NCBI GenBank assembly: GCA_014728035.1
Contig: WJMJ01000022.1
Span: 32,001 to 96,000, forward strand
Reading direction: 5' to 3'
Origin: Promethearchaeota archaeon
GTDB lineage: Archaea; Asgardarchaeota; Thorarchaeia; Thorarchaeales; Thorarchaeaceae
Length of the DNA stretch: 64,000 nucleotides
Notes under the pieces: model-generated
What the model saw: only the letters and a program-made list of their open reading frames with translations
Told to the model about the DNA's origin: nothing
Database searches by the model: none
Translations under genes and position numbers: made by a program
Part shown: in pieces, positions 1 to 64,000 of the stretch
Layout: each line of letters begins with the position of its first letter
Numbering within the stretch: the stretch's first letter is position 1

Positions 1-393
1 CGAGTCTGGTGTGACCCAGATTTCATCGATGAGATTTCACTTGCTATTACAAAAGATGACATTCGTCGTCTTATTGATGAAGGTGCAATTCAGGCAAAGC
101 AAAAGCAAGGGGTAAGCCGTGGACGAGCTCGTCATGTCCTTAAGCAGAAGCGAAAAGGACAGCGAAGTGGTCCTGGTACCAAGAAGGGAAAGGCTACATC
201 CACCCTTAGCGGCAAAGACCGTTGGATTCGGAAAATACGCCCCATGCGAAAAGAGCTCAAGAAACTCAGAAGTGAAGGAATAATCACTCCTAAAGTCTAC
301 AGAATGCTCTATTTGAAAGCGAAAGGTAACGCATTCAGAAATACTGCCCACCTCCGAACCTACATCAAGGAACAAAAATTGGAGGCTAAATGA
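1..393 (+). CDS. rpl19e: 50S ribosomal protein eL19 (5'-truncated by window edge)
   Basis: Frame 1 reads RVWCDP..AITKDDIRRLIDEG..SRGRAR..GPGTKKGK..WIRKIR..YLKAKGNAF, stop TGA at 391-393; sits upstream of rpl18. Confidence 0.95.
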   Translation, partial: RVWCDPDFIDEISLAITKDDIRRLIDEGAIQAKQKQGVSRGRARHVLKQKRKGQRSGPGTKKGKATSTLSGKDRWIRKIRPMRKELKKLRSEGIITPKVYRMLYLKAKGNAFRNTAHLRTYIKEQKLEAK

Positions 394-394
394 T

Positions 395-1135
395 ATGGCA
401 CATGGTCCAACGTATAGAGTTAAGTTCAGAAGACGCCGAGAAGGCAGAACAAATTATTATCGCCGAAGACGATTGCTTGTTTCAAGACGTCCTCGACTGG
501 TGGTCAGAAAGACCAATCGTCGGGTTATTGTTCAAGTAGTGAATGCTAAAATTGTAGGTGATTTTATTGACAGTTCAGCTAGCTCCTTTGAATTACCAGC
601 TTATGGCTGGAAAGGAGGAACTTGTAACCTACCAGCTGCCTATCTTACTGGACTACTGGCAGGTTTACGAGCTAAAGCCAATGGAATTGATAATGCTATC
701 CTTGATATCGGATTACATCCACCAGTTAGGGGTTCCAAAATTTATGCTGCATTGAAAGGTGCAGTTGATGCAGGACTAACTATTCCACACGGTGAGGAAG
801 TTTTCCCAGATCAAGAACGGCTTACAGGTCAACATATTGTTGAGTCCTTCAAACATCTTTCGGATGAGAAAGACTCTCACATGTTTTCAAAGATTGGCTC
901 TAAAAAGACGAACATCACAAGCATTCCAAAGCAGTTTGAATCTGTAAAAGCAGAACTTGAAGGTCTGACAAAGACCCAACTCAAGAAGCCTAAGAAAGTC
1001 AAAATAACCGTGCCAAAGAAAACCAAGAAAGAACGCGAAAAACTTGAGGAAAAACCACCTCGGGCAAAACCCCGAAAGCCCAAGCCTAAGAAACTCATTG
1101 CTAAGGGTAGAGGTAAGGGTAAGAAGCGTAAATAG
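395..1135 (+). CDS. rpl18: 50S ribosomal protein uL18 with Lys/Pro-rich C-terminal extension
   Basis: MAHGPTYRVKFRRRREGRTNYYRR; NLPAAYLTG; LKGAVDAGL. Confidence 0.97.
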   Translation: MAHGPTYRVKFRRRREGRTNYYRRRRLLVSRRPRLVVRKTNRRVIVQVVNAKIVGDFIDSSASSFELPAYGWKGGTCNLPAAYLTGLLAGLRAKANGIDNAILDIGLHPPVRGSKIYAALKGAVDAGLTIPHGEEVFPDQERLTGQHIVESFKHLSDEKDSHMFSKIGSKKTNITSIPKQFESVKAELEGLTKTQLKKPKKVKITVPKKTKKEREKLEEKPPRAKPRKPKPKKLIAKGRGKGKKRK

Positions 1136-1150
1136 GGGATGAATTAGTAA

Positions 1151-1825
1151 ATGAGTAGAAGAAGAAAACGTCGCAGGTCACGACAAGAAAGAAACCCTCT
1201 CGATGATTGGACTCCAAAGACCCATCTTGGAAGGATGGTAAAAGAAGGCCATATCAGTAGCCTTGAAGCCATTGTTGAAGAGAACTATAGTATTCGTGAG
1301 TCTGAGATTGTTGATGTATTGTTTCCAAATCTTCGTCAGGAGATTGTTGATGTATCCCTTGTCCAAAGACAATCCGATAGTGGGCAGCAGAAAAGCTTCC
1401 GTATCACTGTGGTGGTTGGAAATGGAGAGGGTGTTATTGGTATCGGAATTGGAAAAGCACCAGAGTTTGTTCCTGCAATTCGTTCAGCAGAAACTCGGGC
1501 CAAGCTAAATCTAACCATGTTTCGACGTGGATGTGGCTCTTGGGAATGTCGATGTGGCGAGGAACACAGTCTTCCATTTGAGGTAAAAGGTCATGCGGGG
1601 TCAGTCAATGTGACTCTAAAACCCGCTCCAAAGGGTACAGGTCTTGTTACTGCTGATGTTGGAAAGACTGTCCTCCGAATAGCTGGCATCAAAGATGTTT
1701 GGTCGTTCAGGAAAGGACGATCAAGAACTTCATCCAACTTTGGGAAAGCATTTCTAGATGCTCTAATGCAGACATTCAAGATGCTTCCACCACAGGAATG
1801 GACAATGTCAGGAGTTGTTGAATAA
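1151..1825 (+). CDS. rps5: 30S ribosomal protein uS5
   Basis: WTPKTHLGRMVKEG; RRGCGSWEC; PAPKGTGLV. Confidence 0.97.
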   Translation: MSRRRKRRRSRQERNPLDDWTPKTHLGRMVKEGHISSLEAIVEENYSIRESEIVDVLFPNLRQEIVDVSLVQRQSDSGQQKSFRITVVVGNGEGVIGIGIGKAPEFVPAIRSAETRAKLNLTMFRRGCGSWECRCGEEHSLPFEVKGHAGSVNVTLKPAPKGTGLVTADVGKTVLRIAGIKDVWSFRKGRSRTSSNFGKAFLDALMQTFKMLPPQEWTMSGVVE

Positions 1826-2307
1826 TGGCTGATGATGAAAAAACAGTACTTGCAATACGTGTGCGTGGTCAAGTGCGAGTTCGCCCTCAAATTGACACGA
1901 CCCTCGATAATCTGTTGCTAATCAAACTTCACCATGCAAGATTAATCAAACTGACTCCTAGTATGACTGGTATGATTACAAAAGTCAAGGACTACATCAC
2001 TTGGGGTGAACCAACTGCTGAGCTTGTTGAGCAACTACTTACTAAACGTGGTAGACTTCCTGGCAATCGTCGTCTAACTAATGACTATGTCAAGAAGAAT
2101 TCAGAGTTCAAATCAATCAAGGCTTTTGCAAAAGCTCTTGTTTCAGGTGAAGCGATGATGTCCGATGTCACGGACTTGAAGCCAATATTCAGGTTAACTC
2201 CTCCGAGTAAGGGCTACCGTGGTAAGACAAAACTGTCCATTGGAATGGGTGGTGAAACAGGATACAGAGGCGAGGGTATAAACGACCTCGCGATAAGAAT
2301 GATTTGA
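1825..2307 (+). CDS. rpl30: 50S ribosomal protein uL30
   Basis: AIRVRG; KVKDYITWGE; FRLTPP..G; GYRGEGINDL. Confidence 0.96.
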   Translation: MADDEKTVLAIRVRGQVRVRPQIDTTLDNLLLIKLHHARLIKLTPSMTGMITKVKDYITWGEPTAELVEQLLTKRGRLPGNRRLTNDYVKKNSEFKSIKAFAKALVSGEAMMSDVTDLKPIFRLTPPSKGYRGKTKLSIGMGGETGYRGEGINDLAIRMI

Positions 2308-2316
2308 GGTATTTTC

Positions 2317-2853
2317 ATGTCTTGGGACGATAGTGCTGACGAACGTAGGGAAAAAATCCGCCGCTGGTTCGGCGATTTTCTACCTGAAGAAATGCTGAGA
2401 AATATAGAGGCAATGTTAGACCAGATGCTTGCTGGTATTGGTGATGGAACCATGTTCGATCCATCAATGATGGAAGACTTGATGAGAAATCCATCCTCAA
2501 CAAATCCTTTTGTTTTCGGTGTGAAGATGCAGATGGGTCCCGACGGAAAACCAATCATTCAGCGTTTCGGGAATGTACCTGGAGATGAAGAAGAGATTCC
2601 TGCAGGTCCCGCTCTTGAACCACTTGTGGACGTTATAGAGGAATCAGACGAGATTGTTGTTGTTGCTGAGCTTCCCGGTGTCGAACGTGACGAAATTAAA
2701 GTTCGAATAAAGGGACAAAAGCTCACAATACATGTAGACAATCCAACTAGACCATACCATAAGGAAATCAAATTGCCGTCACAAGTCCAGAAGAATGCGG
2801 CTCGGTCGGCAATACGAAATGGAATACTTGAAGTCCGACTCAAAAAGGCATAG
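2317..2853 (+). CDS. hsp20: Archaeal small heat-shock protein Hsp20
   Basis: GPDGKPIIQRFGN plus alpha-crystallin domain (EPLVDV..VVAELPGV..NGILEVRL); SD GAGGT upstream. Confidence 0.92.
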   Translation: MSWDDSADERREKIRRWFGDFLPEEMLRNIEAMLDQMLAGIGDGTMFDPSMMEDLMRNPSSTNPFVFGVKMQMGPDGKPIIQRFGNVPGDEEEIPAGPALEPLVDVIEESDEIVVVAELPGVERDEIKVRIKGQKLTIHVDNPTRPYHKEIKLPSQVQKNAARSAIRNGILEVRLKKA

Positions 2854-2867
2854 AGAAGGAGAGATAT

Positions 2868-3320
2868 TTGATGAGAAAAAGAAAATCGAAGAAGATTAAC
2901 AAAATGCGAGGCAGACGTGCCGCTGGATATGGCTTCAGTGCTGGCCACAGAGCCTCTGGACAGAGGGGTGGAAAAGGTATGGCCGGATCCAAAAAGCATC
3001 ACTACATCAAAGTTATGCAAGAGAATCCTCGATACTTTGGAAAACACGGATTCAAACGACCCCAGCAATTGGTTGAAGAGACACAAATCATAAACGTTAG
3101 TGACCTCGATGAGACCGTTGACCAGCTTGTTGAGAAAGGTCTTGCAGAAAAGAAGGGTAAGACCTATACAATTGACATGACCCGTCTTGATGTTGACAAA
3201 GTGTTAGGTAGTGGCCAAATATCAAAGAAGATCAAACTAGTTGGCGTTAAAGCAATCAGCAGTGGTGCTGAGAAGAAAATCGCCGCAGCTGGCGGATCTG
3301 TCGAAATGTTAGAAGCATAG
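2868..3320 (+). CDS. rpl15: 50S ribosomal protein uL15
   Basis: RGGKGMAG..KHH; YFGKHGF; KVLGSG; AEKKIAAAGG. Confidence 0.96.
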   Translation: MMRKRKSKKINKMRGRRAAGYGFSAGHRASGQRGGKGMAGSKKHHYIKVMQENPRYFGKHGFKRPQQLVEETQIINVSDLDETVDQLVEKGLAEKKGKTYTIDMTRLDVDKVLGSGQISKKIKLVGVKAISSGAEKKIAAAGGSVEMLEA

Positions 3321-3336
3321 AATTAATTTTGAATGA

Positions 3337-3375
3337 ACTGGGTGCATCTCCGCACTCGGTCTTTTCCTTTTGTTT
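3337..3375 (+). terminator. Hairpin plus U-rich tract after rpl15
   Basis: ACTGGGTGC-6nt-GCACTCGGT followed by CTTTTCCTTTTGTTT. Confidence 0.6.
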
Positions 3376-3514
3376 GACACTAGTATTGTTTTGGCTCACG
3401 CCAATTTGCAAATGTTTTCTAGTGAATTTCTGGCTAGATGAATCTTAGTAAAACCACTATCTTTAAAGGTACAGCTTAACTCGTCGCCAAAAATACCTGC
3501 AGGAGACATATGAG

Positions 3515-5020
3515 ATGACTTCAACATTCTTGAGAGCACTCTCACCAATGGTCCGTATTATGCCGGAAGTAAAAACCCCTGATAGAGAGGTTTCATTCCG
3601 TGAAAAAGCTATATGGACTCTAATTGTGTTAATTCTATTCTTGCTTATGTCGCATATCCCCCTCTACGGTGTTGATCGACAGGCAGGAACTGACTATCTT
3701 TGGGCTATGCGAGTTATTCTTGCTAGTACCCGTGGTACATTGATGGAGCTAGGAATTGGACCTATAGTCACTGCAGGACTTGTAATGCAGCTCCTCCAAG
3801 GTTCCAAAATAATTGATGTTGACTTTGGTAATCCTGAAGACAGAGCACTATTCACTGGTGGTCAAAAAGTTTTAGCAATGATTATGACTGCACTTCAGGC
3901 TATTGCTTATATTGTTGGTAATGCATACGGTGTATTATCGATTGAGAATCAAGTTCTAGTGTTTGTGCAATTATTCATCTCTGGTATCATTGTTATTCTG
4001 ATGGATGAGCTTATCCAAAAAGGCTGGGGATTGGGATCTGGTGTTTCATTGTTTATTATGACAAATGTAGCAGGCCAGGTCGTATACAACTCGCTCAACA
4101 TTATCGAACTTGAATCTGCAGCACCTGCTGGATATCCAGGTTCCGGTGGTACAAATCTTCCAAAAGGTATCATTGCTGCTATGGTGTCCAATCTTCTAAG
4201 AGTATTTGGTATTGGAACTGATGCTGGACCGGTAGTAGATTGGAGCTGGTTCCTGATTCGGGATAGCTTCAATCCAAGTATCCTCTCCCTAATAATCACT
4301 CTTGGAATATTCTTTGGTGTACTCTATATGGAAGGAGTTAGAGTCGAGATACCTCTTCAATATGCCAAATATCGTGGTATGAAAGCTCGATACCCAATCA
4401 AGCTTCTTTATACTTCAAATATCCCCGTTATTTTAGCTCAGGCACTCTTTGCTAATATTCTGTTCTTTGGACAGATTGTGTTCACCTCGTGGAATTCCGG
4501 TGCAGATAATCCTTTTCTGAACTGGATTGGAATATTCGAACAAGACGAAAACTCGAGTCGTATGATTGCGACATCGGGTCTGGCACGGTATGTGACGCCG
4601 CCTCAGGGGATATTCAATGTGTTATCTCAGCCTGATGGTCTATTGCATATTGCAATATACGCATCTCTGATGATTTTGCTATGTTGGGGATTCAGTAAGA
4701 TTTGGGTCGACATTTCTGGTATTGCTCCTAGAGATGTTTCTCGTCAGCTCCTGAGTTCAGGATACATTGTTCCTGGTTTCAGAAGAAGTGAGAAGGTTCT
4801 TGAGCGATTGCTTGAACGATATATCCCCATCGTTGCAGGCCTTGGTGGATTCCTAGTCGGTGTATTAGCAGCTGTGGCCGATGTCATGGGTGCTCTAGCA
4901 AGCGGCACTGGAATTCTGCTGATGGTGTCGATCATCAAACAGTACTATGAACAACTTGCCAAGGAGCAGTTAGCCGGAATGGGTGGCGAAGGCGTTTCGG
5001 GACTACTTGGAATACTCTAG
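3515..5020 (+). CDS. secY: Preprotein translocase SecY/Sec61 alpha
   Basis: GTLMELGIGPIVTAGL; KGWGLGSGVSLFI; YPIKLLYTSNIPVIL; GTGILL. Confidence 0.98.
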   Translation: MTSTFLRALSPMVRIMPEVKTPDREVSFREKAIWTLIVLILFLLMSHIPLYGVDRQAGTDYLWAMRVILASTRGTLMELGIGPIVTAGLVMQLLQGSKIIDVDFGNPEDRALFTGGQKVLAMIMTALQAIAYIVGNAYGVLSIENQVLVFVQLFISGIIVILMDELIQKGWGLGSGVSLFIMTNVAGQVVYNSLNIIELESAAPAGYPGSGGTNLPKGIIAAMVSNLLRVFGIGTDAGPVVDWSWFLIRDSFNPSILSLIITLGIFFGVLYMEGVRVEIPLQYAKYRGMKARYPIKLLYTSNIPVILAQALFANILFFGQIVFTSWNSGADNPFLNWIGIFEQDENSSRMIATSGLARYVTPPQGIFNVLSQPDGLLHIAIYASLMILLCWGFSKIWVDISGIAPRDVSRQLLSSGYIVPGFRRSEKVLERLLERYIPIVAGLGGFLVGVLAAVADVMGALASGTGILLMVSIIKQYYEQLAKEQLAGMGGEGVSGLLGIL

Positions 5021-5029
5021 TGTGTTAAA

Positions 5030-5066
5030 GAGTGGGATTAGATCCCACTCATTCACTTCTTTTTTG
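5030..5066 (+). terminator. Hairpin plus U-tract after secY
   Basis: GAGTGGGAT-TAG-ATCCCACTC followed by a T run. Confidence 0.6.
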
Positions 5067-5143
5067 TAAATCTCCCCTTACAGAAGGAATTATAAAATGG
5101 CTAGTTAGTGTCGCATTAGTATAGATAAAAGGTGACACCTTCC

Positions 5144-5734
5144 ATGAAAGAACCAAGGGACATTGTGATAGTTACAGGTATTCCTGGCGTTGGCAAAACC
5201 ACCGTGATTAATACGGCTGTTGAGCTTGTGAAAAAAGAACATGACAAGGACGTACTTGTTTTGAATTTCGGCACAGCTATGTTTGAGACCGCATCAAAGA
5301 AAGGATATGTGAAAGACAGAGACGAGATGCGAAAGATGCAAATTTCAAAGCAGCGCGAAGTTCAACAAGCAGCCGGTGAAGATATTGCTGAAAAAGCAAA
5401 GACCGCCAAAGTAATTGTTGACACTCACGCACTTATTCAGACCGGTACTGGATTTCTCATTGGTCTACCTGAGTGGGTAGCTCGAGCAATTAATCCCAAG
5501 ACCGTCGTATTGGTTGAAGCCGACCCCGAAAAAATTGCTGGAAGGCGAAGTTCTGATGAATCCCGAACTCGCGATGTTCAGTTAACAGAGGAGATTGACA
5601 CACATCAGAAGATGTGCCGTTCTGCTGCTGTTTCAGTGGGTACACTCACTGGAGCTACCGTTAGAATAATCAAGAACCGTGAGGGTAAGGTAGAAGAGGC
5701 AGCTAAGCAACTTGCCGAATCCTTGATGGAGTAG
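5144..5734 (+). CDS. adkA: Archaeal adenylate kinase
   Basis: TGIPGVGKTT P-loop; NFGTAM; RDEMRK; VDTH; GLP; follows secY. ATG 5144 preferred over GTG 5132. Confidence 0.95.
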   Translation: MKEPRDIVIVTGIPGVGKTTVINTAVELVKKEHDKDVLVLNFGTAMFETASKKGYVKDRDEMRKMQISKQREVQQAAGEDIAEKAKTAKVIVDTHALIQTGTGFLIGLPEWVARAINPKTVVLVEADPEKIAGRRSSDESRTRDVQLTEEIDTHQKMCRSAAVSVGTLTGATVRIIKNREGKVEEAAKQLAESLME

Positions 5735-5740
5735 AAAATA

Positions 5741-6292
5741 ATGCAGGACATTCTGGCCGATCTTGCCATCATGTTTGAAATATTTCGAACACCTCCTTGG
5801 TCTGGAGTATTCATATTAGTAGTTTCTGTGACCGTTACTTCAATTAGTAACCTAGCTATGCGTCGTTTTGCTGATATGCGTCGTCTCAAACGTTATCAAG
5901 CTGAGATTAAGCAACATCAAGAGATGCAGAAGAAAGCTGAAAAGACCCAGAATGAGAAACTGCTTAGGAAGGTTCGACGTAGAAAGGCGTACATTGATAG
6001 GATACAGCGGGAAATGATGACTGAAAGATGCAAACCCTCCCTCTTATTCTTCATCCCGTTTGTTTTGATATTCTCTCTAATCCGAGGCTGGTATACTGCT
6101 TCTGATGGTATAACTCAGTTGATTGTTGCAGTTATTCCATTTAATGTCACAAAAGCACTTCCTTTCCTGGAAGGTTTCATTGGTACTAGCACTGCAGCGG
6201 GATTTGGATTATTCTTTTGGTCTTTCTATTTCTTAGTTGGACTCGGACTCGGTCAAATACTTCAACGTGTTATGGGTACACAACTAACATAG
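5741..6292 (+). CDS. DUF106 / EMC3-TMCO1 (Oxa1 superfamily) membrane insertase-like protein
   Basis: TM-coiled coil-TM..TM layout, W-x-x-Y motif in last helix, conserved position after secY-adk. Confidence 0.85.
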   Translation: MQDILADLAIMFEIFRTPPWSGVFILVVSVTVTSISNLAMRRFADMRRLKRYQAEIKQHQEMQKKAEKTQNEKLLRKVRRRKAYIDRIQREMMTERCKPSLLFFIPFVLIFSLIRGWYTASDGITQLIVAVIPFNVTKALPFLEGFIGTSTAAGFGLFFWSFYFLVGLGLGQILQRVMGTQLT

Positions 6293-6301
6293 ACCTAATC
6301 T

Positions 6302-6340
6302 TAGAGTGTTGCTAATCAACACTCTACTCTCTTTCTTTTC
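6302..6340 (+). terminator. Hairpin plus U-rich tract after DUF106 gene
   Basis: TAGAGTGTTG-CTAAT-CAACACTCTA then CTCTCTTTCTTTTC. Confidence 0.6.
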
Positions 6341-6366
6341 TAATCATTAAAGTCATCCAAACTTCT

Positions 6367-7254
6367 TCAATATAAGGTTCTAAGTTTTCGTTCAATTTGG
6401 TACCGTGAAATTAGACTACCTGCACCAAAAGATTCCATACTCGCAGAGCCGCAGACTGCTCCAAAATGACCTGCTGCTGATATATTTCCGCCAGTCCTTA
6501 GAAACTCAAGAAGAAAGCCTATCATGTACATGTGAATATACCCACGATCGTCACGAAACCGTGATGGTATGATATATGGAATGTCCTCTTTTCCGTGATG
6601 TGTATATATCGATGACCCCAACTCATCCTTCATTAATATCACAATAAATGGTCCTTTTCTAAGAACATCATCAATGGCTTCCTGTTCTGTTACTCTCTCA
6701 GTTATTAGAGAGAGTTCAAGCTGATCTAAGACGAGTACATTAATGTAGCCAAGGTAAAAATCAAGGTCTGGACATGATACAATCTGTATCTCATTGTCTT
6801 CCTCTTGATACAGAATTCCCTTGAGGTCCAGAGCTAGAATTGCTTCTGTTGCGGCAGCTTTGGTAAAGCAGGATTTTGAAATTTCACGATAGATTGGGGA
6901 GAAGTAGATAATTGTAGAATCAAGATGATGTGGAAGCAAGAACTCCTTGGTTATCTTTGGCGCCAGACTCTGTAACGATCTGATTTTCTTTCCTTCTTCA
7001 CCCATAGTAGTAACAATAGTTGTGGTTTTGGGGCCCATTTGATACAGTCCAGAAGTATCAACACCGGATTGAGTAAGTCTCCTATAGGCCGGTTCGGGAA
7101 AATCCGATCCAATGCAAGATACTATTGAAGTGCCATTTGCCTCAAGTGTTGGTCCAGATAGTGCATAAATAGGGGCGCCTCCCAAAGTTTCTTTTATCCC
7201 CTGTTTTGTAACGCGAATATCTCTGAAGAGATGACCGACTACCGTTAATTCCAT
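6367..7254 (-). CDS. PfkB/ribokinase-family protein with degenerate catalytic motif
   Basis: MELTVVGH..D; LGGAPIY; SCIGSDF; GVDTSG; start ATG 7254 with SD GGGAGG. The longer track ORF overlaps rpl34e. Confidence 0.85.
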   Translation of the reverse strand: MELTVVGHLFRDIRVTKQGIKETLGGAPIYALSGPTLEANGTSIVSCIGSDFPEPAYRRLTQSGVDTSGLYQMGPKTTTIVTTMGEEGKKIRSLQSLAPKITKEFLLPHHLDSTIIYFSPIYREISKSCFTKAAATEAILALDLKGILYQEEDNEIQIVSCPDLDFYLGYINVLVLDQLELSLITERVTEQEAIDDVLRKGPFIVILMKDELGSSIYTHHGKEDIPYIIPSRFRDDRGYIHMYMIGFLLEFLRTGGNISAAGHFGAVCGSASMESFGAGSLISRYQIERKLRTLY

Positions 7255-7397
7255 TGATTCAAACCTCCCTCTTTTGGTATCTGTAACGTAGAAACTAAAA
7301 TGTGATTGTGATGTATTATTCAGGCACACCGCTTTGCTTTTAAGGACAGAATTTTGTTGCCACAAAGAGTCGATTATTGATAATAAGGTGAATACTA

Positions 7398-7667
7398 ATG
7401 CCACGACCCAGCGAGCTGACAAAATCACGAGCGAAACGCACAATACTAACTCCTGGTGGTAGACATAAGGTTCGCAGGACAAAATTCTATGCTCCAAAAG
7501 GAACTTGTCCTTTGACCGGAAGAAAATTACAGCTCCCACGAGAGGCAAAACACAATTTACGGAAGAAGGCAAGTCTCTCATCCAAGCGTCCCAATAGACC
7601 CTATGGTGGCAAGCTATCTGCTGAGGCTGTCAGAAGGGGAATATTGCGAGCTGCTCGAGAGTTGTAG
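7398..7667 (+). CDS. rpl34e: 50S ribosomal protein eL34
   Basis: MPRPS..TPGG; SSKRPNRPYGGKL. Confidence 0.92.
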   Translation: MPRPSELTKSRAKRTILTPGGRHKVRRTKFYAPKGTCPLTGRKLQLPREAKHNLRKKASLSSKRPNRPYGGKLSAEAVRRGILRAAREL

Positions 7668-7668
7668 A

Positions 7669-8211
7669 ATGAAAAGGGTCATCACCCTTGGAGGTCTACA
7701 CGGAACTGGTAAAAGTTCCGTAGCTGATGGTGTTGCAGAGCTACTTGGACTTCGAAGAGTTTCTGCTGGACAAATTTTCCGTCAACTAGCTGAAGAGCGA
7801 AATATGAGTCTAGAAGAATTCAGTGAATTTGCTGAGGGAAATGAAGAAATCGATAATCTTCTCGATAACACGTTGCGATTTGAATCTAAAAAGGGTAATG
7901 TAATACTAGATGGTCAACTTGCTGCTTGGATGGCCGGTGAAAATGCGGATCTGCACATCTTTTTAACCGCTCCACTTGAAGTTAGAGTTCGCCGTATTGC
8001 TAAACGTGATGGTACGAATTTTAATTATGCACTTGAAGAAACTATAACCCGCGAGAAAAGTGAACAGTTTCGCTATCGGTCATACTATGATATTGATGTG
8101 ACTGATCTCAGTATATATGATCTGATTATTAACACGGAACATTATTCCCTTGATGAGGTAATTTCTATAGTTAAGCTTGCAGTAGAAATTCTATTTGAAA
8201 CGGAAGAATAG
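7669..8211 (+). CDS. cmk: Cytidylate kinase
   Basis: ITLGGLHGTGKS; SAGQIFRQLA; RYRSYYDID..DLSIYDLIINT; start ATG 7669. Confidence 0.93.
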   Translation: MKRVITLGGLHGTGKSSVADGVAELLGLRRVSAGQIFRQLAEERNMSLEEFSEFAEGNEEIDNLLDNTLRFESKKGNVILDGQLAAWMAGENADLHIFLTAPLEVRVRRIAKRDGTNFNYALEETITREKSEQFRYRSYYDIDVTDLSIYDLIINTEHYSLDEVISIVKLAVEILFETEE

Positions 8212-8325
8212 GCAAAACACAAACCTGATATGGTATCTTCTCACACTTCGATTTATCTCACATCTAAGGGATGATGCTATCGAGGTGACTCGGGAGTGGA
8301 CCAATGAAACGTTGAGGTGTATATT

Positions 8326-8613
8326 ATGAATTTATACGATATTGGAAGAGTCTGTGTAAAGACTATGGGTCGTGAAGCCGGTAGCTATTGTGTGATAGTA
8401 GACCTAGTAGAAGATGATGGTGGTTTTGTCATGGTCACAGGTCCAAAACATATCACTAGTGTTCGGCGACGTAAGTGTAACATTCGGCATCTCGAACCAT
8501 TAAAGAAAACAATTGAAATTGGAAAGGATGCCAGCGATGAAGAAGTTCAGAAAGCGTTAGAAGATGCTGATCTTCTTGAACAGTTTAGAACTAAAATTCG
8601 CTTGCCTGAATAA
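8326..8613 (+). CDS. rpl14e: 50S ribosomal protein eL14
   Basis: IGRVCVKTMGREAG; VRRRKCNIRHLEP. Confidence 0.95.
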   Translation: MNLYDIGRVCVKTMGREAGSYCVIVDLVEDDGGFVMVTGPKHITSVRRRKCNIRHLEPLKKTIEIGKDASDEEVQKALEDADLLEQFRTKIRLPE

Positions 8614-8635
8614 AATCTAAGATTTTGGGGGTTGT

Positions 8636-9643
8636 ATGATGTCAAATTCTCTACCAGCTGACCAACCCCGTGAAACCATAACCAGGGCTGTAGATACAAC
8701 AAATCCTGATTATGGTTTCTCATCTTTTGATGATTTACCTATAGAATTCTTGCTAGAAAACTCTGTAATCGCATTGGATAAACCTGCAGGTCCGACAAGT
8801 CACGAGGTAGCTACTTGGGTCAGACGAATCTTTGACTCTGAGCGGGTTGGACACGGAGGTACACTTGATCCAGGAGTTACTGGAATTTTACCCCTTGGCA
8901 TGAATAATGCAACAAAGGCAATGCAGGCATTACTTCCAGCTGGAAAAGAATACGTATGTATAATGGAGCTTCATCGTAAAGCATTAGAAGAGGATATCCG
9001 TGAAATCGTTAAGGAATTTACTGGAAAGTTATACCAGAAACCTCCCTTACGATCTGCGGTTCGTAGAATCTTACGAGTACGTGAAGTCTATTATAACGAC
9101 ATAGTCGAAATCAAAGGGCGTTTGGTTCTTTTCAGAGTTGGCTGTCAGGCAGGAACCTATATTCGAAAGTTGTGTTTTGATATTGGCGAAGCTTTGGGAG
9201 TTGGAGCTCATATGCGTGAGCTCAGACGAACCCGTGTTGGAAATTTCAGAGAAGACGAGCATATGTGTTCTCTTTACGATTTGAAGGATGCTTATCATTT
9301 CTGGCTTGAAGACGAAGATGATCAAGAGCTGAGAAAATATTTGATGCCTATGGAGTTTGCAATTGGACACCTTCCAGAAATTGTGGTTCGTGATACGGCT
9401 GTTGCAGCTATCTGTCATGGTGCACCTCTTGCTGCAAATGGAGTGCTGCATCTGAGTTCTGGTATCAAGAAAGATGATCTAGTAGCATTAAAAACACTCA
9501 AAGGTGAAGCGATAGCTATTGGTATCAGTAAAAACATATCCGACAGAATAGCAAAAGCCAACTCTGGGATTGTTGCCGATATACAGAGGGTTCTGATGGA
9601 ACGAGACCGTTATCCTCAGCTTTGGAAATCACGTTCGGATTAG
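8636..9643 (+). CDS. cbf5: H/ACA RNA-guided pseudouridine synthase Cbf5
   Basis: DKPAGPTSHEV; GHGGTLDP; GTYIRKLC; MRELRRTR; C-terminal PUA domain. Confidence 0.97.
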   Translation: MMSNSLPADQPRETITRAVDTTNPDYGFSSFDDLPIEFLLENSVIALDKPAGPTSHEVATWVRRIFDSERVGHGGTLDPGVTGILPLGMNNATKAMQALLPAGKEYVCIMELHRKALEEDIREIVKEFTGKLYQKPPLRSAVRRILRVREVYYNDIVEIKGRLVLFRVGCQAGTYIRKLCFDIGEALGVGAHMRELRRTRVGNFREDEHMCSLYDLKDAYHFWLEDEDDQELRKYLMPMEFAIGHLPEIVVRDTAVAAICHGAPLAANGVLHLSSGIKKDDLVALKTLKGEAIAIGISKNISDRIAKANSGIVADIQRVLMERDRYPQLWKSRSD

Positions 9644-9686
9644 ATTGTCTTTGCAGAAATTCTTTATGTGTTTGATTCAAAAATAC

Positions 9687-10036
9687 AATGGCTCTGGAGC
9701 GAAAGCGCAACTGACGGTATCTACAGAATGTAGAAGCTGAGGAAGATCCCGACTATGTGTCGACGCTAGTCCAGCGAGAGCTGGATGGTGAGAACCATGC
9801 TCTGGAAACAGAAACGACACGCCCAGATAGAATATGACAATGATACAGGTCTACCTGTTGAGGATTTATCTGGATACGATGAAACGGTCCATCACTACAT
9901 AGCAATTCCAAGAATAGGTTGATGATTTGTCGACATGAAACCTAGGGTAGGAAGCTTAGTTAGATGTTGCAAGGAATTCAATGGGTAACCTTGAATTCGG
10001 AACAAAATCGGGGCTACTCTTCGGACCAGAGCCATT
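9687..10036 (+). ncRNA. rnpB: RNase P RNA
   Basis: P1 helix AATGGCTCTGG (9687) / CCAGAGCCATT (10036); CR-I-like GAGGAAGATCCCGAC; CR-V-like AACAAAATCGGGGCTA; CAGAAACGACAC motif; no long ORF; TATA-like TTTATG about 25 nt upstream. Confidence 0.92.
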
Positions 10037-10055
10037 TTATAAAAAGAGCGTGTGC

Positions 10056-10160
10056 TCAGGTTGCTTCCAACGCGAGCACTTCGCTTGTAGTTAGGTCACC
10101 GCTCTTGCTAGAGTCTTGGTGAGTGGGAGTTGATAGAATATCTTCAACGCTAGGCTTCAT
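10056..10160 (-). CDS. Putative 34-aa acidic micropeptide (MKPSVEDILSTPTHQDSSKSGDLTTSEVLALEAT)
   Basis: ATG preceded by AGGAGGTAA, an SD overlapping the upstream stop; followed by a hairpin and U-tract. Confidence 0.5.
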   Translation of the reverse strand: MKPSVEDILSTPTHQDSSKSGDLTTSEVLALEAT

Positions 10161-10165
10161 CGATA

Positions 10166-10249
10166 TTACCTCCTGAAGTAGGCATCAGTGATAGCCTTGG
10201 TTGAGGGGGTCTTGGTTGCCTTGATGATCTTGGTCTTGGATACCGCCAT
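10166..10249 (-). CDS. Putative 27-aa basic micropeptide (MAVSKTKIIKATKTPSTKAITDAYFRR)
   Basis: SD GGAGGTAG overlapping the upstream stop; paralogous to 10256-10360 with synonymous and conservative changes. Confidence 0.7.
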   Translation of the reverse strand: MAVSKTKIIKATKTPSTKAITDAYFRR

Positions 10250-10255
10250 TGTGTT

Positions 10256-10360
10256 CTACCTCCGGTAGGTGTAAGCAAAGGTCAGAGCCTTGGTGGTCTG
10301 CTTCTTACGGGTGATGTTCTTTGTCTCTGAGTTGGGTCGGGAGTTAATCGCTAACGCCAT
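10256..10360 (-). CDS. Putative 34-aa basic micropeptide (MALAINSRPNSETKNITRKKQTTKALTFAYTYRR)
   Basis: TATA TTATATAC about 30 nt upstream; shares the TKA[LI]TxAY..RR-stop C-terminus with the next ORF. Confidence 0.7.
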   Translation of the reverse strand: MALAINSRPNSETKNITRKKQTTKALTFAYTYRR

Positions 10361-10428
10361 GATTGTTCACAAGATTACTACTCAGAATCAGTATATAATG
10401 GAAAGCCACGATTATAGGACACTGGAAG

Positions 10429-10447
10429 TAGTCACAATTTGTGACTA
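10429..10447. promoter_or_regulatory. Perfect inverted repeat, candidate operator between divergent promoters
   Basis: TAGTCACAA-T-TTGTGACTA between TATA-like boxes at about 10391-10398 (-) and about 10467 (+). Confidence 0.55.
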
Positions 10448-10511
10448 TGTCATCAGTTCTAAATAGCTTAAATTTGGTGAAGCATTACATACTTAGAAAC
10501 GGTGATACACT

Positions 10512-10859
10512 TTGACAAAAATTGCAGTTGTAATCAAATCCGAGCCATATTCTGATGAAAGCGTTTATACTGGATTGAAATTCGTCAAGAGCGCTTTGTC
10601 AGAAGGGCATAATGTTGAAGTCTTCTTAGTCCAAGGTGGAGTATTTTGTGCGTTAAGCAAACAAAATCCTAAAGATATGCCAAATCTCTATTCTCTCTTG
10701 GAACAGTTAATATCCGATGGTGCCCGTATTGTTTGTTGTGGTACTTGCGTGTCTTCACGCGGTATTGATACAACAATGATTCATCCGAATGTTGAGATTG
10801 GTTCTATGCAAATCTTTGTTGAAATGATTGCTTCATCTAATTCATCTATAACATTCTAA
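10512..10859 (+). CDS. DsrE/TusD-like sulfur-relay family protein
   Basis: PY..E..YTGLK; VFLVQGGV; CGTCVSSRG; IGSM..F; SD GGTGA. Confidence 0.85.
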   Translation: MTKIAVVIKSEPYSDESVYTGLKFVKSALSEGHNVEVFLVQGGVFCALSKQNPKDMPNLYSLLEQLISDGARIVCCGTCVSSRGIDTTMIHPNVEIGSMQIFVEMIASSNSSITF

Positions 10860-10882
10860 ACTCATTTTTCAGTCATGTGAAT

Positions 10883-11419
10883 TCATTCGCGTGACTGACT
10901 TTCCATTATTTCTGATTGAACTTGTACAACTTCTGTACTATTCTTACAGGATGCATAGGCATCCAATAATTCTCTGTTGAGCGTTATGAATGCTGAACCC
11001 CATTTGAATATCGACATAATCGTTTCTGCATCCTTCTGAAATCCTGCAATCCATAAAGCAGCAGCAATTGCTTCAGCTGTCGATAGTTTGATAGGTTTGT
11101 ACGTATTGATTGGATTTGCCGCTAATAGATAAGGTAAAGCACGCTGGGTACCATGTTTTGATGCTCGAAATACATCTTCTGCTTGTTTCCATGAACAATC
11201 CAGTGCGACTAGACCATGCTTTTCGACTTTTTCTCTGTCTTCATTGGAGAAAGCAGTTCTTGATACCGGATTAAGAACTACAGAAGCTCTAGGTACTCTA
11301 CGAAGATCTTTGATTATTTTTGCAAGATGCCATCTTCCAAGTCGTATTCCTGTACATTTTTTTGGATCACATTGTGATGCGTGATATACAAATATCTTCG
11401 ATTCGACCTGTTTTCTCAT
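10883..11419 (-). CDS. tsr3: 16S rRNA aminocarboxypropyltransferase Tsr3 (DUF367)
   Basis: QCDPKKCTG; LDCSW; RALPYLLAANP; KLSTAEA. Confidence 0.95.
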   Translation of the reverse strand: MRKQVESKIFVYHASQCDPKKCTGIRLGRWHLAKIIKDLRRVPRASVVLNPVSRTAFSNEDREKVEKHGLVALDCSWKQAEDVFRASKHGTQRALPYLLAANPINTYKPIKLSTAEAIAAALWIAGFQKDAETIMSIFKWGSAFITLNRELLDAYASCKNSTEVVQVQSEIMESQSRE

Positions 11420-11482
11420 TCTATTTCACTAATAGTCAATTCGTAACAGATTTCAGGCTTCCCCTCCAGCATTTTACAAGAC

Positions 11483-11755
11483 ATGACAACTAATTCCATT
11501 TCTGGTATTGATTGCGAGATTTGCACATCATCTAGTGCAAACCAGAGATGTAGATTATGTGGAGCTTTTGTATGTACCTCTTGTTTTTCAAAAGGCAATC
11601 TCTGCATCAGCTGTTATGAAACACAATGTGCAGTTTGTCATGAATATCTGTCATCTCGGGCTTGTAATTTGTGTGGGCAACTTGTCTGTGAAGACCACGG
11701 CAAGAAAATCAACGAACGCACAATCTGTAAAAATTGTCTGGGGGCTTCTTCATGA
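11483..11755 (+). CDS. Cys-rich zinc-finger protein (two AN1/B-box-like repeats)
   Basis: Two copies of CxxC..CxxCGxxVCxx[CH]..CxxC; overlaps the tiaS start. Confidence 0.7.
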   Translation: MTTNSISGIDCEICTSSSANQRCRLCGAFVCTSCFSKGNLCISCYETQCAVCHEYLSSRACNLCGQLVCEDHGKKINERTICKNCLGASS

Positions 11756-13101
11756 AGACCCAGGTACTACATATTGGTTTTGATGATATTGACAATCCAG
11801 AAGGGGGATGCACCACTCATTTTGCAAGTATTATGATTGATAAAATGAATGAACTGGGTGTGGAGTGGATGGATTTTCCTAATCTCATTCGTCTTAATCC
11901 TAATATCCCCTTTAGAACAAGAGGAAATGGTGCTATAGCTTTCAGAATAATGACTGATTCGGAACCGAAAGAACTACTGAAGATGTTTATGAAAGAAGCT
12001 CTTTCCTATGCTAGAACTGATTATCAAAATACTAATCCTGGTATTGCTATTGTACCAGACCCAATTCCCGGATTGCTGCATCAAATAGCTCGGGATGCTC
12101 TTTGGCGTTTTGTTCCTACTACTTACATAAATCGTATTCTACATGGTTATGATTGGCAAATTATGAAAGTAGGATCTGGAAGGGGTTTAATTGGGGCACT
12201 AGCAGCAATTGGTAATACTTTGCTTGGAGACCACACATACGAACTTGTTACTTACCGATCATTGGATGATGCCAAGGAATCGCGAGATGTAAATACAGAA
12301 TCCGTTATTGCGATGGATGAAAAATTTTCGAAACTCACCTTCGCAAATATTGATTATGATACTGGTCAGATACTTATTGAACCCCACGGACCTGATCCCG
12401 TTCTTTTTGGTTTAAGAGGTGAAAATCCAGATGTCCTAAAGGAGGCATCTAACTATATTGTTGCAAAACAATCTGTTCGAAGGTGGACAATATTCCGAAC
12501 AAATCAGGGTACTGGAGTTCATCTTCAGAATCAATTGTTGATTAAAGATCTACGTCCCTATCAAGCTGCTACTGTAAAATGTACGGTTCGTGAAAGCCCA
12601 AAGATTATTGAAGGTGGACATCTCATCTTTTCGGTATTTGATGATACTGGATCTATTGAATGTGCTGTATATGAGCCAACTGGTGGATTCAGAGATATAA
12701 TTAAGAAATTAATTCCCAATGATATCGTTCTGTTACACGCCGGAGTAAGGCCAGCTTCAAGAACACATGATAGAACCCTGAATATCGAAGGAATTGAGAT
12801 TGTAAAGTTGGCTACTAAACGTTCGTATTCAAACCCATTATGTCCAAAGTGTGGTAAACGTTTGAAAAGTGCAGGTAGAAACAAGGGATACAAATGTACA
12901 AAATGTGGTTTCAAAAGTTCAGAATTGGAGAAAATTCAAACCCTTGAAGAGAGAACACTCGCTCCTAAATTATACCTTCCGCCCCCTCGTGCTCAACGCC
13001 ATCTAACACGTCCATACTCCAGAATTAACCATGATAATAGTGATAGAGAGATACCGTTGGCTTCAGAATGGCACTCTAATCAATTAAAAGAAGAAAAGTG
13101 A
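11752..13101 (+). CDS. tiaS: tRNA(Ile2) agmatinylcytidine synthetase
   Basis: IGFDD.D..GGCTT; RLNPNIPFRTRGNGA; PHGPDPVLFGLRG; TNQGT; OB fold; CPKC..CTKC; RHLTRP. Confidence 0.96.
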   Translation: MKTQVLHIGFDDIDNPEGGCTTHFASIMIDKMNELGVEWMDFPNLIRLNPNIPFRTRGNGAIAFRIMTDSEPKELLKMFMKEALSYARTDYQNTNPGIAIVPDPIPGLLHQIARDALWRFVPTTYINRILHGYDWQIMKVGSGRGLIGALAAIGNTLLGDHTYELVTYRSLDDAKESRDVNTESVIAMDEKFSKLTFANIDYDTGQILIEPHGPDPVLFGLRGENPDVLKEASNYIVAKQSVRRWTIFRTNQGTGVHLQNQLLIKDLRPYQAATVKCTVRESPKIIEGGHLIFSVFDDTGSIECAVYEPTGGFRDIIKKLIPNDIVLLHAGVRPASRTHDRTLNIEGIEIVKLATKRSYSNPLCPKCGKRLKSAGRNKGYKCTKCGFKSSELEKIQTLEERTLAPKLYLPPPRAQRHLTRPYSRINHDNSDREIPLASEWHSNQLKEEK

Positions 13102-13118
13102 GTAGATTCGATTTCGAA

Positions 13119-13520
13119 TCATACTCTTCTGCCACGGCGACCGCCTGGCTTTCTTGTACCATCATGTGGGATTGGAGTTACTTCGTCTATGATTCCAATT
13201 CTCAGCCCAGCTCTACTCAATGCTCGGATTGCTGCTTGAGCTCCGGGACCTGGTGTTTTGGGGCCATGTCCTCCTGGGGCTCGGACTCTGATGTGTATGC
13301 CGTAAATTCCTTTATCCTTCGCTTCACGGGCTGCTTGAAAAGCTGCCTGCATTGCAGCATGTGGTGATGATTCATTTCGGTCGGCTTTGACCATCATACC
13401 ACCACTGTATCGTGCTATTGTTTCCGCTCCAGTGATGTCTGTTATGTGAATGATACTATCATTATATGATGCATAAATATGAGCAATTGCCCACTTATCA
13501 CGTTCAGTCTTTTTACTCAT
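13119..13520 (-). CDS. rps11: 30S ribosomal protein uS11
   Basis: AHIYASYND; [18 protein letters not shown]. Confidence 0.98.
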
Positions 13521-13526
13521 CTACAA

Positions 13527-14096
13527 TCAATCCTCTTCATCATCTATTTCTTCGCTATCTCCAGCCATTTGTGCTGCACTGGATGCTGCTATACGTGCTG
13601 GATGGGTGTCATCATTGAGCGGTGAACTAGCAGAATATGTGAGTCTTTCTTCTTCTGAAATGGTTATAATTCTGCTTGGCGTAGTTATTCTGGCACCATC
13701 AATTGCAACATGTCCATGAGTAACAAGCTGTCTTGCATGATGTGGGGAACATGCAAGGCCTTTTCTTAGAACAAGAGTCTGTAAGCGTCTCTCTAATACA
13801 TCTTCTAATGTGAGATCGAGCACACTGTCCAAAGTTGGTTCTCCAGTTAGGATTCCTTCTCGAGTGAGTTTAGTTATGAGTTCTCGTTCAAGTTGAGCTC
13901 TTTCCGATGAAGGTAGTGCAAGTAGGTTTCTTGCTTGTCTTCTAACACGAGAGAGTTCAGTTTTATGTCTCCATAACTCTCGTTTATTTCTCATACCGTA
14001 GCCACCTACTAGCTCAAGCTCCTGTTCGAATCGCTCGCTGTCAAAGGGCTTCTTTGGAGCAACATATCGTTTTTTCTGTCGGCGTGGATCTCCCAT
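13527..14096 (-). CDS. rps4: 30S ribosomal protein uS4
   Basis: MGDPRRQKK; LERRLQT; ARQLVTHGH. Confidence 0.98.
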   Translation of the reverse strand: MGDPRRQKKRYVAPKKPFDSERFEQELELVGGYGMRNKRELWRHKTELSRVRRQARNLLALPSSERAQLERELITKLTREGILTGEPTLDSVLDLTLEDVLERRLQTLVLRKGLACSPHHARQLVTHGHVAIDGARITTPSRIITISEEERLTYSASSPLNDDTHPARIAASSAAQMAGDSEEIDDEED

Positions 14097-14575
14097 TAGT
14101 CAGTCCCCTTATCAGCTTGTTTTGCAAGTTTCTTTCTTGATACTCCGACAGCAACGCCGCCACGTCCAGTAGTTCTAGTGTGTTGACCACGGACTTTGAG
14201 ACCGAGTGAGTGTCTAACTCCTCGCCAAGAGCGTATTCTTTTGAGTCGGTCGATATCCGAGCGGTGTACAAATTCAAGATCCGCACCGATTAAATGGATC
14301 ATTTTGCCAGTCCGTCTATCTCGCGGGCGATTGACATACCATTCAGGCATTCCTGCTTCAACAGGATTTTTGAGAATTGTTTCAATCTCTGAGATATTCT
14401 CTTCACTAAGGAATCCCAATCTCATTTTTGGGTCTAAATTCAATTTTCTAACTAGTGCTTTTGACAATCGAAGGCCTACTCCTCGAACACTTGTAAGCCC
14501 TTGGAGTAAGTTGATTTGGCCATCAATGTCATGACCTGCTAACCGTACAATGTGTTTGTATTCTTGCTCGGACAT
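14096..14575 (-). CDS. rps13: 30S ribosomal protein uS13
   Basis: SWRGVRHSLGLKVRGQHTRTTGR. Confidence 0.98.
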   Translation of the reverse strand: MSEQEYKHIVRLAGHDIDGQINLLQGLTSVRGVGLRLSKALVRKLNLDPKMRLGFLSEENISEIETILKNPVEAGMPEWYVNRPRDRRTGKMIHLIGADLEFVHRSDIDRLKRIRSWRGVRHSLGLKVRGQHTRTTGRGGVAVGVSRKKLAKQADKGTD

Positions 14576-14680
14576 GGTTGATTACCTCATTTTGACTGGC
14601 TTGAGGCTAGTTCGCTTCTTTTTGGTAGACTTATAACACTTACCATCAGACAATGAACTTTTCTAGGTGCCTTTAAGGAA

Positions 14681-15121
14681 TTGTCAATACTTATTCATAG
14701 GTCTATCGAAATGCCACGCCATAAAAACCACAATCAGAGAGAGTGTATTATATTTGAGGGGCCACTACTCAAGAGTATCCAAAATTACCTTCTTAATAAG
14801 CTAAGGTTAGTAGTGCAAAAGTCCTCTGAGATATATCCCTCTGCGATTATTGCAAGCAATAACCTTGCAGATCAGTTCATATTGGAAAACTGGGGGATTA
14901 GAAAATCTCAACGTCAGAACTATCGAAATCTCTTTACCCGCGTGAGAACAGAATGTCGATCTATCTTTGCAAGATATTTGAATGATGGACGTATTGACAT
15001 TAACGTTTCATCTCACAAGTACTCATTTAGAGTGTACAAGTTTAGTGAAAATCGGGGGAATCTGATCCTTAACTTTGTCCGTTTTAGGAGAAACTCAGAA
15101 TGGGCACCATCTGCGTCCTAA
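14681..15121 (+). CDS. Hypothetical protein (basic; start may be 14711)
   Basis: 146-aa ORF filling the intergenic space; no motif recognised. Confidence 0.55.
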   Translation: MSILIHRSIEMPRHKNHNQRECIIFEGPLLKSIQNYLLNKLRLVVQKSSEIYPSAIIASNNLADQFILENWGIRKSQRQNYRNLFTRVRTECRSIFARYLNDGRIDINVSSHKYSFRVYKFSENRGNLILNFVRFRRNSEWAPSAS

Positions 15122-15142
15122 CTATACAGATTCTATTCTGTA

Positions 15143-15553
15143 CTAGGGGTTGTCCCCAAACTCTGAAGTCAGCCTTCTAAGTAAGGGAGAAGGAACGTAT
15201 TTCATCACCAGCTTGGTTCCTTTCTTAGTTAGACTTCCTTCTACATATGTGTCATCTGATGAAATTACATGTACTAGGTCTCGTTTCTTCAGCTCTTTCA
15301 AGCTTTTGAGAACTAGTTGTGTTAATTCATCATCAGTTAGACGTATTTCCCCCATTGGGTTTTGAATCGTCTTAGATCTGCGAAGTATGTATTTCAGGGA
15401 ATTGAGCTGACGTCTATTGTTATCATATGGACTTGAGAACATCCAAAGTAGAATAATCAGGTCTTGTATCTCCAGTCCTATCTTTGGGTATCTCAAAAGA
15501 GTCCTTTTCGCAACAAGTTCAACCATTGGCATTTTGATACAATTCCTTTTCAT
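15143..15553 (-). CDS. Hypothetical protein, possible winged-helix C-terminus
   Basis: LKELKKRDLV..LTKKG pattern typical of a wHTH wing. Confidence 0.6.
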   Translation of the reverse strand: MKRNCIKMPMVELVAKRTLLRYPKIGLEIQDLIILLWMFSSPYDNNRRQLNSLKYILRRSKTIQNPMGEIRLTDDELTQLVLKSLKELKKRDLVHVISSDDTYVEGSLTKKGTKLVMKYVPSPLLRRLTSEFGDNP

Positions 15554-15580
15554 ATTTTGATTATTATCCTACATTTGTGC

Positions 15581-16288
15581 CTATATTAGTTGGACAATTC
15601 CAGGCTTTGGTTCAAATATCTCACCTGTCCGCATCAGCTTATCAAGAGACTCTTCCACGGAACTTTCCGAAATTTTTGCTTGTTGAAAATGATAAATCAA
15701 CTCAACAACTTCGAGAGGTCCTCCTTTCTGATGAAGTAATTCGATAATGTCCTTTGAAACATCTGTTTTACGACTTTCGTCTCTATCCTCTTCATTTTCT
15801 ACTTTTACTAATTTTATCTTCCACGGTCTTGGGAATATTAGAACTCCTGCATTTGCTAACTTGTTTAGTTGACTCTCAACCCATTTCCAATCTAGTTGAT
15901 ATTCCGGACAGACTTCTTCAATATGATCTAATGAGCATCCTTCTTTTCCCGCTTCATTTTCTAACAATGTCATTAATCGTGCATTTTTTCCAGTAGGTAG
16001 ACTCTGCTCTTCATCAGCGATGTCAGACACTTCGATTCTTTCTTCAGGAACTAACTTCAAAACTTTCTTTCTTGACCTCTCTACTGCTTTATGAAATTCT
16101 TCGTCACCTTGTGCGTTATATTCTCTTACCGCTGCTGATGCTTGTTGATGTGTGTCGTACAAAGCCTTTCTGGCTTTTTTAATGGATATGAAATGGCCAC
16201 AATAAGAACATCTTCTTCGCTTCTGGCCAACAGGTGCTAGAGTGAACCGATGGCATTTGGAACACATGAATACATAGAATCGTTTCAA
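15581..16288 (-). CDS. Zn-ribbon (DUF1922-like) protein with two C-terminal winged-helix domains
   Basis: CSKC..CSYCG; KLANAGVLIFPRP and KLMRTGEIFEPKPG (MCM/RPA-type wHTH ends). Confidence 0.7.
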   Translation of the reverse strand: MKRFYVFMCSKCHRFTLAPVGQKRRRCSYCGHFISIKKARKALYDTHQQASAAVREYNAQGDEEFHKAVERSRKKVLKLVPEERIEVSDIADEEQSLPTGKNARLMTLLENEAGKEGCSLDHIEEVCPEYQLDWKWVESQLNKLANAGVLIFPRPWKIKLVKVENEEDRDESRKTDVSKDIIELLHQKGGPLEVVELIYHFQQAKISESSVEESLDKLMRTGEIFEPKPGIVQLI

Positions 16289-16408
16289 GATGATTTACTC
16301 CGGTTTTAATTCTCTATCTTTCTGTACGTATATAATGCTCACTCTCGAAATCCATATGTTAACAGTTATATCTCTACTACTGATTCGCAATTCTTGGAGA
16401 AGTAAACC

Positions 16409-16630
16409 ATGGCAAAAAAAGCTAAAGCTATTCTGATTGATGATAAGCTCTGTAAGGGCTGTCATATCTGTATTGCTGTTTGTCCTCATGGTGTTCTTGA
16501 GAAATCTAAAGAAGTGGATAACCGTGGGTTTTTTCTTCCTGATGTGGTAGATCTCGAAACCTGTAAAGTCTGCAAATTATGTGAGATGGAATGTCCTGAC
16601 TTTGCAATTACTGTTGTTGTAGATGAATAA
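16409..16630 (+). CDS. 2x[4Fe-4S] ferredoxin
   Basis: CKGCHICIAVCP and CKVCKLCEMECP. Confidence 0.93.
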   Translation: MAKKAKAILIDDKLCKGCHICIAVCPHGVLEKSKEVDNRGFFLPDVVDLETCKVCKLCEMECPDFAITVVVDE

Positions 16631-16719
16631 ATAGACCAAAATCGTATTTTACATAGTATAATTCATAATACATACTGTAATTAATTGGAAGTGAGTACTA
16701 TTTATGACTCGAAAGTGGA

Positions 16720-17289
16720 GTGTCTACATTGGAGAATCCCAATATCAAAATCCTTTTAGAACTGAGAAGCGACTTGGAAGAACAGATAGAGAAACATCGT
16801 AAGGAGATTGAAACCCTACAGTCGTACATACGAGCTTTAGACTCGATGATAGACGTAGGTAGTTTCTCTACTGCTGATGCGGTCATGGCCGAAGCTCAGG
16901 ATACAATCGAGGATGAAACACCTGATGAAGAACCTGAACTGAAGACTATTGTTGTTATGAATAAGGCTCGCGATTTAGAACTAGCAACAATTGAAATCCT
17001 TGATCAAGAGCTAAGGATTATTCCTTCAGAAACTGCACTATATGATATCAAGTTAGGTGCTTTTGCAAAATTTTTCTTGGATAAGATTCTTGGGCAATTT
17101 CAAAGAGAGGACCGACAAAGAGTTGAACAAGATGAACTTGATTGGGAGGATGCTTTCGAATTCAATGTTATTGCGGAAGATGGCATTTTAGATGAAATTC
17201 TCATTCACAATTATGGTTCTGAAGCTCGATTAAATGAGATTGAACGTACATTGAGATGGTCTTTGGAAAAAATCTATCGTGAACGATAA
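16720..17289 (+). CDS. Conserved archaeal hypothetical protein with N-terminal coiled coil
   Basis: Heptad-repeat N-terminus; C-terminal LRWSLEKIY. Confidence 0.7.
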   Translation: MSTLENPNIKILLELRSDLEEQIEKHRKEIETLQSYIRALDSMIDVGSFSTADAVMAEAQDTIEDETPDEEPELKTIVVMNKARDLELATIEILDQELRIIPSETALYDIKLGAFAKFFLDKILGQFQREDRQRVEQDELDWEDAFEFNVIAEDGILDEILIHNYGSEARLNEIERTLRWSLEKIYRER

Positions 17290-17370
17290 GATTAGAAAAG
17301 GGCGCGCAATGGAAATAGAGGCAAGTTATTTATATCCTGAAAAAAATGTGCTTATATATACGCTGAAGTC

Positions 17371-18006
17371 TTGAGGCAGAGGAGCGTAGCAGAAGTGGCT
17401 CATATAGAAAAAGTAAGTATGGTTGTCAGTCCACATGTAGTGGTTAACACTGTACGTGATGCGCATGAATACTACCAAGGTCACAGAATAGATGAACGGT
17501 ACGAGGCTATGGCTTTAGACCTGATTCGTCGATACGTTTCTCAAGAGGGACTTCCTCGTGACGAAGAACCATTCTTTGGCGCAACTTTGTATATGGTCAC
17601 ACGACATCCCTGGAGCCATCCAAACCCTCTTACCAAGACTGAATTTGCAGCAAAATTGAGAATGAAAGAATCCAGTCTTGATTGGTACACTGCTAGTATT
17701 GTAGAAAAACTAGGGTTCGTTGTAATGCATGATAAGAGCCATTTACCCTTCTTTCTAGATCCTGATGGCACAATTATGAGTGTTGTCAACTCAGTTGTCA
17801 AATCAAGTGTTGGAGAGGAGGTCGTTCACAGTATCGTGCGTGGAAGCGTTGTTGCTCCAAATGCGCTTGCTGATAGAATAGTCGATAGATTATGCAGCGT
17901 AGTAAAAATAATTCCTCCTGCTTTTCAGCAAGAGCTTTATTCTGTAGTAGAAAGAAAAATTGAGGAAGTTAGTAGTCAGCTTCTAAATGAGTTGAATCGT
18001 GAATAA
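17371..18006 (+). CDS. Hypothetical protein with one cyclin/TFB-like repeat
   Basis: GATLYMVTR..LTKTEFAAKLRMKESSL aligns by eye with the TFB repeat AAAIY..RTQREIAEVARVTEVTV. Confidence 0.6.
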   Translation: MRQRSVAEVAHIEKVSMVVSPHVVVNTVRDAHEYYQGHRIDERYEAMALDLIRRYVSQEGLPRDEEPFFGATLYMVTRHPWSHPNPLTKTEFAAKLRMKESSLDWYTASIVEKLGFVVMHDKSHLPFFLDPDGTIMSVVNSVVKSSVGEEVVHSIVRGSVVAPNALADRIVDRLCSVVKIIPPAFQQELYSVVERKIEEVSSQLLNELNRE

Positions 18007-18011
18007 TTCAG

Positions 18012-18302
18012 CTAACTATTCTCTGGTTGCAGAGCAACTTCCTCTACAAATCTCTTTCCAGCAACAACTTGGTCGATTGAATGAATCACAGCTCCAGCTT
18101 CCTCAAGAATCTCTTTTATTGATTCGTACTGAAGATCATCACCTTCTAATGTTATGGCAATGCTTTCTGTGTTCTGGTCTACTTCTTTGAGGGATATATT
18201 GAGACCATTCACTCTATCATCTCTAGCAAGCATCAACGCAAGGTCAGTCAACCTTGGTGTGTGCGGTTTCAAAACATCTAAGACTATTCTTCTGATGCCA
18301 TG
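18012..18302 (-). CDS. DUF211 family protein
   Basis: IRRIVLDVLKPH; GAVIHSIDQVVAG; start ATG 18302 or TTG 18308. Confidence 0.88.
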   Translation of the reverse strand, partial: HGIRRIVLDVLKPHTPRLTDLALMLARDDRVNGLNISLKEVDQNTESIAITLEGDDLQYESIKEILEEAGAVIHSIDQVVAGKRFVEEVALQPENS

Positions 18303-18523
18303 GGGCAATATAATCGCTTACTCCACAAATAACCTCAAGGGTCATTTTTGTCTTTGAATTCAATTAACAATATCTTGTTAAAGCTTACGTAGGTGGTAAT
18401 TTTTCACTCCAGATTAGGTTGTATTGACAATGATTTGTTAAAACTGGTGCAATTGTTTTCCTCAATGCTTATAATCGATTTCAGCTTCCAAAAGCTGTAG
18501 CTCTGTCTAAGAGCAACGCCGGG

Positions 18524-18856
18524 ATGCAAAGGACTGATTTGACCTTGAAACAGGATCGTCTTACAGATTATTCAGCTGAGAAAATACAAGAAATGACAAC
18601 CGCAGAATACACTCCTATTTCTGTTCCATCTTCTCGTTTTCTTGATATTGATAAAGATTACAAATCACATCCATTATGGCCCATTTTAGTGGAGAGTGTA
18701 AGAAGAAGCCCATTATATGCAGGCCTTGTGGGATATTTCCGGTCTAAGATTAAACCTTCTTCTCCCGATATTAATCCTCGAGAATTGGCCAGCATGCTTT
18801 CCATAACTATTGGTGAAGCTCTTGTAATTCTCCATGAGTGTAATGGTCAGGAATAG
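18524..18856 (+). CDS. Hypothetical protein with C-terminal HTH-like segment
   Basis: INPRELASMLSITIGEALVIL. Confidence 0.6.
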   Translation: MQRTDLTLKQDRLTDYSAEKIQEMTTAEYTPISVPSSRFLDIDKDYKSHPLWPILVESVRRSPLYAGLVGYFRSKIKPSSPDINPRELASMLSITIGEALVILHECNGQE

Positions 18857-18915
18857 AAAGCCACTTCCATTAGCTTTAATGGAATTGAGATACTTTACCT
18901 TCTTAGGTCTGCAGA

Positions 18916-19995
18916 ATGTTTAGTGAAGAGTTCAGAAGTGGAAAATATGCTGATGCAGTTGTGAAAAAGATTACTCAACTCAGTAATGGTGAAGAGATTC
19001 GGATAGTACATGTCTGCGGTACTCACGAACACACGATCAGTCATCATGGTATTCGATCAATCCTACCTTCTGAAATAGAGCTGATTGCAGGCCCTGGATG
19101 TCCAGTTTGTGTTTGTGCAGCGAGCGATATTGATATGGCCATTGAGCTAGCAAAACAAGGTCATATAATCACTACATTTGGTGATATGATTCGAGTTCCA
19201 TCCACGGAGTCTTCTCTTGCTAAAGAGCGAACTAAAGGCGCAGATGTACGTGTTGTATATGGGCCTAATGATGCTGTAGAGATTGCAAAAAAGAATCCCG
19301 ATAAAGAAGTAGTTTTTATTGGGGTTGGATTCGAAACTACTGCTCCTACTATGGCAATTGAGATTGCTAACAACCCTCCTGACAACTTTTCCATACTGAC
19401 ATCTTTGAAGATTATTCCTCCTGCTATGGAGATTCTTGTAGAAATTGATGACCTTGATGTAGATGGATTCCTGACGCCAGGCCATGTTTCTGCTATCATT
19501 GGAACTGAAGCTTATACTCCTTTGGCTAAGAAGTATAAGATCCCGTGTGTTGCTGCTGGGTTTGAACCATTGGACGTTCTAGAGGGAATTCGTATGCTAT
19601 TAGTTCAGATGCGGGAAGGAAGAGCTGATTCAGAGAATGAGTACACTCGTGTAGTACGTCCCAATGGTAATCCTGTTGCGAAAAAAATTCTTTCAGATGT
19701 ATTCAAAATTGCAGATGCTCCTTGGCGTGGACTCGGAATACTCCCTGACTCTGGACTGTTTCTACGCGAAGAATATGCAAACTATGATGCCAGACTGCGA
19801 TTTGATTTTCCCGAATTCGAGTCCATTGATATCCTTCCAGGCTGTAGATGCCACGAGGTGATTCTTGGGATGACAAACCCATCTGAGTGTGACCTGTATG
19901 GAAAAAGATGTGTGCCTGAGAATCCATATGGTCCGTGTATGGTAGGACATGAAGGTACATGTCGAATAAGATATGAGAGCCAAGGTCTCGAATAA
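18916..19995 (+). CDS. hypD: Hydrogenase maturation protein HypD
   Basis: HVCGTHE; GPGCPVCV; GFETTAP; PGHVS; GPCMV.HEGTC. Confidence 0.97.
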   Translation: MFSEEFRSGKYADAVVKKITQLSNGEEIRIVHVCGTHEHTISHHGIRSILPSEIELIAGPGCPVCVCAASDIDMAIELAKQGHIITTFGDMIRVPSTESSLAKERTKGADVRVVYGPNDAVEIAKKNPDKEVVFIGVGFETTAPTMAIEIANNPPDNFSILTSLKIIPPAMEILVEIDDLDVDGFLTPGHVSAIIGTEAYTPLAKKYKIPCVAAGFEPLDVLEGIRMLLVQMREGRADSENEYTRVVRPNGNPVAKKILSDVFKIADAPWRGLGILPDSGLFLREEYANYDARLRFDFPEFESIDILPGCRCHEVILGMTNPSECDLYGKRCVPENPYGPCMVGHEGTCRIRYESQGLE

Positions 19996-20010
19996 GAAAG
20001 GTTTTACAGA

Positions 20011-20637
20011 CTACTTCCTCTGTTGCATCTTTTTTTCGATTTTCTTGAGGTCTCTTTCAGTGTTAATGTTAACAAAACTATCTAGATTCGGGTCGAATTG
20101 CTTCAGCACCTCTGTAGAAATATAAATCACATTACGAATTCTATCAAGAAGATCGCTCATCTTCAGTTTGCCTTGCTCTTCAAGCTCTAGACCAATACTA
20201 TAGGCATGTTCAGCTTGATATACTGCATGTAGGGGTTCAATGTGTCCTGAAGGCCAAGATGGCACGATTGCACCATGATTTCCAATCATTTCGTAGAGTA
20301 CCTTCAGCATGCTTGGAACTACTAGTGGAGTATCAACTGGAAGTAGCATGACATATCTGGTTTCTGCATATTCGAAAGCAGTAATCGCGCCTGATAATGC
20401 ACTTTTTTCCTTACCTTCTGGATCCATGATTATTCGTACTGATTTGGTCAATTCAGCAATAGCATTTTGCTGCGATTCCTCAGACACGATAATTATGATA
20501 TTGTCACAAACCATTCTTGCAATTTCTAGCATGTGTAGAATCAATGGTTTACCCTGTAGATGGGCCAGTGCCTTTTCAGTTCTAAATCTTGAAGAGTTTC
20601 CTCCAGCTAAAATTGCAACTGTTAGATCTTCATTCAT
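20011..20637 (-). CDS. mobA: Molybdenum cofactor guanylyltransferase
   Basis: ILAGG.SSRF..EKA; PVDTP; EPLHAVY; FVNINT. Confidence 0.92.
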   Translation of the reverse strand: MNEDLTVAILAGGNSSRFRTEKALAHLQGKPLILHMLEIARMVCDNIIIIVSEESQQNAIAELTKSVRIIMDPEGKEKSALSGAITAFEYAETRYVMLLPVDTPLVVPSMLKVLYEMIGNHGAIVPSWPSGHIEPLHAVYQAEHAYSIGLELEEQGKLKMSDLLDRIRNVIYISTEVLKQFDPNLDSFVNINTERDLKKIEKKMQQRK

Positions 20638-20719
20638 GAGTCATCACATACTTTACGCTTTGGCTGAAGTGACTGGGAAAAATGTATTGAATAGACCAGG
20701 CAAATCTGGTCTACTCGAA

Positions 20720-22693
20720 TCACTGTTCTTGTGCTGACAGGTATTCAGTTATCATTGCAGCAATCTGCCCATCTGTATAGTGTTGTGAACGAATTGCACC
20801 ACTGGCACAGGTGGATGTACAAGTTCCGCAACCCTTGCATTGTGCTGGATTTACTTGTGCTTTTCCTCGTTCATTTATTGTGACTGCATTGTATGGGCAT
20901 ACCGATACACAGACCTGACACCCTGCGCATTTTTCTTCATCAACGACCGAATAGTAGGGTTCTACAGTAATTTTACCCTTACCCATGAGCGCCATTGCTC
21001 CTGCAGCGGCTGCCTTAGCCTGTGCTACTGTGTCAGGGATATCTTTGGGCCCTTGTGCCATTCCTGCGACAAAAACCCCATCATTAAAGCTATCCACAGG
21101 TCGTAGTTTTGGATGAGCTTCCATGAGGAATCCATCTGGTGAAATGCTGAGATTGAGGATTTTTCCAATCTTTTTGGCGTTGACCGAGGGGACAACTCCG
21201 GTTGACAGAACCACAAGGTCCACTTTTTCTAGTTCAATTGGCTTTGATAGTAGTGTGTCTTCTCCTCGAACAATTAGTTTCTTGGTCTTTTCATCTTCCA
21301 ATATTTGACCAACACGGCCTCGGATGAAAGTAACCCCCGCAGCTGCTGTTGACTCGTAGAACTCTTCGTATCCCTTTCCAAAAGTTCGAAGGTCGATATA
21401 GAATAACCAAATCTCCGCACCGGTCTTATCTCGAATCATCCTTGCTTGTTTTATTGCGGTCATACAACAAACACGAGAACAATATCTGTTGGTTCGTTCG
21501 TCTCTACTACCAACACATTGGATATATACGATCTTCTTTGGTTCTTGTAGGTCGGAAGGTCTGACTACATGCCCCTGTGTTGGTCCTGCAGCATTGAGCA
21601 TTCGTTCAATCTCACCGATATTGACAACATTGAGGAACTCTCCATAGCCATATTCTTCTTTAAGACAGGCATCAAAGAGGTCAAATCCAGTAGCTACGAT
21701 AATTGTTCCGACTTCAAGCTCAATAGTTTTCTCTCTATCATCATAATTGATTGCTTGGGCCTCACACGCATCCTTGCATTTACCACAACGTACAGCATCA
21801 ACACCAAGACAGTTATCCATATCTAGTAAATATGCTGAAGGTACTGCTTGTGCAAATGGAATATATATCGCTTTTCTATAGCCTAGATTCGCATCAAATT
21901 CTGCTGGAATATCGACCGGGCATATATCTGAACAATCTCCACAAGAAGTACATGTTTCAACATCTACATACCTTGGTTTTTGTTTTAAAGTAACTGTGAA
22001 ATTCCCCACATATCCATCTACATTCTCAACTTCCGCCATAGTTAGCAGCTCGATGTTAGGATGACTTCCAACTTCAGCCATCCTTGGTGTTAGAATACAA
22101 CTAGAACAGTCCAGTGTTGGAAATGTCTTGTCCCACTGGCTCATTTTTCCGCCAATGCTTGGTTCTTTTTCCACCATGTAAACTTTGAATCCTGCATTTG
22201 CAAGGTCTAAAGCTGCTGAAATACCCGCAATTCCTGCACCAACGATAAGAGTGCTTTTCTTTATGTCAACAACTGGTTCGTCAAGAGCCTCTAGAAGCCG
22301 AGCTCGTGCGATAGCCATCTTAACTAGATCGATTGCTTTCTCTGTGGCAGCTTCAGGCTCATTAGAATGAATCCATGAATCATGCTCACGAAGGTTGGCT
22401 ATTTCGAGTAGGAATGGATTGAGTCCTGCTTCGCGCATAGTTTGCCGGAATGTTATTTCGTGCATTCGGGGAGAACATGCTCCAATCACAATTCTATCAA
22501 GTCTGTGTTCGTTAATACGGTCTTTGACGATTTGTTGACCAGGTTTCGAACAGACATATTTGTAATCTTCAACATGAGCTACGCCAGGTATATCCTTGAT
22601 CGCATCGATAACGGTTTCAATATCGACTACACCAGCTATGTTACTTCCGCAATGGCAGAGGAATACTCCAATCCGTTTTTCTACAACAGACAT
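20720..22693 (-). CDS. hdrA: Heterodisulfide reductase subunit A-like flavo/Fe-S protein
   Basis: GVFLCHCG.NI; ACSPRMHE; GAGIAG; KTFPTLDC; QCVGSRD; CSRVCC; ferredoxin domains; ATG 22693 (GTG 22702). Confidence 0.96.
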   Translation of the reverse strand: MSVVEKRIGVFLCHCGSNIAGVVDIETVIDAIKDIPGVAHVEDYKYVCSKPGQQIVKDRINEHRLDRIVIGACSPRMHEITFRQTMREAGLNPFLLEIANLREHDSWIHSNEPEAATEKAIDLVKMAIARARLLEALDEPVVDIKKSTLIVGAGIAGISAALDLANAGFKVYMVEKEPSIGGKMSQWDKTFPTLDCSSCILTPRMAEVGSHPNIELLTMAEVENVDGYVGNFTVTLKQKPRYVDVETCTSCGDCSDICPVDIPAEFDANLGYRKAIYIPFAQAVPSAYLLDMDNCLGVDAVRCGKCKDACEAQAINYDDREKTIELEVGTIIVATGFDLFDACLKEEYGYGEFLNVVNIGEIERMLNAAGPTQGHVVRPSDLQEPKKIVYIQCVGSRDERTNRYCSRVCCMTAIKQARMIRDKTGAEIWLFYIDLRTFGKGYEEFYESTAAAGVTFIRGRVGQILEDEKTKKLIVRGEDTLLSKPIELEKVDLVVLSTGVVPSVNAKKIGKILNLSISPDGFLMEAHPKLRPVDSFNDGVFVAGMAQGPKDIPDTVAQAKAAAAGAMALMGKGKITVEPYYSVVDEEKCAGCQVCVSVCPYNAVTINERGKAQVNPAQCKGCGTCTSTCASGAIRSQHYTDGQIAAMITEYLSAQEQ

Positions 22694-22886
22694 TTTTTTC
22701 ACTCCAGTCTATGAACATCGTGGGGAGACGTTCAATGTGGATTGCCTTGACATTTTTGTCTAAGACACTCGTGCCTCGATTGGATTAGGGTAATAAAGCA
22801 TTGTGCTTTGTGGTAAAGAATTGTTTAACAAATGTGAATTTAGCCTAGTTCAGAAGCTTTAGTTGTGTGTGAAATAATGCACATTT

Positions 22887-23504
22887 ATGTTCGAAATACA
22901 AGTTGTAGGCCCTACAATTACTATTCTTGCTTTGGTCAACGTATTTGTTCATCTCTATGAAGACCTCAAGATGCTTCGGCATAAAGATGCTGCAGTCTTT
23001 ACTGAACCTTCAGCTAGAGTTCCATCTGGTCCAATGGCTGCGACGATTATTTCGACTTTACTCGCCTTTGGCATCATTTTAGTTATTATGCTCGAGTATC
23101 TGCTAAACCTGAATAGCACACTTTTTGCACTGTTCATTCTCCTTGGAGACTCTCCGGTTTTTATCTGGCCTGTTGGATTTGGGTTGGTGATTCTTGGTAT
23201 CATACTTCATGTATGGTCTCGCTATGTTCGACAAGATATGGCTGCATCCTGGGCGATGAGCAGAAAACATATTCTAGTCACACGTGGTCCCTATTCTCGA
23301 ATTCGCCATCCATCCTATTCTGCGTATATGATGTGTTTTATTGGACTGTTTCTCCTAATCCCATCAGTACTTACTCTAATCTTGTTACTTGGACTGTATG
23401 GTTATCGGGAGATAGCAATAATCGAGGAATCTATGCTTCTTGACCACTTTGGAGAGCAATATGGCTATTATATGACTCGAACTGGTCGTTTTCTTCCATT
23501 CTGA
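22887..23504 (+). CDS. Isoprenylcysteine carboxylmethyltransferase (ICMT/PEMT) family membrane protein
   Basis: LVTRGPYSRIRHPSY; EE..L..FG.QY..Y..TGRFLP. Confidence 0.85.
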   Translation: MFEIQVVGPTITILALVNVFVHLYEDLKMLRHKDAAVFTEPSARVPSGPMAATIISTLLAFGIILVIMLEYLLNLNSTLFALFILLGDSPVFIWPVGFGLVILGIILHVWSRYVRQDMAASWAMSRKHILVTRGPYSRIRHPSYSAYMMCFIGLFLLIPSVLTLILLLGLYGYREIAIIEESMLLDHFGEQYGYYMTRTGRFLPF

Positions 23505-23598
23505 TTGGATAAACTTACAGATTCCGATGATTAACAGTAACACCAAAACCGTAAAAAGCAGTGCATAATCTTCGACCATTACTCTTGGAGGCAAACTT

Positions 23599-24372
23599 AT
23601 GCCCGGAAAGGTCTGGACCTATATCAAAGAGAAGCTTGAGAGAGAAGGTGCTTTGCACTTTTCACTGTTGGATCCTGATCCACTCAAGATAACCAAGGAT
23701 GACATTGTTGAATTGGCTCAACTTGCTGAAAAGGCTGGTACTGATGCAATCATGATTGGTGGAAGTACGGTCTTGGGCTATATCGATGAATATGTTCAGG
23801 CGATAACAGAAGCGGTTGATATTCCGACTATTCTATTTCCTGGAAATGTAAGTGGTGTTTCCGAATATGCTGATGCTATGTTCTTCATGAGCCTTTTGAA
23901 CAGCACCAATCCCTATTGGATTATTGGGGCACAAGCTTTGGGTGCTGCAAAGGTTAAACTAACTGGGATTGAAACCATTGCAATGGCCTACCTTCTTGTT
24001 GAACCCGGAAAAACAGCAGCATGGGTTGGCGATGCAAAGGTATTCCCCCGTGAAAAACCAAAGATTCCTGTTATGTATGCGCTTGCTGCAGAGTTCTTGG
24101 GATTCCGCCTAGTTTACTTAGAGGCAGGTAGCGGTGCCGAAGGTGGGGGTGTTCCCTCTGAGATGATATCTCTGGTTTCTCAGTTTTGTGACATTCCTGT
24201 CATTACTGGTGGTGGATTTAACTCCGCAGAAGACGTTGTAAGAGGTGTTGAAGCTGGAGCCTCTATTGTTGTTCAAGGAACATATATTGAAGAACAAGTG
24301 AAAGCTGATGAAGGTGCAGAATTGAAGAAAATCATCGATGCACTTAAGGAAGCTGGCGCCAAGAGAGTTTAA
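23599..24372 (+). CDS. Geranylgeranylglyceryl phosphate synthase
   Basis: LLDPD; IMIGGS; LFPG; SLLNS.NP.WI; YLEAGSGA. Confidence 0.95.
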   Translation: MPGKVWTYIKEKLEREGALHFSLLDPDPLKITKDDIVELAQLAEKAGTDAIMIGGSTVLGYIDEYVQAITEAVDIPTILFPGNVSGVSEYADAMFFMSLLNSTNPYWIIGAQALGAAKVKLTGIETIAMAYLLVEPGKTAAWVGDAKVFPREKPKIPVMYALAAEFLGFRLVYLEAGSGAEGGGVPSEMISLVSQFCDIPVITGGGFNSAEDVVRGVEAGASIVVQGTYIEEQVKADEGAELKKIIDALKEAGAKRV

Positions 24373-24421
24373 ATAGATGGATGAGTCTTTCTCCAGATGA
24401 GTTAAGGGAGGACAAGATGTT

Positions 24422-24811
24422 TTGTCAAGTAAGACCGAATTGCTGAATGAGCTCCTTGAGGACCTTAGTAAAGCCTCCCAAGGCAATGTACAAGCTAGCC
24501 TAATTATATCGAGGTCTCAAGGGCTTACGATATGTGCCCACTTCCCAGGGAATGGTGATGGTGAGCTACCTGGAGAAGATGTCATTGCTGGAAGATCTAC
24601 CCAAATTCATATGGCTACGAACAAGGTATTCAACCAATTAAAGCGGGGTAATTTATTCAGAATTCTTGTAGAAGGTGATTCTGGATATGTTATCATATGT
24701 GATGCGGGTGATGAAGCTTTGCTTGCCGTTTTGACCAATAAAAAAGTTAACCTTGGTTATTTGTTCTTCATGATGAGCCGTGTATCCCGGAGAATCGAGA
24801 ATATCGTGTGA
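24422..24811 (+). CDS. Roadblock/LC7 (LAMTOR2-like) domain protein
   Basis: IISRSQGLTI; LKRGNL.RILVEGDSGYVII..AG..ALLAVL..VNLG. Confidence 0.9.
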   Translation: MSSKTELLNELLEDLSKASQGNVQASLIISRSQGLTICAHFPGNGDGELPGEDVIAGRSTQIHMATNKVFNQLKRGNLFRILVEGDSGYVIICDAGDEALLAVLTNKKVNLGYLFFMMSRVSRRIENIV

Positions 24812-24871
24812 ACAAATACACTCCGTCACTCTTTTATTCGAACGTTTCAGTTCAAGTACTGTTAGTATCTG

Positions 24872-25819
24872 GTGAGTATAATGTCCGATGAGAAACCATC
24901 TGAAACAGTTGATTCGGAAGAACCTGAAACAGAGGATATTTGGGATAAATGGCGTCGTGCTGGTGTGGTAGCTCGTGAAGCACTAAAGATTGCAAAACCA
25001 ATGGTTAAACCAGGTACAAAGGTGCTTGATATTGTCGAAGCAGTTGAGTCATATATCATAGAGAACTCGTCTGGTTGTTCATTTCCTTGTAATGTTGCGT
25101 TAAATAATATTGCAGCCCATTACACCTCCCCACTTAATGATGAGACTATTATTGCTGAGGGTGATTTGGTCACAATTGATTGCGGAGCACATATCGATGG
25201 GTGCATATCCGATAGCGCAATCACAATAGCTTTGAATCCTGACCATGAGGCTTTAGTCAAGGCATCTCGCGATGCAACAAATGTTGCTATTCGTATGCTC
25301 AGACCCGGTGCCAAACTCAATACTATTGGTGCATTAATAGAGGACACCATTAAGAGTGCAGGATTTGAACCTGTGAAACAACTTACTGGTCACCAGTTAC
25401 AAGAATACGAACTTCATAGTGACAAACAAATTCCCTGTGTGGCTGGAAAGTCCGAAGTCCTTGTTGAGGAAGGCGAGGTATATGCAGTTGAAACTTTTGC
25501 AAGTACTGGGTCTGGTAATGTATCGGATCTTCCCAATCCGGTAATTTATCAACTTCTTCCAATTCGCGTGCCAGTTCGATTCAGAGGAAGTAGGCAGTTT
25601 CTCTCGATTGCTAGAAAGAATTATGGTGAATTTCCATTTGCAGAACGTTGGCTTGCAAAAGAGATGAAGCATGCTACTCTCAAGATGGCAGAACGCGAAT
25701 TGAAAAAGAATGGCGCACTCATCGCACATCACATTCTGGCTGAGGAAAAAGAAGAATTTGTTTCACAGAGTGAACATACGGTTATCATCACTGAAGACGG
25801 TCATGAAAAGACTACTTAG
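24872..25819 (+). CDS. map: Methionine aminopeptidase type II
   Basis: FPCN..AAHYT; DCGAHIDG.ISDSA; LTGH; AVETF; QSEHTV. Confidence 0.96.
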   Translation: MSIMSDEKPSETVDSEEPETEDIWDKWRRAGVVAREALKIAKPMVKPGTKVLDIVEAVESYIIENSSGCSFPCNVALNNIAAHYTSPLNDETIIAEGDLVTIDCGAHIDGCISDSAITIALNPDHEALVKASRDATNVAIRMLRPGAKLNTIGALIEDTIKSAGFEPVKQLTGHQLQEYELHSDKQIPCVAGKSEVLVEEGEVYAVETFASTGSGNVSDLPNPVIYQLLPIRVPVRFRGSRQFLSIARKNYGEFPFAERWLAKEMKHATLKMAERELKKNGALIAHHILAEEKEEFVSQSEHTVIITEDGHEKTT

Positions 25820-26004
25820 GGGAAATAACTCTCCACAACAGCTTTCCAACCGTCATATCAGTTCCATATTGAGATATTCGGCATCCCAGAAGTATTAAAT
25901 GCGTTTTTTCCCTAAAATAGGGTGTGTGGTTCCGGAGAGAAACCTCGAAACTGATTGTGTGCCATAATCATTGACTGCATTGTACACCGGTACCTGCTTG
26001 TGGA

Positions 26005-26991
26005 GTGGAGAAATTGGATCAGATGAAAGGCGCAGTTAATTCAACAGGCGCTCCAGAAAGTGAAAGTGCCGAGACCCTAACATGTCCAGAGTGTGGATCA
26101 ACAGCTGTTGTAGAAGATACTACTCGAGGAGAGCGAGCATGTGAGAATTGTGGACTAGTTCTGTCAGACCATAGGATTGATACTGGTGCTGAATGGCGCG
26201 CATTCAGTGCTGAAGAGTCCGAGTCACGTAGTCGGGTGGGAGCCCCCATGCGGTATACAGTACATGATAAAGGACTTTCTACCGTTATTGATTGGAGAGA
26301 TAGAGACACCTCTGGAAAGAAACTTAGTCCAACACGAAGATCACAGATCTATCGTCTCAGAAAATGGCAGATTAGATCTCGAGTACATAGTTCTATTGAT
26401 CGTAATCTGGCTCAGGCTATGTCTGAGCTTGAACGTTTGGCATCTCAACTTGGCATCCCAAAACCAATTCGTGAACAATCTGCTTTATTGTATAGAAAAG
26501 CAGTTCAGAAGAATCTTGTCCGAGGACGCTCTATCGAGGCGATGGTTGCTGCAACACTATATGCTGCATGTCGAATCAGACAGAAACCACGTCCCCTTGA
26601 TGAAGTAGCTGACGCATCCAGAATTGATAGGAAGAAATTAGGACAGTGTTATCGTCTTCTTCTTCGAAGTCTTAAAGTCAAAATCCCTCTCTCGAATCCT
26701 GTAGATTATATTTCTCGATTTACTTCCCAGTTGGAACTATCTAGTTCCGTACAATTACGAACAATTGAAATCCTACAACGGAGTCGGGACATTGGTCTGA
26801 CAATCGGCCGGGACCCATTAGGTCTCGCAGCTGCAGCTATCTATGTTGCTTCTATTATGCTCGATGAACGGAGAACTCAACGTGAGATTGCAGAAGTCGC
26901 TAGAGTTACTGAAGTCACTGTAAGGAATCGCTACAAAGAAATTGTTAAGCGCCTCGACATTAATAGTATGGGACTTCCTAGTTCACACTAA
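26005..26991 (+). CDS. tfb: Transcription initiation factor IIB (most canonical copy)
   Basis: CPECG..CENCG Zn ribbon; EWRAF; HDKGLST; RLRKWQ; GRSIE; TQREIA..VTEVTVRNRY. Confidence 0.97.
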   Translation: MEKLDQMKGAVNSTGAPESESAETLTCPECGSTAVVEDTTRGERACENCGLVLSDHRIDTGAEWRAFSAEESESRSRVGAPMRYTVHDKGLSTVIDWRDRDTSGKKLSPTRRSQIYRLRKWQIRSRVHSSIDRNLAQAMSELERLASQLGIPKPIREQSALLYRKAVQKNLVRGRSIEAMVAATLYAACRIRQKPRPLDEVADASRIDRKKLGQCYRLLLRSLKVKIPLSNPVDYISRFTSQLELSSSVQLRTIEILQRSRDIGLTIGRDPLGLAAAAIYVASIMLDERRTQREIAEVARVTEVTVRNRYKEIVKRLDINSMGLPSSH

Positions 26992-27051
26992 TAGGATGTC
27001 AAATATAGTAAGATGTACCTAGATTAGACTGGTATGATAGTCTGGTTCAGG

Positions 27052-27390
27052 TCATCTTCTGCCACCTTTGAATCCCCAGTCAATTGCAATTTGCTCTTCA
27101 GGGAATCCCAGTTTGCCAAGTACTTTGCCAATTGTACCTCGATGATCACCTTGAAGTTCAATATGGCCATGTTTGGCTGCTCCGCCACATGCAAGTTTGG
27201 ACTTGAGCTTAGAAGCGAGGTCGCTAAGGTCTATATTCTTATCAAAACCTTCAACGACTGTATACATTCTGCCCCATTTTCGGCGTTCGACAGTTACCGT
27301 AATTCGGGCCTCTTCTTGTGCGATTGTTTCGCAGACACAAAGGTCTACTGGCAATCCGCAATTTGGACATATTCCGCCTTCGTCTGACAG
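27052..27390 (-). CDS. Translation initiation factor aIF1 (SUI1); probable CUG start
   Basis: ICPNCGLPVDLCVC; LKSKLACGG; IELQGDH; in-frame TGA at 27394-27396 with no ATG/GTG/TTG before the conserved CPNC motif. Confidence 0.93.
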   Translation of the reverse strand: MSDEGGICPNCGLPVDLCVCETIAQEEARITVTVERRKWGRMYTVVEGFDKNIDLSDLASKLKSKLACGGAAKHGHIELQGDHRGTIGKVLGKLGFPEEQIAIDWGFKGGRR

Positions 27391-27526
27391 ATTTCACTTA
27401 CTCCTGATATTTTCTATTAGCTAAAGCTGTAATCTGTATTGTAATTATATCTTTAATAAGTTCCGTCTTGGTATATCCGTTCCATTTGAAAAGAGTAAAG
27501 AATGACTATGCAAGGAAGCACTTTCC

Positions 27527-29110
27527 ATGACAGATTCAGTTCTGATTATTGATGCATTGAGTGCTGGTACCGGACATCGCACTAGTTCTCGGGATTCTAT
27601 TGGGTGTGGACCTAGAACAATTGCAGGTGTATTTGAACTGCATAACTTCTCATGTAATATTAGTCGTATAGAAGAAGTACTCACTAAGAAAGGAGCTGCA
27701 CGAGGATTTGAACATCTTGCAATCAGTGCTATGTCTATGGACCTCCCGGTCGTAAAGCAAGCGACTAAGATGTGGCGACGTACCCGCCCCAAGGGAAAGG
27801 TTCTCTTAGGTGGCCCGATTGCAGCTGCACCACGAACTATTCTTTCTGAGATTCGTCCTGATGTGCTTATACTTGGTGAGGGGGAGGCCACACTGGAACA
27901 CCTAATCAAGTCCGATTTCTTTGAAACTTCTATAGATCTTTCTGAGATTCCTGGTATAGCGTTTACTCATCACTCGGATGTTATAATTACTCCCAAAAGA
28001 CCTACAATTTCAGAAGAACACTTATCCGATTATTTTCAACCTTCTACTATCCGTATTATGGACTATCCCGGATATCAAGCAAGCCGAGTGTATGTTGAGG
28101 TTCTTAGAGGATGTTCCAACTTTCAACGAACAAAAATCAGACTGCCTGATGGTCGGTCATGTACTGATTGTGGTTCTTGTGATTCTATCGACCCCTCTAC
28201 TCGTTTGGACTGTCCTGAAGATATCCCTCCTGGCTGTGGTTTTTGTAGTGTTCCAACGACCTGGGGGGCTCCTCGGAGCAGAAGCGAGGCTGCCATCGTT
28301 CGTGAAATTCAGAGTTTGTTGGACCTAGAAGTTCACCGAATCGTGTTAGAAGCTCCTGGTTTCTTAGATTATCAAAGAGGCCCCTATCCCTTAACTACCC
28401 CCTGTTCACCTTCTGCTAATATTGAAGCCGTTTCATCACTTCTATCCAAGATCAAATCGCTACCACAAATGCAAGATGGAACCGCTCATCTATCAATAGA
28501 GAATATCAAGGCTTGTTTATTCACCGAATCAGTTGCTGAGACGTTCTCTAGATTTTTACCCGGAAACACTCCTAATATTGGAATGGAATCGGGGTCAGAA
28601 AGTCATGCTCGTGCTATTGGCAAATGCAGTTCTCCTCAAGATGTTCTGAAAGCTGTGAGGATAGCTAAGAAGCACAATCTTGATCCTTTTGTATACTTGA
28701 TCTACGGATTACCTGGTGAGGACTTTCTAACAATAAAGAAGAGCATTGAGATGGTTGAAGAGTTGACCGATATCGGTGTGGAACGTATAATTCTCTATGG
28801 ATTCAGACCTCTTCCTGGATCCGCTTTTGCAGATTTTGAACCTCCATTACATGATAGTCCTATGATTACAAAACTGAAAAAAGCGGTACGTACGGCTAAC
28901 AGAGACCGTAAGTTCACATATCTGGGCCGTGTAATCAAATCTATTGCAGCTGAACCCTCAAAGACTCATTCTGGGTATACCATGTTTTATCCTCTCCAAG
29001 AAGGACCACTAATTACTGCGCAAGGTGGATATTCTGCGGGGACTCTTGTCAACATTGAGATAACCGAAGTACTCAGTGATGGTCTGGTTCGGGGCGAGGT
29101 TGTGAAATAG
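27527..29110 (+). CDS. B12-binding-domain radical SAM protein with C-terminal TRAM-like domain
   Basis: LLGGP; GEGE; EVLRGC...GCGFC; GMESG; YGLPGE; PLPGS. Confidence 0.88.
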   Translation: MTDSVLIIDALSAGTGHRTSSRDSIGCGPRTIAGVFELHNFSCNISRIEEVLTKKGAARGFEHLAISAMSMDLPVVKQATKMWRRTRPKGKVLLGGPIAAAPRTILSEIRPDVLILGEGEATLEHLIKSDFFETSIDLSEIPGIAFTHHSDVIITPKRPTISEEHLSDYFQPSTIRIMDYPGYQASRVYVEVLRGCSNFQRTKIRLPDGRSCTDCGSCDSIDPSTRLDCPEDIPPGCGFCSVPTTWGAPRSRSEAAIVREIQSLLDLEVHRIVLEAPGFLDYQRGPYPLTTPCSPSANIEAVSSLLSKIKSLPQMQDGTAHLSIENIKACLFTESVAETFSRFLPGNTPNIGMESGSESHARAIGKCSSPQDVLKAVRIAKKHNLDPFVYLIYGLPGEDFLTIKKSIEMVEELTDIGVERIILYGFRPLPGSAFADFEPPLHDSPMITKLKKAVRTANRDRKFTYLGRVIKSIAAEPSKTHSGYTMFYPLQEGPLITAQGGYSAGTLVNIEITEVLSDGLVRGEVVK

Positions 29111-29175
29111 GTCTACAATGGCCTGAAGAAAAGCTTCATATGCACTCCAGACAGACTTTGAGCTGGTGCTTAGAA

Positions 29176-29319
29176 ATGGTCTATGTATGTCACAACTGTA
29201 GAAAAGAAGTGACACCGGAGGGACTCAAAACACTACCAGGTGTGAAATGTCCATATTGCGGTGGCAGAATTCTATACAAAATACGCCCTCCTGTTGTTAA
29301 GCGAGTCAAAGGTGTATAA
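29176..29319 (+). CDS. rpoP: RNA polymerase subunit Rpo12 (P); absent from ORF track
   Basis: MVYVCHNCRKEV..VKCPYCGGRILYKIRPPVVKRVKGV, 47 aa. Confidence 0.93.
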   Translation: MVYVCHNCRKEVTPEGLKTLPGVKCPYCGGRILYKIRPPVVKRVKGV

Positions 29320-29344
29320 ATATAGCCTGTTATTCAAGCCCATT

Positions 29345-29443
29345 TCAGGGCTTGAAGATTAGAGCTGCTGCAGCTAACATAGACACTAGAAACAGCATAA
29401 GAAAACAGACTCCAATAAGTTTCTTCTTCAATGCATATCTCAT
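29345..29443 (-). CDS. Putative 32-aa single-pass membrane microprotein (MRYALKKKLIGVCFLMLFLVSMLAAAALIFKP)
   Basis: ATG 1 nt after the get3 stop; basic N-terminus plus about 22 hydrophobic residues; fills the gap to rpoP. Confidence 0.65.
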   Translation of the reverse strand: MRYALKKKLIGVCFLMLFLVSMLAAAALIFKP

Positions 29444-29444
29444 T

Positions 29445-30404
29445 TTATTCATCATTCCCTATTAGAATATCTCCAAGTCTTCTAAGGCCTTCTACTCCTC
29501 TTATCTCTTGGTTAAATAAAGGCACCTCGGTTAATTCCATGTCTTGGTACAACTCTCTGATATCTTCCATATTAGATTGCTGCATTTGTCGTCTTTTATT
29601 GCAAAATTGACATGATGGACTTTCTGGTACTAACTGATTAATAACGATGTTATTTGCTGGAATATTCCAAGCATGAAGGCTTGCCAAGAGACGTTGAGTT
29701 TCAAATACAGCCATTGCTTCTGGTATCATGACCACTACAAATTGAGTCACTTCTTCATCAGCTAGCTCGATTCGGGCAGCTCTGATTTTTTCCTTTGTCT
29801 GTTGAAGCATTTCCCATGAGCGATCTTCCTCTCCGCCTCCTCCAAACATCGACTTGAGACCTGACATCATTGAACTGAGTCGTTGTCTTAGAGTTAGCAT
29901 TTTACCAAGCCAGCTATCAAGAAGTTCTGGTAGCTCTAAGAGTTTGAGAGTGTGGCCTGTGGGCGCAGTATCAAAAATAACTCTGTCATAGGATGAATCT
30001 TCAATAAATTCTAATATCTTTCCAAAGGCCATTGCTTCATCAGAACCTGGAGGCGCCATACCGCCAACATCGCCCATGAATTGGGATGCCATCTCCATCT
30101 CAGGCCCACCTGCTCCAGAACCCATTGCGGTCTGGAATTCTTCCATTCCTTTCTCCGTATTGATCTCCATTCCCCAGAGATTGTCAACTCCCTCGATTGG
30201 AATGACTTCTCCACCAGCAAGGTTTTGATCAAAACTATCTGAGAGGCTATGAGCTGGGTCTGTGGATAAGACAAGTGTTCGATATCCGTGCTGTGCTGAC
30301 AAAACTGCCATTGCACCAGCACAACTGGTCTTTCCAACACCGCCTTTGCCGCCAGAAAGAATGAATTTGATTGTATCCTTGTATATTATCTCTCTAAGAG
30401 TCAT
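29445..30404 (-). CDS. Get3/TRC40-ArsA family ATPase (single domain, Get3-like)
   Basis: GGKGGVGKTS; STDPAHSLSD; FDTAPTGHTL; Met-rich helical insert; C-terminal CQFC. Confidence 0.92.
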   Translation of the reverse strand: MTLREIIYKDTIKFILSGGKGGVGKTSCAGAMAVLSAQHGYRTLVLSTDPAHSLSDSFDQNLAGGEVIPIEGVDNLWGMEINTEKGMEEFQTAMGSGAGGPEMEMASQFMGDVGGMAPPGSDEAMAFGKILEFIEDSSYDRVIFDTAPTGHTLKLLELPELLDSWLGKMLTLRQRLSSMMSGLKSMFGGGGEEDRSWEMLQQTKEKIRAARIELADEEVTQFVVVMIPEAMAVFETQRLLASLHAWNIPANNIVINQLVPESPSCQFCNKRRQMQQSNMEDIRELYQDMELTEVPLFNQEIRGVEGLRRLGDILIGNDE

Positions 30405-30485
30405 TATCGTCCACTAAACTCTTCATTTTCTGTATGACTATTAATCCTTCTATCTGCTGTTTTTAGACTCATCACGAATAGACTT

Positions 30486-31271
30486 ATGGCATTTCAAACT
30501 TCATCCATACTTGGTTCAATCTGTTTCCGTGCAATCCAGGAGGTTGCTTTCGTGTCATTTCCTCAAGTACGCACATCTGTCGATGAATTCCCCTCAACAA
30601 TTCTGAAGTTATTAGATATTTCAGTACCAGCTAATTTTCCTCCTCCAAACGAGGAGATTGTATCTAAATTCAATCCTAAAGCTATGGTTATGATTATGAT
30701 TGATAATTTTGGTCTTTTTGAAGCGGTTGTGTACAAACCTGAGGCTCTGATTAGAAATATGGAAGCACTTGCACTTCTCGAAACCGATGACCCGTATGCC
30801 GAACCATTAATCAAACGGATCTTACAGGGCTCGAATAGTGGTTTTCATCTTGTTCAGCACGTTCGCCAGTTTGGCAAATTTGTCAAGGTTGTATGCAGAG
30901 ATGATGAAACTGACCTGTTTGGTTTTGACAAAGGTTATACTGTAGGTGTGCGGGATGACATGTCTACATATGTAGAATCTACAAAACATGTCTTTCGCAG
31001 CGAGCTCTTATACCTCCATTTTCTAGATTTTGAATCACTCTATGCACAATATGGTCATCGCACACCTCCAACCAAGCTTCTTGAAAAAATAGTGAAACGT
31101 ACTGATAATTGGGTTAAGGTGTTATTACGACAAGCCAGAGTCGGAACGCTCTTTGTCATTGTGGGAAACCATGGCCGTCACACTATTCCTCTTGATTATG
31201 ATGGGAAGCTCGCAGAATGGAGAAAAGCTAATGCTCCGGTTGCTATCATGTTTCAGAAAAGATCCGAATAG
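30486..31271 (+). CDS. Alkaline-phosphatase-superfamily-like protein, degenerate
   Basis: MIDNFG and IVGNHG resemble AP-fold motifs (DxxG, xDHG). Confidence 0.55.
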   Translation: MAFQTSSILGSICFRAIQEVAFVSFPQVRTSVDEFPSTILKLLDISVPANFPPPNEEIVSKFNPKAMVMIMIDNFGLFEAVVYKPEALIRNMEALALLETDDPYAEPLIKRILQGSNSGFHLVQHVRQFGKFVKVVCRDDETDLFGFDKGYTVGVRDDMSTYVESTKHVFRSELLYLHFLDFESLYAQYGHRTPPTKLLEKIVKRTDNWVKVLLRQARVGTLFVIVGNHGRHTIPLDYDGKLAEWRKANAPVAIMFQKRSE

Positions 31272-31272
31272 A

Positions 31273-32064
31273 TTATATCAAAGCAGGAAGTCCGAATAGG
31301 ATTGCAATAGCTCCTAAGAGAATGCAAAGCTTCCAGAAACTTACTTTCTTGGCAATTCGAAGCAAAAATTCCATTGACGCAAGACCTACAATAAATACTA
31401 CTATTTCAATCAGGACCAAATCTATTGGTGCTACGGGAAGGGGAGCATTTCCAATCACCACATCCAAAACGAATATTCCCAGTACAGCTGGGACACTCAT
31501 TAGAAAACTGAATGCCATTGCTTTTTCTTTCTCAATCTTTTGCATTAGCAGAGCAGATATTGTTATCCCTGAACGACTGAGACCGGGTAACACAGCAAAC
31601 CCTTGAGCTAATCCCGCGAATAAGGCTTGTTTCGATTCAGGTTCCTCAACCTGTTCAATCTCTGCATTTTCAGCATTACGTGTTGGTAGATACAAGAAGA
31701 CTGCAGTTACGAACAGTAGTCCACCTACTAGCACATTCACAATTTCTCCATGGAATGTTGTAAGCGTTTCTTTAAGCACAAGATAAAGTGGTATTGCCGT
31801 AATTGCTGTTCCAATGGTTGCGATAAGTAGCGTTCGAAACAATTTTTGATCCTTGAAGCTAATAATCTCTAGTATGGTTCTAGGATATCTGACTATCACT
31901 GCCAATGCGGTTCCAAGATGAAGCCACACTACTAAGGTCAGCATCTGACTCATGGGAATTGTTGCAAAATTGTATATGTATAGAACAGCTTGCCCCTCAC
32001 TACTGATAGGCAACCACTCAACGAGTCCCTGAATTAGTGCAACAATAATCTGCCAAGGTTCCAT
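31273..32064 (-). CDS. uppP: Undecaprenyl/dolichyl-diphosphate phosphatase (BacA family)
   Basis: QGLVEWLPISSEG; HLGT; PGLSRSG.T; FSFLMSVPA; ATG 32064. Confidence 0.92.
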   Translation of the reverse strand: MEPWQIIVALIQGLVEWLPISSEGQAVLYIYNFATIPMSQMLTLVVWLHLGTALAVIVRYPRTILEIISFKDQKLFRTLLIATIGTAITAIPLYLVLKETLTTFHGEIVNVLVGGLLFVTAVFLYLPTRNAENAEIEQVEEPESKQALFAGLAQGFAVLPGLSRSGITISALLMQKIEKEKAMAFSFLMSVPAVLGIFVLDVVIGNAPLPVAPIDLVLIEIVVFIVGLASMEFLLRIAKKVSFWKLCILLGAIAILFGLPALI

Positions 32065-32138
32065 ATTGCTTTCCTCTTCAAATTGAGGCGAAGTCCCCAA
32101 GACTTAAAAGATTCCGTTAGAGGCTGCGCATTGAAGTT

Positions 32139-32810
32139 GTGGATATAATGGTTCTTGATAATGGTCGCTATATTAGCTCTGAAATGGGCAACATAACCCA
32201 AATGTTAGAAGAACACTTCAGAACTGCCCTCTCAATCAATAAAATGGTTGTAAATGCTGTAACGGAGTGGCTAGAAGAAAATAAAGCCATCCAGCCAGAC
32301 ACTCTTTCCAAGATGACTGAACTAGAGGTACAAGGTGACTCGCTAAAAAGAAAACTCCTCCTCGAGCTTGCTAATGCCACAACACTGATGCAACGTGAGG
32401 ATTTGCTTCGTCTTGTTCATTATAATGACAAATTGATAGATGGAGCAGAAATTGCTGGTTACCACCTTGCAGCTATGATGGACAAATGGGCGCCAACTGG
32501 AGCTTTACGAGCAAAAGTGATTGAACTTGTCAATCTCTACATGTCAGAGATCAAAGAGCAGCGTGAAGCAGTACGTTTTCTCTCAATTAACATGGTAGAA
32601 TCTATGAAGCGTGCTGATGAGATTTGCAAGATTGAAAAAGCTCTTGATGTGCTTCAACGCGAAATTCTTACTCTACTTTATTCTGAGAAGATTGACATAT
32701 CTATACTCCTTAGATTTCGTGATTTCCTCAATACTATTGAAGAGCTCGCCAATCTTGGTGAAGATGCTGCAATCACAATTAGAAGTCTATCATTGACTCT
32801 CAACACTTAG
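32139..32810 (+). CDS. DUF47 / PhoU-like phosphate transport regulator family protein
   Basis: E..GD.LKR; REDLLRLV..D; IE..LD; IEELAN..ED. Confidence 0.82.
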   Translation: MDIMVLDNGRYISSEMGNITQMLEEHFRTALSINKMVVNAVTEWLEENKAIQPDTLSKMTELEVQGDSLKRKLLLELANATTLMQREDLLRLVHYNDKLIDGAEIAGYHLAAMMDKWAPTGALRAKVIELVNLYMSEIKEQREAVRFLSINMVESMKRADEICKIEKALDVLQREILTLLYSEKIDISILLRFRDFLNTIEELANLGEDAAITIRSLSLTLNT

Positions 32811-32823
32811 TTGGTGTTTTGGA

Positions 32824-33390
32824 GTGGACACGAAACCAGAAATAGTTCCTACGGCAAAATTCACCGTTGATAGGGCTGTTGTCTGGAAGCCAGAAGATGG
32901 TATGTATCTCTATGGGAATGGATATTTCGGTCAACCAGTAGGTATTAGAAAACCAAAGTCACCTGAGTTTGAAAAACCATTGGAACTTTCACTCATTGAA
33001 TGTGCCTATCTTATGAAAGAAAAGCGACTAAAGGTTCTATCAGTGAAATCTTCTGTTGAGATGACCCTTGAAGAAGTCATCCATGCTGGGTTGGAGATTG
33101 ATAAAGAGTTCAATGAGCGATTGAAAGTCTACACTGAACTTAGAAGTCGAGGATATATAGTGCGACCAGGACTGAAGTTTGGAACCGATTTTTCTGTATA
33201 CGAGAAAGGACCAGGTATCGATCATGCTCCATTTTTAGTTCATGTAATTCCTCAACGGGTGGGTGTTGAGCCTCTCGATATAGTTCGAGCAGGACGATTA
33301 GCAACGAGCGTGCGGAAAAAATTCCTTATTGCCACTATCAAAGACAATGGTCAAATTGTTTACTACTCGTTTGTATGGCATAGACCATGA
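32824..33390 (+). CDS. endA: tRNA-splicing endonuclease (catalytic)
   Basis: LSLIECAYL; VY.ELRSRGY.VRPGLKFGTDF.VY..GPG..HA; RLATSVRKK. Confidence 0.95.
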   Translation: MDTKPEIVPTAKFTVDRAVVWKPEDGMYLYGNGYFGQPVGIRKPKSPEFEKPLELSLIECAYLMKEKRLKVLSVKSSVEMTLEEVIHAGLEIDKEFNERLKVYTELRSRGYIVRPGLKFGTDFSVYEKGPGIDHAPFLVHVIPQRVGVEPLDIVRAGRLATSVRKKFLIATIKDNGQIVYYSFVWHRP

Positions 33391-33487
33391 CATCAACATC
33401 ACTTTTTTAACGAACTACTAGTAAGACAAATAAAGGCTGAATACATCAGTCACTTATCCCTCTTATAGCCCACGAGGTAGATTCCTA

Positions 33488-33805
33488 ATGGCAGACAAGG
33501 CAGAAAACGCAAAGACCTTTGGAGCACTATTGGCTCAAGCATGGGAAAATACACCTTCCTTCATCTGTAGCAACGAATACTATATTTACTGCCTCTTTCC
33601 TGCAGATGAAACGAAGGAGCAATGGATTGAAGCATCAATCACTTTTCCTGATGGCTCATTAGATAAGAAAGACATCTCAGCTTCAAAAGCGATTGCTCTT
33701 CTTGTTGAAGAGCTGAAACTTTTGCCAACTTATGGTGCTGATACAATAGTAACATCAAAGGCCAAATTAGATCAAGTAGCCGTCAGACTGGGCACGTTGA
33801 CATAA
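33488..33805 (+). CDS. Hypothetical protein
   Basis: 105-aa ORF with SD GAGGT and TATA-like sequence upstream. Confidence 0.7.
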   Translation: MADKAENAKTFGALLAQAWENTPSFICSNEYYIYCLFPADETKEQWIEASITFPDGSLDKKDISASKAIALLVEELKLLPTYGADTIVTSKAKLDQVAVRLGTLT

Positions 33806-33873
33806 CACTCAGCTCAATACACGAAAATGATAGGCTCTAGGCCTATCGGAAATAGAAATGGGAGTGAAACCCG

Positions 33874-34683
33874 ATGTCAAAGGCGCTCATCGTTTGTCGA
33901 GAGTGTGGCCGTGAGGTCCCCGATGGACGATTTTGTAAGTTCTGCGGTAAACCTTTGGAAACAGAGGATAATATATCTCTTGAAGATGTTGAGGTCGATA
34001 CTGAAGAAACTTTGACATCTGATGTGATTTTATCCGAGTCGCATGAAGAAAAACTTCCTGAGTTCAGTATTGCGGTGGATGGCATGGATCATCGATCCTT
34101 AGCATCCATTCTTTCTAGGTCCGAACTTGTTGTACTACAATCAGACCTCGATTCGATTATCGAACAGATTCAAGCAATTCGTCAAGCTCTCAAGCTGGAA
34201 CACGCTGACAAAGACTTGTTAACTTCTCGTGCTCAAGAACTTCGAACTCGTTTTGACGCAGGTAAAGGTCGTCGAAGTGAGCTGTCTGAATTTCGTTCGA
34301 CTTTGAAGTTAGAGGAGTGTTCAGAAAAACTAGCTGCTGAAAATATTCGACTAGAAAAACTAGAAGAAATCAAGTCTACACTTGACTCAGCAGTCTATAA
34401 AGAACAAAAAGACGAGATATTAACCCGTATGAAGGCGTTTCGCCACGAGCTGAAAGCCCTCATTAAAGTGGGGAAATCTTGGAGAAAAGCTTTGAATAAC
34501 TCGGCCAAAGATATTGAGCGAAGTATTAATCGGGTCGAAGCAAAACACAAAATTGGAGATATTTCTGATAGCCATTATAGACGTTCGAAGGAAGAACTTG
34601 AGCGAGACCTAAGGATTCTAACTGGTGGGATAAAAATACTTGAGGAGGTAATTGATTCAGCTGAGCAAACTCTGAAAACTTAG
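33874..34683 (+). CDS. Zn-ribbon plus long coiled-coil protein
   Basis: CRECG..FCKFCG; heptad repeats; KIGDISDSHY. Confidence 0.75.
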   Translation: MSKALIVCRECGREVPDGRFCKFCGKPLETEDNISLEDVEVDTEETLTSDVILSESHEEKLPEFSIAVDGMDHRSLASILSRSELVVLQSDLDSIIEQIQAIRQALKLEHADKDLLTSRAQELRTRFDAGKGRRSELSEFRSTLKLEECSEKLAAENIRLEKLEEIKSTLDSAVYKEQKDEILTRMKAFRHELKALIKVGKSWRKALNNSAKDIERSINRVEAKHKIGDISDSHYRRSKEELERDLRILTGGIKILEEVIDSAEQTLKT

Positions 34684-34700
34684 CTGATATACTGGAGTGA

Positions 34701-35015
34701 ATGATAATGAGCACTCTTCCAGAATGTAGTCCCCTATGTAAGAAATTTAAATGCGAAAAACAGCCTCGTGCTTTGAAGATTCGTAGAAAAAGTGGTCAAA
34801 AGATCATTTGGTGCACGTGGGTTGATGACGAATGTGATGGCCCCTTTTGCAAATTTGGGGCATGTGCAATACGAAAGATGACCATGGATGGGTATTGTAA
34901 ACGTGTAACCAAGAAAAAGGAACCTGATGATTTGGATTATATTGATGACGATTTCCCCTCTGATGAAGCTATTCCGAAGAAATATGCTAAGAAAATCAAA
35001 ACAAAAGGGAAATAG
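34701..35015 (+). CDS. Cys-rich conserved hypothetical protein
   Basis: CSPLCKKFKC..WCTWVDDECDG..C..GAC..C. Confidence 0.75.
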   Translation: MIMSTLPECSPLCKKFKCEKQPRALKIRRKSGQKIIWCTWVDDECDGPFCKFGACAIRKMTMDGYCKRVTKKKEPDDLDYIDDDFPSDEAIPKKYAKKIKTKGK

Positions 35016-35092
35016 TCTTTATGGGCAAGGTTGACCTTGCCCAAATCTCTATAAGCAGTATCATGTTGCATCAGTTTGTCAGGTGATATAAG

Positions 35093-35218
35093 TTGTTTGA
35101 GGAAATCCGCTCTGAGATGAGAGCTCTTATAGCTTTCATGATTGGTATATCCCTCTTGGGAATTGGTATTCTTTTGGAACAGATGCTCTTTGCTATAAAG
35201 TATCTTGGACCTCCATAG
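35093..35218 (+). CDS. Putative 41-aa single-pass membrane microprotein (MFEEIRSEMRALIAFMIGISLLGIGILLEQMLFAIKYLGPP)
   Basis: TATA-like CTATAAG at about 35049, SD AGGTGA at 35081, TTG start, hydrophobic helix; absent from ORF track. Confidence 0.65.
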   Translation: MFEEIRSEMRALIAFMIGISLLGIGILLEQMLFAIKYLGPP

Positions 35219-35231
35219 AACAATAATCTGA

Positions 35232-36227
35232 GTGATTCTTTTGAAGTCATTAGAAAAGATAGTATCTTCACTTAGAAGCTTTGATGGAATCGCTAGGAAG
35301 TTCGTAATACCCAACATAATTCATAGATTACGTGATAGCTCGTATAATGGGAATCTTCCACATTCTCTTGGTGAAGATTCTGCAGCAATCGGAACCGATT
35401 GTGATGATTTTGTTCTACTTACTACTGATGCGATTGTTGAAGAATTATGTCTTAATCATCCACATGCAGCGGGATTCAATGCAGTTCTTGCAAATATAAT
35501 GGACATCTATGCAGCAGGTGGAACTCCTACCTCGTTTGCTGTAGCACTCTCTTACTCTGACCCTCAAATCGGTGATAATCTGTTACAAGGTCTAATAGAT
35601 GGTTCACACACATTTCGAGTACCGATAGTACGTGGTCATACTAATCCCTCATCATCTTCAACTTACGTTGTTGGATCTGCAACTGGTACAGTCAATAAGC
35701 ATGATATTCTTACAGCTGGTGGTGCTGAAGAAGATGACCAACTGATTATTCTGTTTGATAAAACCGGACAGCGTGGTGAACATTATACCCTCGGCTGGGA
35801 CGCGGTTACCAATCGACAATCTGAAGAAGTAATCAAACGTCTCTCTTTGATGAATTCTCTTGCCAAAGAACATCTTGTTCATGCTGCAAAGGATATTTCG
35901 GTTGCTGGAATGGTTGGAACAACAGGAATGATGTTGGAATATTCGGGGAAGGGTGGCATTTTAGACCTAGATGAAATTGATGCACATCGCCCCGACTCTA
36001 TAAGTTTTGAAGATTGGCTTCGAATGTATATCTCACTGGGATTCTTAGTTGCAGTCCCTCAAGAAAACAAATCCCGACTCTTTGATTTGTCTGCTCAACA
36101 TGCATTGTATGCTGTAGAAATAGGTGTTGTTAATTCATCAGAAAATCTCGCACTTAAGTCAGGCTCAAATACTGAGATAATGTTTGATTTTTCAAGTGGT
36201 CCATTACTAACCCCAAAAAGAATGTAA
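35232..36227 (+). CDS. AIR synthase-related (PurM/ThiL superfamily; methanogenesis marker 2/sll0787-like) protein
   Basis: LRSFDGIARK; GEDSAAI; NIMDIYAAGG.P; GHTNP; AKDIS.AG..GT.GMMLE.SG. Confidence 0.85.
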   Translation: MILLKSLEKIVSSLRSFDGIARKFVIPNIIHRLRDSSYNGNLPHSLGEDSAAIGTDCDDFVLLTTDAIVEELCLNHPHAAGFNAVLANIMDIYAAGGTPTSFAVALSYSDPQIGDNLLQGLIDGSHTFRVPIVRGHTNPSSSSTYVVGSATGTVNKHDILTAGGAEEDDQLIILFDKTGQRGEHYTLGWDAVTNRQSEEVIKRLSLMNSLAKEHLVHAAKDISVAGMVGTTGMMLEYSGKGGILDLDEIDAHRPDSISFEDWLRMYISLGFLVAVPQENKSRLFDLSAQHALYAVEIGVVNSSENLALKSGSNTEIMFDFSSGPLLTPKRM

Positions 36228-36278
36228 TACTGATTAGTCCGTCAACGTTATAATGCCATAATCCCGTAAAGACCTGAA

Positions 36279-36500
36279 GTGGCAAACGTGTCAAAGAAAG
36301 TTTGTAGTATTGTTGGTTGTGAAAAGCCTTCGAAGAGGTCATTTGCAACATCCCGAATCGGTAAGAGTATCTCTAATGCAGGTCTACAACTGGAGGATGC
36401 TCGCTCACGAAAAGCCTATCTTTGTAGAGATCATTGGAAAAAAGTCAAGAAATATTACAAGAAAGATACAAAGGCTGAACGATTACGCTGGGGTCATTGA
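36279..36500 (+). CDS. Small basic zinc-finger-like conserved archaeal protein
   Basis: CSIVGC..RS..AYLCRDHWK. Confidence 0.75.
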   Translation: MANVSKKVCSIVGCEKPSKRSFATSRIGKSISNAGLQLEDARSRKAYLCRDHWKKVKKYYKKDTKAERLRWGH

Positions 36501-36548
36501 CCAGGTTTTTCCAATGCTCTGGTCTTCTCCAAGTTATAAGGTGATGAG

Positions 36549-36887
36549 ATGACCGATGAACTATCCTCTCTCTTGAGCCCAAATTACAAGTTGTGGTTGG
36601 AACACGATGGCGAATATGTTTTTGGTCCGGGTGCTTATGCGATACTGGTAAGCATCGATGAAGAGGGTACTATTACTAAGGGCGCCGAGGCACTCGGTAT
36701 GTCCTACAGATATGCTTGGGGTGTTATTAAGAAGATTGAGAAAAAATTAGGTTTTCCTCTTCTTGAAACTTTCAAAGGTGGTACAGTTGGTGGTGGAGGC
36801 GCAATTGTTACAGAAAAAGGAAAGCAGCTAATGGAGATGTTTGTTCGGGTTAAAACCGAATTGGATCATGTCATTCAGAACAAATGA
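36549..36887 (+). CDS. ModE-like winged-helix regulator
   Basis: FGPG; GTITKGA..LGMSYRYAW; KGG..GGGA..TEKG. Confidence 0.9.
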   Translation: MTDELSSLLSPNYKLWLEHDGEYVFGPGAYAILVSIDEEGTITKGAEALGMSYRYAWGVIKKIEKKLGFPLLETFKGGTVGGGGAIVTEKGKQLMEMFVRVKTELDHVIQNK

Positions 36888-36967
36888 CAGAATTATTTTG
36901 AAAAAGGTTAAGATTTGGTTGCTTTACCAGAATTGCATCTTGGCTCCACAACCATAATCTGTTTTAT

Positions 36968-38035
36968 TTAACCGAATTTAATCTCGATAGCTCCGTTTGG
37001 ACAGTGACTGAGACATTCCAGACACATGATACAATCTGGAGAGTGTACATGCTGATACGGAAACCTTCTGATTCGTATATTCATTGGACAGACTACCTCA
37101 CAGGTATTGCATTCCTTAGGAGTACATTTTGCAGGGTTTCTGCCTATTCCTATCAGCGAATCTCTAGCTATTACTCCATATAACCATCCAGCTGGACATA
37201 GCCATCTGCAGAACCAACGTGGGAACCATATTGAAACAATGACAACAAGTGCTACAAATCCAATTTGCGCTAGGAAAATTCCCCAAGTTGAAATCAACCA
37301 GAGTGTTTCAATACTAGTAGGCCATGCTTGTTCTGGTGCGAGTTTGAAAATAATATATGCTGGATTTATGGGATCAAATGCTGCATACGCAAATAAACCA
37401 AGGGTATTGATGAGATTCTCTGCACTGTTCTGAAGAACACTTACAAACATCCAGACCGCCAAGAACATCACAATAATGAAGAGATATCCTTTGACACGTC
37501 GTAATTCTTCCTCGGTGTTTGGAGCTGGTCTTATTTTCTCACGGGTTAGTAACGATGCAAAATCCTGAAATGTTCCAATTGGACAGACCCAACCACAAGC
37601 GGCGCGTCCTACTATTGCCAGGATAATAATCATTGCTCCAAGGGTGAAGAACGGAAAAATTCCTGCTGTAAACTCTCTCTGCATAGTATCAAAAGAACCA
37701 GCTATCATTGCAAATGGAGCTTCTAAAGGTGCAATTATCGGTAATGTGGGTAGCAAATTTCTAAATTGCTCCCAGAAGATTGTGACCTGTTCGAGTCCAA
37801 ACCATGCCGTGAAGATATAGGCATTGATTGCAAATATGAAGAATATCTGAACCAGTCTCCGAAGCATTCTGATGTTGACCAGGAGCGAGAGCGGATACGG
37901 TATTCTACCTTTGACTTTGCGTTTCTTATCTTTCTTCTTCTCCTTTTCTGGAGCACTCTCTTTCTTTTTGGGTTTGGTCTCTTCGGAATCAGCTTCATCA
38001 GCTTTTTCTTCGGACCTTTCGCCTTCCTCTGACAT
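36968..38035 (-). CDS. NapH/MauN-like membrane polyferredoxin
   Basis: GRAACGWVCPIG; RWFCRWLCPAG; CEVVCPM; CIMCLECLSHCP; several TM helices. Confidence 0.88.
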   Translation of the reverse strand: MSEEGERSEEKADEADSEETKPKKKESAPEKEKKKDKKRKVKGRIPYPLSLLVNIRMLRRLVQIFFIFAINAYIFTAWFGLEQVTIFWEQFRNLLPTLPIIAPLEAPFAMIAGSFDTMQREFTAGIFPFFTLGAMIIILAIVGRAACGWVCPIGTFQDFASLLTREKIRPAPNTEEELRRVKGYLFIIVMFLAVWMFVSVLQNSAENLINTLGLFAYAAFDPINPAYIIFKLAPEQAWPTSIETLWLISTWGIFLAQIGFVALVVIVSIWFPRWFCRWLCPAGWLYGVIARDSLIGIGRNPAKCTPKECNTCEVVCPMNIRIRRFPYQHVHSPDCIMCLECLSHCPNGAIEIKFG

Positions 38036-38133
38036 AGCAATCAATCTCGCCTAAGGCGTTCTAGCGGCGAAAACTTGAACCAGTATTAAAAACATTGTGT
38101 TGAGTGTGGTTATCAACAATCATCATTCTCGAT

Positions 38134-38547
38134 TTAGCTCAGCGCTATGAATTTTACCAACAGCTCTCCATCATTTACTTTTACTACATTAAGATTGTAA
38201 GCTCCCGCTGACTCGGGAGGTATGAGAATGATAGTACTTGTATAAGTTTCAACCCACGTAATGGTCTGTATCATGTCGTGTTGGAATGTAATCGTGAGAG
38301 TGGAACCAGAAGCACTAATCGACACACCAGATGGGACCTCAATTTCGACAAGCGTGTCATTTGTAATGCCACAATCCGTACTATTCACGATGTCATGTAC
38401 TTGTTCTGCAAAGACCTGTGCTGTTTCTATCTGGGTTGCGTTATTCACGGTATTCATTGCATATAGCAATACTGGAACTCCGACCAAGACTGCAGTTGTA
38501 AGTCCCACAGCAACTAACATCATTTTTTCTAGAGATCTTGATACCAT
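38134..38547 (-). CDS. Membrane-anchored, pilin-like secreted protein
   Basis: N-terminal hydrophobic helix after SRSLEK followed by a beta-rich domain; start uncertain. Confidence 0.55.
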   Translation of the reverse strand: MVSRSLEKMMLVAVGLTTAVLVGVPVLLYAMNTVNNATQIETAQVFAEQVHDIVNSTDCGITNDTLVEIEVPSGVSISASGSTLTITFQHDMIQTITWVETYTSTIILIPPESAGAYNLNVVKVNDGELLVKFIALS

Positions 38548-38637
38548 ATCTTTCAATGATACAACATTACTCATAAACTGCTCTCTTTTCGTCAAAGTTT
38601 TTACAGATGAAATTCACCTGAAACCTGAGGAGTATTC

Positions 38638-40029
38638 ATGGATGCGCCTATTCCCGTACATATTGGATTAGTAGGTCACATCGATCACGGAAAGACCGAA
38701 CTGGCTCGAGCTCTAAGTGAGAAAGTCTTCACGGCCGGTCTTGATCGTCATCCTCAAGCGAAGAAACGTGGAATCACAATAGATCTCGGGTTCACAATGT
38801 TCAACCTCGGGAATTTTCTAGTGACGCTTGTTGATGCACCCGGTCATGCAGATCTAATAAGGAGTGTTGTTGCTGGCGCAAATATCATTGATGCTGCAAT
38901 TCTTGTAGTAGCAGCTGATGAGGGGCCAAAGATTCAAACTGGAGAACATATCGTCGTTCTGAAATCCATGGGTATCACCAACATCTGTGTAGCTTTGACA
39001 AAATGTGATTTAGTTGGCGAAAAAAGTCAGAAGAAAGTAGCATCTCAAATGCGTGATATCTTCAAGTCTATTGGAATGAAATCTATCGATATTGTCCCAT
39101 TATCAGCAAAGACTGGCTATGGACTTGAGGCGTTACGAGAAGTACTTTTGAATACTCTTAAACCAAAAACACGCCTTGTTGACGGTTCTTTTCTACTTCC
39201 TATTGATCATGCATTTTCAGTTCGTGGGCATGGTACCGTTGCCACTGGGACTATTCTAAGTGGATCGATATCTCTGGGAGATTCTATCGAACTTATGCCA
39301 CAGGGAACTACCACAAAATTGCGAGCTATTCAAACTTTTGGAGTTGGTCGTGAATCAGCTCGGGCTGGTGATAGAGTTGGTTTCAATATTCCTGATATCA
39401 AATCTGAAATCATCAGCCGAGGAAACTATCTTTGTTCACCGGGCAGTATGAAAAAAACGAGTCATCTAGTGGTTAGAATTGAACGAAATGCATTGTACAA
39501 AGGACGTATATCAAAAGAAATGACTGTTAGTGCTACAGTAGGTATGCCAACAGTCACAGCAAAACTGATTCCATTTGTTGTTGAAACGGAAAAAAATTTG
39601 ATAATTCACGAGTCTACATCCAGTATCTTTGATGCTTTATTGCTTCTACAGCATGAAATTGCAGTCCAGCATGAAACAAAGGTTCTTCTTCTTCGTACCG
39701 ATTTACCTCCCAACTCAATGCGTATCATCGGTTCCGGCTATGTGATTAATTTCGATGGTGATATCCCTCTTCATAAAAAGAGGGTTCGTTACGGCCACAT
39801 CACTCGCATACGGGAAGATGATGTACTAGTCGAAGGTCTTGTTAGCAATAAAGAAGCCGCCTTGAAGTTGAGGGATTCACCAGTAAGGACCACCCAAGAC
39901 ATTTCTGGTGTAATTAAGATGCCATTTGGAACCCGAGGAGTTCTTTCTGTGGTTTTCGACCAAGAAGTTAATCTGGGTGAAAAGGTTATTTTTGAACAAT
40001 TTGTAGAGGTGAAAATCTCCAATGACTAA
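38638..40029 (+). CDS. selB: Selenocysteine-specific elongation factor
   Basis: GHIDHGKT; KRGITIDLGF; DAPGH; IDHAFSVRGHGTV.TGT; domain IV FGTRG; adjacent to SepSecS. Confidence 0.93.
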   Translation: MDAPIPVHIGLVGHIDHGKTELARALSEKVFTAGLDRHPQAKKRGITIDLGFTMFNLGNFLVTLVDAPGHADLIRSVVAGANIIDAAILVVAADEGPKIQTGEHIVVLKSMGITNICVALTKCDLVGEKSQKKVASQMRDIFKSIGMKSIDIVPLSAKTGYGLEALREVLLNTLKPKTRLVDGSFLLPIDHAFSVRGHGTVATGTILSGSISLGDSIELMPQGTTTKLRAIQTFGVGRESARAGDRVGFNIPDIKSEIISRGNYLCSPGSMKKTSHLVVRIERNALYKGRISKEMTVSATVGMPTVTAKLIPFVVETEKNLIIHESTSSIFDALLLLQHEIAVQHETKVLLLRTDLPPNSMRIIGSGYVINFDGDIPLHKKRVRYGHITRIREDDVLVEGLVSNKEAALKLRDSPVRTTQDISGVIKMPFGTRGVLSVVFDQEVNLGEKVIFEQFVEVKISND

Positions 40030-41341
40030 AGATTTGACTGAGCATCTACTTGATTTGATACCTACAAACATAAGTGACCGAGGAAAAATCACACTGGATG
40101 CTCGCCTTGCACCAATCCGAGATATATTAAATCGTCAGAGATTTCCTGCGACCCCTCTTACAGATTGGCAAATAGAACAGTTGTTGAACCTATTTTCATC
40201 TATGGATTCTGACAAAGATCCAGATGCTGCTCGGATGGGAGAACGTGAAGGTAGGGTTGCATCACCTCTTGTTTCACAACTTGCAGGTGGATTTAATCAT
40301 GGAATTGGACGCAGTGGGCGCATTTTAGCACCTCAACCCAAGGCTGCTGGTGCATCCTTGATGCAAAAACTAACCAATAATATCGTTCTTGATGCGATTA
40401 AACAGCTTGGCCTTCACAATGTTCGTGCAGCAATGATTCTCCCATTGGGAACCGGAATGAGTATAGCTCTCACATTAAGTATGCTGCGTCGTGAGTATAA
40501 TATTCAGAATGTGCTGTATCCAAGAATTGATCATACCTCCCCAAAGAGAGGTATTGATTTGGTCGGAGTCACGATGGTTTCAGTTGCAACCGAACTTAAA
40601 GGAGATGGTGTTCAAGTTGACATGAATGATTTTGAGAAAAAACTGGGAGATACCAAATCATCCTGTGTACTAGGTACATCTACGTTCTTTGCTCCAAGAG
40701 AATCTGACCCTATTAAACCAATGGCGAAAATGTGTTTGGAGCATGATGTTCCGTTTATTGTCAATAATGCGTACGGAATTCAGTCAGAATCCGTCATGGC
40801 ATCGATTAGTTCTGCTATTGATGCTGGGCGAGTAGATGCAGTGATACAGAGTACTGACAAGAACTTTCTAACCCCAGTTGGTGGCTCTATCGTCGTTTCA
40901 CCCAATGAATCCACCATAAATGAAATTGCAGAGAGCTATGCCGGACGTGCTACTGCTGCTCCGATTGTTCAGACATTGTCTTCTCTTCTTGCAATTGGAT
41001 ATGAGAGATACATCGAATTGCGTAAAATACAATTGGAGAACCGTCGGATGCTTGAATCGCTCCTTGCTGATGAAGCTGAACGCTTGAACCAACGAGTTCT
41101 AGATATTGACAATCCTGTTTCATGTGCACTAACATTGGATGGATTTGATGTACGCGAGATTGGCGCAAGATTATACCAGCATAGAGTAACTGGTCCTCGT
41201 GCAGTGCAGAAGAATTCGTACGGTTCCTGTATCGAAGGTTATCCTCATGATTACCTCGTGATGAACGCTGCGATTGGATCCCAAAAGAAAGACATTACCA
41301 TTGCTGTGGACCGGTTAATTTCAGAATTAAAGAAAATATGA
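40022..41341 (+). CDS. spcS: O-phosphoseryl-tRNA(Sec) selenium transferase SepSecS
   Basis: GEREGR; HGIGRSG..PQPKAAG; NNAYG; QSTDKNF (PLP Lys); YAGRA. Confidence 0.96.
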   Translation: MTKDLTEHLLDLIPTNISDRGKITLDARLAPIRDILNRQRFPATPLTDWQIEQLLNLFSSMDSDKDPDAARMGEREGRVASPLVSQLAGGFNHGIGRSGRILAPQPKAAGASLMQKLTNNIVLDAIKQLGLHNVRAAMILPLGTGMSIALTLSMLRREYNIQNVLYPRIDHTSPKRGIDLVGVTMVSVATELKGDGVQVDMNDFEKKLGDTKSSCVLGTSTFFAPRESDPIKPMAKMCLEHDVPFIVNNAYGIQSESVMASISSAIDAGRVDAVIQSTDKNFLTPVGGSIVVSPNESTINEIAESYAGRATAAPIVQTLSSLLAIGYERYIELRKIQLENRRMLESLLADEAERLNQRVLDIDNPVSCALTLDGFDVREIGARLYQHRVTGPRAVQKNSYGSCIEGYPHDYLVMNAAIGSQKKDITIAVDRLISELKKI

Positions 41342-41454
41342 CAATATCATGTACTCTTGTTTAAATCCCAAGAGGTTATATATATAGGGTAAAAACCATC
41401 TTTTGTAGAATCATTATACGTAGACGGTCTCTATTCGAAACATAGCAGAGAGGC

Positions 41455-42114
41455 ATGATGCTAATGGAAGAAATACAGGACAAGAAACACATCGACAAAG
41501 CAATTAGCTACACCATTCCAGACTCGGCTGTGGTTTTTAGAATTGCATGGTATACTGTCGCTTCAAAACCTGGTGCAATACTAAATGAATACAGCGAAGC
41601 AGAGAGTCAAATCTTCAAGGGAAAAGCAATTTTTTCCGTTAAGTATCAAGACACCCCAATTTACGTAAGAGTATGGGTTGAAGAAGCTCAAACGTCTGTT
41701 GAATTAACCGCATGGGGTGATGATGAATCCCTTCTAGAATCCTATCTTACTGAAACTCTCTCAGCTCTCAATGAGTCTTTGAACAAATACACATCATTAG
41801 AGAAAGAAAACAAACTGAAGTTGCATAAAGCTCTGGTTGCTAAGACTTGTTGGGACCGCTTAGTGTTTGAAATTCTAAACAAAGCACCTTTGTCTGCAGT
41901 ATATATCCAAGTAGCTCATGGTCGTGAGATGTCGATTAAAGCCACTGAAGGAGAGGATATGCACCCTCTAACTCTTACCACATCAGGATGGCTTTCAAAG
42001 ATTGATTCACTCCCTCGTGAGGAACCTCTCCCCTCTGATATTGCTACTGAATTAGCCAAGAAGTCTGTTGAGTGGAAAAAGGAAACTCACGAAATAATTC
42101 GTAGATATCTCTAG
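41455..42114 (+). CDS. Hypothetical protein within the Sec cluster
   Basis: 219-aa ORF with its own TATA-like TTATATATA; no motif recognised. Confidence 0.75.
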   Translation: MMLMEEIQDKKHIDKAISYTIPDSAVVFRIAWYTVASKPGAILNEYSEAESQIFKGKAIFSVKYQDTPIYVRVWVEEAQTSVELTAWGDDESLLESYLTETLSALNESLNKYTSLEKENKLKLHKALVAKTCWDRLVFEILNKAPLSAVYIQVAHGREMSIKATEGEDMHPLTLTTSGWLSKIDSLPREEPLPSDIATELAKKSVEWKKETHEIIRRYL

Positions 42115-42128
42115 AACTTCTCAGTGTT

Positions 42129-42219
42129 GGCCTTCTATAGGGGCGGTGGTCCGCTTCCGTGGGCTTCAAACCCATGATCGTGCAAGCGATTAGAGTTCGA
42201 TTCTCTTAGGAGGCCGCCA
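42129..42219 (+). tRNA. selC: tRNA-Sec (anticodon UCA), 9/4 fold, CCA encoded
   Basis: Acceptor stem GGCCTTCTA/TAGGAGGCC (9 bp), D-stem GGGGCGG/CCGCTTC (7 bp), anticodon loop CTTCAAA, long variable arm, 4-bp T-stem AGAG/CTCT with TTCGATT loop, G discriminator plus CCA. Confidence 0.96.
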
Positions 42220-42961
42220 ATTCTTCTTCTAATCGGTCTCTCAAAATTTTCGTCGTTTCATCCAATGAGAGGTTCTCGCTATTCGCTTTATTTAGAACTT
42301 CTTTTCTAACTTTCAGTATATCTTGCGAACCTCGATATTCTTTATGTTTGGTAAAGAAACCAGCAAGTATTCTTCGTGTGACTCTGTCTCGTTGGTCTTG
42401 GTCCGATATTCCTTCTTTGTTGTCTGATTTTTCTTGTCTAGGTATTGAAGAAAGAATCTTTTTCAAATGACCAATAGCTACTTCAATGGAATCATTATTA
42501 GGGTCATATTGGAATAACGGTTCATCCCAAGCATATTTCTTTCCGGGTGTATCTAATCGACTTGCAATTCTTTCAATCACATATGGTGGTATTACCCTCT
42601 TACGACCCTCATTCCATTTCAATGCAATATCCCGTGGAGTCGTTATATGAATCACCCCAAAGTCGCATTTGTATTTTTCAGCTAGTTTTAGTAATTCGTG
42701 ACGCATACTTGTATAATAGTTCGTGTCGTCATGGATGATGCTTTTCCCTTGACTAAGCATTTCATCCGTTTTGTCAAGTGCTGAGGCTCTTACTTCATTC
42801 TCCTTCTCTGGTTTGAATTCGGAATAATATTCCTCATCTCTCCATGTGTCTGTATTTATTATCTCAAAATCATATGCAGGAATCATTGTTTTGATAGATT
42901 TTGCAAAAGTAGATTTTCCAGAAGAAGGGATACCACAGAGAACGAGCAGAATCTGTTTCAT
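42206..42961 (-). CDS. pstK: L-seryl-tRNA(Sec) kinase
   Basis: GIPSSGKST; DDTNYY.SMR; N..R..IP..VI; PGKKYAWD.P; adjacent to tRNA-Sec. Confidence 0.93.
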   Translation of the reverse strand: MKQILLVLCGIPSSGKSTFAKSIKTMIPAYDFEIINTDTWRDEEYYSEFKPEKENEVRASALDKTDEMLSQGKSIIHDDTNYYTSMRHELLKLAEKYKCDFGVIHITTPRDIALKWNEGRKRVIPPYVIERIASRLDTPGKKYAWDEPLFQYDPNNDSIEVAIGHLKKILSSIPRQEKSDNKEGISDQDQRDRVTRRILAGFFTKHKEYRGSQDILKVRKEVLNKANSENLSLDETTKILRDRLEEELAAS

Positions 42962-43003
42962 ATCAGCTCTGCTCGCTTTTTCTATGATGTTTTAAACTAA
43001 GTA

Positions 43004-43960
43004 CTATGCGAATCTGCCTTCTGAAGGATCCATAGTAATCTGTAGGTTCTTCACAAGCTCTTTGTATCTATTACGTACAGTCACCTCAGTCACATTGCTT
43101 GCTTGAGCAATCTCACGTTGTGTACGTCGATCATCTTCTATGATTCCTGCAATGTATAGAGCTGCTGCTGCAATACCACCTGGGTCCTTGCCTACAGTGA
43201 TTCCTTTCTGTCTAGCATCTTCGATAATGTCTGTTGCTCGTTTAATGGTGCGTCCTTGGACTCCTAAGTCTGCAGATATTCTTGGAATGAGGTTCTTCGC
43301 TGATGGAAGAGGTACTTTCATGTCAAGATATCTGATAAGAAGGCGAACAGCTTGACCGAGTTTCTTTCTGTCAATTCTACTCTCGTCAGCAAGTTCGTCA
43401 AGTCGACGTGGAATCTTGTGAATTCTACATGCTAAGTATACCGCTGCTGCTACGACACTTTCAATACTTCTGCCACGGGCTAGTTTCTTGCTTAGTGCCT
43501 TTCTGTAGATAAGTGCAGAGCGTTCACGAGTTTCATGAGGTATTCCTAGCTGTGAACTTAATCTTTTCAACTCATTAAGGGCGATTCTTAGATTCCTTTG
43601 GTCCGAACTATGAGCTTGTGTTCTGATCTGCCATTTTCTCATTCGGTAAATGGACGCTCTAGTGCTTGCCTTGATTGGCCTTCCACTTGCGTCTCGATTA
43701 CTCCAGCTTATTGTAGTAGAGAGTCCTTTGTCTGCAACCATTACACTCATTGGCGCTCCTGTTCTTTCACGGGATTCTCTCTCTTCAGCTGTGAAAGCTC
43801 TCCACTCAGGGCCAGTATCAATTGTGCCTTCACCAGCTACACATCCGCATGATGTGCAGATTGTTTCGCCGCGTTTTCTATCTTCATAGAATTCTTCTGC
43901 GCCGCAAAGCGTGCATACAGTTTCTCTGTTGTCTTTGACTTTTTTGCCATCTATACCCAT
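43004..43960 (-). CDS. tfb: Transcription initiation factor IIB paralogue 2
   Basis: CTLCG..CTSCG; GPEWRAF; two cyclin repeats; TEVTVRNRY; start ATG 43960 or 43999. Confidence 0.95.
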   Translation of the reverse strand: MGIDGKKVKDNRETVCTLCGAEEFYEDRKRGETICTSCGCVAGEGTIDTGPEWRAFTAEERESRERTGAPMSVMVADKGLSTTISWSNRDASGRPIKASTRASIYRMRKWQIRTQAHSSDQRNLRIALNELKRLSSQLGIPHETRERSALIYRKALSKKLARGRSIESVVAAAVYLACRIHKIPRRLDELADESRIDRKKLGQAVRLLIRYLDMKVPLPSAKNLIPRISADLGVQGRTIKRATDIIEDARQKGITVGKDPGGIAAAALYIAGIIEDDRRTQREIAQASNVTEVTVRNRYKELVKNLQITMDPSEGRFA

Positions 43961-44210
43961 TTTAACGACCTTCAAACGAAGGATCTTCTGTCTCTCCATC
44001 TCGGATAATATTAAGTTTGATTATCATTTCTCATAATTCTATGATATGGAGGGACATATGATTCCGAGTTGCATGCACAAATTGTATTTTACACTTATAA
44101 AAGGTCGGAATTGAGTGTCAAATTACTGAATATTTTGCAATCTTGCTTATACTTGCTGTAAATTATTCATGCGCAGCTAATACTATCTCCATTATGAATA
44201 CTGAAACTGA

Positions 44211-44240
44211 TAAAGGGAGTGTTTACAATTGCTCCCTTTA
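44211..44240 (-). terminator. Hairpin after TFB paralogue 3
   Basis: TAAAGGGAGT-10nt-GCTCCCTTTA. Confidence 0.5.
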
Positions 44241-44261
44241 CCAAGATTTGTAAAAAACGCT

Positions 44262-45206
44262 TTATGGTCTAATTGTGATTTGCAAATTGGTCGCGAGGTC
44301 TTTGTATCTGTTTCGAACAGTTACCTCAGTTACATTGCTTGCTTCTGCTATCTCACGCTGTGTTCGTCGGTCGTCTTCAATGATGCCAGCAATGTATAAT
44401 GCTGCAGCAGCAAGACCACCTGGATCTTTCCCAGCTGTGATTCCTTTCTCTCTAGCTTCATTGATTATATTCATAGCAGTCTGAACAGTCTTGCCATCAA
44501 GCTCCAAGTCTGCTGAAATCCGTGGCATTAGATCGTTCGCTGATGGAATAGGAACTTTCACATCAACATATCGAAGTATGAGTCTCACACATTGCCCTAA
44601 TTCCTTTCTATTAACTCTGGCTTCTGTTACAATTTCGTCAAGTTGACGAGGGATCTTATGAATCCGGCATGAAAGGTATATTGAAGCTGATACCATACCT
44701 TCAATGCTTCTTCCTCGTACAAGTCTTTTTGTTAGTGCTTTTCTGTAGATGAGTGCAGCAGTTTCTTTTGTTTCACGAGGAACTCCTAACTGAGAAGTGA
44801 GTCTATCCATCTCACTCATGGCAATACTGAGGTTGCGATGTTGTGAGCTATGTACTAAGGTTCTAATTTGCCATTTTCTCATTCGATAGATTTCAGCACG
44901 TTTTGTAGCTGCTATTGCTCTACCATTAGCATCACGGTCGCTCCAACTAATGGTTGTTGCAAGACCTTTATCTGCCATAGTGAGGGTCATTGGCGAACCA
45001 GTTCTGGCTCGTGCATCTCTCTCTTCAGCGGTGAAGGCACGCCACTCAGGCCCTGAATCCATTATACGTTCATTAACAACACATCCACATGATGTGCAGA
45101 TATTCTCTCCTCTTGTTATGTCTTCATAGAATTCTGTTCCTCCACAAATAGAGCAAACAGCTGATGGTTTTCGCCTATCACCCAATGACCTGACTGGTTT
45201 TGCCAA
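44262..45206 (-). CDS. tfb: Transcription initiation factor IIB paralogue 3
   Basis: CSICG..CTSCG; GPEWRAF; GRSIE; TEVTVRNRY; SD AGGTGA with TTG start. Confidence 0.96.
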   Translation of the reverse strand: MAKPVRSLGDRRKPSAVCSICGGTEFYEDITRGENICTSCGCVVNERIMDSGPEWRAFTAEERDARARTGSPMTLTMADKGLATTISWSDRDANGRAIAATKRAEIYRMRKWQIRTLVHSSQHRNLSIAMSEMDRLTSQLGVPRETKETAALIYRKALTKRLVRGRSIEGMVSASIYLSCRIHKIPRQLDEIVTEARVNRKELGQCVRLILRYVDVKVPIPSANDLMPRISADLELDGKTVQTAMNIINEAREKGITAGKDPGGLAAAALYIAGIIEDDRRTQREIAEASNVTEVTVRNRYKDLATNLQITIRP

Positions 45207-45427
45207 TTTAAATCACCTTGATGAATTCTCTCTTGGAATATGGTCTTCTATATGAAGTTCGGAAACTGCAAATAGCACTGCACTTAGAGAGAGAACACTT
45301 TTTTCGAATCCCCTCATTTTCAGTATTTAAGTTTAAGCATCTATGAGAAATTGTTCTACAAACATCTGGTTTGCATTGGGGTCAAAAAAGGTATGGGGAA
45401 GGAAAAAGTCCTTCCTACTAACCATGT

Positions 45428-46003
45428 TTATTCTAGACAGCTCATTTCACGAATAACTGCATCGGGAATAATGTGTATGTTTTCGTATATTGTATCTCCT
45501 TCATCAATCATCGTTTTTGCAAGAGCTATCTTGACAAGACCATCCTTTCTACCTAGGAAATATCCTGCAATAAATTGTAATGGAACCTGCTTGTCAATTG
45601 CCTCTTCTTTAGTCATTGGACAGCATTCCACTCCTGGGCTCTCATAACTAACCTCAACTAATTCATGCCCGTCGCAAAACTCCAGTCTCGAGAGGTGTTT
45701 GGTCTTATTTGTGATTCGTTCTTTGCCGGTCATACTATGAACAGTTGTGGCATCGTAATGGAAAGGATCACCACGTTGTTTGTGAATACTGGGAACCAGA
45801 TAGAGTGTCCTATCTTCCATGGACTCTACTTTGTTGCTACCATCATCAACAAATTTCTTGTCGGTACTCTCTCCAACCAAATATCGCACATGGAAATGTT
45901 TCGCATCAACAAGTTTCTTTTCGTCACCATCTTGTACTGTAATCATTGTATTGTCCCACAATTCTACAGGATTAAACGGATTGTTTTCTAACTCACTCAT
46001 CAT
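45428..46003 (-). CDS. Hypothetical protein
   Basis: 191-aa ORF with SD AGGTG; beta-rich C-terminal domain. Confidence 0.75.
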   Translation of the reverse strand: MMSELENNPFNPVELWDNTMITVQDGDEKKLVDAKHFHVRYLVGESTDKKFVDDGSNKVESMEDRTLYLVPSIHKQRGDPFHYDATTVHSMTGKERITNKTKHLSRLEFCDGHELVEVSYESPGVECCPMTKEEAIDKQVPLQFIAGYFLGRKDGLVKIALAKTMIDEGDTIYENIHIIPDAVIREMSCLE

Positions 46004-46017
46004 CTACACCTTTAAGG

Positions 46018-46041
46018 TATAATTAACTATGGTTAATTATA
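46018..46041. promoter_or_regulatory. Inverted repeat, candidate operator
   Basis: TATAATTAAC-TATG-GTTAATTATA in a divergent intergenic region. Confidence 0.45.
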
Positions 46042-46182
46042 ACTGAGATTGTTTATCAAACTTTCGAACGTGGTATTTATGTAAAAAAGTGAGAAGCAAC
46101 TGTTCGACCATGTAGCAATATATGATATAAGACACCAATCCATTCCAATATCATAATCCAACACAAATGATGGTGTGATAAA

Positions 46183-46881
46183 ATGGCTTTCGGGTTACTT
46201 CATATTCTCTTCTTAATTTCAGGAGTGCTTATAGTAGGATGTATTCTTTTTCTTTCTAGACGCTATATGGCTCAGAAAAATACCTTGACATTGGTATTCA
46301 CGCTATTTCTGATATCTTATGCCATTATTGGGTTTGCATACGGATTGAGAGGATTTTTTGATCCTCAAACTGCACCAGAGATTCTCCTCTGGGTTCTGAC
46401 GAACTTAATGTATCCCATTATGGTTGTACCTTTAGCAGTATTCCTCGCCTACCCTTATCTTCAAGAACAAATTGGAACTCTTACTGGTTTCATAACTCGC
46501 TTAGTTATGATATTTGCTTTTGTAGTAGTTGTCTTCAATTGGGGTGTCATTTTTACATCAGATATTGAATTCACCTATATCGATCTCTTTGAGCTTACTC
46601 ATTATGCTCTTGTTTCAGATTTTATTCCCTATGCATATTATTTGACTCTCCTTCTGGATATAGTCGTAGCGACTTTCTCAGCTATATTTTTGGCAATATC
46701 CTTCAAGAGGGAAACAGACTCTGTGTACAAACAAAAGGCACTATTCCTCTTGCTCGGTTGGCTGTTAGTATCTTATGGGCAATTGCTTCTACTAAGTCCA
46801 ACTCTCGCAATCATTCATCCTCTTACCTCTATGAGCGGTGTTATTCTCCTTGTGCTCGGAGTTATCCGTAGCAGTTCATAG
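46183..46881 (+). CDS. Stand-alone seven-transmembrane protein
   Basis: Seven hydrophobic segments of about 20-25 aa in 232 aa; no soluble output domain. Confidence 0.75.
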   Translation: MAFGLLHILFLISGVLIVGCILFLSRRYMAQKNTLTLVFTLFLISYAIIGFAYGLRGFFDPQTAPEILLWVLTNLMYPIMVVPLAVFLAYPYLQEQIGTLTGFITRLVMIFAFVVVVFNWGVIFTSDIEFTYIDLFELTHYALVSDFIPYAYYLTLLLDIVVATFSAIFLAISFKRETDSVYKQKALFLLLGWLLVSYGQLLLLSPTLAIIHPLTSMSGVILLVLGVIRSSS

Positions 46882-46924
46882 ACGTTAGGATTACACCTAT
46901 ATGAATTGTCTAATGTGATGACAT

Positions 46925-47422
46925 ATGACAGGAAAGGTGGTCAAGATGGCATTGGTAGGTGCTGGTGGAGCTGGTAAAACTACCATTGCCTCTCGCCTTA
47001 TCACAGGTGAGTTCATCGAAACTCTGATGACCATTGGGATAAACATCGAGACCTGGAAACTAGAAGATGATGCTAGCGATTCGGATGTCACGGTGGCTCT
47101 TTTCGATCTTGGAGGTCAGAATCAATTCAGATTCTTTCAAAAGAGTCTTCTCAGTGGTACTCATGCAGTTATTCTTGTCGTTGACATGACCCGTCTACCA
47201 ACACTTTTCGAACTTGATGACTGGATCAAACTTATCCAACATGTTGACAAAGAAATGTGGCTACTTGTTGGGAATAAATGTGATGATCATATCATGATGA
47301 CGGAGGATGATATCCGTAAGAAAGCAGAAGAAATAGGAATCCCCTATGTCATTCTCAGTGCTAAAACTGGCGAAGGGTTTGATGAATTGGTTGAGCGTAT
47401 TATTGATATGATGCGAAATTAG
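46925..47422 (+). CDS. Ras-superfamily (Rab/Arf-like) small GTPase
   Basis: G1 GAGGAGKTT, G2 TIG, G3 DLGGQ, G4 NKCD, G5 SAK. Confidence 0.93.
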   Translation: MTGKVVKMALVGAGGAGKTTIASRLITGEFIETLMTIGINIETWKLEDDASDSDVTVALFDLGGQNQFRFFQKSLLSGTHAVILVVDMTRLPTLFELDDWIKLIQHVDKEMWLLVGNKCDDHIMMTEDDIRKKAEEIGIPYVILSAKTGEGFDELVERIIDMMRN

Positions 47423-47499
47423 TGCAACTCTCTCTCAATCAACCTTTTATTGTCATGCGCAAAACTATAATCATTCAATTAGTTTGCAGAGGTATTTGT

Positions 47500-48345
47500 G
47501 TGTCAAGTTCTGATGAGAAGGAAATATACGTTTTTTGTGAACAATGCAAGCAGAATGTACTCCTACGTGTCCCTCTAACCTCTGATGCTGCTACAAGGGG
47601 CGGCTTAATGTCTGTTGTTTCTGTTCATGGTAACCCTCCTCATGCACTCATGGCATATCTTGATGCAGAATTTCGTGTGAGAGGGATAGAGTATCCAGCA
47701 GCAGCTCAGACTGCGGACGCTGGGCGGATAGAGTCAGTTCCTGAAAGCAAAACGGAGGCACTTGAAGAAAAAGTCGAACTAGGATTATTAGCATTGCTTG
47801 ATATTTTTCATCCAAAAAGAAAGGATGCAATAAAAGCACTAGCAATAATTATGGTCAATATGCTTACCAAGAAGCGAATTTTTCTGATTCATGATGAAAA
47901 AGCAATTGGAACTTCTGTTATTTCGGCACTTCATGATATTGCGTCATTTGAAGAGGATCTGATTACACTCATTAATCATACAATTCTCTCAAAGAGTGAA
48001 CTGAATCCATTTTGTGTCTATGACCTTCAGCAAAATAAACTCCTTCACCAAGGTCCAAAAATCGACTCGAAATATTTTGAGCGCATTCTTCAAGATATCG
48101 CAAAGCACGAAAACCCCTACTTTAGACTTAAGAATGAAATGAGTAAAATCGTATATGCCTATGGTCGATTACAGGAAATTCTTTCAGCTCTGGATTCGTC
48201 TATTCTAGACACTCAGCTCGCTTGTGATGCGTCAATCGATTATGAATTACTTCCATTCCTTCTCGAAATGGCTGAATCTGAAGGGCATAATATCCGGTCA
48301 CTTGTGAAAAAGGACGGTCTCGGAAGGGCTCTTCGCAGTATTTAG
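47500..48345 (+). CDS. GTPase-associated protein: N-terminal CxxC/H/H domain plus possible DENN-like core
   Basis: CEQC..HGNPPH..LDAEFRVRG; NMLTKKRIFLIH..SAL..VYDLQQNK; GTG start at 47500 after SD GAGGT. Confidence 0.7.
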   Translation: MSSSDEKEIYVFCEQCKQNVLLRVPLTSDAATRGGLMSVVSVHGNPPHALMAYLDAEFRVRGIEYPAAAQTADAGRIESVPESKTEALEEKVELGLLALLDIFHPKRKDAIKALAIIMVNMLTKKRIFLIHDEKAIGTSVISALHDIASFEEDLITLINHTILSKSELNPFCVYDLQQNKLLHQGPKIDSKYFERILQDIAKHENPYFRLKNEMSKIVYAYGRLQEILSALDSSILDTQLACDASIDYELLPFLLEMAESEGHNIRSLVKKDGLGRALRSI

Positions 48346-48414
48346 CGAACTATACGAGTATATTTAACAATGGTTAACTTTAATAGTGGTGTTTCCAAGT
48401 GAATACTGATTGTA

Positions 48415-48990
48415 ATGATTGAGTATGTTGTGATTGTCTTAGCTGTGTTTCTGTTTGGAATGCAGCATAGTGGTATGTCTGCACTTAAGGTTAAGAATCG
48501 AATTATAGATCGATGGGGGAAGAAGGGCTATTCGCGTGTCTATACTATCACAGCAAGTATCACTCTACTCATTGCATTTCTCTCTATGCAATTTTGGGAC
48601 TGGTTATATTTTCTATTCCAATCATTCAATATTCTTTCATTTGCAGTTGGTATTCTACTGATAATAATTGGGCTGGTGATAACAACTGCAGCTACTAGAG
48701 TCATTTCAGTCAGTACTGTAGCAGATATGCGAACCGACCGGAAACCAGAACTAGTGACTGATGGTATTTATGCTCAAGTACGTCATCCCCTCTACCTTGC
48801 TACAATTATTCTTCTTATTGGACTTATTTTCCTCTATCTTCCCTTTCTGAGAGTCATTGTATTTTCTTTATCTCTGATTGCTTACACTCTAATTGGTGCA
48901 TATCTTGAAGAGAGAAAACTAATTTGTCACTATGGCCAGGATTATTTGGATTATAGAGAACAAGTTGGATTCATCCTTCCAAAGCTATGA
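48415..48990 (+). CDS. ICMT/NnrU-like membrane methyltransferase family protein
   Basis: FG.QHS; LVTDGIYAQVRHPLY; EERKL..YG.DY..Y..V..IL.P. Confidence 0.85.
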   Translation: MIEYVVIVLAVFLFGMQHSGMSALKVKNRIIDRWGKKGYSRVYTITASITLLIAFLSMQFWDWLYFLFQSFNILSFAVGILLIIIGLVITTAATRVISVSTVADMRTDRKPELVTDGIYAQVRHPLYLATIILLIGLIFLYLPFLRVIVFSLSLIAYTLIGAYLEERKLICHYGQDYLDYREQVGFILPKL

Positions 48991-49004
48991 AAGAAGATAT
49001 CTCC

Positions 49005-49448
49005 TCATTCTGAATTTAGCATCTTTTGTATCTTTGATAGATGTCTTCCTTTTTTAACAGCATCAGGACTGATCTTGTGAACTCGACCATGTTCTACAAC
49101 ATAATGTTCCACTTCCAATTCTGGAACAAAATGGCGTTTGACATCTTCTGTAACAAAATGCAATTGTACGCAATGCGGACTTCCATCAACAGAAAGTGCT
49201 ACAACACGTTTCAGTTGAGAATATCTCACAAATGATGCTATTTTGAAGCCTGCTTGATTAACATGTGCGTCTTCTAGACATATATTCAGGACCGCATAGC
49301 CTCCATCCTTTTGAGCAAATGCTTCAACAATCTCAGGATACTGCGTTAGCATGCAAGTACCGATAATGAGCAATTGGCCTTTTTCCCGAACATGTCGGGC
49401 TCCAACATTGGTACACAAAAGTGGATTGGAGTCGGTCATATCCCTCAA
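49005..49448 (-). CDS. Conserved Cys-containing protein (Fe-S-associated family)
   Basis: LLIIGTC; ICLE..H; SVDGSPHCVQLH. Confidence 0.7.
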   Translation of the reverse strand: MRDMTDSNPLLCTNVGARHVREKGQLLIIGTCMLTQYPEIVEAFAQKDGGYAVLNICLEDAHVNQAGFKIASFVRYSQLKRVVALSVDGSPHCVQLHFVTEDVKRHFVPELEVEHYVVEHGRVHKISPDAVKKGRHLSKIQKMLNSE

Positions 49449-50381
49449 CTACCATTTTCTTCTAAATGGAGTATCTTCTTCTTCCTTAGGAATCCATTGG
49501 CCTACCAATGGTGCTGCTATTCTCCCAATGATGTCCCCTTCAAAAACGTAATTCATTCTTGCAAGTGAAACAACTGCACCATCATAGGGACTCTTCATTG
49601 GTCCTTTTCCTTGAATTTCCCCAATAACATCATCCTCTCGAATAACTTCTCCAAGATTTACTTTTGGAACAAAAAAGCCTTCATTCTTGGTATTGATATG
49701 CTGTAACATACCTGTGAATATGCTGGATGTTTCAATTTTATCACCTGGAATCATATCTTTGATTCTCATTAGATTCACAATGGCTTCTCGCACTTCAACA
49801 GCTGCTTGACTGTCTATTTCATTCTTGGATCCTCTCATCTCGATTGAAACAGTTGGAATTCCTTCATGTGCACCTTCTGTTGTAAGAGACCCTCTAATTC
49901 CCGAGCTCTCAATAACTAGGGGAAGGGATATTTGTGAAGCAAGATTTCGAACATGGATATATTCTCGGTGCATGGCAATGACATGGCTAACGCATGCTTG
50001 TAATCCTGTCCTCAATTCAATAACATAGTCTGCCTGCACAGCTCTTCTCCAAATCTCCCAGGCAATTCGTTCTGTCACTGTTCCATGTTCGTTACCTGGG
50101 AATACGCTATCCATGTCTTTTGAATCCAATGGTGAAACTTTTGTGCCCAGACGAAATGCTAGTGGATTAGACACTGGGAGGACCGTAATCGACCCATCAA
50201 TACGGTCTATCTGTTCAAGATGTTTCATAATGAGATAGCTGGCATACATACCACTTGCTGAAAGTCCATCCATCCCAGCTATGATGAGTATGTTTGGTCT
50301 TTCTGTTCCAAAGGTGTAGAATCCAAGAGTGGTTCCCGTTTTAGGATCGATATCGATTGCATCAACTGACGCTTTTACCAT
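49449..50381 (-). CDS. Succinylglutamate desuccinylase/aspartoacylase (M14) family protein, degenerate metal site
   Basis: LPVSNP.AF; DMDSVFPG..GT.TERIA; C-terminal lipoyl-like barrel; HGDE replaced by DGLS. Confidence 0.8.
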   Translation of the reverse strand: MVKASVDAIDIDPKTGTTLGFYTFGTERPNILIIAGMDGLSASGMYASYLIMKHLEQIDRIDGSITVLPVSNPLAFRLGTKVSPLDSKDMDSVFPGNEHGTVTERIAWEIWRRAVQADYVIELRTGLQACVSHVIAMHREYIHVRNLASQISLPLVIESSGIRGSLTTEGAHEGIPTVSIEMRGSKNEIDSQAAVEVREAIVNLMRIKDMIPGDKIETSSIFTGMLQHINTKNEGFFVPKVNLGEVIREDDVIGEIQGKGPMKSPYDGAVVSLARMNYVFEGDIIGRIAAPLVGQWIPKEEEDTPFRRKW

Positions 50382-50449
50382 GTGTATCCCTTCTGTTCAC
50401 TTCAAATTGTTTTTCGTTTTCTACAATATGAAGCAGTGTATCACTTTCA

Positions 50450-51097
50450 CTAGACACTACAATTTAACCTCTTATCAACATTAAAAACAAACACATCTGT
50501 TTTTCGCTCCTGAGAGAGAAATGAATCATGTCTGCTAATTGCAAATTTGCTATTTAGAGACCAGAAATCAAACTCAAATAGTTCCTCGTGTCCACACATT
50601 TCTGGATTTCCAATCCACATCAATGGTATTCCCATTTTAACCAATTCAATTCCTGCCATTGATAGATATGGTTCCCAACTGATAATCACAAGTGCTGGGT
50701 CATATTCCTCGACTGTTTCAATAGCAGTCTTTTTCTCAACCCATTTTGGATATGCAATGTTGTATCGTCCGGTCTTAGCATCTGTTGTAATAATGTCACA
50801 ATCAAGTCTGGTTCGAATAAATTCTGTTAGTCTTCCATCTCCACTCATTACTTCAGCAATCGGATGATTTCCCTCAATTTGAATGTGTTTTTGTATCGTG
50901 TCCGAAATCTCAAGGATAAATTCTTCGCTATAGATTTGAAATATCCATCTCCCACCTGCATTTGACCCATTACAATATTTTTTCACATCAAAGTCACGCT
51001 CAACAACTTTGAAAAACTCGAGTACTTTCGAATATGGGTACAACTCTTCATGAATATCAATGAATACATCTTGGGTGTACATCCAATCATGGCTCAT
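50450..51097 (-). CDS. Class I SAM-dependent methyltransferase-like hypothetical protein
   Basis: IAEVMSGDGRL; ITTD; VIISW. Confidence 0.6.
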   Translation of the reverse strand: MSHDWMYTQDVFIDIHEELYPYSKVLEFFKVVERDFDVKKYCNGSNAGGRWIFQIYSEEFILEISDTIQKHIQIEGNHPIAEVMSGDGRLTEFIRTRLDCDIITTDAKTGRYNIAYPKWVEKKTAIETVEEYDPALVIISWEPYLSMAGIELVKMGIPLMWIGNPEMCGHEELFEFDFWSLNSKFAISRHDSFLSQERKTDVFVFNVDKRLNCSV

Positions 51098-51233
51098 AGA
51101 TTCACCCCGTTTGAAGGCTATTTCTCAGTATCTGTTTTGACGTTTTAACACAGTTGTTCAGAATGCGCAATCTAACTCATATTTTTGAGATAAAAGCAAA
51201 AAGACCTATATGTAAATTTTACTAATATCTCAT

Positions 51234-51743
51234 GTGGTCCTAATGGCAATCACACGTAGAATACTACTAATATCAGTCCTTTTCATGTGCTTGACTTTTG
51301 TTATGCCAGCAAATGTTGCAGCATGTGATGCAACCTACAACTCTGATTTCGGTGTGGCCATTGATCATGCAAACTATTCGGATATAGACGGCGACTCTGT
51401 AGCGGATGATGTCTTGACCATCACTCGTATCTTCCATAACTCCGAGTTTACAACAATCAAGAAGACTATAGTCTTCACCACTGTACAGGTACCTTCTGGA
51501 AGGATATTCCACAGTATCTTACATGTGAAAGGTGATTACTCGACAATGGAGGTTACTATTGAATGGTACAACATCGCAAAGGAAGCAGGATGGTACGATT
51601 TGAATGTCTTTGCACTTCTGATTACATCAGATGGTGTAATATTCCTTCATGCCTATGTTTCGTTTGATCCTCCAGAAGGAGGCGATCCCGGTCCACCGTT
51701 GTATCCTGATGCAGAGATCAATGAAACCGTAAATCTGATGTAA
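51234..51743 (+). CDS. Secreted/surface protein with signal peptide
   Basis: RR plus hydrophobic core plus VAA cleavage-like site; DIDGDSVADD; beta-sandwich-like; Pro/Gly tail. Confidence 0.7.
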   Translation: MVLMAITRRILLISVLFMCLTFVMPANVAACDATYNSDFGVAIDHANYSDIDGDSVADDVLTITRIFHNSEFTTIKKTIVFTTVQVPSGRIFHSILHVKGDYSTMEVTIEWYNIAKEAGWYDLNVFALLITSDGVIFLHAYVSFDPPEGGDPGPPLYPDAEINETVNLM

Positions 51744-51812
51744 ACAATGGAATCAAATAGGATCAAATCTAGATAAAGAGAGAGAGTGTGTGTAGCGGTG
51801 AGCGGGAATCTA

Positions 51813-52916
51813 ATGAAGGATTATCTGTCATTATTGATTGCCATACAGAATAATCCCTTTGGAACCACAGACGAGCTATCTAGTGAATCCGATATATCTA
51901 AACCCACAGTTATCAAAAGGTTGCGTGTTCTACAAGGTGAAAAACGACTTATCCCTGAGGAAGATCCAAAGAAGTATTTCTCAGTAAAACCCATTCTCAA
52001 CTATTCTGCACTTGGATTGGAACCTGTTGATATACTTGCAGAAACCTCTGACTTGCAGTCCACAGAAATTCTGGAAAATGTCGCTTACGAGCACCCTTAT
52101 ACTGCTTACAGAAGCAGATGTTTTGGAAATCCAAATGGGGTGTTGTTTCAATTTAGAACTCCAGCTGGCACCTCCAACCTAATTCAAGAGTTATTCGAAA
52201 TACTCTGGAATCGAGGAACAATATCAGGTTATCATATTCTACCCGTCAAAGATTCTATTCTACGATACACATCGATGCAACTTACTGGATGGAATGAGAA
52301 TGACTCTAGGTGGGAATTCGATTGGAAAAGATGGTTCAAAGCATCGACCCGCAAAAGGGTCGAGTCGCATAAGACTTCCACATCCGTGTTAGAAACTTTG
52401 ACTAAAGATGATTTGCATATTCTTCGTGAACTTATGGTGGATTCCCGTAGGAAGAACCTTGAGATTATAGAACAATTAGCTCAGCGTGGAGTTGATTTTA
52501 CACCTCAGACTTATAGCCGTCATCAACAGATGATTAAAGACCAATGTACTCTGGGGTTTAGAGTAGCGATTGATCCTGAACCGTTTGATGTATTAACTAA
52601 CTTACTTGTGATAGGAACCGCAGATTCTGAGTATCTGCAAGAACTAGTTGCAAAGACCCAATTCATACCTTTCCCATTCGAATCTACAATTAGGATATCC
52701 AACAATCATCTGTTTTGGTATATCAGGTTAAATCAAGACCACGTTTCACCACTGCTAAATGGGCTCTTTGAAAAAATAGAAAATATGCGGGTCTGTTTCC
52801 TAGACTACCGGAACTCGTTTCTCTACAACATCTGGCCTGATGCATTTGATGAAGAAGAAAAAGAATGGCGAGTTGATAGAGCCTTCATGATAGACCGTGT
52901 TACCGACAGTCTATGA
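51813..52916 (+). CDS. Double winged-helix Lrp/AsnC-like regulator
   Basis: N-terminal HTH ELSSESDISKPTVIKRL; second HTH DLHILRELMVDSR. Confidence 0.72.
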   Translation: MKDYLSLLIAIQNNPFGTTDELSSESDISKPTVIKRLRVLQGEKRLIPEEDPKKYFSVKPILNYSALGLEPVDILAETSDLQSTEILENVAYEHPYTAYRSRCFGNPNGVLFQFRTPAGTSNLIQELFEILWNRGTISGYHILPVKDSILRYTSMQLTGWNENDSRWEFDWKRWFKASTRKRVESHKTSTSVLETLTKDDLHILRELMVDSRRKNLEIIEQLAQRGVDFTPQTYSRHQQMIKDQCTLGFRVAIDPEPFDVLTNLLVIGTADSEYLQELVAKTQFIPFPFESTIRISNNHLFWYIRLNQDHVSPLLNGLFEKIENMRVCFLDYRNSFLYNIWPDAFDEEEKEWRVDRAFMIDRVTDSL

Positions 52917-52930
52917 AGACTCAATCAACA

Positions 52931-53974
52931 TTAGTTGCCTTTTGTTACTTTGAATACTGATATTGGTGTGGCTGTTTCGAATCTTGCTGCTCCTGCTTCT
53001 TTTACCCATTCTTCCATGGTGTCTTTGTAAAAGAACCCATAAGCTCCCTCTACGACTTTGAAATGGGCTTCACCATACTTGTTTGCGTCTGGGTAGAAAT
53101 TCTGAGTGCCAAATAGGAAACCGCCAGGTTTTAGCACACGAAGCATCTCTGTGATGGCACTTTTTGGATCTGTCCAGTGTAGCACTTGGGATGCATAGAC
53201 AATATCAAAGGTCTCATCATCGAAGGGGATGTTTTCAGCATATCCTGGATGAAACTCCACCGGGAATTCGTTTACTTTGTCTTTGATACTCATGTCATGT
53301 CCGTTGTGCTCGGAGACCATCTGGGCAAACTCCTCTTGTGCTATCCGAAGAAGATTCTCATCTGGATCGATTGCTACTATCTGCATTGGGGACCCATTTT
53401 GGAATAGATCGTTTTCATAGTAGTAAGACCAGATTGCGGCTGTTCCCCGGCCGTTTCCAGAGCCTACATCTAGAAATCTTATAGGCTCTTTCAGCGCGTC
53501 TGCAAAAGCAAAAGCTGCGCGGCGAATTTGTTCATAGAGCTTGTTTGACAGTGCGTCGTCCCAGTTGAATAGATTGAGACCTCCTGTAAATTCAATGTAC
53601 TTCCCTCTAAGTCTGTCAGGTATAGCTCTTGCGTGGTCAACCCAAAGTTCTTGCATGGCATCATCAAAACAGCTTGGGCATTGCCAGGCAAATTGAATCT
53701 CTTCGTCGATGAAAAGGTGGTCATCATCTTGTTCGATCACGCCATCCTCTAGCAAGATTGATAGAAGATATTCTAGGAATTCAATATCTGTATATTTGTA
53801 CTCCGATGCAATCTCCATGATAGTTTTAGGTTCTCTCAGTAAGTCGAACCAACCTTCATTTCTTAAAACTCCCAGAATATTTCCTCGAAAGAAGATGTCT
53901 ATTTCTGTTCTGAGTTTTGACACATTCAAACCAAGTTTCATTAGTTCTTTCCAAGCTTTCAATTTTCTAATCAT
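52931..53974 (-). CDS. Class I SAM-dependent methyltransferase (UbiE-like C-terminus)
   Basis: FLDVGSGNG; AENIPFDDETFD; LHW.DP..EMLRVLKPGG. Confidence 0.9.
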   Translation of the reverse strand: MIRKLKAWKELMKLGLNVSKLRTEIDIFFRGNILGVLRNEGWFDLLREPKTIMEIASEYKYTDIEFLEYLLSILLEDGVIEQDDDHLFIDEEIQFAWQCPSCFDDAMQELWVDHARAIPDRLRGKYIEFTGGLNLFNWDDALSNKLYEQIRRAAFAFADALKEPIRFLDVGSGNGRGTAAIWSYYYENDLFQNGSPMQIVAIDPDENLLRIAQEEFAQMVSEHNGHDMSIKDKVNEFPVEFHPGYAENIPFDDETFDIVYASQVLHWTDPKSAITEMLRVLKPGGFLFGTQNFYPDANKYGEAHFKVVEGAYGFFYKDTMEEWVKEAGAARFETATPISVFKVTKGN

Positions 53975-53988
53975 AATTTCACCTCCTT

Positions 53989-54903
53989 TTATCTTAGTAG
54001 CCCTCGCCTATCCACATAATCTAGCATATCGAAAATTTGTGAAATCTTACCTATTTGCCCCTGTTCGAGGAGATTGATTACACTTGCAGTTCCACTTAAC
54101 AGTGGCATAAGAATTTCTTTTGCAAAGGGATATTTGCGTTCAACTCGCTCCACAATAGATGGTATTCGAGGTATGAATCCAAATTCAATTTTTGAGTATA
54201 GTCGATCATCGGAAGCCAACCTGATTAGTATCTCTGGATTTATCTTTGGATATTCTGATATTACATGCAATCCTAGAATGAGTAAACGTTTGTCAGGTAT
54301 TGCATCCCGATGTGTGTTTTTTGTCAGCTCTTTAAGAAGAATTTTGATAGATGTTATAGCTGCCGCTCCCTTAGCGGTCACGCAGGCAACTCTTGAATTA
54401 TTAATCCAGATTCGCAAGTCTTGATCTGCAATTGTAAAACTCATCTCCTCTGGTAGAGTTTCATATACGCGTTCTGCCTCCTCTACTTTTTTATCGAGTA
54501 ACCTAGCAAGTTCTAACAATCGCACTTTCTCGCTTCCTAGCCCTTCCATGACCCACGAGTCAATTCTGTCCATAATGAATACATTCTCAAGGTAGGGGTG
54601 CGTATGTAGTGCATCAGGTTTTTGAGATACTAGCCAGAGTCTTTTTTCTTCTTCGAGCTTATCAATCTGTTCGACAAAAGCATCTTTGTGACCACGGAAT
54701 AGATGTTTATGGTCCACAACTACAGTGTTAACATGACGTTCATTTCCAATCTCGTGAGCAACTCGATACGTTGTGAGTTGCATACCAAAGAATTTCTCAT
54801 GTGTTGTCTTTGACTCGAATGTTGTTGGGTTTTCAGGATCAAATTTGATAGGCTCATTACATACAGCACATTGAAACTGTGTTATCTGTTGAATTTGACT
54901 CAC
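53989..54903 (-). CDS. GTPase-associated protein: CxxC/H/H domain, longin/roadblock-like middle, wHTH end
   Basis: CAVC..HEIGNERH..VDHKHLFRG; GTG start at 54903 overlaps the GTPase stop, SD GGAGG. Confidence 0.7.
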   Translation of the reverse strand: MSQIQQITQFQCAVCNEPIKFDPENPTTFESKTTHEKFFGMQLTTYRVAHEIGNERHVNTVVVDHKHLFRGHKDAFVEQIDKLEEEKRLWLVSQKPDALHTHPYLENVFIMDRIDSWVMEGLGSEKVRLLELARLLDKKVEEAERVYETLPEEMSFTIADQDLRIWINNSRVACVTAKGAAAITSIKILLKELTKNTHRDAIPDKRLLILGLHVISEYPKINPEILIRLASDDRLYSKIEFGFIPRIPSIVERVERKYPFAKEILMPLLSGTASVINLLEQGQIGKISQIFDMLDYVDRRGLLR

Positions 54904-55553
54904 TATGCTACCTCCTTTTTGAAGAGATGGTCCACCAGCCAACGTTTTATACCATTCATTCCTTGTCCTGTCATACAGCTAATCTCAAAATATTCAACTA
55001 TCTGGGGATTGCCATGGAGAATCGCTTCAATCAACCCTTTGTCCATGGTGCAGTTCAAATCACACTTGTTTCTGACTAGGATAAAGTCGGGAGTTGGGCT
55101 TTTTGTCTGTGATATATAATAGCCAGTCAGCAAGTCCATCCATTCAGTCAAATCAATTAATGATTGAATATTGTCACTTGCAAAAACAAGGATGACTACA
55201 TCCACACCTCCGAGAGCAGTTCGACTAATATCTTTGAGTGCATGAATAGGGGAGTCGAGCTGTCCAGAAATATCGACCATTTGACATACTCCAGTAATGT
55301 CTTCCTCTACTAGATCGGAAGCTGCTATTGCAGATAGGTCGATGAAATGTGTTCGGTGATATTCTGCTTCTCCCTCAAGCAATTCTCCAAGGCTCTTTTT
55401 CTCTCTCAGAACCGTTAGTAAGCTGGTTTTTCCAACGGCCCCAGACCCTGCCATCAGAATCTTTCTGATTCCTTTTCGCAGTTTTATTTCTTCTATCATA
55501 CTCCGGGATGTTTCAGGCTCGTGTTCTTTGGCAGTCAATTTACTCGCACTCAT
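54903..55553 (-). CDS. Divergent Ras-superfamily small GTPase
   Basis: G1 GSGAVGKTS, G3 DISGQ, G4 NKCD, G5 SC; start ATG 55553 or TTG 55568. Confidence 0.88.
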   Translation of the reverse strand: MSASKLTAKEHEPETSRSMIEEIKLRKGIRKILMAGSGAVGKTSLLTVLREKKSLGELLEGEAEYHRTHFIDLSAIAASDLVEEDITGVCQMVDISGQLDSPIHALKDISRTALGGVDVVILVFASDNIQSLIDLTEWMDLLTGYYISQTKSPTPDFILVRNKCDLNCTMDKGLIEAILHGNPQIVEYFEISCMTGQGMNGIKRWLVDHLFKKEVA

Positions 55554-55832
55554 TTTTATCACAGGCAAATATACTCCATTATGATATAATAGTAAAATTT
55601 AGATATAAATCTTTACTATTCTACCACTTTCTATTTTTTGCAAAACTGTGCTTTTTTCTAATAGTTAGAAAAAATTGACCATAGAAATATTAGACAAAAA
55701 GAGTCGTTTTTGTATGAGTGAACTAAGGATGTATTGTGTTCTTAGTAGAGATATTTGATTGCGCATGCGAGTACTTTATAGCAGACTTCTTTTTCGGTTC
55801 CATAGTCAATACCACCAATCGAGGTCAATACA

Positions 55833-58736
55833 GTGAGTGAATTCATTAAAATCGAGAAAAAATGGCAGAAACGCTGGAAGAAAGACAAGGTCTTTGAAGC
55901 TGACCCGATTTCAAAAAAGAATAAGTTCTTTCTCACAGTTCCCTATCCATATACAAATGGAGCATTACATATCGGTCACGGAAGAACATACACTGTTGGA
56001 GATCTAATTGCTCGATATAAACGAATGCGTGGCTATAATGTTCTGTTTCCTATGGCTTCACACATGACAGGTACGCCTATTCTGGGTATGGTTGAAAGAA
56101 TCAAAGCCGGTGATCCAAAAGCTATAGAGCAGTACACACGAGACCTGCGTTTGTATTTTGACACAGAGGATGAAGTAGAAGCTCAGTTAGCAAAATTCAC
56201 AGATCCCTGGGTGACTGCAAAATTCTTTGCTGATATCATCTCTAAAGACTTTGATGCACTTGGGTATAGTATTGACTGGAGAAGAAAATTCACAACTGGC
56301 GATAAGATATACAATGCATTCATTCGATGGCAGTATCTCAAGTTTAAAGAAAAGGGATACATCAAACAGGGAAACTATCCCTTACTATTTTGTCCAAACT
56401 GTGGCAATCCCGTAGGAGAGGATGACCTACTAGAGGGTGAAACCGCTAAGGTAAAGGAATTTGTGGCAATAAAATTCCCGTTCGAAGATGGCTTTCTAGT
56501 ACCAGCAACCCTTCGTCCAGAAACCATCTTTGGGATAACCAACATGTGGATTAACCCAAGTGCGACATACGTTTGGGCAAATGTTGATGGCGAGAAATGG
56601 GTGGTGGCAAAAGCAGCAGTCGAGAAGCTGAAGCTTCAAGCTAAAGAGGTTGAAATCCTCGAAGAGTTTCCCGGGTCAGAAATCATTGGTAAGTCTCACA
56701 AGGCTATTCACGAAGACAGAGATGTACCCATTCTTCCAGCTCCCTTTGTAAATCCTCAGAATGCAACAGGTGTTGTTTATTCAGTTCCTGGTCATGCACC
56801 GTTTGACTATATTGCCTTACGTGACTTGTGGGATGACCCATCAGGATTGGATAAGTATGGTATCACGCCTGAAGACGTCCACGCTATTGAGATAATCGGG
56901 ATGATTGACATCAAAGGTTATGGCAAGTATCCTGCAAAAGAAGCTGTTGAGAAACGAGATATCAAGTCGCAGAGCGAAGGCCAAAAACTGGAAGATGCAA
57001 CTCAAGAAATCTACAAAGCAGAATTCTATGAGGGCAAAATGAAGGACAACTGTGGTGAATTTTCAGGTCGTCTGATTAAAGAAGTCAAAGATGACGTGAT
57101 TGCTTGGCTAAAAAAGAATAACCGCTGTGATAAATTCTATGAACCAGATACACGTCCTGTGGTCTGTAAATGCGGTACTGATGTACAAGTCGGTGTCTTT
57201 GCAGGTCAGTGGTTTCTTGATTATCAAAGCGAGGGTTGGAAGGAAACAGCTTGGAAAGCATTGAATGAGATGGATATCGTTCCTGAAACTTTCAGAAATC
57301 TGTTTGAAGCTACCTTTGATTGGTTAACACAACGTCCTTGCGCAAGGAAGCGTGGTATTGGTACTCGTTTACCATTTGACGAGGAATGGATAATTGAGTC
57401 ATTATCAGACTCTACAATCTATATGGCATTCTATACAATCGCTCATCATATCAAACAAAATAAGATTAAAGAAGACCAATTGGTTCCTGAAGTCTTCGAT
57501 TATGTCTTTCTAGGAAAACGGACTCCTGCTAAAATTGCTGAGCAGACTGGAATTGATGCAAAATTACTCAAGACAATGCGTAATGAGTTCAAGTATTGGT
57601 ATCCAAATGATCAACGGCACACAGCGCCCTCACACATCTCTAATCATTTGAGTTTCGCAATATTTCATCATGTAGCTATCTTTCCAGAGAAAAACTGGAT
57701 ACAATGTATCAGCTTGAATGAGCATGTCAATCTGGAAGGAATGAAGATGTCCAAGAGCAAAGGTAATGTCATTCCACTTGTTGAAATACCCAAAAAATAC
57801 GGGGCTGATGTCTATCGTACATACGCGATATCAGCAGCAGAACCTGGAAGTCTCATGGACTTTCGTGAAAAGGATGTACCTGCTGTCCGTAACCGAATCA
57901 ATAACTTTCAAGAGATTGTTACGAAATATTCCAAGAAAACACCAAAAGTCTATAGAAAGAAAGACAAGCCCACTTTGATGACACGTTGGCTGTTATCTAA
58001 AGTCAATTCACTCGTAGACCAATGTACCACTGATTTGGATAACTTCCGTCTTCGTGATTATGCTATTCGAGCGACATCGGAGATGGCACGAGCAGTCAAT
58101 ATGTATCTAAATCGGCCTGAAGTGCCAGATGAAGAACGTGATGGTACACTGGCATATGTTGCTGATATCTGGGTCAGGTTGATGGCTCCCATGACTCCCC
58201 ACATTTCTGAAGAGCTCTGGCATAAGCTGGGGCGTGATAATTATGTTTCTCTGACCGATTGGCCGAAAGCTGACAAAAAACTGATTGATTCTGCTGTGGA
58301 ATCCTCTCTTGAAGTAGTTAGAAACACTCTGGCTGATGTTCGTGAAATCACCCGATTATTGAAAGATAAAACTCCATCCAAGGTGTACATGTATGTGGCA
58401 CCACAATGGATGTTTGATGCAATGAATAGTATTGAAGAGGCTAACATACCCACAATCATTGGAAAGATTATGAAGCACCTCATGTCTAATCCTGAGTTTC
58501 GAAAACATGGCAAAGAGGTCAAGTCCATTGTTGACCGTATCGCCAAAGAGAATGGATTATGGGTACATTCAGAGAGTGCTAAGGATGAGATACAGATTCT
58601 AGAAGATTCTACATCATTCTTAGAAACCGAATTAGGCCTAAAGGTGATTATTCATTCTGCAGAAGAACCTGAATACGATCCACAAAACAAAGCTCGTTTC
58701 GCATTACCCGGTCGTCCCTCTCTATTGCTCGAGTAA
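55833..58736 (+). CDS. leuS: Leucyl-tRNA synthetase (archaeal/eukaryal type)
   Basis: PYPYTNGALHIGH; ATLRPET editing domain; ESLSDSTIY; KMSKSKGN. Confidence 0.98.
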   Translation: MSEFIKIEKKWQKRWKKDKVFEADPISKKNKFFLTVPYPYTNGALHIGHGRTYTVGDLIARYKRMRGYNVLFPMASHMTGTPILGMVERIKAGDPKAIEQYTRDLRLYFDTEDEVEAQLAKFTDPWVTAKFFADIISKDFDALGYSIDWRRKFTTGDKIYNAFIRWQYLKFKEKGYIKQGNYPLLFCPNCGNPVGEDDLLEGETAKVKEFVAIKFPFEDGFLVPATLRPETIFGITNMWINPSATYVWANVDGEKWVVAKAAVEKLKLQAKEVEILEEFPGSEIIGKSHKAIHEDRDVPILPAPFVNPQNATGVVYSVPGHAPFDYIALRDLWDDPSGLDKYGITPEDVHAIEIIGMIDIKGYGKYPAKEAVEKRDIKSQSEGQKLEDATQEIYKAEFYEGKMKDNCGEFSGRLIKEVKDDVIAWLKKNNRCDKFYEPDTRPVVCKCGTDVQVGVFAGQWFLDYQSEGWKETAWKALNEMDIVPETFRNLFEATFDWLTQRPCARKRGIGTRLPFDEEWIIESLSDSTIYMAFYTIAHHIKQNKIKEDQLVPEVFDYVFLGKRTPAKIAEQTGIDAKLLKTMRNEFKYWYPNDQRHTAPSHISNHLSFAIFHHVAIFPEKNWIQCISLNEHVNLEGMKMSKSKGNVIPLVEIPKKYGADVYRTYAISAAEPGSLMDFREKDVPAVRNRINNFQEIVTKYSKKTPKVYRKKDKPTLMTRWLLSKVNSLVDQCTTDLDNFRLRDYAIRATSEMARAVNMYLNRPEVPDEERDGTLAYVADIWVRLMAPMTPHISEELWHKLGRDNYVSLTDWPKADKKLIDSAVESSLEVVRNTLADVREITRLLKDKTPSKVYMYVAPQWMFDAMNSIEEANIPTIIGKIMKHLMSNPEFRKHGKEVKSIVDRIAKENGLWVHSESAKDEIQILEDSTSFLETELGLKVIIHSAEEPEYDPQNKARFALPGRPSLLLE

Positions 58737-58827
58737 CGATTCAAAAACCGAATCGTTCACTCAAATTTCATGACTGAAAGGTATTTAATTAACTATATCA
58801 TATCTTAGATATGGAGAGGTTATCAGG

Positions 58828-59103
58828 ATGGACATGATACGGGTAGTTTCGCCTCCTCACTGTAGGAAAGGACCAGCAAGATGTTCTGAGTGTAGAAAAG
58901 CAGCTCGAGTCAAAAAAATCTGCCATATTCATGTCTATACCACCACAAGTGAGAATTTCAGGCCCATAATCGAGATGGAGATTCGTGGGATTCCTGGATT
59001 TTACGAGTATGAGATAATTGAGGTCTTTGAATCTCCAAATGATGCTATCGAGTATGCGAAAAGAAATGATATCAGCAATATTGACCTTTCAATGGGACGT
59101 TGA
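58828..59103 (+). CDS. Small hypothetical protein with Cys/His cluster
   Basis: HC..CSEC; SD GGAGAGG and TATA upstream. Confidence 0.65.
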   Translation: MDMIRVVSPPHCRKGPARCSECRKAARVKKICHIHVYTTTSENFRPIIEMEIRGIPGFYEYEIIEVFESPNDAIEYAKRNDISNIDLSMGR

Positions 59104-59106
59104 ATT

Positions 59107-59562
59107 TCAATAGGTTGTATATCTCGGTTTATTATCCTTAAACCAGCTTGGAACTTCAGCATTATCTACACGGTCAGAAGATGGCATGTATGGTTTAATA
59201 TCAACGATTGGTGTATTATCGAAAGCATCTATCTGATCTATGATTATCTTCTTCGATTCTGGAACTATCCGTTTTATTGCTACAATCGATACTCCAATTG
59301 GCGTGGGTCGACGGGGTGACCGGGTGGCAAATACTCCTGACAGTTCTGCGTTTTCCTTTGGAGGTGTTCCAGTCAAGTTCATTCTGTCTAGTGTTCTATC
59401 TTTCTCAGTAATCCACCAGAGTACAATGATATGAGAGAATTTCTCCATGTTTAAGGTGGCATCCCAAAATTGATCTTCTATCTGTATGAAGATGGTATCG
59501 TCATCAGGTTTTCGTACTCTTCCAACTATCTTTGCACATAATTCAGGTTTGACGTCCATCAT
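59107..59562 (-). CDS. tsaA: tRNA m6t6A37 methyltransferase TrmO/TsaA family
   Basis: FSHIIVLWW; GVFATRSPRRP.PIG; DAFDNTPIVDIKPY. Confidence 0.9.
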   Translation of the reverse strand: MMDVKPELCAKIVGRVRKPDDDTIFIQIEDQFWDATLNMEKFSHIIVLWWITEKDRTLDRMNLTGTPPKENAELSGVFATRSPRRPTPIGVSIVAIKRIVPESKKIIIDQIDAFDNTPIVDIKPYMPSSDRVDNAEVPSWFKDNKPRYTTY

Positions 59563-59645
59563 TTTCTTGACACCAACGAATAGCTACCGACTAATGACGG
59601 GAAACTTCTCCCTCATGAAGCTTCCTCTTGTCAATATACTTCTTA

Positions 59646-60482
59646 CTAGTTAATTGGAAGTTGTATCTCTGTCATTAGTTGTTCAGGAGCTACTTCCTGG
59701 GGACTGTTAAGATACAGTTCCATTAGTGGACCGGTGATTTCATATCCGTTTTCGATTACGAACTCATGCAATCTGGCGTAACCTTGACCGATTTCCGGAT
59801 ATGGGCCTCGATATGTTGTAGTAGCAACTCCTGCTTCAGGAATTGTTCGTATTTGAAGGTCTTCAGCATCTATTGTGACTCGTCCAGTTATAGGAACTGC
59901 AATTTCGAAATCAGCATTCTCTGGAGTGAATTCCTTTCCATGATGAAGGAACATTATTGGTCCAACAATGCTTACCATATTTCTCTGATTTTCGGGACGG
60001 TAGATTTCCTGCATTATTCTTCCAATCATAGGAGCAATTTGCTGAATCGGGGCGGTTTTTCTTAAAGCCACCACTCGAATATCAGGTACCTGTTTAATAC
60101 TGGGTTTGGTAGTTCTGATATAGAATAGTTCTAGAGATTTTTCTTTGTCTAAGAGAATCTTTCTCACGTGTTTTAGACGTTCGATTTCCTTTTCCGTTTC
60201 TTTCAATCGTTTATCAAACAGCCTATTGAGTAATGAAGTATCCTCGCTCTCAGAAGCCTTCAACAAATCTCTTATCTCTTCCAAGCCGAAACCTAACCAA
60301 GATAGTAATTTAATCTTGACTCCTGTTTCAATTTGTGGAATGGTATAATACCGGTAACCAGTTAGTGTGTCTTTCTCTTCTGGGATTAGAAGCCCCTTCT
60401 TATCATAGAGTCTAAGCGCTTTTGGAGTGAGCTGAGTGATAATGGAAAATCTTCCAATGGGAATCTTTGAGAGTTCAGACAT
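59646..60482 (-). CDS. MerR-family regulator with C-terminal GyrI-like effector domain (BmrR-like)
   Basis: IGRFS..KALRLYDKKGLL.P..TGYRYY; GPY; ELYLNSP..TEIQLP. Confidence 0.93.
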   Translation of the reverse strand: MSELSKIPIGRFSIITQLTPKALRLYDKKGLLIPEEKDTLTGYRYYTIPQIETGVKIKLLSWLGFGLEEIRDLLKASESEDTSLLNRLFDKRLKETEKEIERLKHVRKILLDKEKSLELFYIRTTKPSIKQVPDIRVVALRKTAPIQQIAPMIGRIMQEIYRPENQRNMVSIVGPIMFLHHGKEFTPENADFEIAVPITGRVTIDAEDLQIRTIPEAGVATTTYRGPYPEIGQGYARLHEFVIENGYEITGPLMELYLNSPQEVAPEQLMTEIQLPIN

Positions 60483-60505
60483 AATATCGCACTTTCCTGA
60501 GTTCT

Positions 60506-60534
60506 AAAAAAGGTACGGGAGTTCTAGAACTCCC
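60506..60534 (-). terminator. Hairpin plus U-tract between the gyrI-like and merR genes
   Basis: GGGAGTTCTAGAACTCCC then GTACCTTTTTT on the minus strand. Confidence 0.55.
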
Positions 60535-60542
60535 ATTTAATA

Positions 60543-61040
60543 TCATTTGACTGGTAGTTGAAGCTCGGTCTGAAGTTCTTCTGGAGCAACTTCTTGTGGA
60601 TTATTATGATAGAGTTCTCGCAGAGGACCTACAATCTTAAGTCCTCTTTTCTTCGCAAATGCAAATACCTGCCCATAGATGTCCTTGCACAAATCCGAGT
60701 ACGGCCCATAACACATCATTGACACAACCTTACCCCCTGTAATGATATGGTATTCAAGGTCTCCTTGGATTTTTGGCTCCTTACTCACCGGAACAGCTAT
60801 CTCAAATTGCATGTTCTCTGGATCGAATTCTGTATTAAGATCTATATACATCGGTGGTCCTGCAGGATGTACACCACTTCGTGCATTTTCAGACTTGCTA
60901 ATCTCTCCAAAAATTTGTCCCATTGCAGGACCTATCAATTTTGATAAGTCGTTTGTTGTGATGCCTTCAAACTTCTTTCCAATGACTTTCAAATCGGATA
61001 TTTTCTTGATTATTGGTTCTTCTGTTCTCATAGTAATCAT
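60543..61040 (-). CDS. Stand-alone GyrI-like small-molecule binding protein
   Basis: Paralogous to the MerR C-terminal domain (FEIAVP; GPY; ELY.N.PQEVAPE.L.TE.QLP). Confidence 0.9.
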   Translation of the reverse strand: MITMRTEEPIIKKISDLKVIGKKFEGITTNDLSKLIGPAMGQIFGEISKSENARSGVHPAGPPMYIDLNTEFDPENMQFEIAVPVSKEPKIQGDLEYHIITGGKVVSMMCYGPYSDLCKDIYGQVFAFAKKRGLKIVGPLRELYHNNPQEVAPEELQTELQLPVK

Positions 61041-61104
61041 TCCGTTATTTGTTGTAGCATTTCACTACAGTATTAATCAGAACTCAAACCAATATAACAC
61101 ACAG

Positions 61105-61128
61105 GAGTTTCACCTAGGTGAGAGTTTC
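61105..61128. promoter_or_regulatory. Candidate MerR operator
   Basis: Palindrome TCACCTAGGTGA (61110-61121) just upstream of minus-strand TATA-like TTATATTG (61090-61097). Confidence 0.6.
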
Positions 61129-61131
61129 GAA

Positions 61132-61938
61132 TTAGTCATCAATAATTCTCTCATGCCCAATTGGACATGTGCCATATGTACAATCATAAAATCCCTGGTC
61201 ATAAACTACTCTCGTAAGATAGTGGTTTTTACAGTATATCTTATCACATTTTGGACAATATGCATCGATGCCATCTTCAATGAAGGTGTTCTTCTCTAAA
61301 TGATTGTGTACTTCTCGTATGTTCCCTTCATCAAGTAGGTCGAAGATGGAGCTGTTAAGTTGAAAATCAAGAGTCGTACTCTTTGTAATCCCCTTATAGT
61401 TAATTTTTCCACTACCATCATCTGCAATCGGCCCAAGTGTAAAAGATACCGCTAACTCTCCACATACTGCACAGAGAAGATGAAATTCCATTGGGCCCGT
61501 CTTTACTATGGTCTTCTCAGGTGGTGATGACTTCTTTTCAGGTAGATATACTTGAATAGCTTGATGTAGGGATTCGATTACCTTTTGAAACACTTCTTTC
61601 AGATCCTCTTGAATTTTTAAAGACCTATTATTTTGAACTGTTTCTACTTCACTTAGAACCTGCTGAAATTTTTCTTCGGCCACTCTGAGAAATTGCTTTG
61701 CATTATCCGCACGTTGGTTTCTTTCTGTACCTTCCAATGATGGACATGATTTTAGTAGCTGCCATGATGATACCACACTAAAGTATAGGTCTCGTAAATC
61801 TACCTTCCATATGCTATCCATTGAATTGTCTTCTTGAGATTCAAAGAGCTTGAGGATTTCTTCTCTAACTTTGTCCAAAGCGTCTATCTCTCTTCGGATA
61901 TCCCATATTTGTGTATCATCGGGTCTTCTATCGTCCAT
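61132..61938 (-). CDS. Hypothetical protein: helical N-terminus plus Cys/His-rich C-terminus
   Basis: CAVC..YCPKCDKIYCKNH..GTCPIGHERIIDD. Confidence 0.75.
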   Translation of the reverse strand: MDDRRPDDTQIWDIRREIDALDKVREEILKLFESQEDNSMDSIWKVDLRDLYFSVVSSWQLLKSCPSLEGTERNQRADNAKQFLRVAEEKFQQVLSEVETVQNNRSLKIQEDLKEVFQKVIESLHQAIQVYLPEKKSSPPEKTIVKTGPMEFHLLCAVCGELAVSFTLGPIADDGSGKINYKGITKSTTLDFQLNSSIFDLLDEGNIREVHNHLEKNTFIEDGIDAYCPKCDKIYCKNHYLTRVVYDQGFYDCTYGTCPIGHERIIDD

Positions 61939-62004
61939 ATCACATACTCATAGGTGGAATGCGACTTAAAGCCTCTGGAGAATTCTTCTTTGAAATAATA
62001 AGAA

Positions 62005-62022
62005 AGGTGGGAATTCCCACCT
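62005..62022 (-). terminator. Hairpin after FAD oxidoreductase
   Basis: AGGTGGGAATTCCCACCT followed by U-rich sequence on the minus strand. Confidence 0.5.
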
Positions 62023-62035
62023 CTTACAATCTTTC

Positions 62036-63799
62036 TCAGTATGGTGCTAATATCGTAGCATCAAACGCTTCACGTATCTTCTTAGTCAAGCTCCATAATT
62101 TTGGCATGGTTTCACTCTCTACCATCTCTCTTTCCAATTTTGGATGATTGAAGAAATAGAAACCTTGGTTGAGAGCACGAAGCGTGAATTCACGAAGAGC
62201 TCTTGATGTGAGGTCCTTCTCATGTTGACTGGTAGGATCGATTTGTATAACGAACTCCACACACGCAAAGTGTGGACCAGCTCCAGGAAGTATCATCAAT
62301 CCCCATAGATGCTCTTTTACCGCCTCGGGGTATATCTCCTCTAAGGTTGTAGCAAACAGATCTATACATTCTTGGACTCTGCTTGGAGCAACACGTCCCG
62401 ATTTGAAAAGGAGGCCCCCTTTCTTTCTCATAAGACGAGCTGTGATTTCGTTGTATTCCAGCATCTTTCCTCCTCTAATCAACCAATCGTATCGATAGTC
62501 CTCCATTCCAGAGTTCTTCATCAGGATGTATACCGATTCAGGATCGGCATCTGGATTATGGGGCCAGAAGAAATGTTTCTGATAGTCAGTTGCATCTCGT
62601 ATCTTCTCGGTGTTGATTTCTTTATTCTCGAGGATGGCCTGGAATCTTCTTTCATCTAATTGCACTTTTCTTTTTGTTCCCATGAGGAATAATAGATTTA
62701 CATATTTGATACCTTGAAGAGCCAGAAATCCTTTGAAGACTTCTTGGTATGATTCTCTCTCCTTGTATTTCCTTCCTTTTGTCATGACTTTGATACCCGT
62801 AATCAGAGCTTTGAGCTTGCTTTTGATTGTCGCTTCGACCCGTTCAACATCACGATTTGAATGTTGAGCTGCAAGAGCATTATCCTCTGGCACCCCAATT
62901 AACCCACCAAATCCAATCTCCCGTTCAGCAGCTTCAGTAATGACCCTCATTGAATTCTCAATATTTGTAAATCCATGACACAGAATCTTTACTTTGTCTG
63001 GTTTCTTGTACACCTTGACGCACATCTTAGTAACAATTCCATTGCCACCAACACTCTGATGCGGGAAACCTGTCAAGTCCGGTCCCCATGCTTGTACACT
63101 TACTCTCCCACCATCTAGTTCTGGATCTGTTCTGACTCCTGGTTTTCGATGCTCTATTTTCATTCGTGCATCCACTAATGAGCCAGTCGTTACTATTTCG
63201 CCATTTGGAAGTACCATTTCTACTCCAACAGTTTCCATGGCACCATAACCATACTTTCCTGAGAAGAACTTGAAACCCGCATAGAGGTTATTTCCAACCA
63301 CACTAGCTGAGCCTGGTGCTCCTGGCACATTTATTCTCAGATTGTGTTGCTCAAGTGCTGCTTGCGCTCGGGCATAGCTTACAAAAGGTTCTACTGTAAT
63401 TGTGAGACCGTCACGATCCACTTCTATTACACGATTCATCCGTTTGAAGTCTATCATTATTCCTCGAAACAGTGCAATTGCCATGCCTCCCGTATTCACA
63501 TTAGTTGACATTACATGTACTGGTATTTGATGTTTAGAAGCAATTTTACATACATGTGCAATCTCCTCAGCACTTCCTGGCAAAACAACAATGTCGGGTA
63601 CACGGTAGTCTTCAACGTTGACACTACCACTTCCGGATGAGTCTTTGCTGTATGCTACTCGGATTGCCCAGTCTCTCGAAACATATCTTGATTCAATATT
63701 TGAGGTAAGGTCTTTGACAACCGCTTCTGCTAGCTCTGTATCCATCTCTTCATACTGTGAAAGTATTCTCTTTGATTCATCTAGAATCTGTTTCTCCAT
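62036..63799 (-). CDS. FAD-binding oxidoreductase (GlcD/D-lactate dehydrogenase-like, PCMH fold)
   Basis: PDIVVLPGSAEEI; DFKRMNRV; SVVGN; EMVLPNGEIV; GPDLTG; GIVTK; ATG 63799 with SD GGAGG. Confidence 0.88.
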   Translation of the reverse strand: MEKQILDESKRILSQYEEMDTELAEAVVKDLTSNIESRYVSRDWAIRVAYSKDSSGSGSVNVEDYRVPDIVVLPGSAEEIAHVCKIASKHQIPVHVMSTNVNTGGMAIALFRGIMIDFKRMNRVIEVDRDGLTITVEPFVSYARAQAALEQHNLRINVPGAPGSASVVGNNLYAGFKFFSGKYGYGAMETVGVEMVLPNGEIVTTGSLVDARMKIEHRKPGVRTDPELDGGRVSVQAWGPDLTGFPHQSVGGNGIVTKMCVKVYKKPDKVKILCHGFTNIENSMRVITEAAEREIGFGGLIGVPEDNALAAQHSNRDVERVEATIKSKLKALITGIKVMTKGRKYKERESYQEVFKGFLALQGIKYVNLLFLMGTKRKVQLDERRFQAILENKEINTEKIRDATDYQKHFFWPHNPDADPESVYILMKNSGMEDYRYDWLIRGGKMLEYNEITARLMRKKGGLLFKSGRVAPSRVQECIDLFATTLEEIYPEAVKEHLWGLMILPGAGPHFACVEFVIQIDPTSQHEKDLTSRALREFTLRALNQGFYFFNHPKLEREMVESETMPKLWSLTKKIREAFDATILAPY

Positions 63800-63800
63800 T

Positions 63801-64000
63801 TTAATTACCTCCCATAGATTTTCTAACCAATTCCGTAAGTTCAATTACCTCTAAGGGCTTTTCACCTGATTCTAATGCCTCTTTTTTGGCACCATCCTCA
63901 AGTCCTCTTACACAGAATGGGCATGCGGTAACAAAGGTATCAGCACCTTTCTCTCTGGCTTCACTTACTCTAAGTTTAGCGATATATTCTGCATATTCTG
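63801..64000 (-). CDS. 3' end of a CCG-domain Fe-S oxidoreductase (GlcF/HdrD-like), truncated by window edge
   Basis: Reads ..RVSEAREKGADTFVTACPFC..IELTELV..SMGGN*. Confidence 0.85.
   Translation of the reverse strand, partial: EYAEYIAKLRVSEAREKGADTFVTACPFCVRGLEDGAKKEALESGEKPLEVIELTELVRKSMGGN

Follow-up and report, generated by a model that had tools for sequence, protein, structure and literature searches.

A Multicopy Operon of Three Micro-Proteins, Restricted to One Thorarchaeotal Family and Probably Sharing a Regulon with Membrane Transporters

1. Introduction

Interest in the Asgard archaea stems from their position as the closest prokaryotic relatives of eukaryotes; the annotation of their genomes is almost wholly homology-based and, as a consequence, micro-proteins are largely unrecorded. 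The locus considered here, which lies on the minus strand of a stretch of 64,000 nucleotides from a thorarchaeotal genome (the whole stretch being called the window in what follows), raises a question of this kind: three very short open reading frames (ORFs) follow one another behind a TATA box, next to the gene of the RNase P RNA, and it has to be decided whether they constitute a translated operon, by which signals they would be expressed, and what their products may do. An earlier note, made from the letters of the window, had described them as a small-peptide operon of no known family, keeping a non-coding RNA as the alternative; the present analysis covers the locus itself, its copies in the same genome and in related genomes, and the genes that stand beside them.

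2. Organization of the Cassette

The unit under study (the cassette; positions 10041–10447, minus strand) extends from a palindrome to a short run of T residues (Table 1). The TATA box, the ORFs of 34, 27, and 34 aa, and the junctions at which an Arg-Arg-stop end doubles as a Shine-Dalgarno sequence all lie where the earlier note had placed them; the same can be said of the terminal hairpin with its five U residues, of the acidic character of ORF3, and of the kinship of ORF1 and ORF2, both of which are assigned to one and the same type (type A) in the alignment. In the two junctions, GGAGGT occupies positions 10258–10263 and 10168–10173, and the gap between the stop codon and the next ATG amounts to 6 and 5 nt, respectively; no Shine-Dalgarno sequence is present before ORF1. 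The operator palindrome, the multicopy state, and the link to transporter genes, which are described below, are features beyond those of the earlier note.

Table 1: Features of the cassette and of its convergent neighbour (positions in the window).
Feature	Positions	Strand	Basis or remark
19-bp perfect palindrome, core GTCACA-N3-TGTGAC	10429–10447	−	Presumed operator; sharp 5′ edge of the repeated unit
Half-site-like boxes GTGTCC (10417–10422) and GTGGCT (10404–10409)	10404–10422	−	Promoter consensus, 44 copies
TATA box TTATATAC	10391–10398	−	TATATAC at least 90% conserved, 44 aligned cassettes
TTGTGAA box at the putative transcription start	10366–10372	−	Promoter consensus, 44 cassettes
ORF1, type-A basic micro-protein, 34 aa, ends CGG AGG TAG	10256–10360	−	Alignment, dN/dS 0.41
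ORF2, type-A basic micro-protein, 27 aa, paralogue of ORF1, ends AGG AGG TAA	10166–10249	−	Alignment, dN/dS 0.12
ORF3, type-C acidic micro-protein, 34 aa, net charge −4	10056–10160	−	Alignment, dN/dS 0.27
12-bp hairpin, extending over the final codons and stop of ORF3	10052–10079	−	Folding energy and covariation
U5 run (T5), presumed transcription stop	10041–10045	−	Sequence, copy comparison; 3′ edge of the repeated unit
RNase P RNA, convergent neighbour outside the unit	9695–10028	+	Rfam RF00373, 159.7 bits

Among 44 aligned sequences, the approximately 90 nt that precede ORF1 are the part of the unit most conserved at the DNA level; in particular, the palindrome core and the GTGGCT, TATA, and TTGTGAA boxes are each at least 90% conserved, and a GTGACC box is at least 70% conserved. 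The two additional half-sites, whose spacing corresponds to about one helical turn, separate the palindrome from the TATA box; palindrome and half-sites together presumably bind a regulator, itself presumably oligomeric. Because the usual archaeal distance between the TATA box and the start of transcription is about 26 nt, the position of the TATA box would set the transcription start approximately 8 nt before the ATG of ORF1; given such a start and the lack of a Shine-Dalgarno sequence, ORF1 is probably a leaderless or very-short-leader cistron.

At the other end of the unit, the 12-bp hairpin has a folding energy of −19.2 kcal/mol (z −2.6). Among 18 sequences, 93.5% of the cells are paired and four pairs show compensatory double changes, a covariation matched by none of 500 shuffles, slid registers being paired at only 20–45%; moreover, the changes in the coding arm are synonymous and are mirrored on the non-coding arm, indicating that the end of the peptide and the stem are both under selection. 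To judge from this structure, the hairpin and the U-run that follows it probably end and stabilise the mRNA.

The convergence on the RNase P RNA, to which the earlier note had given prominence, is real, the RNA being matched by its Rfam family and separated from the cassette end by only 12 nt; the association seems nonetheless to be incidental and has no evident meaning, because the other three near-identical copies of the genome sit elsewhere. Further neighbours of the window cassette are a DsrE-family gene, a Tsr3-type ribosome-biogenesis gene, and Cbf5.

3. Coding Evidence

Type-A ORFs, of which a cassette contains one to three, encode 26–37 aa, mostly with M-A-L-A-x-N at the start and with the C-terminal motif S-T-x-A-[IL]-x-x-A-Y-..-R-R; type-C ORFs encode 29–45 aa, with a variable N-terminal part, an acidic, Ser/Thr-rich composition, and the conserved C-terminus E-E-V-L-A-L-E-A-T. 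The type-A and type-C motifs are kept across genera (42 of the 42 complete cassettes examined; see below). Neither a loss of the frames or of the motif nor frameshifting indels, all of which the earlier note had proposed to look for in relatives, were found: in spite of a nucleotide divergence of about 30% and of changes in length, frames and motifs are preserved, and the indels are in frame. The dN/dS ratios, likewise suggested in that note and obtained by comparing the copies of the window's own assembly (G000) with those of a sister species (G001), range from 0.12 to 0.41 (Table 1), with a strong excess of third-position differences; indeed, the differences at codon positions 1/2/3 number 67/99/212 in ORF1, 40/25/145 in ORF2, and 81/74/230 in ORF3. 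In each ORF, pN/pS is lower than 1 both in the first part and in the last 12 codons.

The folding of the transcript body, compared with that of shuffled sequences, reveals no excess structure (z +0.42), no alternative mRNA structures were found in it, and Rfam gave no match to the cassette in the stretch. Conserved frames and motifs, low dN/dS, codon bias (see below), and an unstructured body are together read as the marks of a coding unit rather than of a non-coding RNA, and the three ORFs very probably form a real translated operon; the RNA alternative of the earlier note, faced with such a body, with the silence of Rfam, and with the conserved frames, loses its ground, while its principal proposal, a small-peptide operon of no known family, is borne out by the conservation of the frames and of the TKAxTxAY..RR-type motif and by the absence of Pfam, NCBIfam, and Rfam matches.

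The further claim that standard gene callers miss these ORFs is only partly correct: they are largely absent from the genome annotation, but a type-A profile run against 1.84 billion representative proteins retrieves 54 clusters, mostly of 29–46 aa, from public protein sets. Two apparent fusions of type A with type C (P0041 and P0050) turned out to be gene-calling artefacts, in which TAG is read as Gln on short contigs, and they therefore provide no evidence of an interaction between the two types.

4. Copies, Distribution, and Concerted Evolution

A DNA search identifies four near-identical copies of the cassette in G000, namely that of the window (C151) and those at C25:6944, C25:329838, and C9:14409; the identity of the other copies to that of the window is 89–98%, and the similarity begins exactly at the palindrome and ends just past the hairpin. 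Besides these four, two divergent copies are present in the same assembly, one on C8 and one at C25:274113–274432; in G001, the sister species, there are five. Of 36 further genomes of this family, 29 gave partial DNA matches, and 24 genomes from elsewhere in the phylum gave none; the operator pattern, defined as the palindrome together with the half-site that follows it, is present in 78 of the 85 family genomes, in which a reversed-pattern control gave no match, and in two of 314 other genomes of the phylum, the search yielding more than 200 sites in all. By these searches, the cassette operon is restricted to one archaeal family, that of Candidatus Thorarchaeota to judge from the names under which homologues of neighbouring proteins are publicly recorded.

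Forty-four cassettes were fetched from more than 20 genomes; two of these cassettes are cut by contig ends, and in all of the 42 complete ones an ORF starts 88–91 nt past the start of the palindrome. Since this architecture is found again in all of the complete cassettes, it is, on this comparison, far beyond chance.

The flanking sequences identify the copies C151, C9, and C25b of G000 as positional orthologues of three G001 copies, and the flank on the RNase P side is common to C151 and L028. Within each of the two genomes the copies are 86–98% identical, as against 80–84% between genomes; positional orthology combined with the higher identity within a genome shows that the copies are older than the split between G000 and G001 and that gene conversion homogenises them. 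That copies lie at orthologous sites in both species also argues against a mobile element or a recent transposition; comparison of the copies revealed neither terminal inverted repeats pairing the two cassette ends nor a target-site duplication flanking them.

The divergent sixth cassette (that at C25:274113–274432), which emerged when every short ORF of the G000 assembly was searched with a profile, has two type-A ORFs that have diverged, a type-C ORF that contains Cys, and the hairpin; its promoter differs, and the cassette is flanked by two GGTTTG-N5-CAAACC palindromes. That the A-A-C-hairpin layout has been kept through deep divergence and a change of promoter suggests that selection acts on the peptide set itself as a unit.

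5. Codon Usage and Properties of the Peptides

Preferred C/G-ending codons (eight amino acids) account for 83% in ORF1 and 88% in ORF2, and GC3 is 0.74 and 0.78, respectively. The corresponding genome medians are 0.28 for preferred-codon use and 0.31 for GC3 (5–95% range 0.20–0.40), and all of the 2391 ORFs of at least 200 aa in the genome score below ORF1 and ORF2; the ribosomal-protein genes at the window start are shifted in the same direction, reaching only 0.27–0.54, and the type-A ORFs of other genera display the same bias (0.44–0.87). The earlier note's remark that C/G-ending codons prevail is therefore correct, and the effect is stronger than had been stated (0.83–0.88 versus a median of 0.28). 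We take this bias to result from selection for the translation of a product made in bulk; part of the extreme C-richness could stem from a constraint at the nucleotide level. Codon usage and copy number suggest that few coding units of these genomes are expressed more heavily than the cassette.

Type-A peptides average +5.6 in net charge (range +2 to +9), have a GRAVY of −0.72, and contain neither Cys nor Trp; the mean net charge of type C is −2.9. The peak helical moment of type A is 0.49, versus about 0.7 for three reference peptides, and its hydrophobicity and amphipathicity are well below those of phenol-soluble modulins or magainin, both comparisons being approximate. The AlphaFold model of ORF1, computed from a 42-row alignment, has a mean pLDDT of 68; only a C-terminal helix (residues 24–32) is confidently predicted, and the N-terminal part, which in type A is rich in Lys, Thr, Asn, and Arg, is disordered. 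Searches of the peptides against Pfam, NCBIfam, and the ESM Atlas returned no match, Pfam gave none to the α/β-type small acid-soluble spore proteins (SASPs), and a full-text literature search found no paper on type-A or type-C peptides.

6. Link to Membrane Transporters

A search of the G000 genome with the promoter profile brings into view genes of another kind. At the C8 locus, the fifth unit, a full operator (51 bits) is followed by a divergent 36-aa ORF, conserved in G001, and then by a gene of the major facilitator type (MFS); partial matches to the promoter precede a 483-aa MFS gene (C25), a gene for a 290-aa multi-pass membrane protein (C10), and a bactofilin-like gene (C16). Genes of this MFS family, one to seven per genome, occur in 34 of the 41 family genomes, and the half-site boxes of the cassette are shared, being found upstream of MFS genes as well.

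Full cassettes (76–79 bits) lie directly upstream of MFS genes at L090, L091, L092, and L100, and, when the best cassette of each relative is considered, a transporter-like membrane gene follows downstream on the same strand in 9 of 19. A gene of the MFS family just described, which is of MFS_1 type, comes after the cassette in L006, L008, L015, and L016, with further GGTCAC half-sites in between; an MFS_3 (PF05977) gene does so in L007, L010, L012, and L020; and a homologue of the C10 membrane protein, which is multi-pass and found only in Thorarchaeota, comes after a single type-A ORF in L018. The MFS_3 gene starts from a few to about 15 nt past the type-A stop, and a Shine-Dalgarno-like GGAG or GAGG is contained in the last type-A codons, least clearly in L020; this stop/Shine-Dalgarno junction, similar to those of the window, shows that MFS_3 is, as far as translation signals can be read, translationally coupled to the type-A ORF in these four relatives.

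The composition of the cassettes is variable. Type C is absent from many of them, and no cassette among those examined combines type C with a transporter; most cassettes have no payload beyond peptides of 30–40 aa and carry a terminator at the end. Most MFS genes of the family, conversely, have no cassette upstream, indicating that the pumps can do without the peptides. Two genomes of a single genus outside the family have this operator and promoter before the same MFS type, whose ATG is 90 or 119 nt past the palindrome, without a micro-ORF; since the pair of switch and pump thus occurs also in one genus outside the family, it may be older than the peptides, which may then have been added within the family. 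On the evidence of these shared promoters and neighbourhoods, the cassette likely belongs to the same regulon as the transporters.

Clustering of the ORFs within 1.5 kb of the cassettes (23 loci) gave only MFS and syntenic housekeeping genes, and among these clusters no recurrent processing or modifying enzyme; a 325-aa ORF downstream of the L014 cassette had no significant family match, and a sequence search of the PDB gave no match for the MFS protein. Some candidates were considered and set aside. An ArsR-like HTH_20/DUF7347 protein encoded next to the C25 MFS gene was rejected as the operator binder, being present in only 10 of 36 family genomes and non-adjacent in G001; the derivation of type A from the 5′ end of the MFS gene was rejected as well, the profile-profile comparison yielding Probab=0.06 (0.06%) and an E-value of 0.74. 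A winged-helix membrane protein matched only itself in a word-index homologue search and, in a fold search, had no more than weak matches to winged helices of the DDRGK1/PCI type (E ~0.01); in view of the latter, it is not claimed as a DNA-binding regulator.

7. Proposed Explanation and Its Alternatives

Taken as a whole, these observations are best explained, with a probability that we put at roughly 0.55, by a multicopy, family-restricted operon of three micro-proteins that belongs to a transporter-linked regulon and whose type-A products are a payload made in bulk. In such a scheme, a regulator, presumably oligomeric, would act on a multi-site operator, composed of the 19-bp palindrome and the two half-sites, placed just upstream of the TATA box. 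ORF1 would be read as a leaderless cistron from its position about 8 nt beyond the transcription start, while ORF2 and ORF3 would be fed by termination-reinitiation, the GGAGGT contained in the upstream Arg-Arg-stop codons being placed 5–6 nt before the ATG; both this coupling and the high abundance of the products are what we infer from the sequence. The covarying 12-bp hairpin, together with the U-run, would terminate and probably stabilise the mRNA, and gene conversion keeps the dispersed copies alike within a genome. The common promoter probably places the cassettes and the lineage-specific MFS transporters in one membrane-protein regulon, in which the type-A peptides, synthesised in bulk once the switch opens, would act at or across the membrane with the transporters; the peptides or fragments of them would most likely be exported, and type C would be an intracellular neutralising partner in the cassettes that have no pump in cis.

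The individual parts of this explanation do not deserve the same confidence. Export or handling of bulk cationic peptides by the co-regulated pumps, type C being their partner inside the cell, is the leading but tentative functional proposal: MFS pumps usually carry small molecules, and the export of peptides of 3–4 kDa by them would be unusual; moreover, type A, being hydrophilic and moderately amphipathic, is unlike the classical membrane-active secreted peptides, which argues against export. More speculative still is the possibility that bulk cationic peptides, an acidic neutraliser, dedicated MFS export, and a shared operator make up a peptide system without a described archaeal counterpart, serving antagonism or signalling in sediment communities.

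A different function for the same products would be that of abundant intracellular micro-proteins, with type A binding nucleic acids, ribosomes, or another polyanion, type C buffering or antagonising it, and the link to the transporters reflecting co-regulation within a stress regulon. The charge of type A (+5.6), the lack of Cys and Trp, its hydrophilic and largely disordered chain with one short helix, and the conserved basic/acidic pairing are all in keeping with it, and extreme codon optimisation in multiple copies fits a bulk intracellular protein; we nevertheless regard this function as unlikely, since it leaves unexplained why type-A ORFs are repeatedly located directly upstream of three classes of membrane-transport proteins, in four cases coupled to them, and since Pfam, NCBIfam, and the ESM Atlas reveal no similarity to any nucleic-acid-binding family. 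The coupled cases would be accounted for if the type-A ORFs were cis-acting leader peptides, stalling at the Arg-Arg-stop/Shine-Dalgarno junction so as to gate the next cistron; indeed, the type-A stop overlaps the ribosome-binding site of that cistron, so that pausing would control it, the cistron is an MFS_3 pump in four genomes, and the last dozen residues, the segment that would occupy the exit tunnel, are the best conserved. This is an improbable role for ORFs that in most cassettes, including that of the window, have no other payload to control than a peptide of 30–40 aa and are followed by a terminator; purifying selection acts across the whole peptide, beyond its C-terminus (pN/pS <1), extreme codon optimisation and the presence of 4–6 copies are unexpected for a sensor, the transcript lacks alternative RNA structures (z +0.42), and MFS genes under the same promoter work without a micro-ORF.

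Small size, coupling, multiple copies, a palindromic operator, and a basic/acidic pair are also what a toxin-antitoxin-like module would display, with one or more basic type-A toxins, a labile acidic type-C antitoxin, and autoregulation at the palindrome; the absence of type C from many cassettes makes such a module very improbable, as do an operator that also serves MFS genes and cannot therefore mediate cassette-specific autoregulation, the mostly disordered state of type A, and the lack of any match to toxin or antitoxin families in Pfam and NCBIfam. It is scarcely credible, finally, that the ORFs are fortuitous and that the unit is a non-coding element, either a structured or sponge RNA with CCAAG/GGAGG repeats or a MITE-like repeat: a multicopy repeat with sharp edges, a terminal palindrome and hairpin, and covariation in that 3′ hairpin would suit it, but frames and motifs are maintained at about 30% nucleotide divergence, differences accumulate at third positions with dN/dS well below 1, Rfam gives no match, the transcript body has no excess structure and the hairpin alone is structured, and copies occupy orthologous positions in two species, with ends devoid of pairing inverted repeats. 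The probability that remains after export or handling by the pumps and these alternatives goes to something else, including soluble modulators of the pumps.

8. Comparison with Known Systems

Several known systems share some traits with the cassette. The psm-alpha operon of Staphylococcus aureus, which encodes phenol-soluble modulins, consists of tandem ORFs of 20–35 codons without signal peptides and is served by a dedicated ABC exporter; the cassette resembles it in the tandem short ORFs on one transcript, each with a ribosome-binding site of its own, the regulator site in the promoter, the signals of very high expression, the link to a transporter, and the lack of a signal peptide. There is no sequence similarity by Pfam, the cassette peptides are hydrophilic and strongly cationic rather than hydrophobic amphipathic helices, the linked transporters are MFS and not ABC proteins, and the cassette is archaeal, multicopy, and endowed with an acidic third peptide. 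Aureocin A70, enterocin L50, and other leaderless bacteriocins from multi-peptide loci of Firmicutes are hydrophobic, rich in Trp, and compact in fold. Like the type-A peptides, they are tandem cationic peptides of about 30 aa without a leader, and their genes adjoin transport and immunity genes as those of the cassette adjoin transport genes; the cassette peptides are, by contrast, hydrophilic and disordered save for a helix of nine residues, and the usual ABC and immunity genes are absent.

Control of bacterial efflux and resistance genes by leader peptides that sense drugs or metabolites is known from examples such as the erm and mef/msr leaders, TnaC, and SpeFL; the cassette shares with them a short ORF ending on or next to the downstream ribosome-binding site, an MFS_3 gene as the next cistron in four genomes, and a conserved C-terminal segment, and departs from them in being mostly stand-alone with its own terminator, multicopy, codon-optimised, and under selection along the whole peptide. 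AcrZ, MgtS, MntS, and SgrT, the bacterial modulators of transporters, are encoded in single copy, are mostly membrane-embedded, and are present in modest amounts; they too are micro-proteins co-regulated or co-transcribed with a transporter, whereas the cassette peptides are soluble, basic, multicopy, and probably very abundant.

The resemblance to other groups is more limited. The α/β-type SASPs are 60–75 aa long, with DNA-binding helices, and the cassette peptides are half that length; precursors of RiPPs are accompanied by modifying or processing enzymes, none of which recurs within 1.5 kb of the cassettes at 23 loci. MITEs differ by their terminal inverted repeats and flanking duplications, both missing here, where three copies occupy orthologous sites in G000 and G001, and type II toxin-antitoxin systems by their folded domains, no known family of which is matched in Pfam or NCBIfam, and by the frequent absence of type C from the cassette.

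9. Significance

The cassette represents a tractable entry point into the micro-proteins of these archaea, the operator offering a means of finding the regulator and the peptides being short enough for synthesis, and its link with the MFS genes gives rise to testable hypotheses, namely export, modulation of the pumps, and leader-peptide control. Its dispersed copies, in turn, provide a textbook case of concerted evolution. We know of no secreted peptide effector or signal system in Asgard archaea; if the type-A peptides were indeed secreted effectors or signals, theirs would be, as far as we are aware, the first such system in this group.

Divergent cassettes and their micro-proteins

Besides the more usual cassettes, the genome containing the window (G000) carries, outside the window, a sixth and strongly diverged one, in which the order of two basic (type A) and one acidic (type C) micro-proteins is kept and which ends in the same hairpin as the others; two GGTTTG-N5-CAAACC palindromes flank its promoter, which differs from the usual cassette promoter. 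This palindrome pair recurs immediately upstream of the C8 cassette, the unit with a full operator and a divergent 36-aa ORF ahead of an MFS gene, and also precedes a gene located beyond the end of the window (see table).

Some type-C peptides, namely those of the sixth cassette and of loci L046, L049 and L051, contain Cys pairs, either as CxxC or as several spaced Cys, in the part of the peptide that otherwise varies; these pairs hint at metal binding or disulfides in this subset. As for the type A + type C "fusions" of 70-73 aa present in public protein sets (from L101 and L102, two public metagenome contigs), they are not natural proteins, as they result solely from gene calling of the L101 and L102 contigs with TAG translated as Gln. 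The window itself also contains a tRNA-Sec gene (Rfam RF01852, 55.9 bits), so that its organism probably uses selenoproteins.

Operator-promoter at other genes

Outside the cassette-bearing archaeal family, the cassette operator and promoter occur in one genus of another family (L142, G164:C213; L143, G057:C69), where they drive the same MFS type directly, without a micro-ORF. Six cassette loci (L006, L008, L010, L015, L016 and L024) carry a second conserved array, located after the type-A ORFs and ahead of the MFS gene. Its elements are, in this order, a pair of GGTCAC direct repeats spaced by one helical turn, a small hairpin (GGGCA/TGCCC) and an inverted GTGACC; it could provide additional operator sites or an RNA stem ahead of the pump gene. 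Partial operator-promoter matches (18 bits each) are located upstream of the genes for a bactofilin-domain protein and for a multi-pass membrane protein restricted to Thorarchaeota, a homologue of which follows a type-A ORF in L018.

Features outside the regular cassettes
Feature	Location	Strand	Remarks
Winged-helix membrane protein	G000 C121:39733-40170 = L115:1234-1671	-	~150 aa; orthologues L118, L121, L141
Sixth cassette	G000 C25:274030-274432
Its Cys-bearing type-C peptide	G000 C25:274307-274432
Gene after palindrome pair	C151:99423		407 aa; ~3.4 kb past window end
Bactofilin-domain protein	G000 C16:15748		411 aa
Multi-pass membrane protein	G000 C10:33645		290 aa
tRNA-Sec	window 42129-42215	+

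The winged-helix membrane protein, with its winged helix at the N-terminus and two membrane helices at the C-terminus, belongs to a protein family present in 30/36 genomes of the archaeal family versus 0/24 outside it. In four genera, G000 included, its gene is preceded by a cassette-type promoter, the distance from a degenerate palindrome to the ATG being 87-90 nt in the three orthologues and ~95 nt in G000. The winged helix most closely, if weakly, resembles DDRGK1/PCI-type domains (Pfam DDRGK, 21.9 bits; Foldseek E ~0.01), and the protein may be either a member of the regulon or the regulator itself.

Follow-up and report, generated by a model that had tools for sequence, protein, structure and literature searches.

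The gene encoding aIF1 (SUI1) in the Thorarchaeota genome G000 very probably initiates at a CTG codon, CTG 27390 of the window (the whole 64,000-nucleotide stretch of DNA analysed here), given that its reading frame contains no canonical start codon up to the zinc knuckle, that a Shine-Dalgarno (SD) sequence precedes the CTG at the usual spacing and that GTG or CTG occupies this position family-wide. The codon is presumably read as methionine by the initiator tRNA. The best explanation, to which we give about an even chance of being right, is that an SD-led CUG start would be coupled to negative feedback of aIF1 on its own mRNA. The elements of the locus are:

27052–27390, minus strand: aIF1 (SUI1) coding sequence, from the open frame and a Pfam SUI1 match; 112 codons from CTG 27390.
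27054–27052, minus strand: stop codon TGA of the aIF1 open frame.
27390–27388, minus strand: probable aIF1 start codon CTG, aligned with the GTG start of 60 relatives.
27396–27394, minus strand: in-frame TGA closing the aIF1 frame two codons 5' of the CTG, from reading of the sequence.
27405–27401, minus strand: Shine-Dalgarno sequence AGGAG of aIF1, part of a conserved AGGAGTA, 10 nt before the CTG.
27354–27352, minus strand: TTG chosen by automatic annotation, inside the CxxC...CxC knuckle and evidently not the real aIF1 start.
27419–27428, minus strand: dyad AGCTTTAGCT in the aIF1 leader, from the leader alignment, near the expected transcription start.
27451–27462, minus strand: putative TATA/BRE region AACTTATTAAAG of aIF1, located by the leader alignment.

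Read on the minus strand from 27396, the frame runs TGA AAT CTG TCA GAC GAA GGC GGA ATA TGT CCA AAT TGC GGA TTG, and ATG, GTG and TTG are all absent between the in-frame TGA and the first cysteine of the knuckle ICPNCGLPVDLCVC. Beyond this TGA, the frame contains further stops and no canonical start, and on both grounds we rejected an upstream start combined with read-through of TGA 27396. The first canonical codon to appear is TTG 27354, between cysteines two and three, which agrees with the first-pass annotation, where this TTG had been placed within the knuckle; on re-reading, the TGA, CTG 27390, TTG 27354 and the knuckle were all found at the positions given there. The knuckle, of the form CxxC...CxC, is complete only if translation begins 5' of TTG 27354, and its four cysteines are invariant in an alignment of 16 sequences. 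With CTG 27390 as the start and the stop at 27054–27052, the product is 112 residues long and matches Pfam SUI1 (PF01253) with an E value of 2.5e-18 and 66.8 bits against a cut-off of 25.5. It is the one SUI1 match in the 4.33-Mb assembly, which makes aIF1 single-copy in this genome, and an aIF1 match was obtained in 41 of 41 relatives and in 81 of 86 family genomes. The GGAG of the SD sequence is located at 27404–27401 on the minus strand, and its 10-nt spacer to the CTG falls within the genome-wide peak of GGAG-to-start spacers (8–11 nt). The suggestion that the DNA came from an Asgard-like archaeon was borne out, the nearest named relatives being 'Candidatus Thorarchaeota' MAGs with 79–85% protein identity.

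We compared the aIF1 loci of 79 species from 15 genera belonging to the same family as G000. The codon aligned with CTG 27390 is GTG in 60 species, CTG in 18 and ATT in one, the last at a rearranged N-terminus, so that GTG or CTG is present in 78 of the 79. None of these species has a conserved ATG at the position, the opposite of the all-AUG pattern among close relatives that the first-pass annotation had raised as a counter-case. The CTG-type species belong to genera g1, g5, g7, g10, g12, g13 and g14, and all 18 retain CTG itself, never a synonymous leucine codon; in an internal codon sample of this genome, CTG makes up about 9% of leucine codons. In 15 loci from six genera, CTG is the sole possible start, with no canonical codon between the stop and the first cysteine. 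TGA-AAT-CTG recurs in the sister species G001, and a canonical start is lacking in 13 more loci of five other genera as well. Downstream, S-D-E-G-G-I is kept as protein through synonymous changes (TCA/TCC/TCG/AGT/AGC, GAC/GAT, GGN and ATA/ATT/ATC). Upstream, the codon directly 5' of the start is unconserved in the family, with a stop frequently one to three codons away, and at least 80% of 78 family sequences have AGGAGTA ahead of the start. These family data strongly support the earlier claim that aIF1 starts at CTG 27390 rather than at TTG 27354.

The history of the codon was followed on a tree of 24 family species, built from aIF1, a radical-SAM-like protein and TFB (887 columns), in which the CTG-type genera branch deeply and do not form a clade. 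This tree requires a minimum of five start-codon changes (four between GTG and CTG, one to ATT and none to ATG), although its backbone is weakly supported and no more than one or two changes are forced when the well-supported branches are taken by themselves, so that independent GTG/CTG switches may number as few as one or two.

The family alignment also weighs on the other ways in which this gene could be read. Gene callers choose TTG 27354 because it is the first canonical start codon in frame. As the true start it would give a protein without half of the zinc knuckle, losing two of the four invariant cysteines; no SD sequence lies ahead of it, and the aligned position in relatives is TTG, CTT, CTC, TTA or CTA, as expected of an ordinary leucine codon, all of which makes this start extremely improbable. 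Another near-cognate codon 3' of the CTG, the isoleucine codon ATA 27372–27370 before the first cysteine, is in frame ahead of the knuckle, but we consider it highly unlikely, since the aligned codon varies freely in relatives (ATA, ATT, ATC and even GTT), it stands about 28 nt from the SD sequence against an invariant 8–11 nt for the NTG position, and the intervening S-D-E-G-G is conserved as protein. The out-of-frame ATG of ATA-TGT (27371–27369) was discarded as well, the isoleucine codon being ATT or ATC in many relatives.

An artefact or a decayed gene has to be considered for a MAG with an estimated contamination of 8.5%: base 27390 could be an error of sequencing or assembly, translation could begin at the out-of-frame GTG at 27397–27395 and shift frame, or the gene could be a pseudogene. 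The probability of this reading is nevertheless very slight, given that 18 species, assembled independently, share the CTG context and that the gene is the sole copy, intact and highly conserved. An assembly error in particular is very unlikely because the identical TGA-AAT-CTG of G001 was assembled independently. Initiation at GTG 27397 followed by a frameshift was rejected, as this codon is only 3 nt from the SD sequence and is absent from the other CTG-type relatives.

Start-codon usage in G000 was tallied at SD-anchored 5' ends of long open reading frames (ORFs) and compared with internal positions. The tally comprised 409 ATG, 140 TTG, 61 GTG and 25 CTG, corresponding to enrichments over internal positions of 13-fold, 5.8-fold, 3.3-fold and 1.5-fold, respectively. 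After background subtraction, about 69% of starts are ATG, 21% TTG, 8% GTG and about 1.6% CTG, with TTG and GTG together accounting for about 30%. CTG is enriched relative to other CTN codons at these ORF ends (Fisher p = 3e-4). When the genome was scanned strictly for forced non-canonical starts, CTG was not statistically enriched (3 of 143 against 0.017 overall), most ORFs in that scan being noise. Three long genes of G000 with a forced CTG start all look real:

G000:C25:201004–201450 (L272:204–650), minus strand: low-molecular-weight phosphotyrosine phosphatase (LMW-PTP) or ArsC-like gene, forced CTG with a stop directly 5'.
G000:C44:24225–25142 (L273:204–1121), minus strand: MTHFR-family gene, forced CTG in the arrangement GGAG, 9 nt, CTG.
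G000:C25, start at 240043, minus strand: FAD/NAD-type oxidoreductase LKADVTVIGAGPAG, forced CTG after GAGGAG, with a GxGxxG motif from residue 9.

The LMW-PTP matches its Pfam domain from residue 4 onwards, and its catalytic cysteine lies 5' of the next canonical start; in relatives, the aligned start codon is ATG (eight), TTG (two) or GTG (one). For the MTHFR-family gene, the domain begins at residue 5, the next canonical start lies 49 codons 3', and GGAG followed by 8–9 nt and CTG recurs in seven Thorarchaeota genera. In another genus, a RIO-like kinase gene (L263) carries a CTG two codons past a stop. Judged from these gene sequences, CUG is a rare but real start codon in the Thorarchaeota lineage. 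Its use in other genes strengthens the case for a CTG start of aIF1 and weakens the idea that CUG is unique to aIF1. The initiator tRNA of G000 is ordinary (A1:U72, GGG/CCC anticodon stem, anticodon CAU, intron-containing), and a tRNA search of the genome found neither a special initiator nor a tRNA with a CAG anticodon. No special decoding is needed or indicated for CUG. The initiator tRNA(CAU) gene, at about G000:C9:91716–91866, has its intron in the T-arm region, and ARAGORN does not find it when the intron option is off.

Control genes scored in genomes of the same family showed how far non-ATG starts extend. The divergent radical-SAM-like neighbour of aIF1 starts with ATG in 23 of 24 cases and a KH-domain gene in 28 of 28; starts of the MtrH-like and NMD3-like genes are a mixture of ATG, GTG and TTG, and those of the RIO-like kinase gene are mostly TTG. 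TFB, the convergent neighbour of aIF1 (window positions 26005–26991), has TTG or GTG after GGAGG in essentially all relatives and never ATG; in the window itself, TTG 26014 (8 nt after GGAG 26002–26005) is its most likely start, rather than the GTG 26005 given by the ORF finder. aIF1A was dropped as a neutral control gene, since its own start is a conserved TTG, found in about 25 of 26 family species (TGG AGG ATT ATT TTG). In G000, this small-subunit partner of aIF1 is encoded at G000:C25:164420–164734 (L241:1435–1749), with its TTG after GGAGG (TGG AGG TAT ATT TTG). Other factors of G000 start with ATG (aIF2-alpha, aIF2-beta and aIF6) or GTG (aIF2-gamma). aIF1 is thus not alone in having a non-ATG start throughout the family, because TFB and aIF1A keep TTG or GTG across the family and the RIO-like kinase mostly uses TTG. 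Nor is CTG a dedicated sensor codon, given its use as a start in genes for unrelated enzymes.

The first-pass annotation had proposed aligning aIF1 5' regions across Asgard genomes, and this alignment revealed forced non-canonical starts in five families: the Thorarchaeota family, f4, f8, f9 and f16. In f9, the largest family sampled, 17 of 22 aIF1 loci lack a canonical start. The start in these loci lies five codons ahead of the first cysteine and is ATT or, in one genus, ATC, with a stop one to three codons 5' of it, giving a product (M)KDDDICPICSFPKELCIC preceded by the SD-like box AAGGTTGTGA (L209, L215–L228, L232, L234 and L236). Families f8 and f16 have ATA after AGGAGG, and f4 has CTG. 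The start is GTG in families f2, f10 and f18 and in most of f5, whereas about ten further Asgard families have ATG. Most of the 80 named archaeal loci sampled from outside Thorarchaeota also start with ATG. Five Methanomethylicia-type aIF1 genes have a conserved TTG start (L051, L053, L057, L061 and L066). In single non-Asgard MAGs, a forced CTG start was seen once, in Hadarchaeota (L109), and ATC or ATA apparently serves in two others (L067 and L082).

Further upstream, an alignment of 78 family leaders places AACTTATTAAAG with a family-wide box ACTTATATG about 60 nt 5' of the aIF1 start. About 30 nt 5' of the start, relatives carry AGC-N-GCT dyads (AGCA-N3-TGCT and similar) aligned with AGCTTTAGCT, and this leader dyad could be a candidate operator. 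RNAalifold detected no conserved structure in the 78 family leaders, and the single-sequence fold of the aIF1 leader is not unusually stable (z = 0.27).

These data show or strongly support a leadered, SD-dependent aIF1 mRNA, with the 30S positioned by AGGAG 27405–27401 and the ordinary initiator Met-tRNA (CAU) starting at CUG 27390 with a first-position mismatch, so that the product is (M)SDEGGICPNCGLP... with an intact zinc knuckle. If aIF1 also regulates its own synthesis, the CUG, as a poor start, would hold aIF1 output low. The factor would in addition destabilise near-cognate initiation complexes, so that initiation on the aIF1 mRNA would fall as aIF1 rises and rise as aIF1 falls, and the outcome would be negative feedback of the type found with infC (AUU) or eIF1 (AUG in poor context). 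In Saccharolobus solfataricus, another archaeon studied with another codon than here, aIF1 rejects or destabilises initiation complexes on non-AUG (AUU) codons in vitro (PMC4705826). IF3 is autoregulated through the AUU start of infC (Butler et al. 1987, as cited in PMC4705826), and eIF1 through the poor context of its AUG (Ivanov et al. 2010, as cited in PMC6237735 and PMC4705826).

Alternatively, the CTG start could be real and feedback absent. Thorarchaeota would then tolerate a broader start set (ATG, TTG, GTG and a little CTG), aIF1 would be one of many weak-codon genes of low output, and drift between GTG and CTG would be nearly neutral. We regard this as quite possible, if rather short of probable. 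An explanation by low expression or drift stays very much alive because weak starts are frequent and conserved and CTG is used by unrelated enzymes: the non-ATG share of SD-anchored starts in G000 (about 30%), the TTG or GTG kept family-wide in TFB, aIF1A and RIO-like genes, the CTG starts of LMW-PTP, MTHFR and FAD oxidoreductase in G000 and of the RIO-like gene in another genus, and the several GTG/CTG interchanges on the tree are all in keeping with it. It leaves unexplained, however, the forced ATT, ATC, ATA and CTG starts of aIF1 in four further Asgard families, and the absence of ATG from 79 species when a single mutation would turn either GTG or CTG into ATG. The comparisons favour a poor start having been selected for in aIF1 specifically, because ATG is absent from the family and other Asgard families have repeatedly been forced onto rarer near-cognates. 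The feedback loop put forward in the first-pass annotation is consistent with these data, and the ATG starts of the radical-SAM-like neighbour and the KH-domain gene in the same genomes also speak for it. The conserved non-ATG starts of TFB and aIF1A, the CTG starts of unrelated genes, the prevalence of ATG among non-Asgard aIF1 genes and the leader lacking a conserved structure speak against it.

The arrangement resembles bacterial infC, which encodes IF3, in that the gene for a fidelity factor has a near-cognate start after a normal SD sequence and the weak codon is conserved across relatives. It differs in that the folds of IF3 and aIF1 are unrelated and the codon is CUG (GUG in sister genera) instead of AUU; repression by the factor, shown for IF3, is here a prediction for aIF1, and CUG also serves other genes. 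Eukaryotic eIF1 and aIF1 are orthologous members of Pfam SUI1, and in both cases the mRNA that encodes the factor has a suboptimal site of initiation, whereas eukaryotes rely on scanning, Kozak context and AUG, and initiation on aIF1 here would be SD-directed and non-AUG. The aIF1 proteins of Pyrococcus abyssi and S. solfataricus likewise combine an N-terminal zinc knuckle with a SUI1 domain, although neither a non-AUG start nor autoregulation is described for those genes in the literature searched. Compared with ordinary GUG and UUG starts, the aIF1 start is equally SD-led, with the initiator tRNA and a first-base mismatch, and GTG itself stands at the position in 60 of 79 family members, but CUG lies outside the usual gene-caller set and makes up about 1–2% or less of starts here.

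A full-text literature search of incomplete coverage returned no paper on aIF1 genes with non-AUG starts, on autoregulation of aIF1 or on archaeal CUG starts. The present analysis adds the CUG starts of other Thorarchaeota genes and the conserved TTG and GTG starts of aIF1A and TFB, which call for caution on how specific the weak start is to aIF1. In these genomes, standard gene callers truncate aIF1, cutting its zinc knuckle, and miss CUG-initiated genes such as those for LMW-PTP, MTHFR and FAD oxidoreductase; annotation of Asgard genomes should therefore consider near-cognate starts. More broadly, we tentatively suggest, at somewhat less than an even chance, an Asgard homeostat of start-codon stringency, in which aIF1 would be made from CUG or GUG in Thorarchaeota, from AUU or AUC in the large Loki-type family and from AUA elsewhere, and Thorarchaeota aIF1A from a conserved UUG, with the levels of the factors feeding back on their own initiation. 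Autoregulation of eIF1 would then have an archaeal precursor, and bacterial infC a counterpart that arose by convergence. Should the feedback be real, start-codon fidelity would be controlled in each of the three domains via a poor start site of the fidelity factor itself, and since the Asgard and eukaryote versions would involve the same protein family, this would bear on the origin of start-site stringency control in eukaryotes.

Follow-up and report, generated by a model that had tools for sequence, protein, structure and literature searches.

Asgard archaea carry many small GTPases together with regulators of eukaryote-like fold, and the pairing of these regulators with GTPases, as well as the cellular site at which they meet, is largely unknown. 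Among the eukaryotic DENN-fold regulators, DENND1 is a GEF, and FLCN and SMCR8 are GAPs that act through an arginine in their N-terminal module; the FLCN-FNIP longin-DENN GAP complex sits on Rag-Ragulator, and PQLC2 has seven helices. The C9orf72-SMCR8-WDR41 DENN complex is recruited by the lysosomal transporter PQLC2 (PMC7039192), and a 'GP motif plus arginine finger' has been described for GAP longins (PMC12290439). The closest archaeal system, described by Liu, Makarova et al. (bioRxiv 10.1101/2020.10.19.343400), is an Asgard operon in which genes for a Rab-like GTPase and a DENN protein accompany that of a LAMTOR1-like Roadblock protein; the operonic pairing of DENN proteins and Rab-like GTPases in Asgard archaea is thus already on record. 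According to an experimental study, gene order rarely helps in pairing Asgard GTPases with their regulators (PMC10933270). The locus presented here is new in the seven-helix membrane (7TM) partner and the putative zinc domain of its DENN protein, and the literature searched contained no description of such a 7TM link.

The locus is located in a 64-kb window of a Thorarchaeota (Asgard) genome, by which we mean the whole stretch of DNA that was analysed, and the closest database relatives of its genes come from Candidatus Thorarchaeota archaeon. It comprises a 7TM membrane protein gene (46183-46881, 232 aa), a Rab-like small GTPase gene (46925-47422, 165 aa) and a DENN protein gene (47500-48345, 281 aa), followed by an ICMT/PEMT/NnrU-family membrane methyltransferase gene (48415-48990, 191 aa), and all four are found on the plus strand in the ORF list of the window. 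The first three had been described in an earlier note as co-oriented and closely spaced, which agrees with the shared strand and with the intergenic gaps of 43 bp (7TM-GTPase) and 77 bp (GTPase-DENN). The start assigned there to the third gene has to be corrected: the ORF as listed (47422-48345, plus strand, 307 aa) begins at 47422, whereas the database gene call and all homologues, which begin MSSSDEKE..., place the start at a GTG codon at 47500, with GAGGT 6 nt upstream. A 14-bp palindrome (TTAACTATGGTTAA, 46023-46036, no strand assigned) is located 147 bp upstream of the 7TM gene, and a second copy (TTAACAATGGTTAA, 48364-48377, no strand assigned) lies between the DENN gene and the ICMT-like gene. 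The pattern (TTAAC-N4-GTTAA) has two occurrences in the 64-kb window against 0.16 expected, both positions are likewise occupied in the same-genus relative L003, and the copy upstream of the 7TM gene is a candidate operator or promoter element. Other neighbours in the window are two TFB genes, a KTI12/PSTK-like gene and, on the opposite strand, a gene for a 191-aa protein without assigned family.

The methyltransferase gene, which had been reported to follow the trio, does so and is matched by the Pfam families PEMT (5.7e-11) and ICMT (4.4e-6) as well as by NCBIfam. Outside the window it adjoins the unit only in L002, L003 and L008, all of the same genus, and a CaaX substrate was not found among the neighbours, the C-terminal residues being MMRN in the GTPase, LRSI in the DENN protein and RSSS in the 7TM protein. 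Because there is no CaaX substrate and the adjacency stays within one genus, the ICMT-like gene was rejected as a member of the unit.

The assignment of the third protein as a DENN protein rests on its predicted structure, because the sequence searches found nothing: the 281/307-aa protein has no Pfam family at E<=0.1 except for a chance-level zinc-ribbon match, NCBIfam gave no DENN model, a scan of the genome with PF02141 returned nothing at E<=1, and the profile of the family, run against the PDB sequences, met no DENN protein at E<=10. A first AF2 model, built from 4 sequences, left the N-terminus unresolved; a second, built from 56 rows, resolved it and reached a pLDDT of 89 and a pTM of 0.80. 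The top Foldseek match of the second model was DENND1B in complex with Rab35 (E 4.9e-4, probability 1.00), and in a further fold search with this model the 11 best entries all belonged to the DENN family, unrelated ATPases coming next at 5.9; the matches listed for the whole model were taken up by its DENN part. The DENN-like middle that had been suspected in this protein is thus matched structurally by the DENN family, and the 281-aa protein is, on the predicted structure, a DENN-fold protein. The fold occupies residues ~88-267 (47761-48300, plus strand) and consists of a cDENN-like alpha/beta core and then a dDENN-like helical part, which locally resembles a winged helix. It is preceded by an acidic, Ala-rich and poorly conserved linker (residues ~66-87, 47695-47760, plus strand, pLDDT 55-60) and followed by a C-terminal tail that ends in ...KKDGLGRALRSI and the stop codon (48301-48345, plus strand). 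We regard it as very unlikely that the protein is instead a nucleic-acid-binding regulator, composed of a zinc ribbon and a winged helix, that is held at or released from the 7TM protein and has no role in GTPase control.

The N-terminal domain of the DENN protein (residues 1-65, 47500-47694, plus strand), delimited by alignments and AF2 secondary structure, is predicted to be composed of five beta-strands and no helices (pLDDT 75-92). In the alignments residues C13, C16, H43, H48, G44, P46, D55 and R61 are near-invariant, and the two cysteines and two histidines among them are probably zinc ligands of the C2H2 type. A longin lobe, as in uDENN, needs three helices; with five strands and zero helices predicted, no such lobe was seen in the DENN protein, and the modelled zinc beta-domain would replace the longin of canonical DENN modules, although it is possible that it derives remotely from a longin sheet. 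The domain extends far beyond this locus. The whole-protein family profile (A2) hit 187 of the 400 Asgard genomes sampled, mostly via the N-terminal domain, in proteins of ~90-360 aa whose C-terminal parts differ and include V4R domains. Among 19 loci sampled across different Asgard families, 8 have a small GTPase gene immediately upstream of the domain gene and in the same orientation, and the GTPases upstream of such genes show the motifs G-x-G-G-[VA]-G-K-[ST] and D-[FL]-G-G-[QE], as does the GTPase of the window. From this we infer that the domain may be a GTPase-docking module. [quoted passage not shown] With its occurrence in roughly half of the 400 Asgard genomes sampled and its frequent position next to GTPase genes, the zinc beta-domain may be a general, previously undescribed partner of GTPases. 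A second GTPase/N-domain gene pair is located on the minus strand of the window itself (53989-55568).

The second gene of the locus encodes, judged by its motifs and family matches, a complete, Rab-like small GTPase of the Ras superfamily. It matches the Pfam family Ras at 2.5e-24 (86.1 bits, cut-off 21.6), with Roc and Arf also above cut-off, and TIGR00231 at 62 bits, and its closest relatives among the PDB sequences are Rabs (Sec4, Rab18, Rab1 and Rab35, 5e-18 to 1e-14), a crystallised Thorarchaeota Rab also being among its best solved relatives. Motifs G1 (GAGGAGKT), G2 (T36), G3 (DLGGQ, with the catalytic Gln65), G4 (NKCD) and G5 (SAK) are all intact, as had been proposed. The earlier note was also right about the lack of a CaaX motif: the sequence ends in ...IIDMMRN (ELVERIIDMMRN), C-terminal Cys prenylation motifs (CC, CxC, CaaX) are absent from this protein and from 15 of 15 related GTPases, and no N-terminal amphipathic helix was seen. 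Given the missing C-terminal Cys motif, no lipid anchor is evident for the GTPase.

The first gene encodes a protein with seven hydropathy peaks that ends 4 residues past helix 7 (C-terminus RSSS) and, at 232 aa, has no kinase or other output domain fused to it, in keeping with the initial description of seven helices and nothing else. Averaged over 15 homologues, the mean K+R count is 10.1 for the predicted inner loops versus 1.2 for the outer loops, and this count and the family-averaged profile fit seven helices with a predicted N-out/C-in topology. Two motifs are conserved, RRYxxQRNxLTL in the inner loop after helix 1 and RETDxFYKxRALLLLxGW in the inner loop before helix 6. The window's protein matched no Pfam or NCBIfam model; Pfam families of GPCRs matched neither it nor its family members, and neither transporter or enzyme families nor a recognisable ligand-binding domain were found in it with Pfam. 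However, 4 of 15 members of its family match PF16927 (HisKA_7TM), with a best E of 7.8e-7, and a search of the genome with PF16927 led to a sole similar locus, a paralogous 7TM gene beside a second DENN gene, whose product aligns over positions 4-216 of 224 (E 0.029; 15.2 bits, below the cut-off of 28.6). On the strength of the matches of its family members and paralogue, the 7TM protein appears to be a stand-alone, distant relative of this sensor-type region, and an early guess of HisKA_7TM likeness thereby holds as a distant relation. Longer fused forms were not found in the homologue search, which is weak evidence. Solo 7TM paralogues also exist.

These features bear on what the 7TM protein does. 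It might sense nothing and simply hold the DENN protein and the GTPase at the membrane, much as lipidated LAMTOR1/Ragulator does with the Rags. Its loops are short, the longest being of 21 residues and acidic, it lacks a recognisable ligand-binding domain, and the published Asgard operon has a Roadblock-type scaffold protein at the equivalent place, all of which would suit an anchor. Seven conserved helices with intramembrane and loop motifs nevertheless exceed what anchoring needs, for which a single helix or a lipid would suffice, and the protein is related to the input region of histidine kinases; we consider a purely passive role unlikely.

The conservation of the unit was examined starting from the DENN protein. 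A word-indexed homologue search gave 3 relatives. An exhaustive search of the representatives in a library of 1.84 billion proteins gave 54, 16 of them with E<=1e-30, which makes the full-length family a small one that is practically restricted to a single Thorarchaeota family. Full-length relatives occur in 43 of 85 genomes of the window's taxonomic family, and elsewhere in the phylum the matches cover the N-terminal domain, few extending into the alpha/beta core (e.g. L036). The order 7TM-GTPase-DENN is found in the window and in L002, L003, L005, L008, L010, L011 and L013, the order GTPase-7TM-DENN in L014, and the order 7TM-DENN in L016-L019 as well as in L027, which is a second 7TM-DENN pair within the window's own genome. 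In L001 a remnant lies between the 7TM and DENN genes, the GTPase being reduced to a 57-aa ORF with the G5 motif. Either 7TM-GTPase-DENN or 7TM-DENN order occurs in 8 of the 16 genera of the family, with protein identities down to ~26-35%. The expectation that the trio is kept together was therefore correct for one pair of its members: the conserved core of the unit is the 7TM-DENN pair, whereas the GTPase gene, found at roughly half of the 7TM-DENN loci and degraded in L001, is not obligatory.

This distribution also weighs against a strictly GPCR-like arrangement, in which the 7TM protein itself would catalyse nucleotide exchange on the GTPase, with the DENN protein acting downstream of it as effector or GAP. 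Although the 7TM gene is followed by the GTPase gene in several genera and the predicted N-out/C-in topology is that of GPCRs, the pair that is always kept is 7TM and DENN, not 7TM and GTPase; moreover, no GPCR family matches the 7TM protein, and the GTPase is of the small Ras/Rab-like type and not a G-alpha, the model PF00503 giving it 16.2 bits, below the cut-off of 48.8. We hold such an arrangement to be highly improbable.

A stricter rule links the two members of the conserved pair. DENN genes that encode the C-terminal tail DGLGRAxRSI adjoin a 7TM gene in 16 of 16 loci from 8 genera, and tail-less DENN genes do so in 0 of 22, counts that include kin and are not of independent loci, and to which there is no exception. 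We infer from this co-occurrence that the tail may dock on the 7TM protein. The proposed docking rests on the co-occurrence and not on the complex model, because the prediction reported no interface for it. The complex modelling that had been suggested for the trio was carried out for the DENN-7TM pair, with alignments used for both chains, and gave an ipSAE of 0.56 (runs 0.56, 0.57 and 0.41) versus 0.00 in each of three controls; at least 81% of contacts recur between runs, and the partner pLDDT is at least 82 (83-86 for the 7TM protein). Of 80 solved complexes, 58 attain the ipSAE mark, as do 2 of 110 mismatched pairs, but only 7 of those 80 solved complexes have values of 0.60 or less, a range that holds both of the mismatched pairs that pass. 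The prediction thus lends weak support to a binding of the two proteins, and it was counted as mildly positive because gene linkage gives a prior.

The same data address whether the genes are merely co-transcribed neighbours without physical coupling, the 7TM protein having a transport or enzymatic function outside the GTPase system. In favour of this, 7TM paralogues occur alone, as does a clade of tail-less DENN genes, which lacks the 7TM gene and adjoins msrA, and the weakness of the complex prediction points the same way. Against this stand the co-occurrence of tail and 7TM gene given above, the duplication of the 7TM-DENN pair as a unit in one genome, and the failure of transporter and enzyme families to match the 7TM protein, and we judge uncoupled neighbours to be quite improbable.

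On balance, and with modest confidence, we favour the reading that the operon encodes a membrane-tethered regulator of a small GTPase, in which a two-module DENN protein is mounted on the 7TM protein. What the data show, and the proposal builds on, are the predicted folds, the sequence motifs, the linkage of the genes and the co-occurrence of tail and 7TM gene. The C2H2 zinc beta-domain, with its invariant Arg61, would dock on the Rab-like G-x-G-G-x-G-K-[ST] GTPase, the DENN-fold body would be the regulatory or scaffold part, and the DGLGRAxRSI tail would fix the DENN protein to the cytoplasmic face of the HisKA_7TM-like protein, such that physical binding is postulated at both ends. The 7TM protein would localise the regulator to the membrane and would probably gate it, with a presumed role in sensing, and the complex would set the nucleotide state of the GTPase there; since no lipid anchor is evident on the GTPase, its switching would take place at the membrane. 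For loci without a GTPase gene in the operon, the client GTPase would be encoded elsewhere. As to the direction of regulation, a GEF is the likeliest of three roles for the DENN protein, though less likely than not; a GAP acting through Arg61 and an effector or scaffold are each somewhat less likely, and equally so.

A more far-reaching version of the favoured reading is that the 7TM protein is a true receptor, which senses a ligand or state and controls the Rab-like GTPase by recruiting or releasing the DENN regulator through its tail, prefiguring eukaryotic transceptor/DENN systems, with the zinc domain as a new GTPase-docking (possibly Arg-finger) module. We see this version as improbable in its entirety. 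If true, it would represent an archaeal pathway from receptor to regulator to small GTPase, a forerunner of the PQLC2/C9orf72-SMCR8 system and of the FLCN lysosomal complex. Short of that, the locus is a prokaryotic case of a DENN-fold protein linked to a polytopic membrane protein and provides a testable candidate for membrane-coupled control of small GTPases in close relatives of eukaryotes. The unit names three native partners and one specific candidate contact that can be mutated, the C-terminal tail, and the loci with and without the GTPase, and with and without the tail, offer a natural experiment.

Compared with the Asgard operon of Liu, Makarova et al. (preprint, later Nature 2021), the locus of the window likewise encodes a DENN-fold protein, the proposed regulator, beside a Rab-like (not Rag) GTPase. 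However, the first gene of their operon encodes a Roadblock protein, whereas here it encodes a seven-helix membrane protein, and no Roadblock or longin Pfam matches were found among the neighbour genes of the window locus; the window's DENN protein further differs by its putative C2H2 zinc beta-domain and C-terminal tail, and Pfam DENN models miss its family. The eukaryotic Rab GEFs DENND1A/B, solved with Rab35 (PDB 6ekk, 3tw8), share ~10-12% identity with the locus protein and carry a longin (uDENN) lobe that it lacks; a GEF activity of the locus protein is putative. The longin-DENN GAP complexes combine a longin with a GP motif, in contrast to the helix-less zinc domain and HGxPxH motif predicted here. 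The HisKA_7TM region (PF16927) is the N-terminal 7TM input region of histidine kinases and has seven helices, as does the 7TM protein; the match is full-length but weak in 4 of 15 homologues and the paralogue, and while HisKA_7TM is fused to histidine kinases, the 7TM protein stands alone, its window copy lying below profile detection. PQLC2 is a PQ-loop protein and the window's 7TM protein is HisKA_7TM-like; the resemblance is one of functional analogy only. The 7TM-DENN arrangement nevertheless recalls the recruitment of eukaryotic DENN complexes to lysosomal transceptors, and therefore bears on membrane-coupled GTPase signalling before eukaryotes.

The 7TM-GTPase-DENN cassette of the window is flanked by the two copies of a 14-bp palindrome, TTAAC-N4-GTTAA, one located upstream of the 7TM gene (46023-46036) and one upstream of the ICMT-like gene (48364-48377). 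These are the only copies found in the 64-kb window, where 0.16 would be expected, and both positions are also occupied in the same-genus relative (L003:6500-6513 and 8859-8872). This conserved placement suggests a regulator common to both. The minus strand carries a tandem pair of TFB (TFIIB-like) paralogues (43004-45206) immediately upstream of the cassette region, an arrangement that the same-genus relative also keeps (L002/L003).

The 7TM and DENN genes are also found without a complete GTPase gene. In L001, a locus from a related Thorarchaeota genome, a 57-aa ORF (MMVSAKTGENFDRL...; L001:5533-5706, also G344:C125) is all that is left between them, and it corresponds to the G5 end of the GTPase; most of the GTPase gene is deleted in this genome. 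The window's own genome encodes a second, paralogous pair of a 7TM (221 aa) and a DENN protein (275 aa) on the minus strand (G000:C130:130955-132450; L027:5950-7451), which has no GTPase gene, and four further loci (L049-L052) carry solo 7TM paralogues with neither a DENN nor a GTPase gene nearby. In two genomes the DENN-adjacent 7TM gene was matched as two pieces (G335:C51:8282-9120 and G325:C8:3326-3937), which could mean that the gene is frameshifted or broken, or that the assembly is at fault.

A second cassette is located on the minus strand of the window (52931-55568). Its small GTPase gene (54903-55568) is accompanied by genes for a protein (53989-54942) that shares the N-terminal CxxC...H...H...D...RG domain of the DENN protein and for a class I SAM methyltransferase (52931-53974). 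A methyltransferase gene follows each of the window's two GTPase cassettes, the two enzymes belonging to different families.

This C2H2 zinc beta-domain (47500-47694 in the window; also loci L029-L048), whose zinc ligands are predicted, is widespread, with family-profile matches in 187 of the 400 sampled Asgard genomes, and in 8 of 19 sampled loci a small GTPase gene of the GGxGK[ST] type lies immediately upstream of its gene. In another Asgard family (L040; G275:C103:1778-7101), two tandem 290-aa proteins of this type precede an 11-helix membrane protein and two 7-helix ones encoded on the same strand, and none of these membrane proteins has a detectable relation to the window's 7TM family. 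Some proteins (P0036, P0040) are fusions of the zinc beta-domain with a V4R (TRAPP/Bet3-like) domain.
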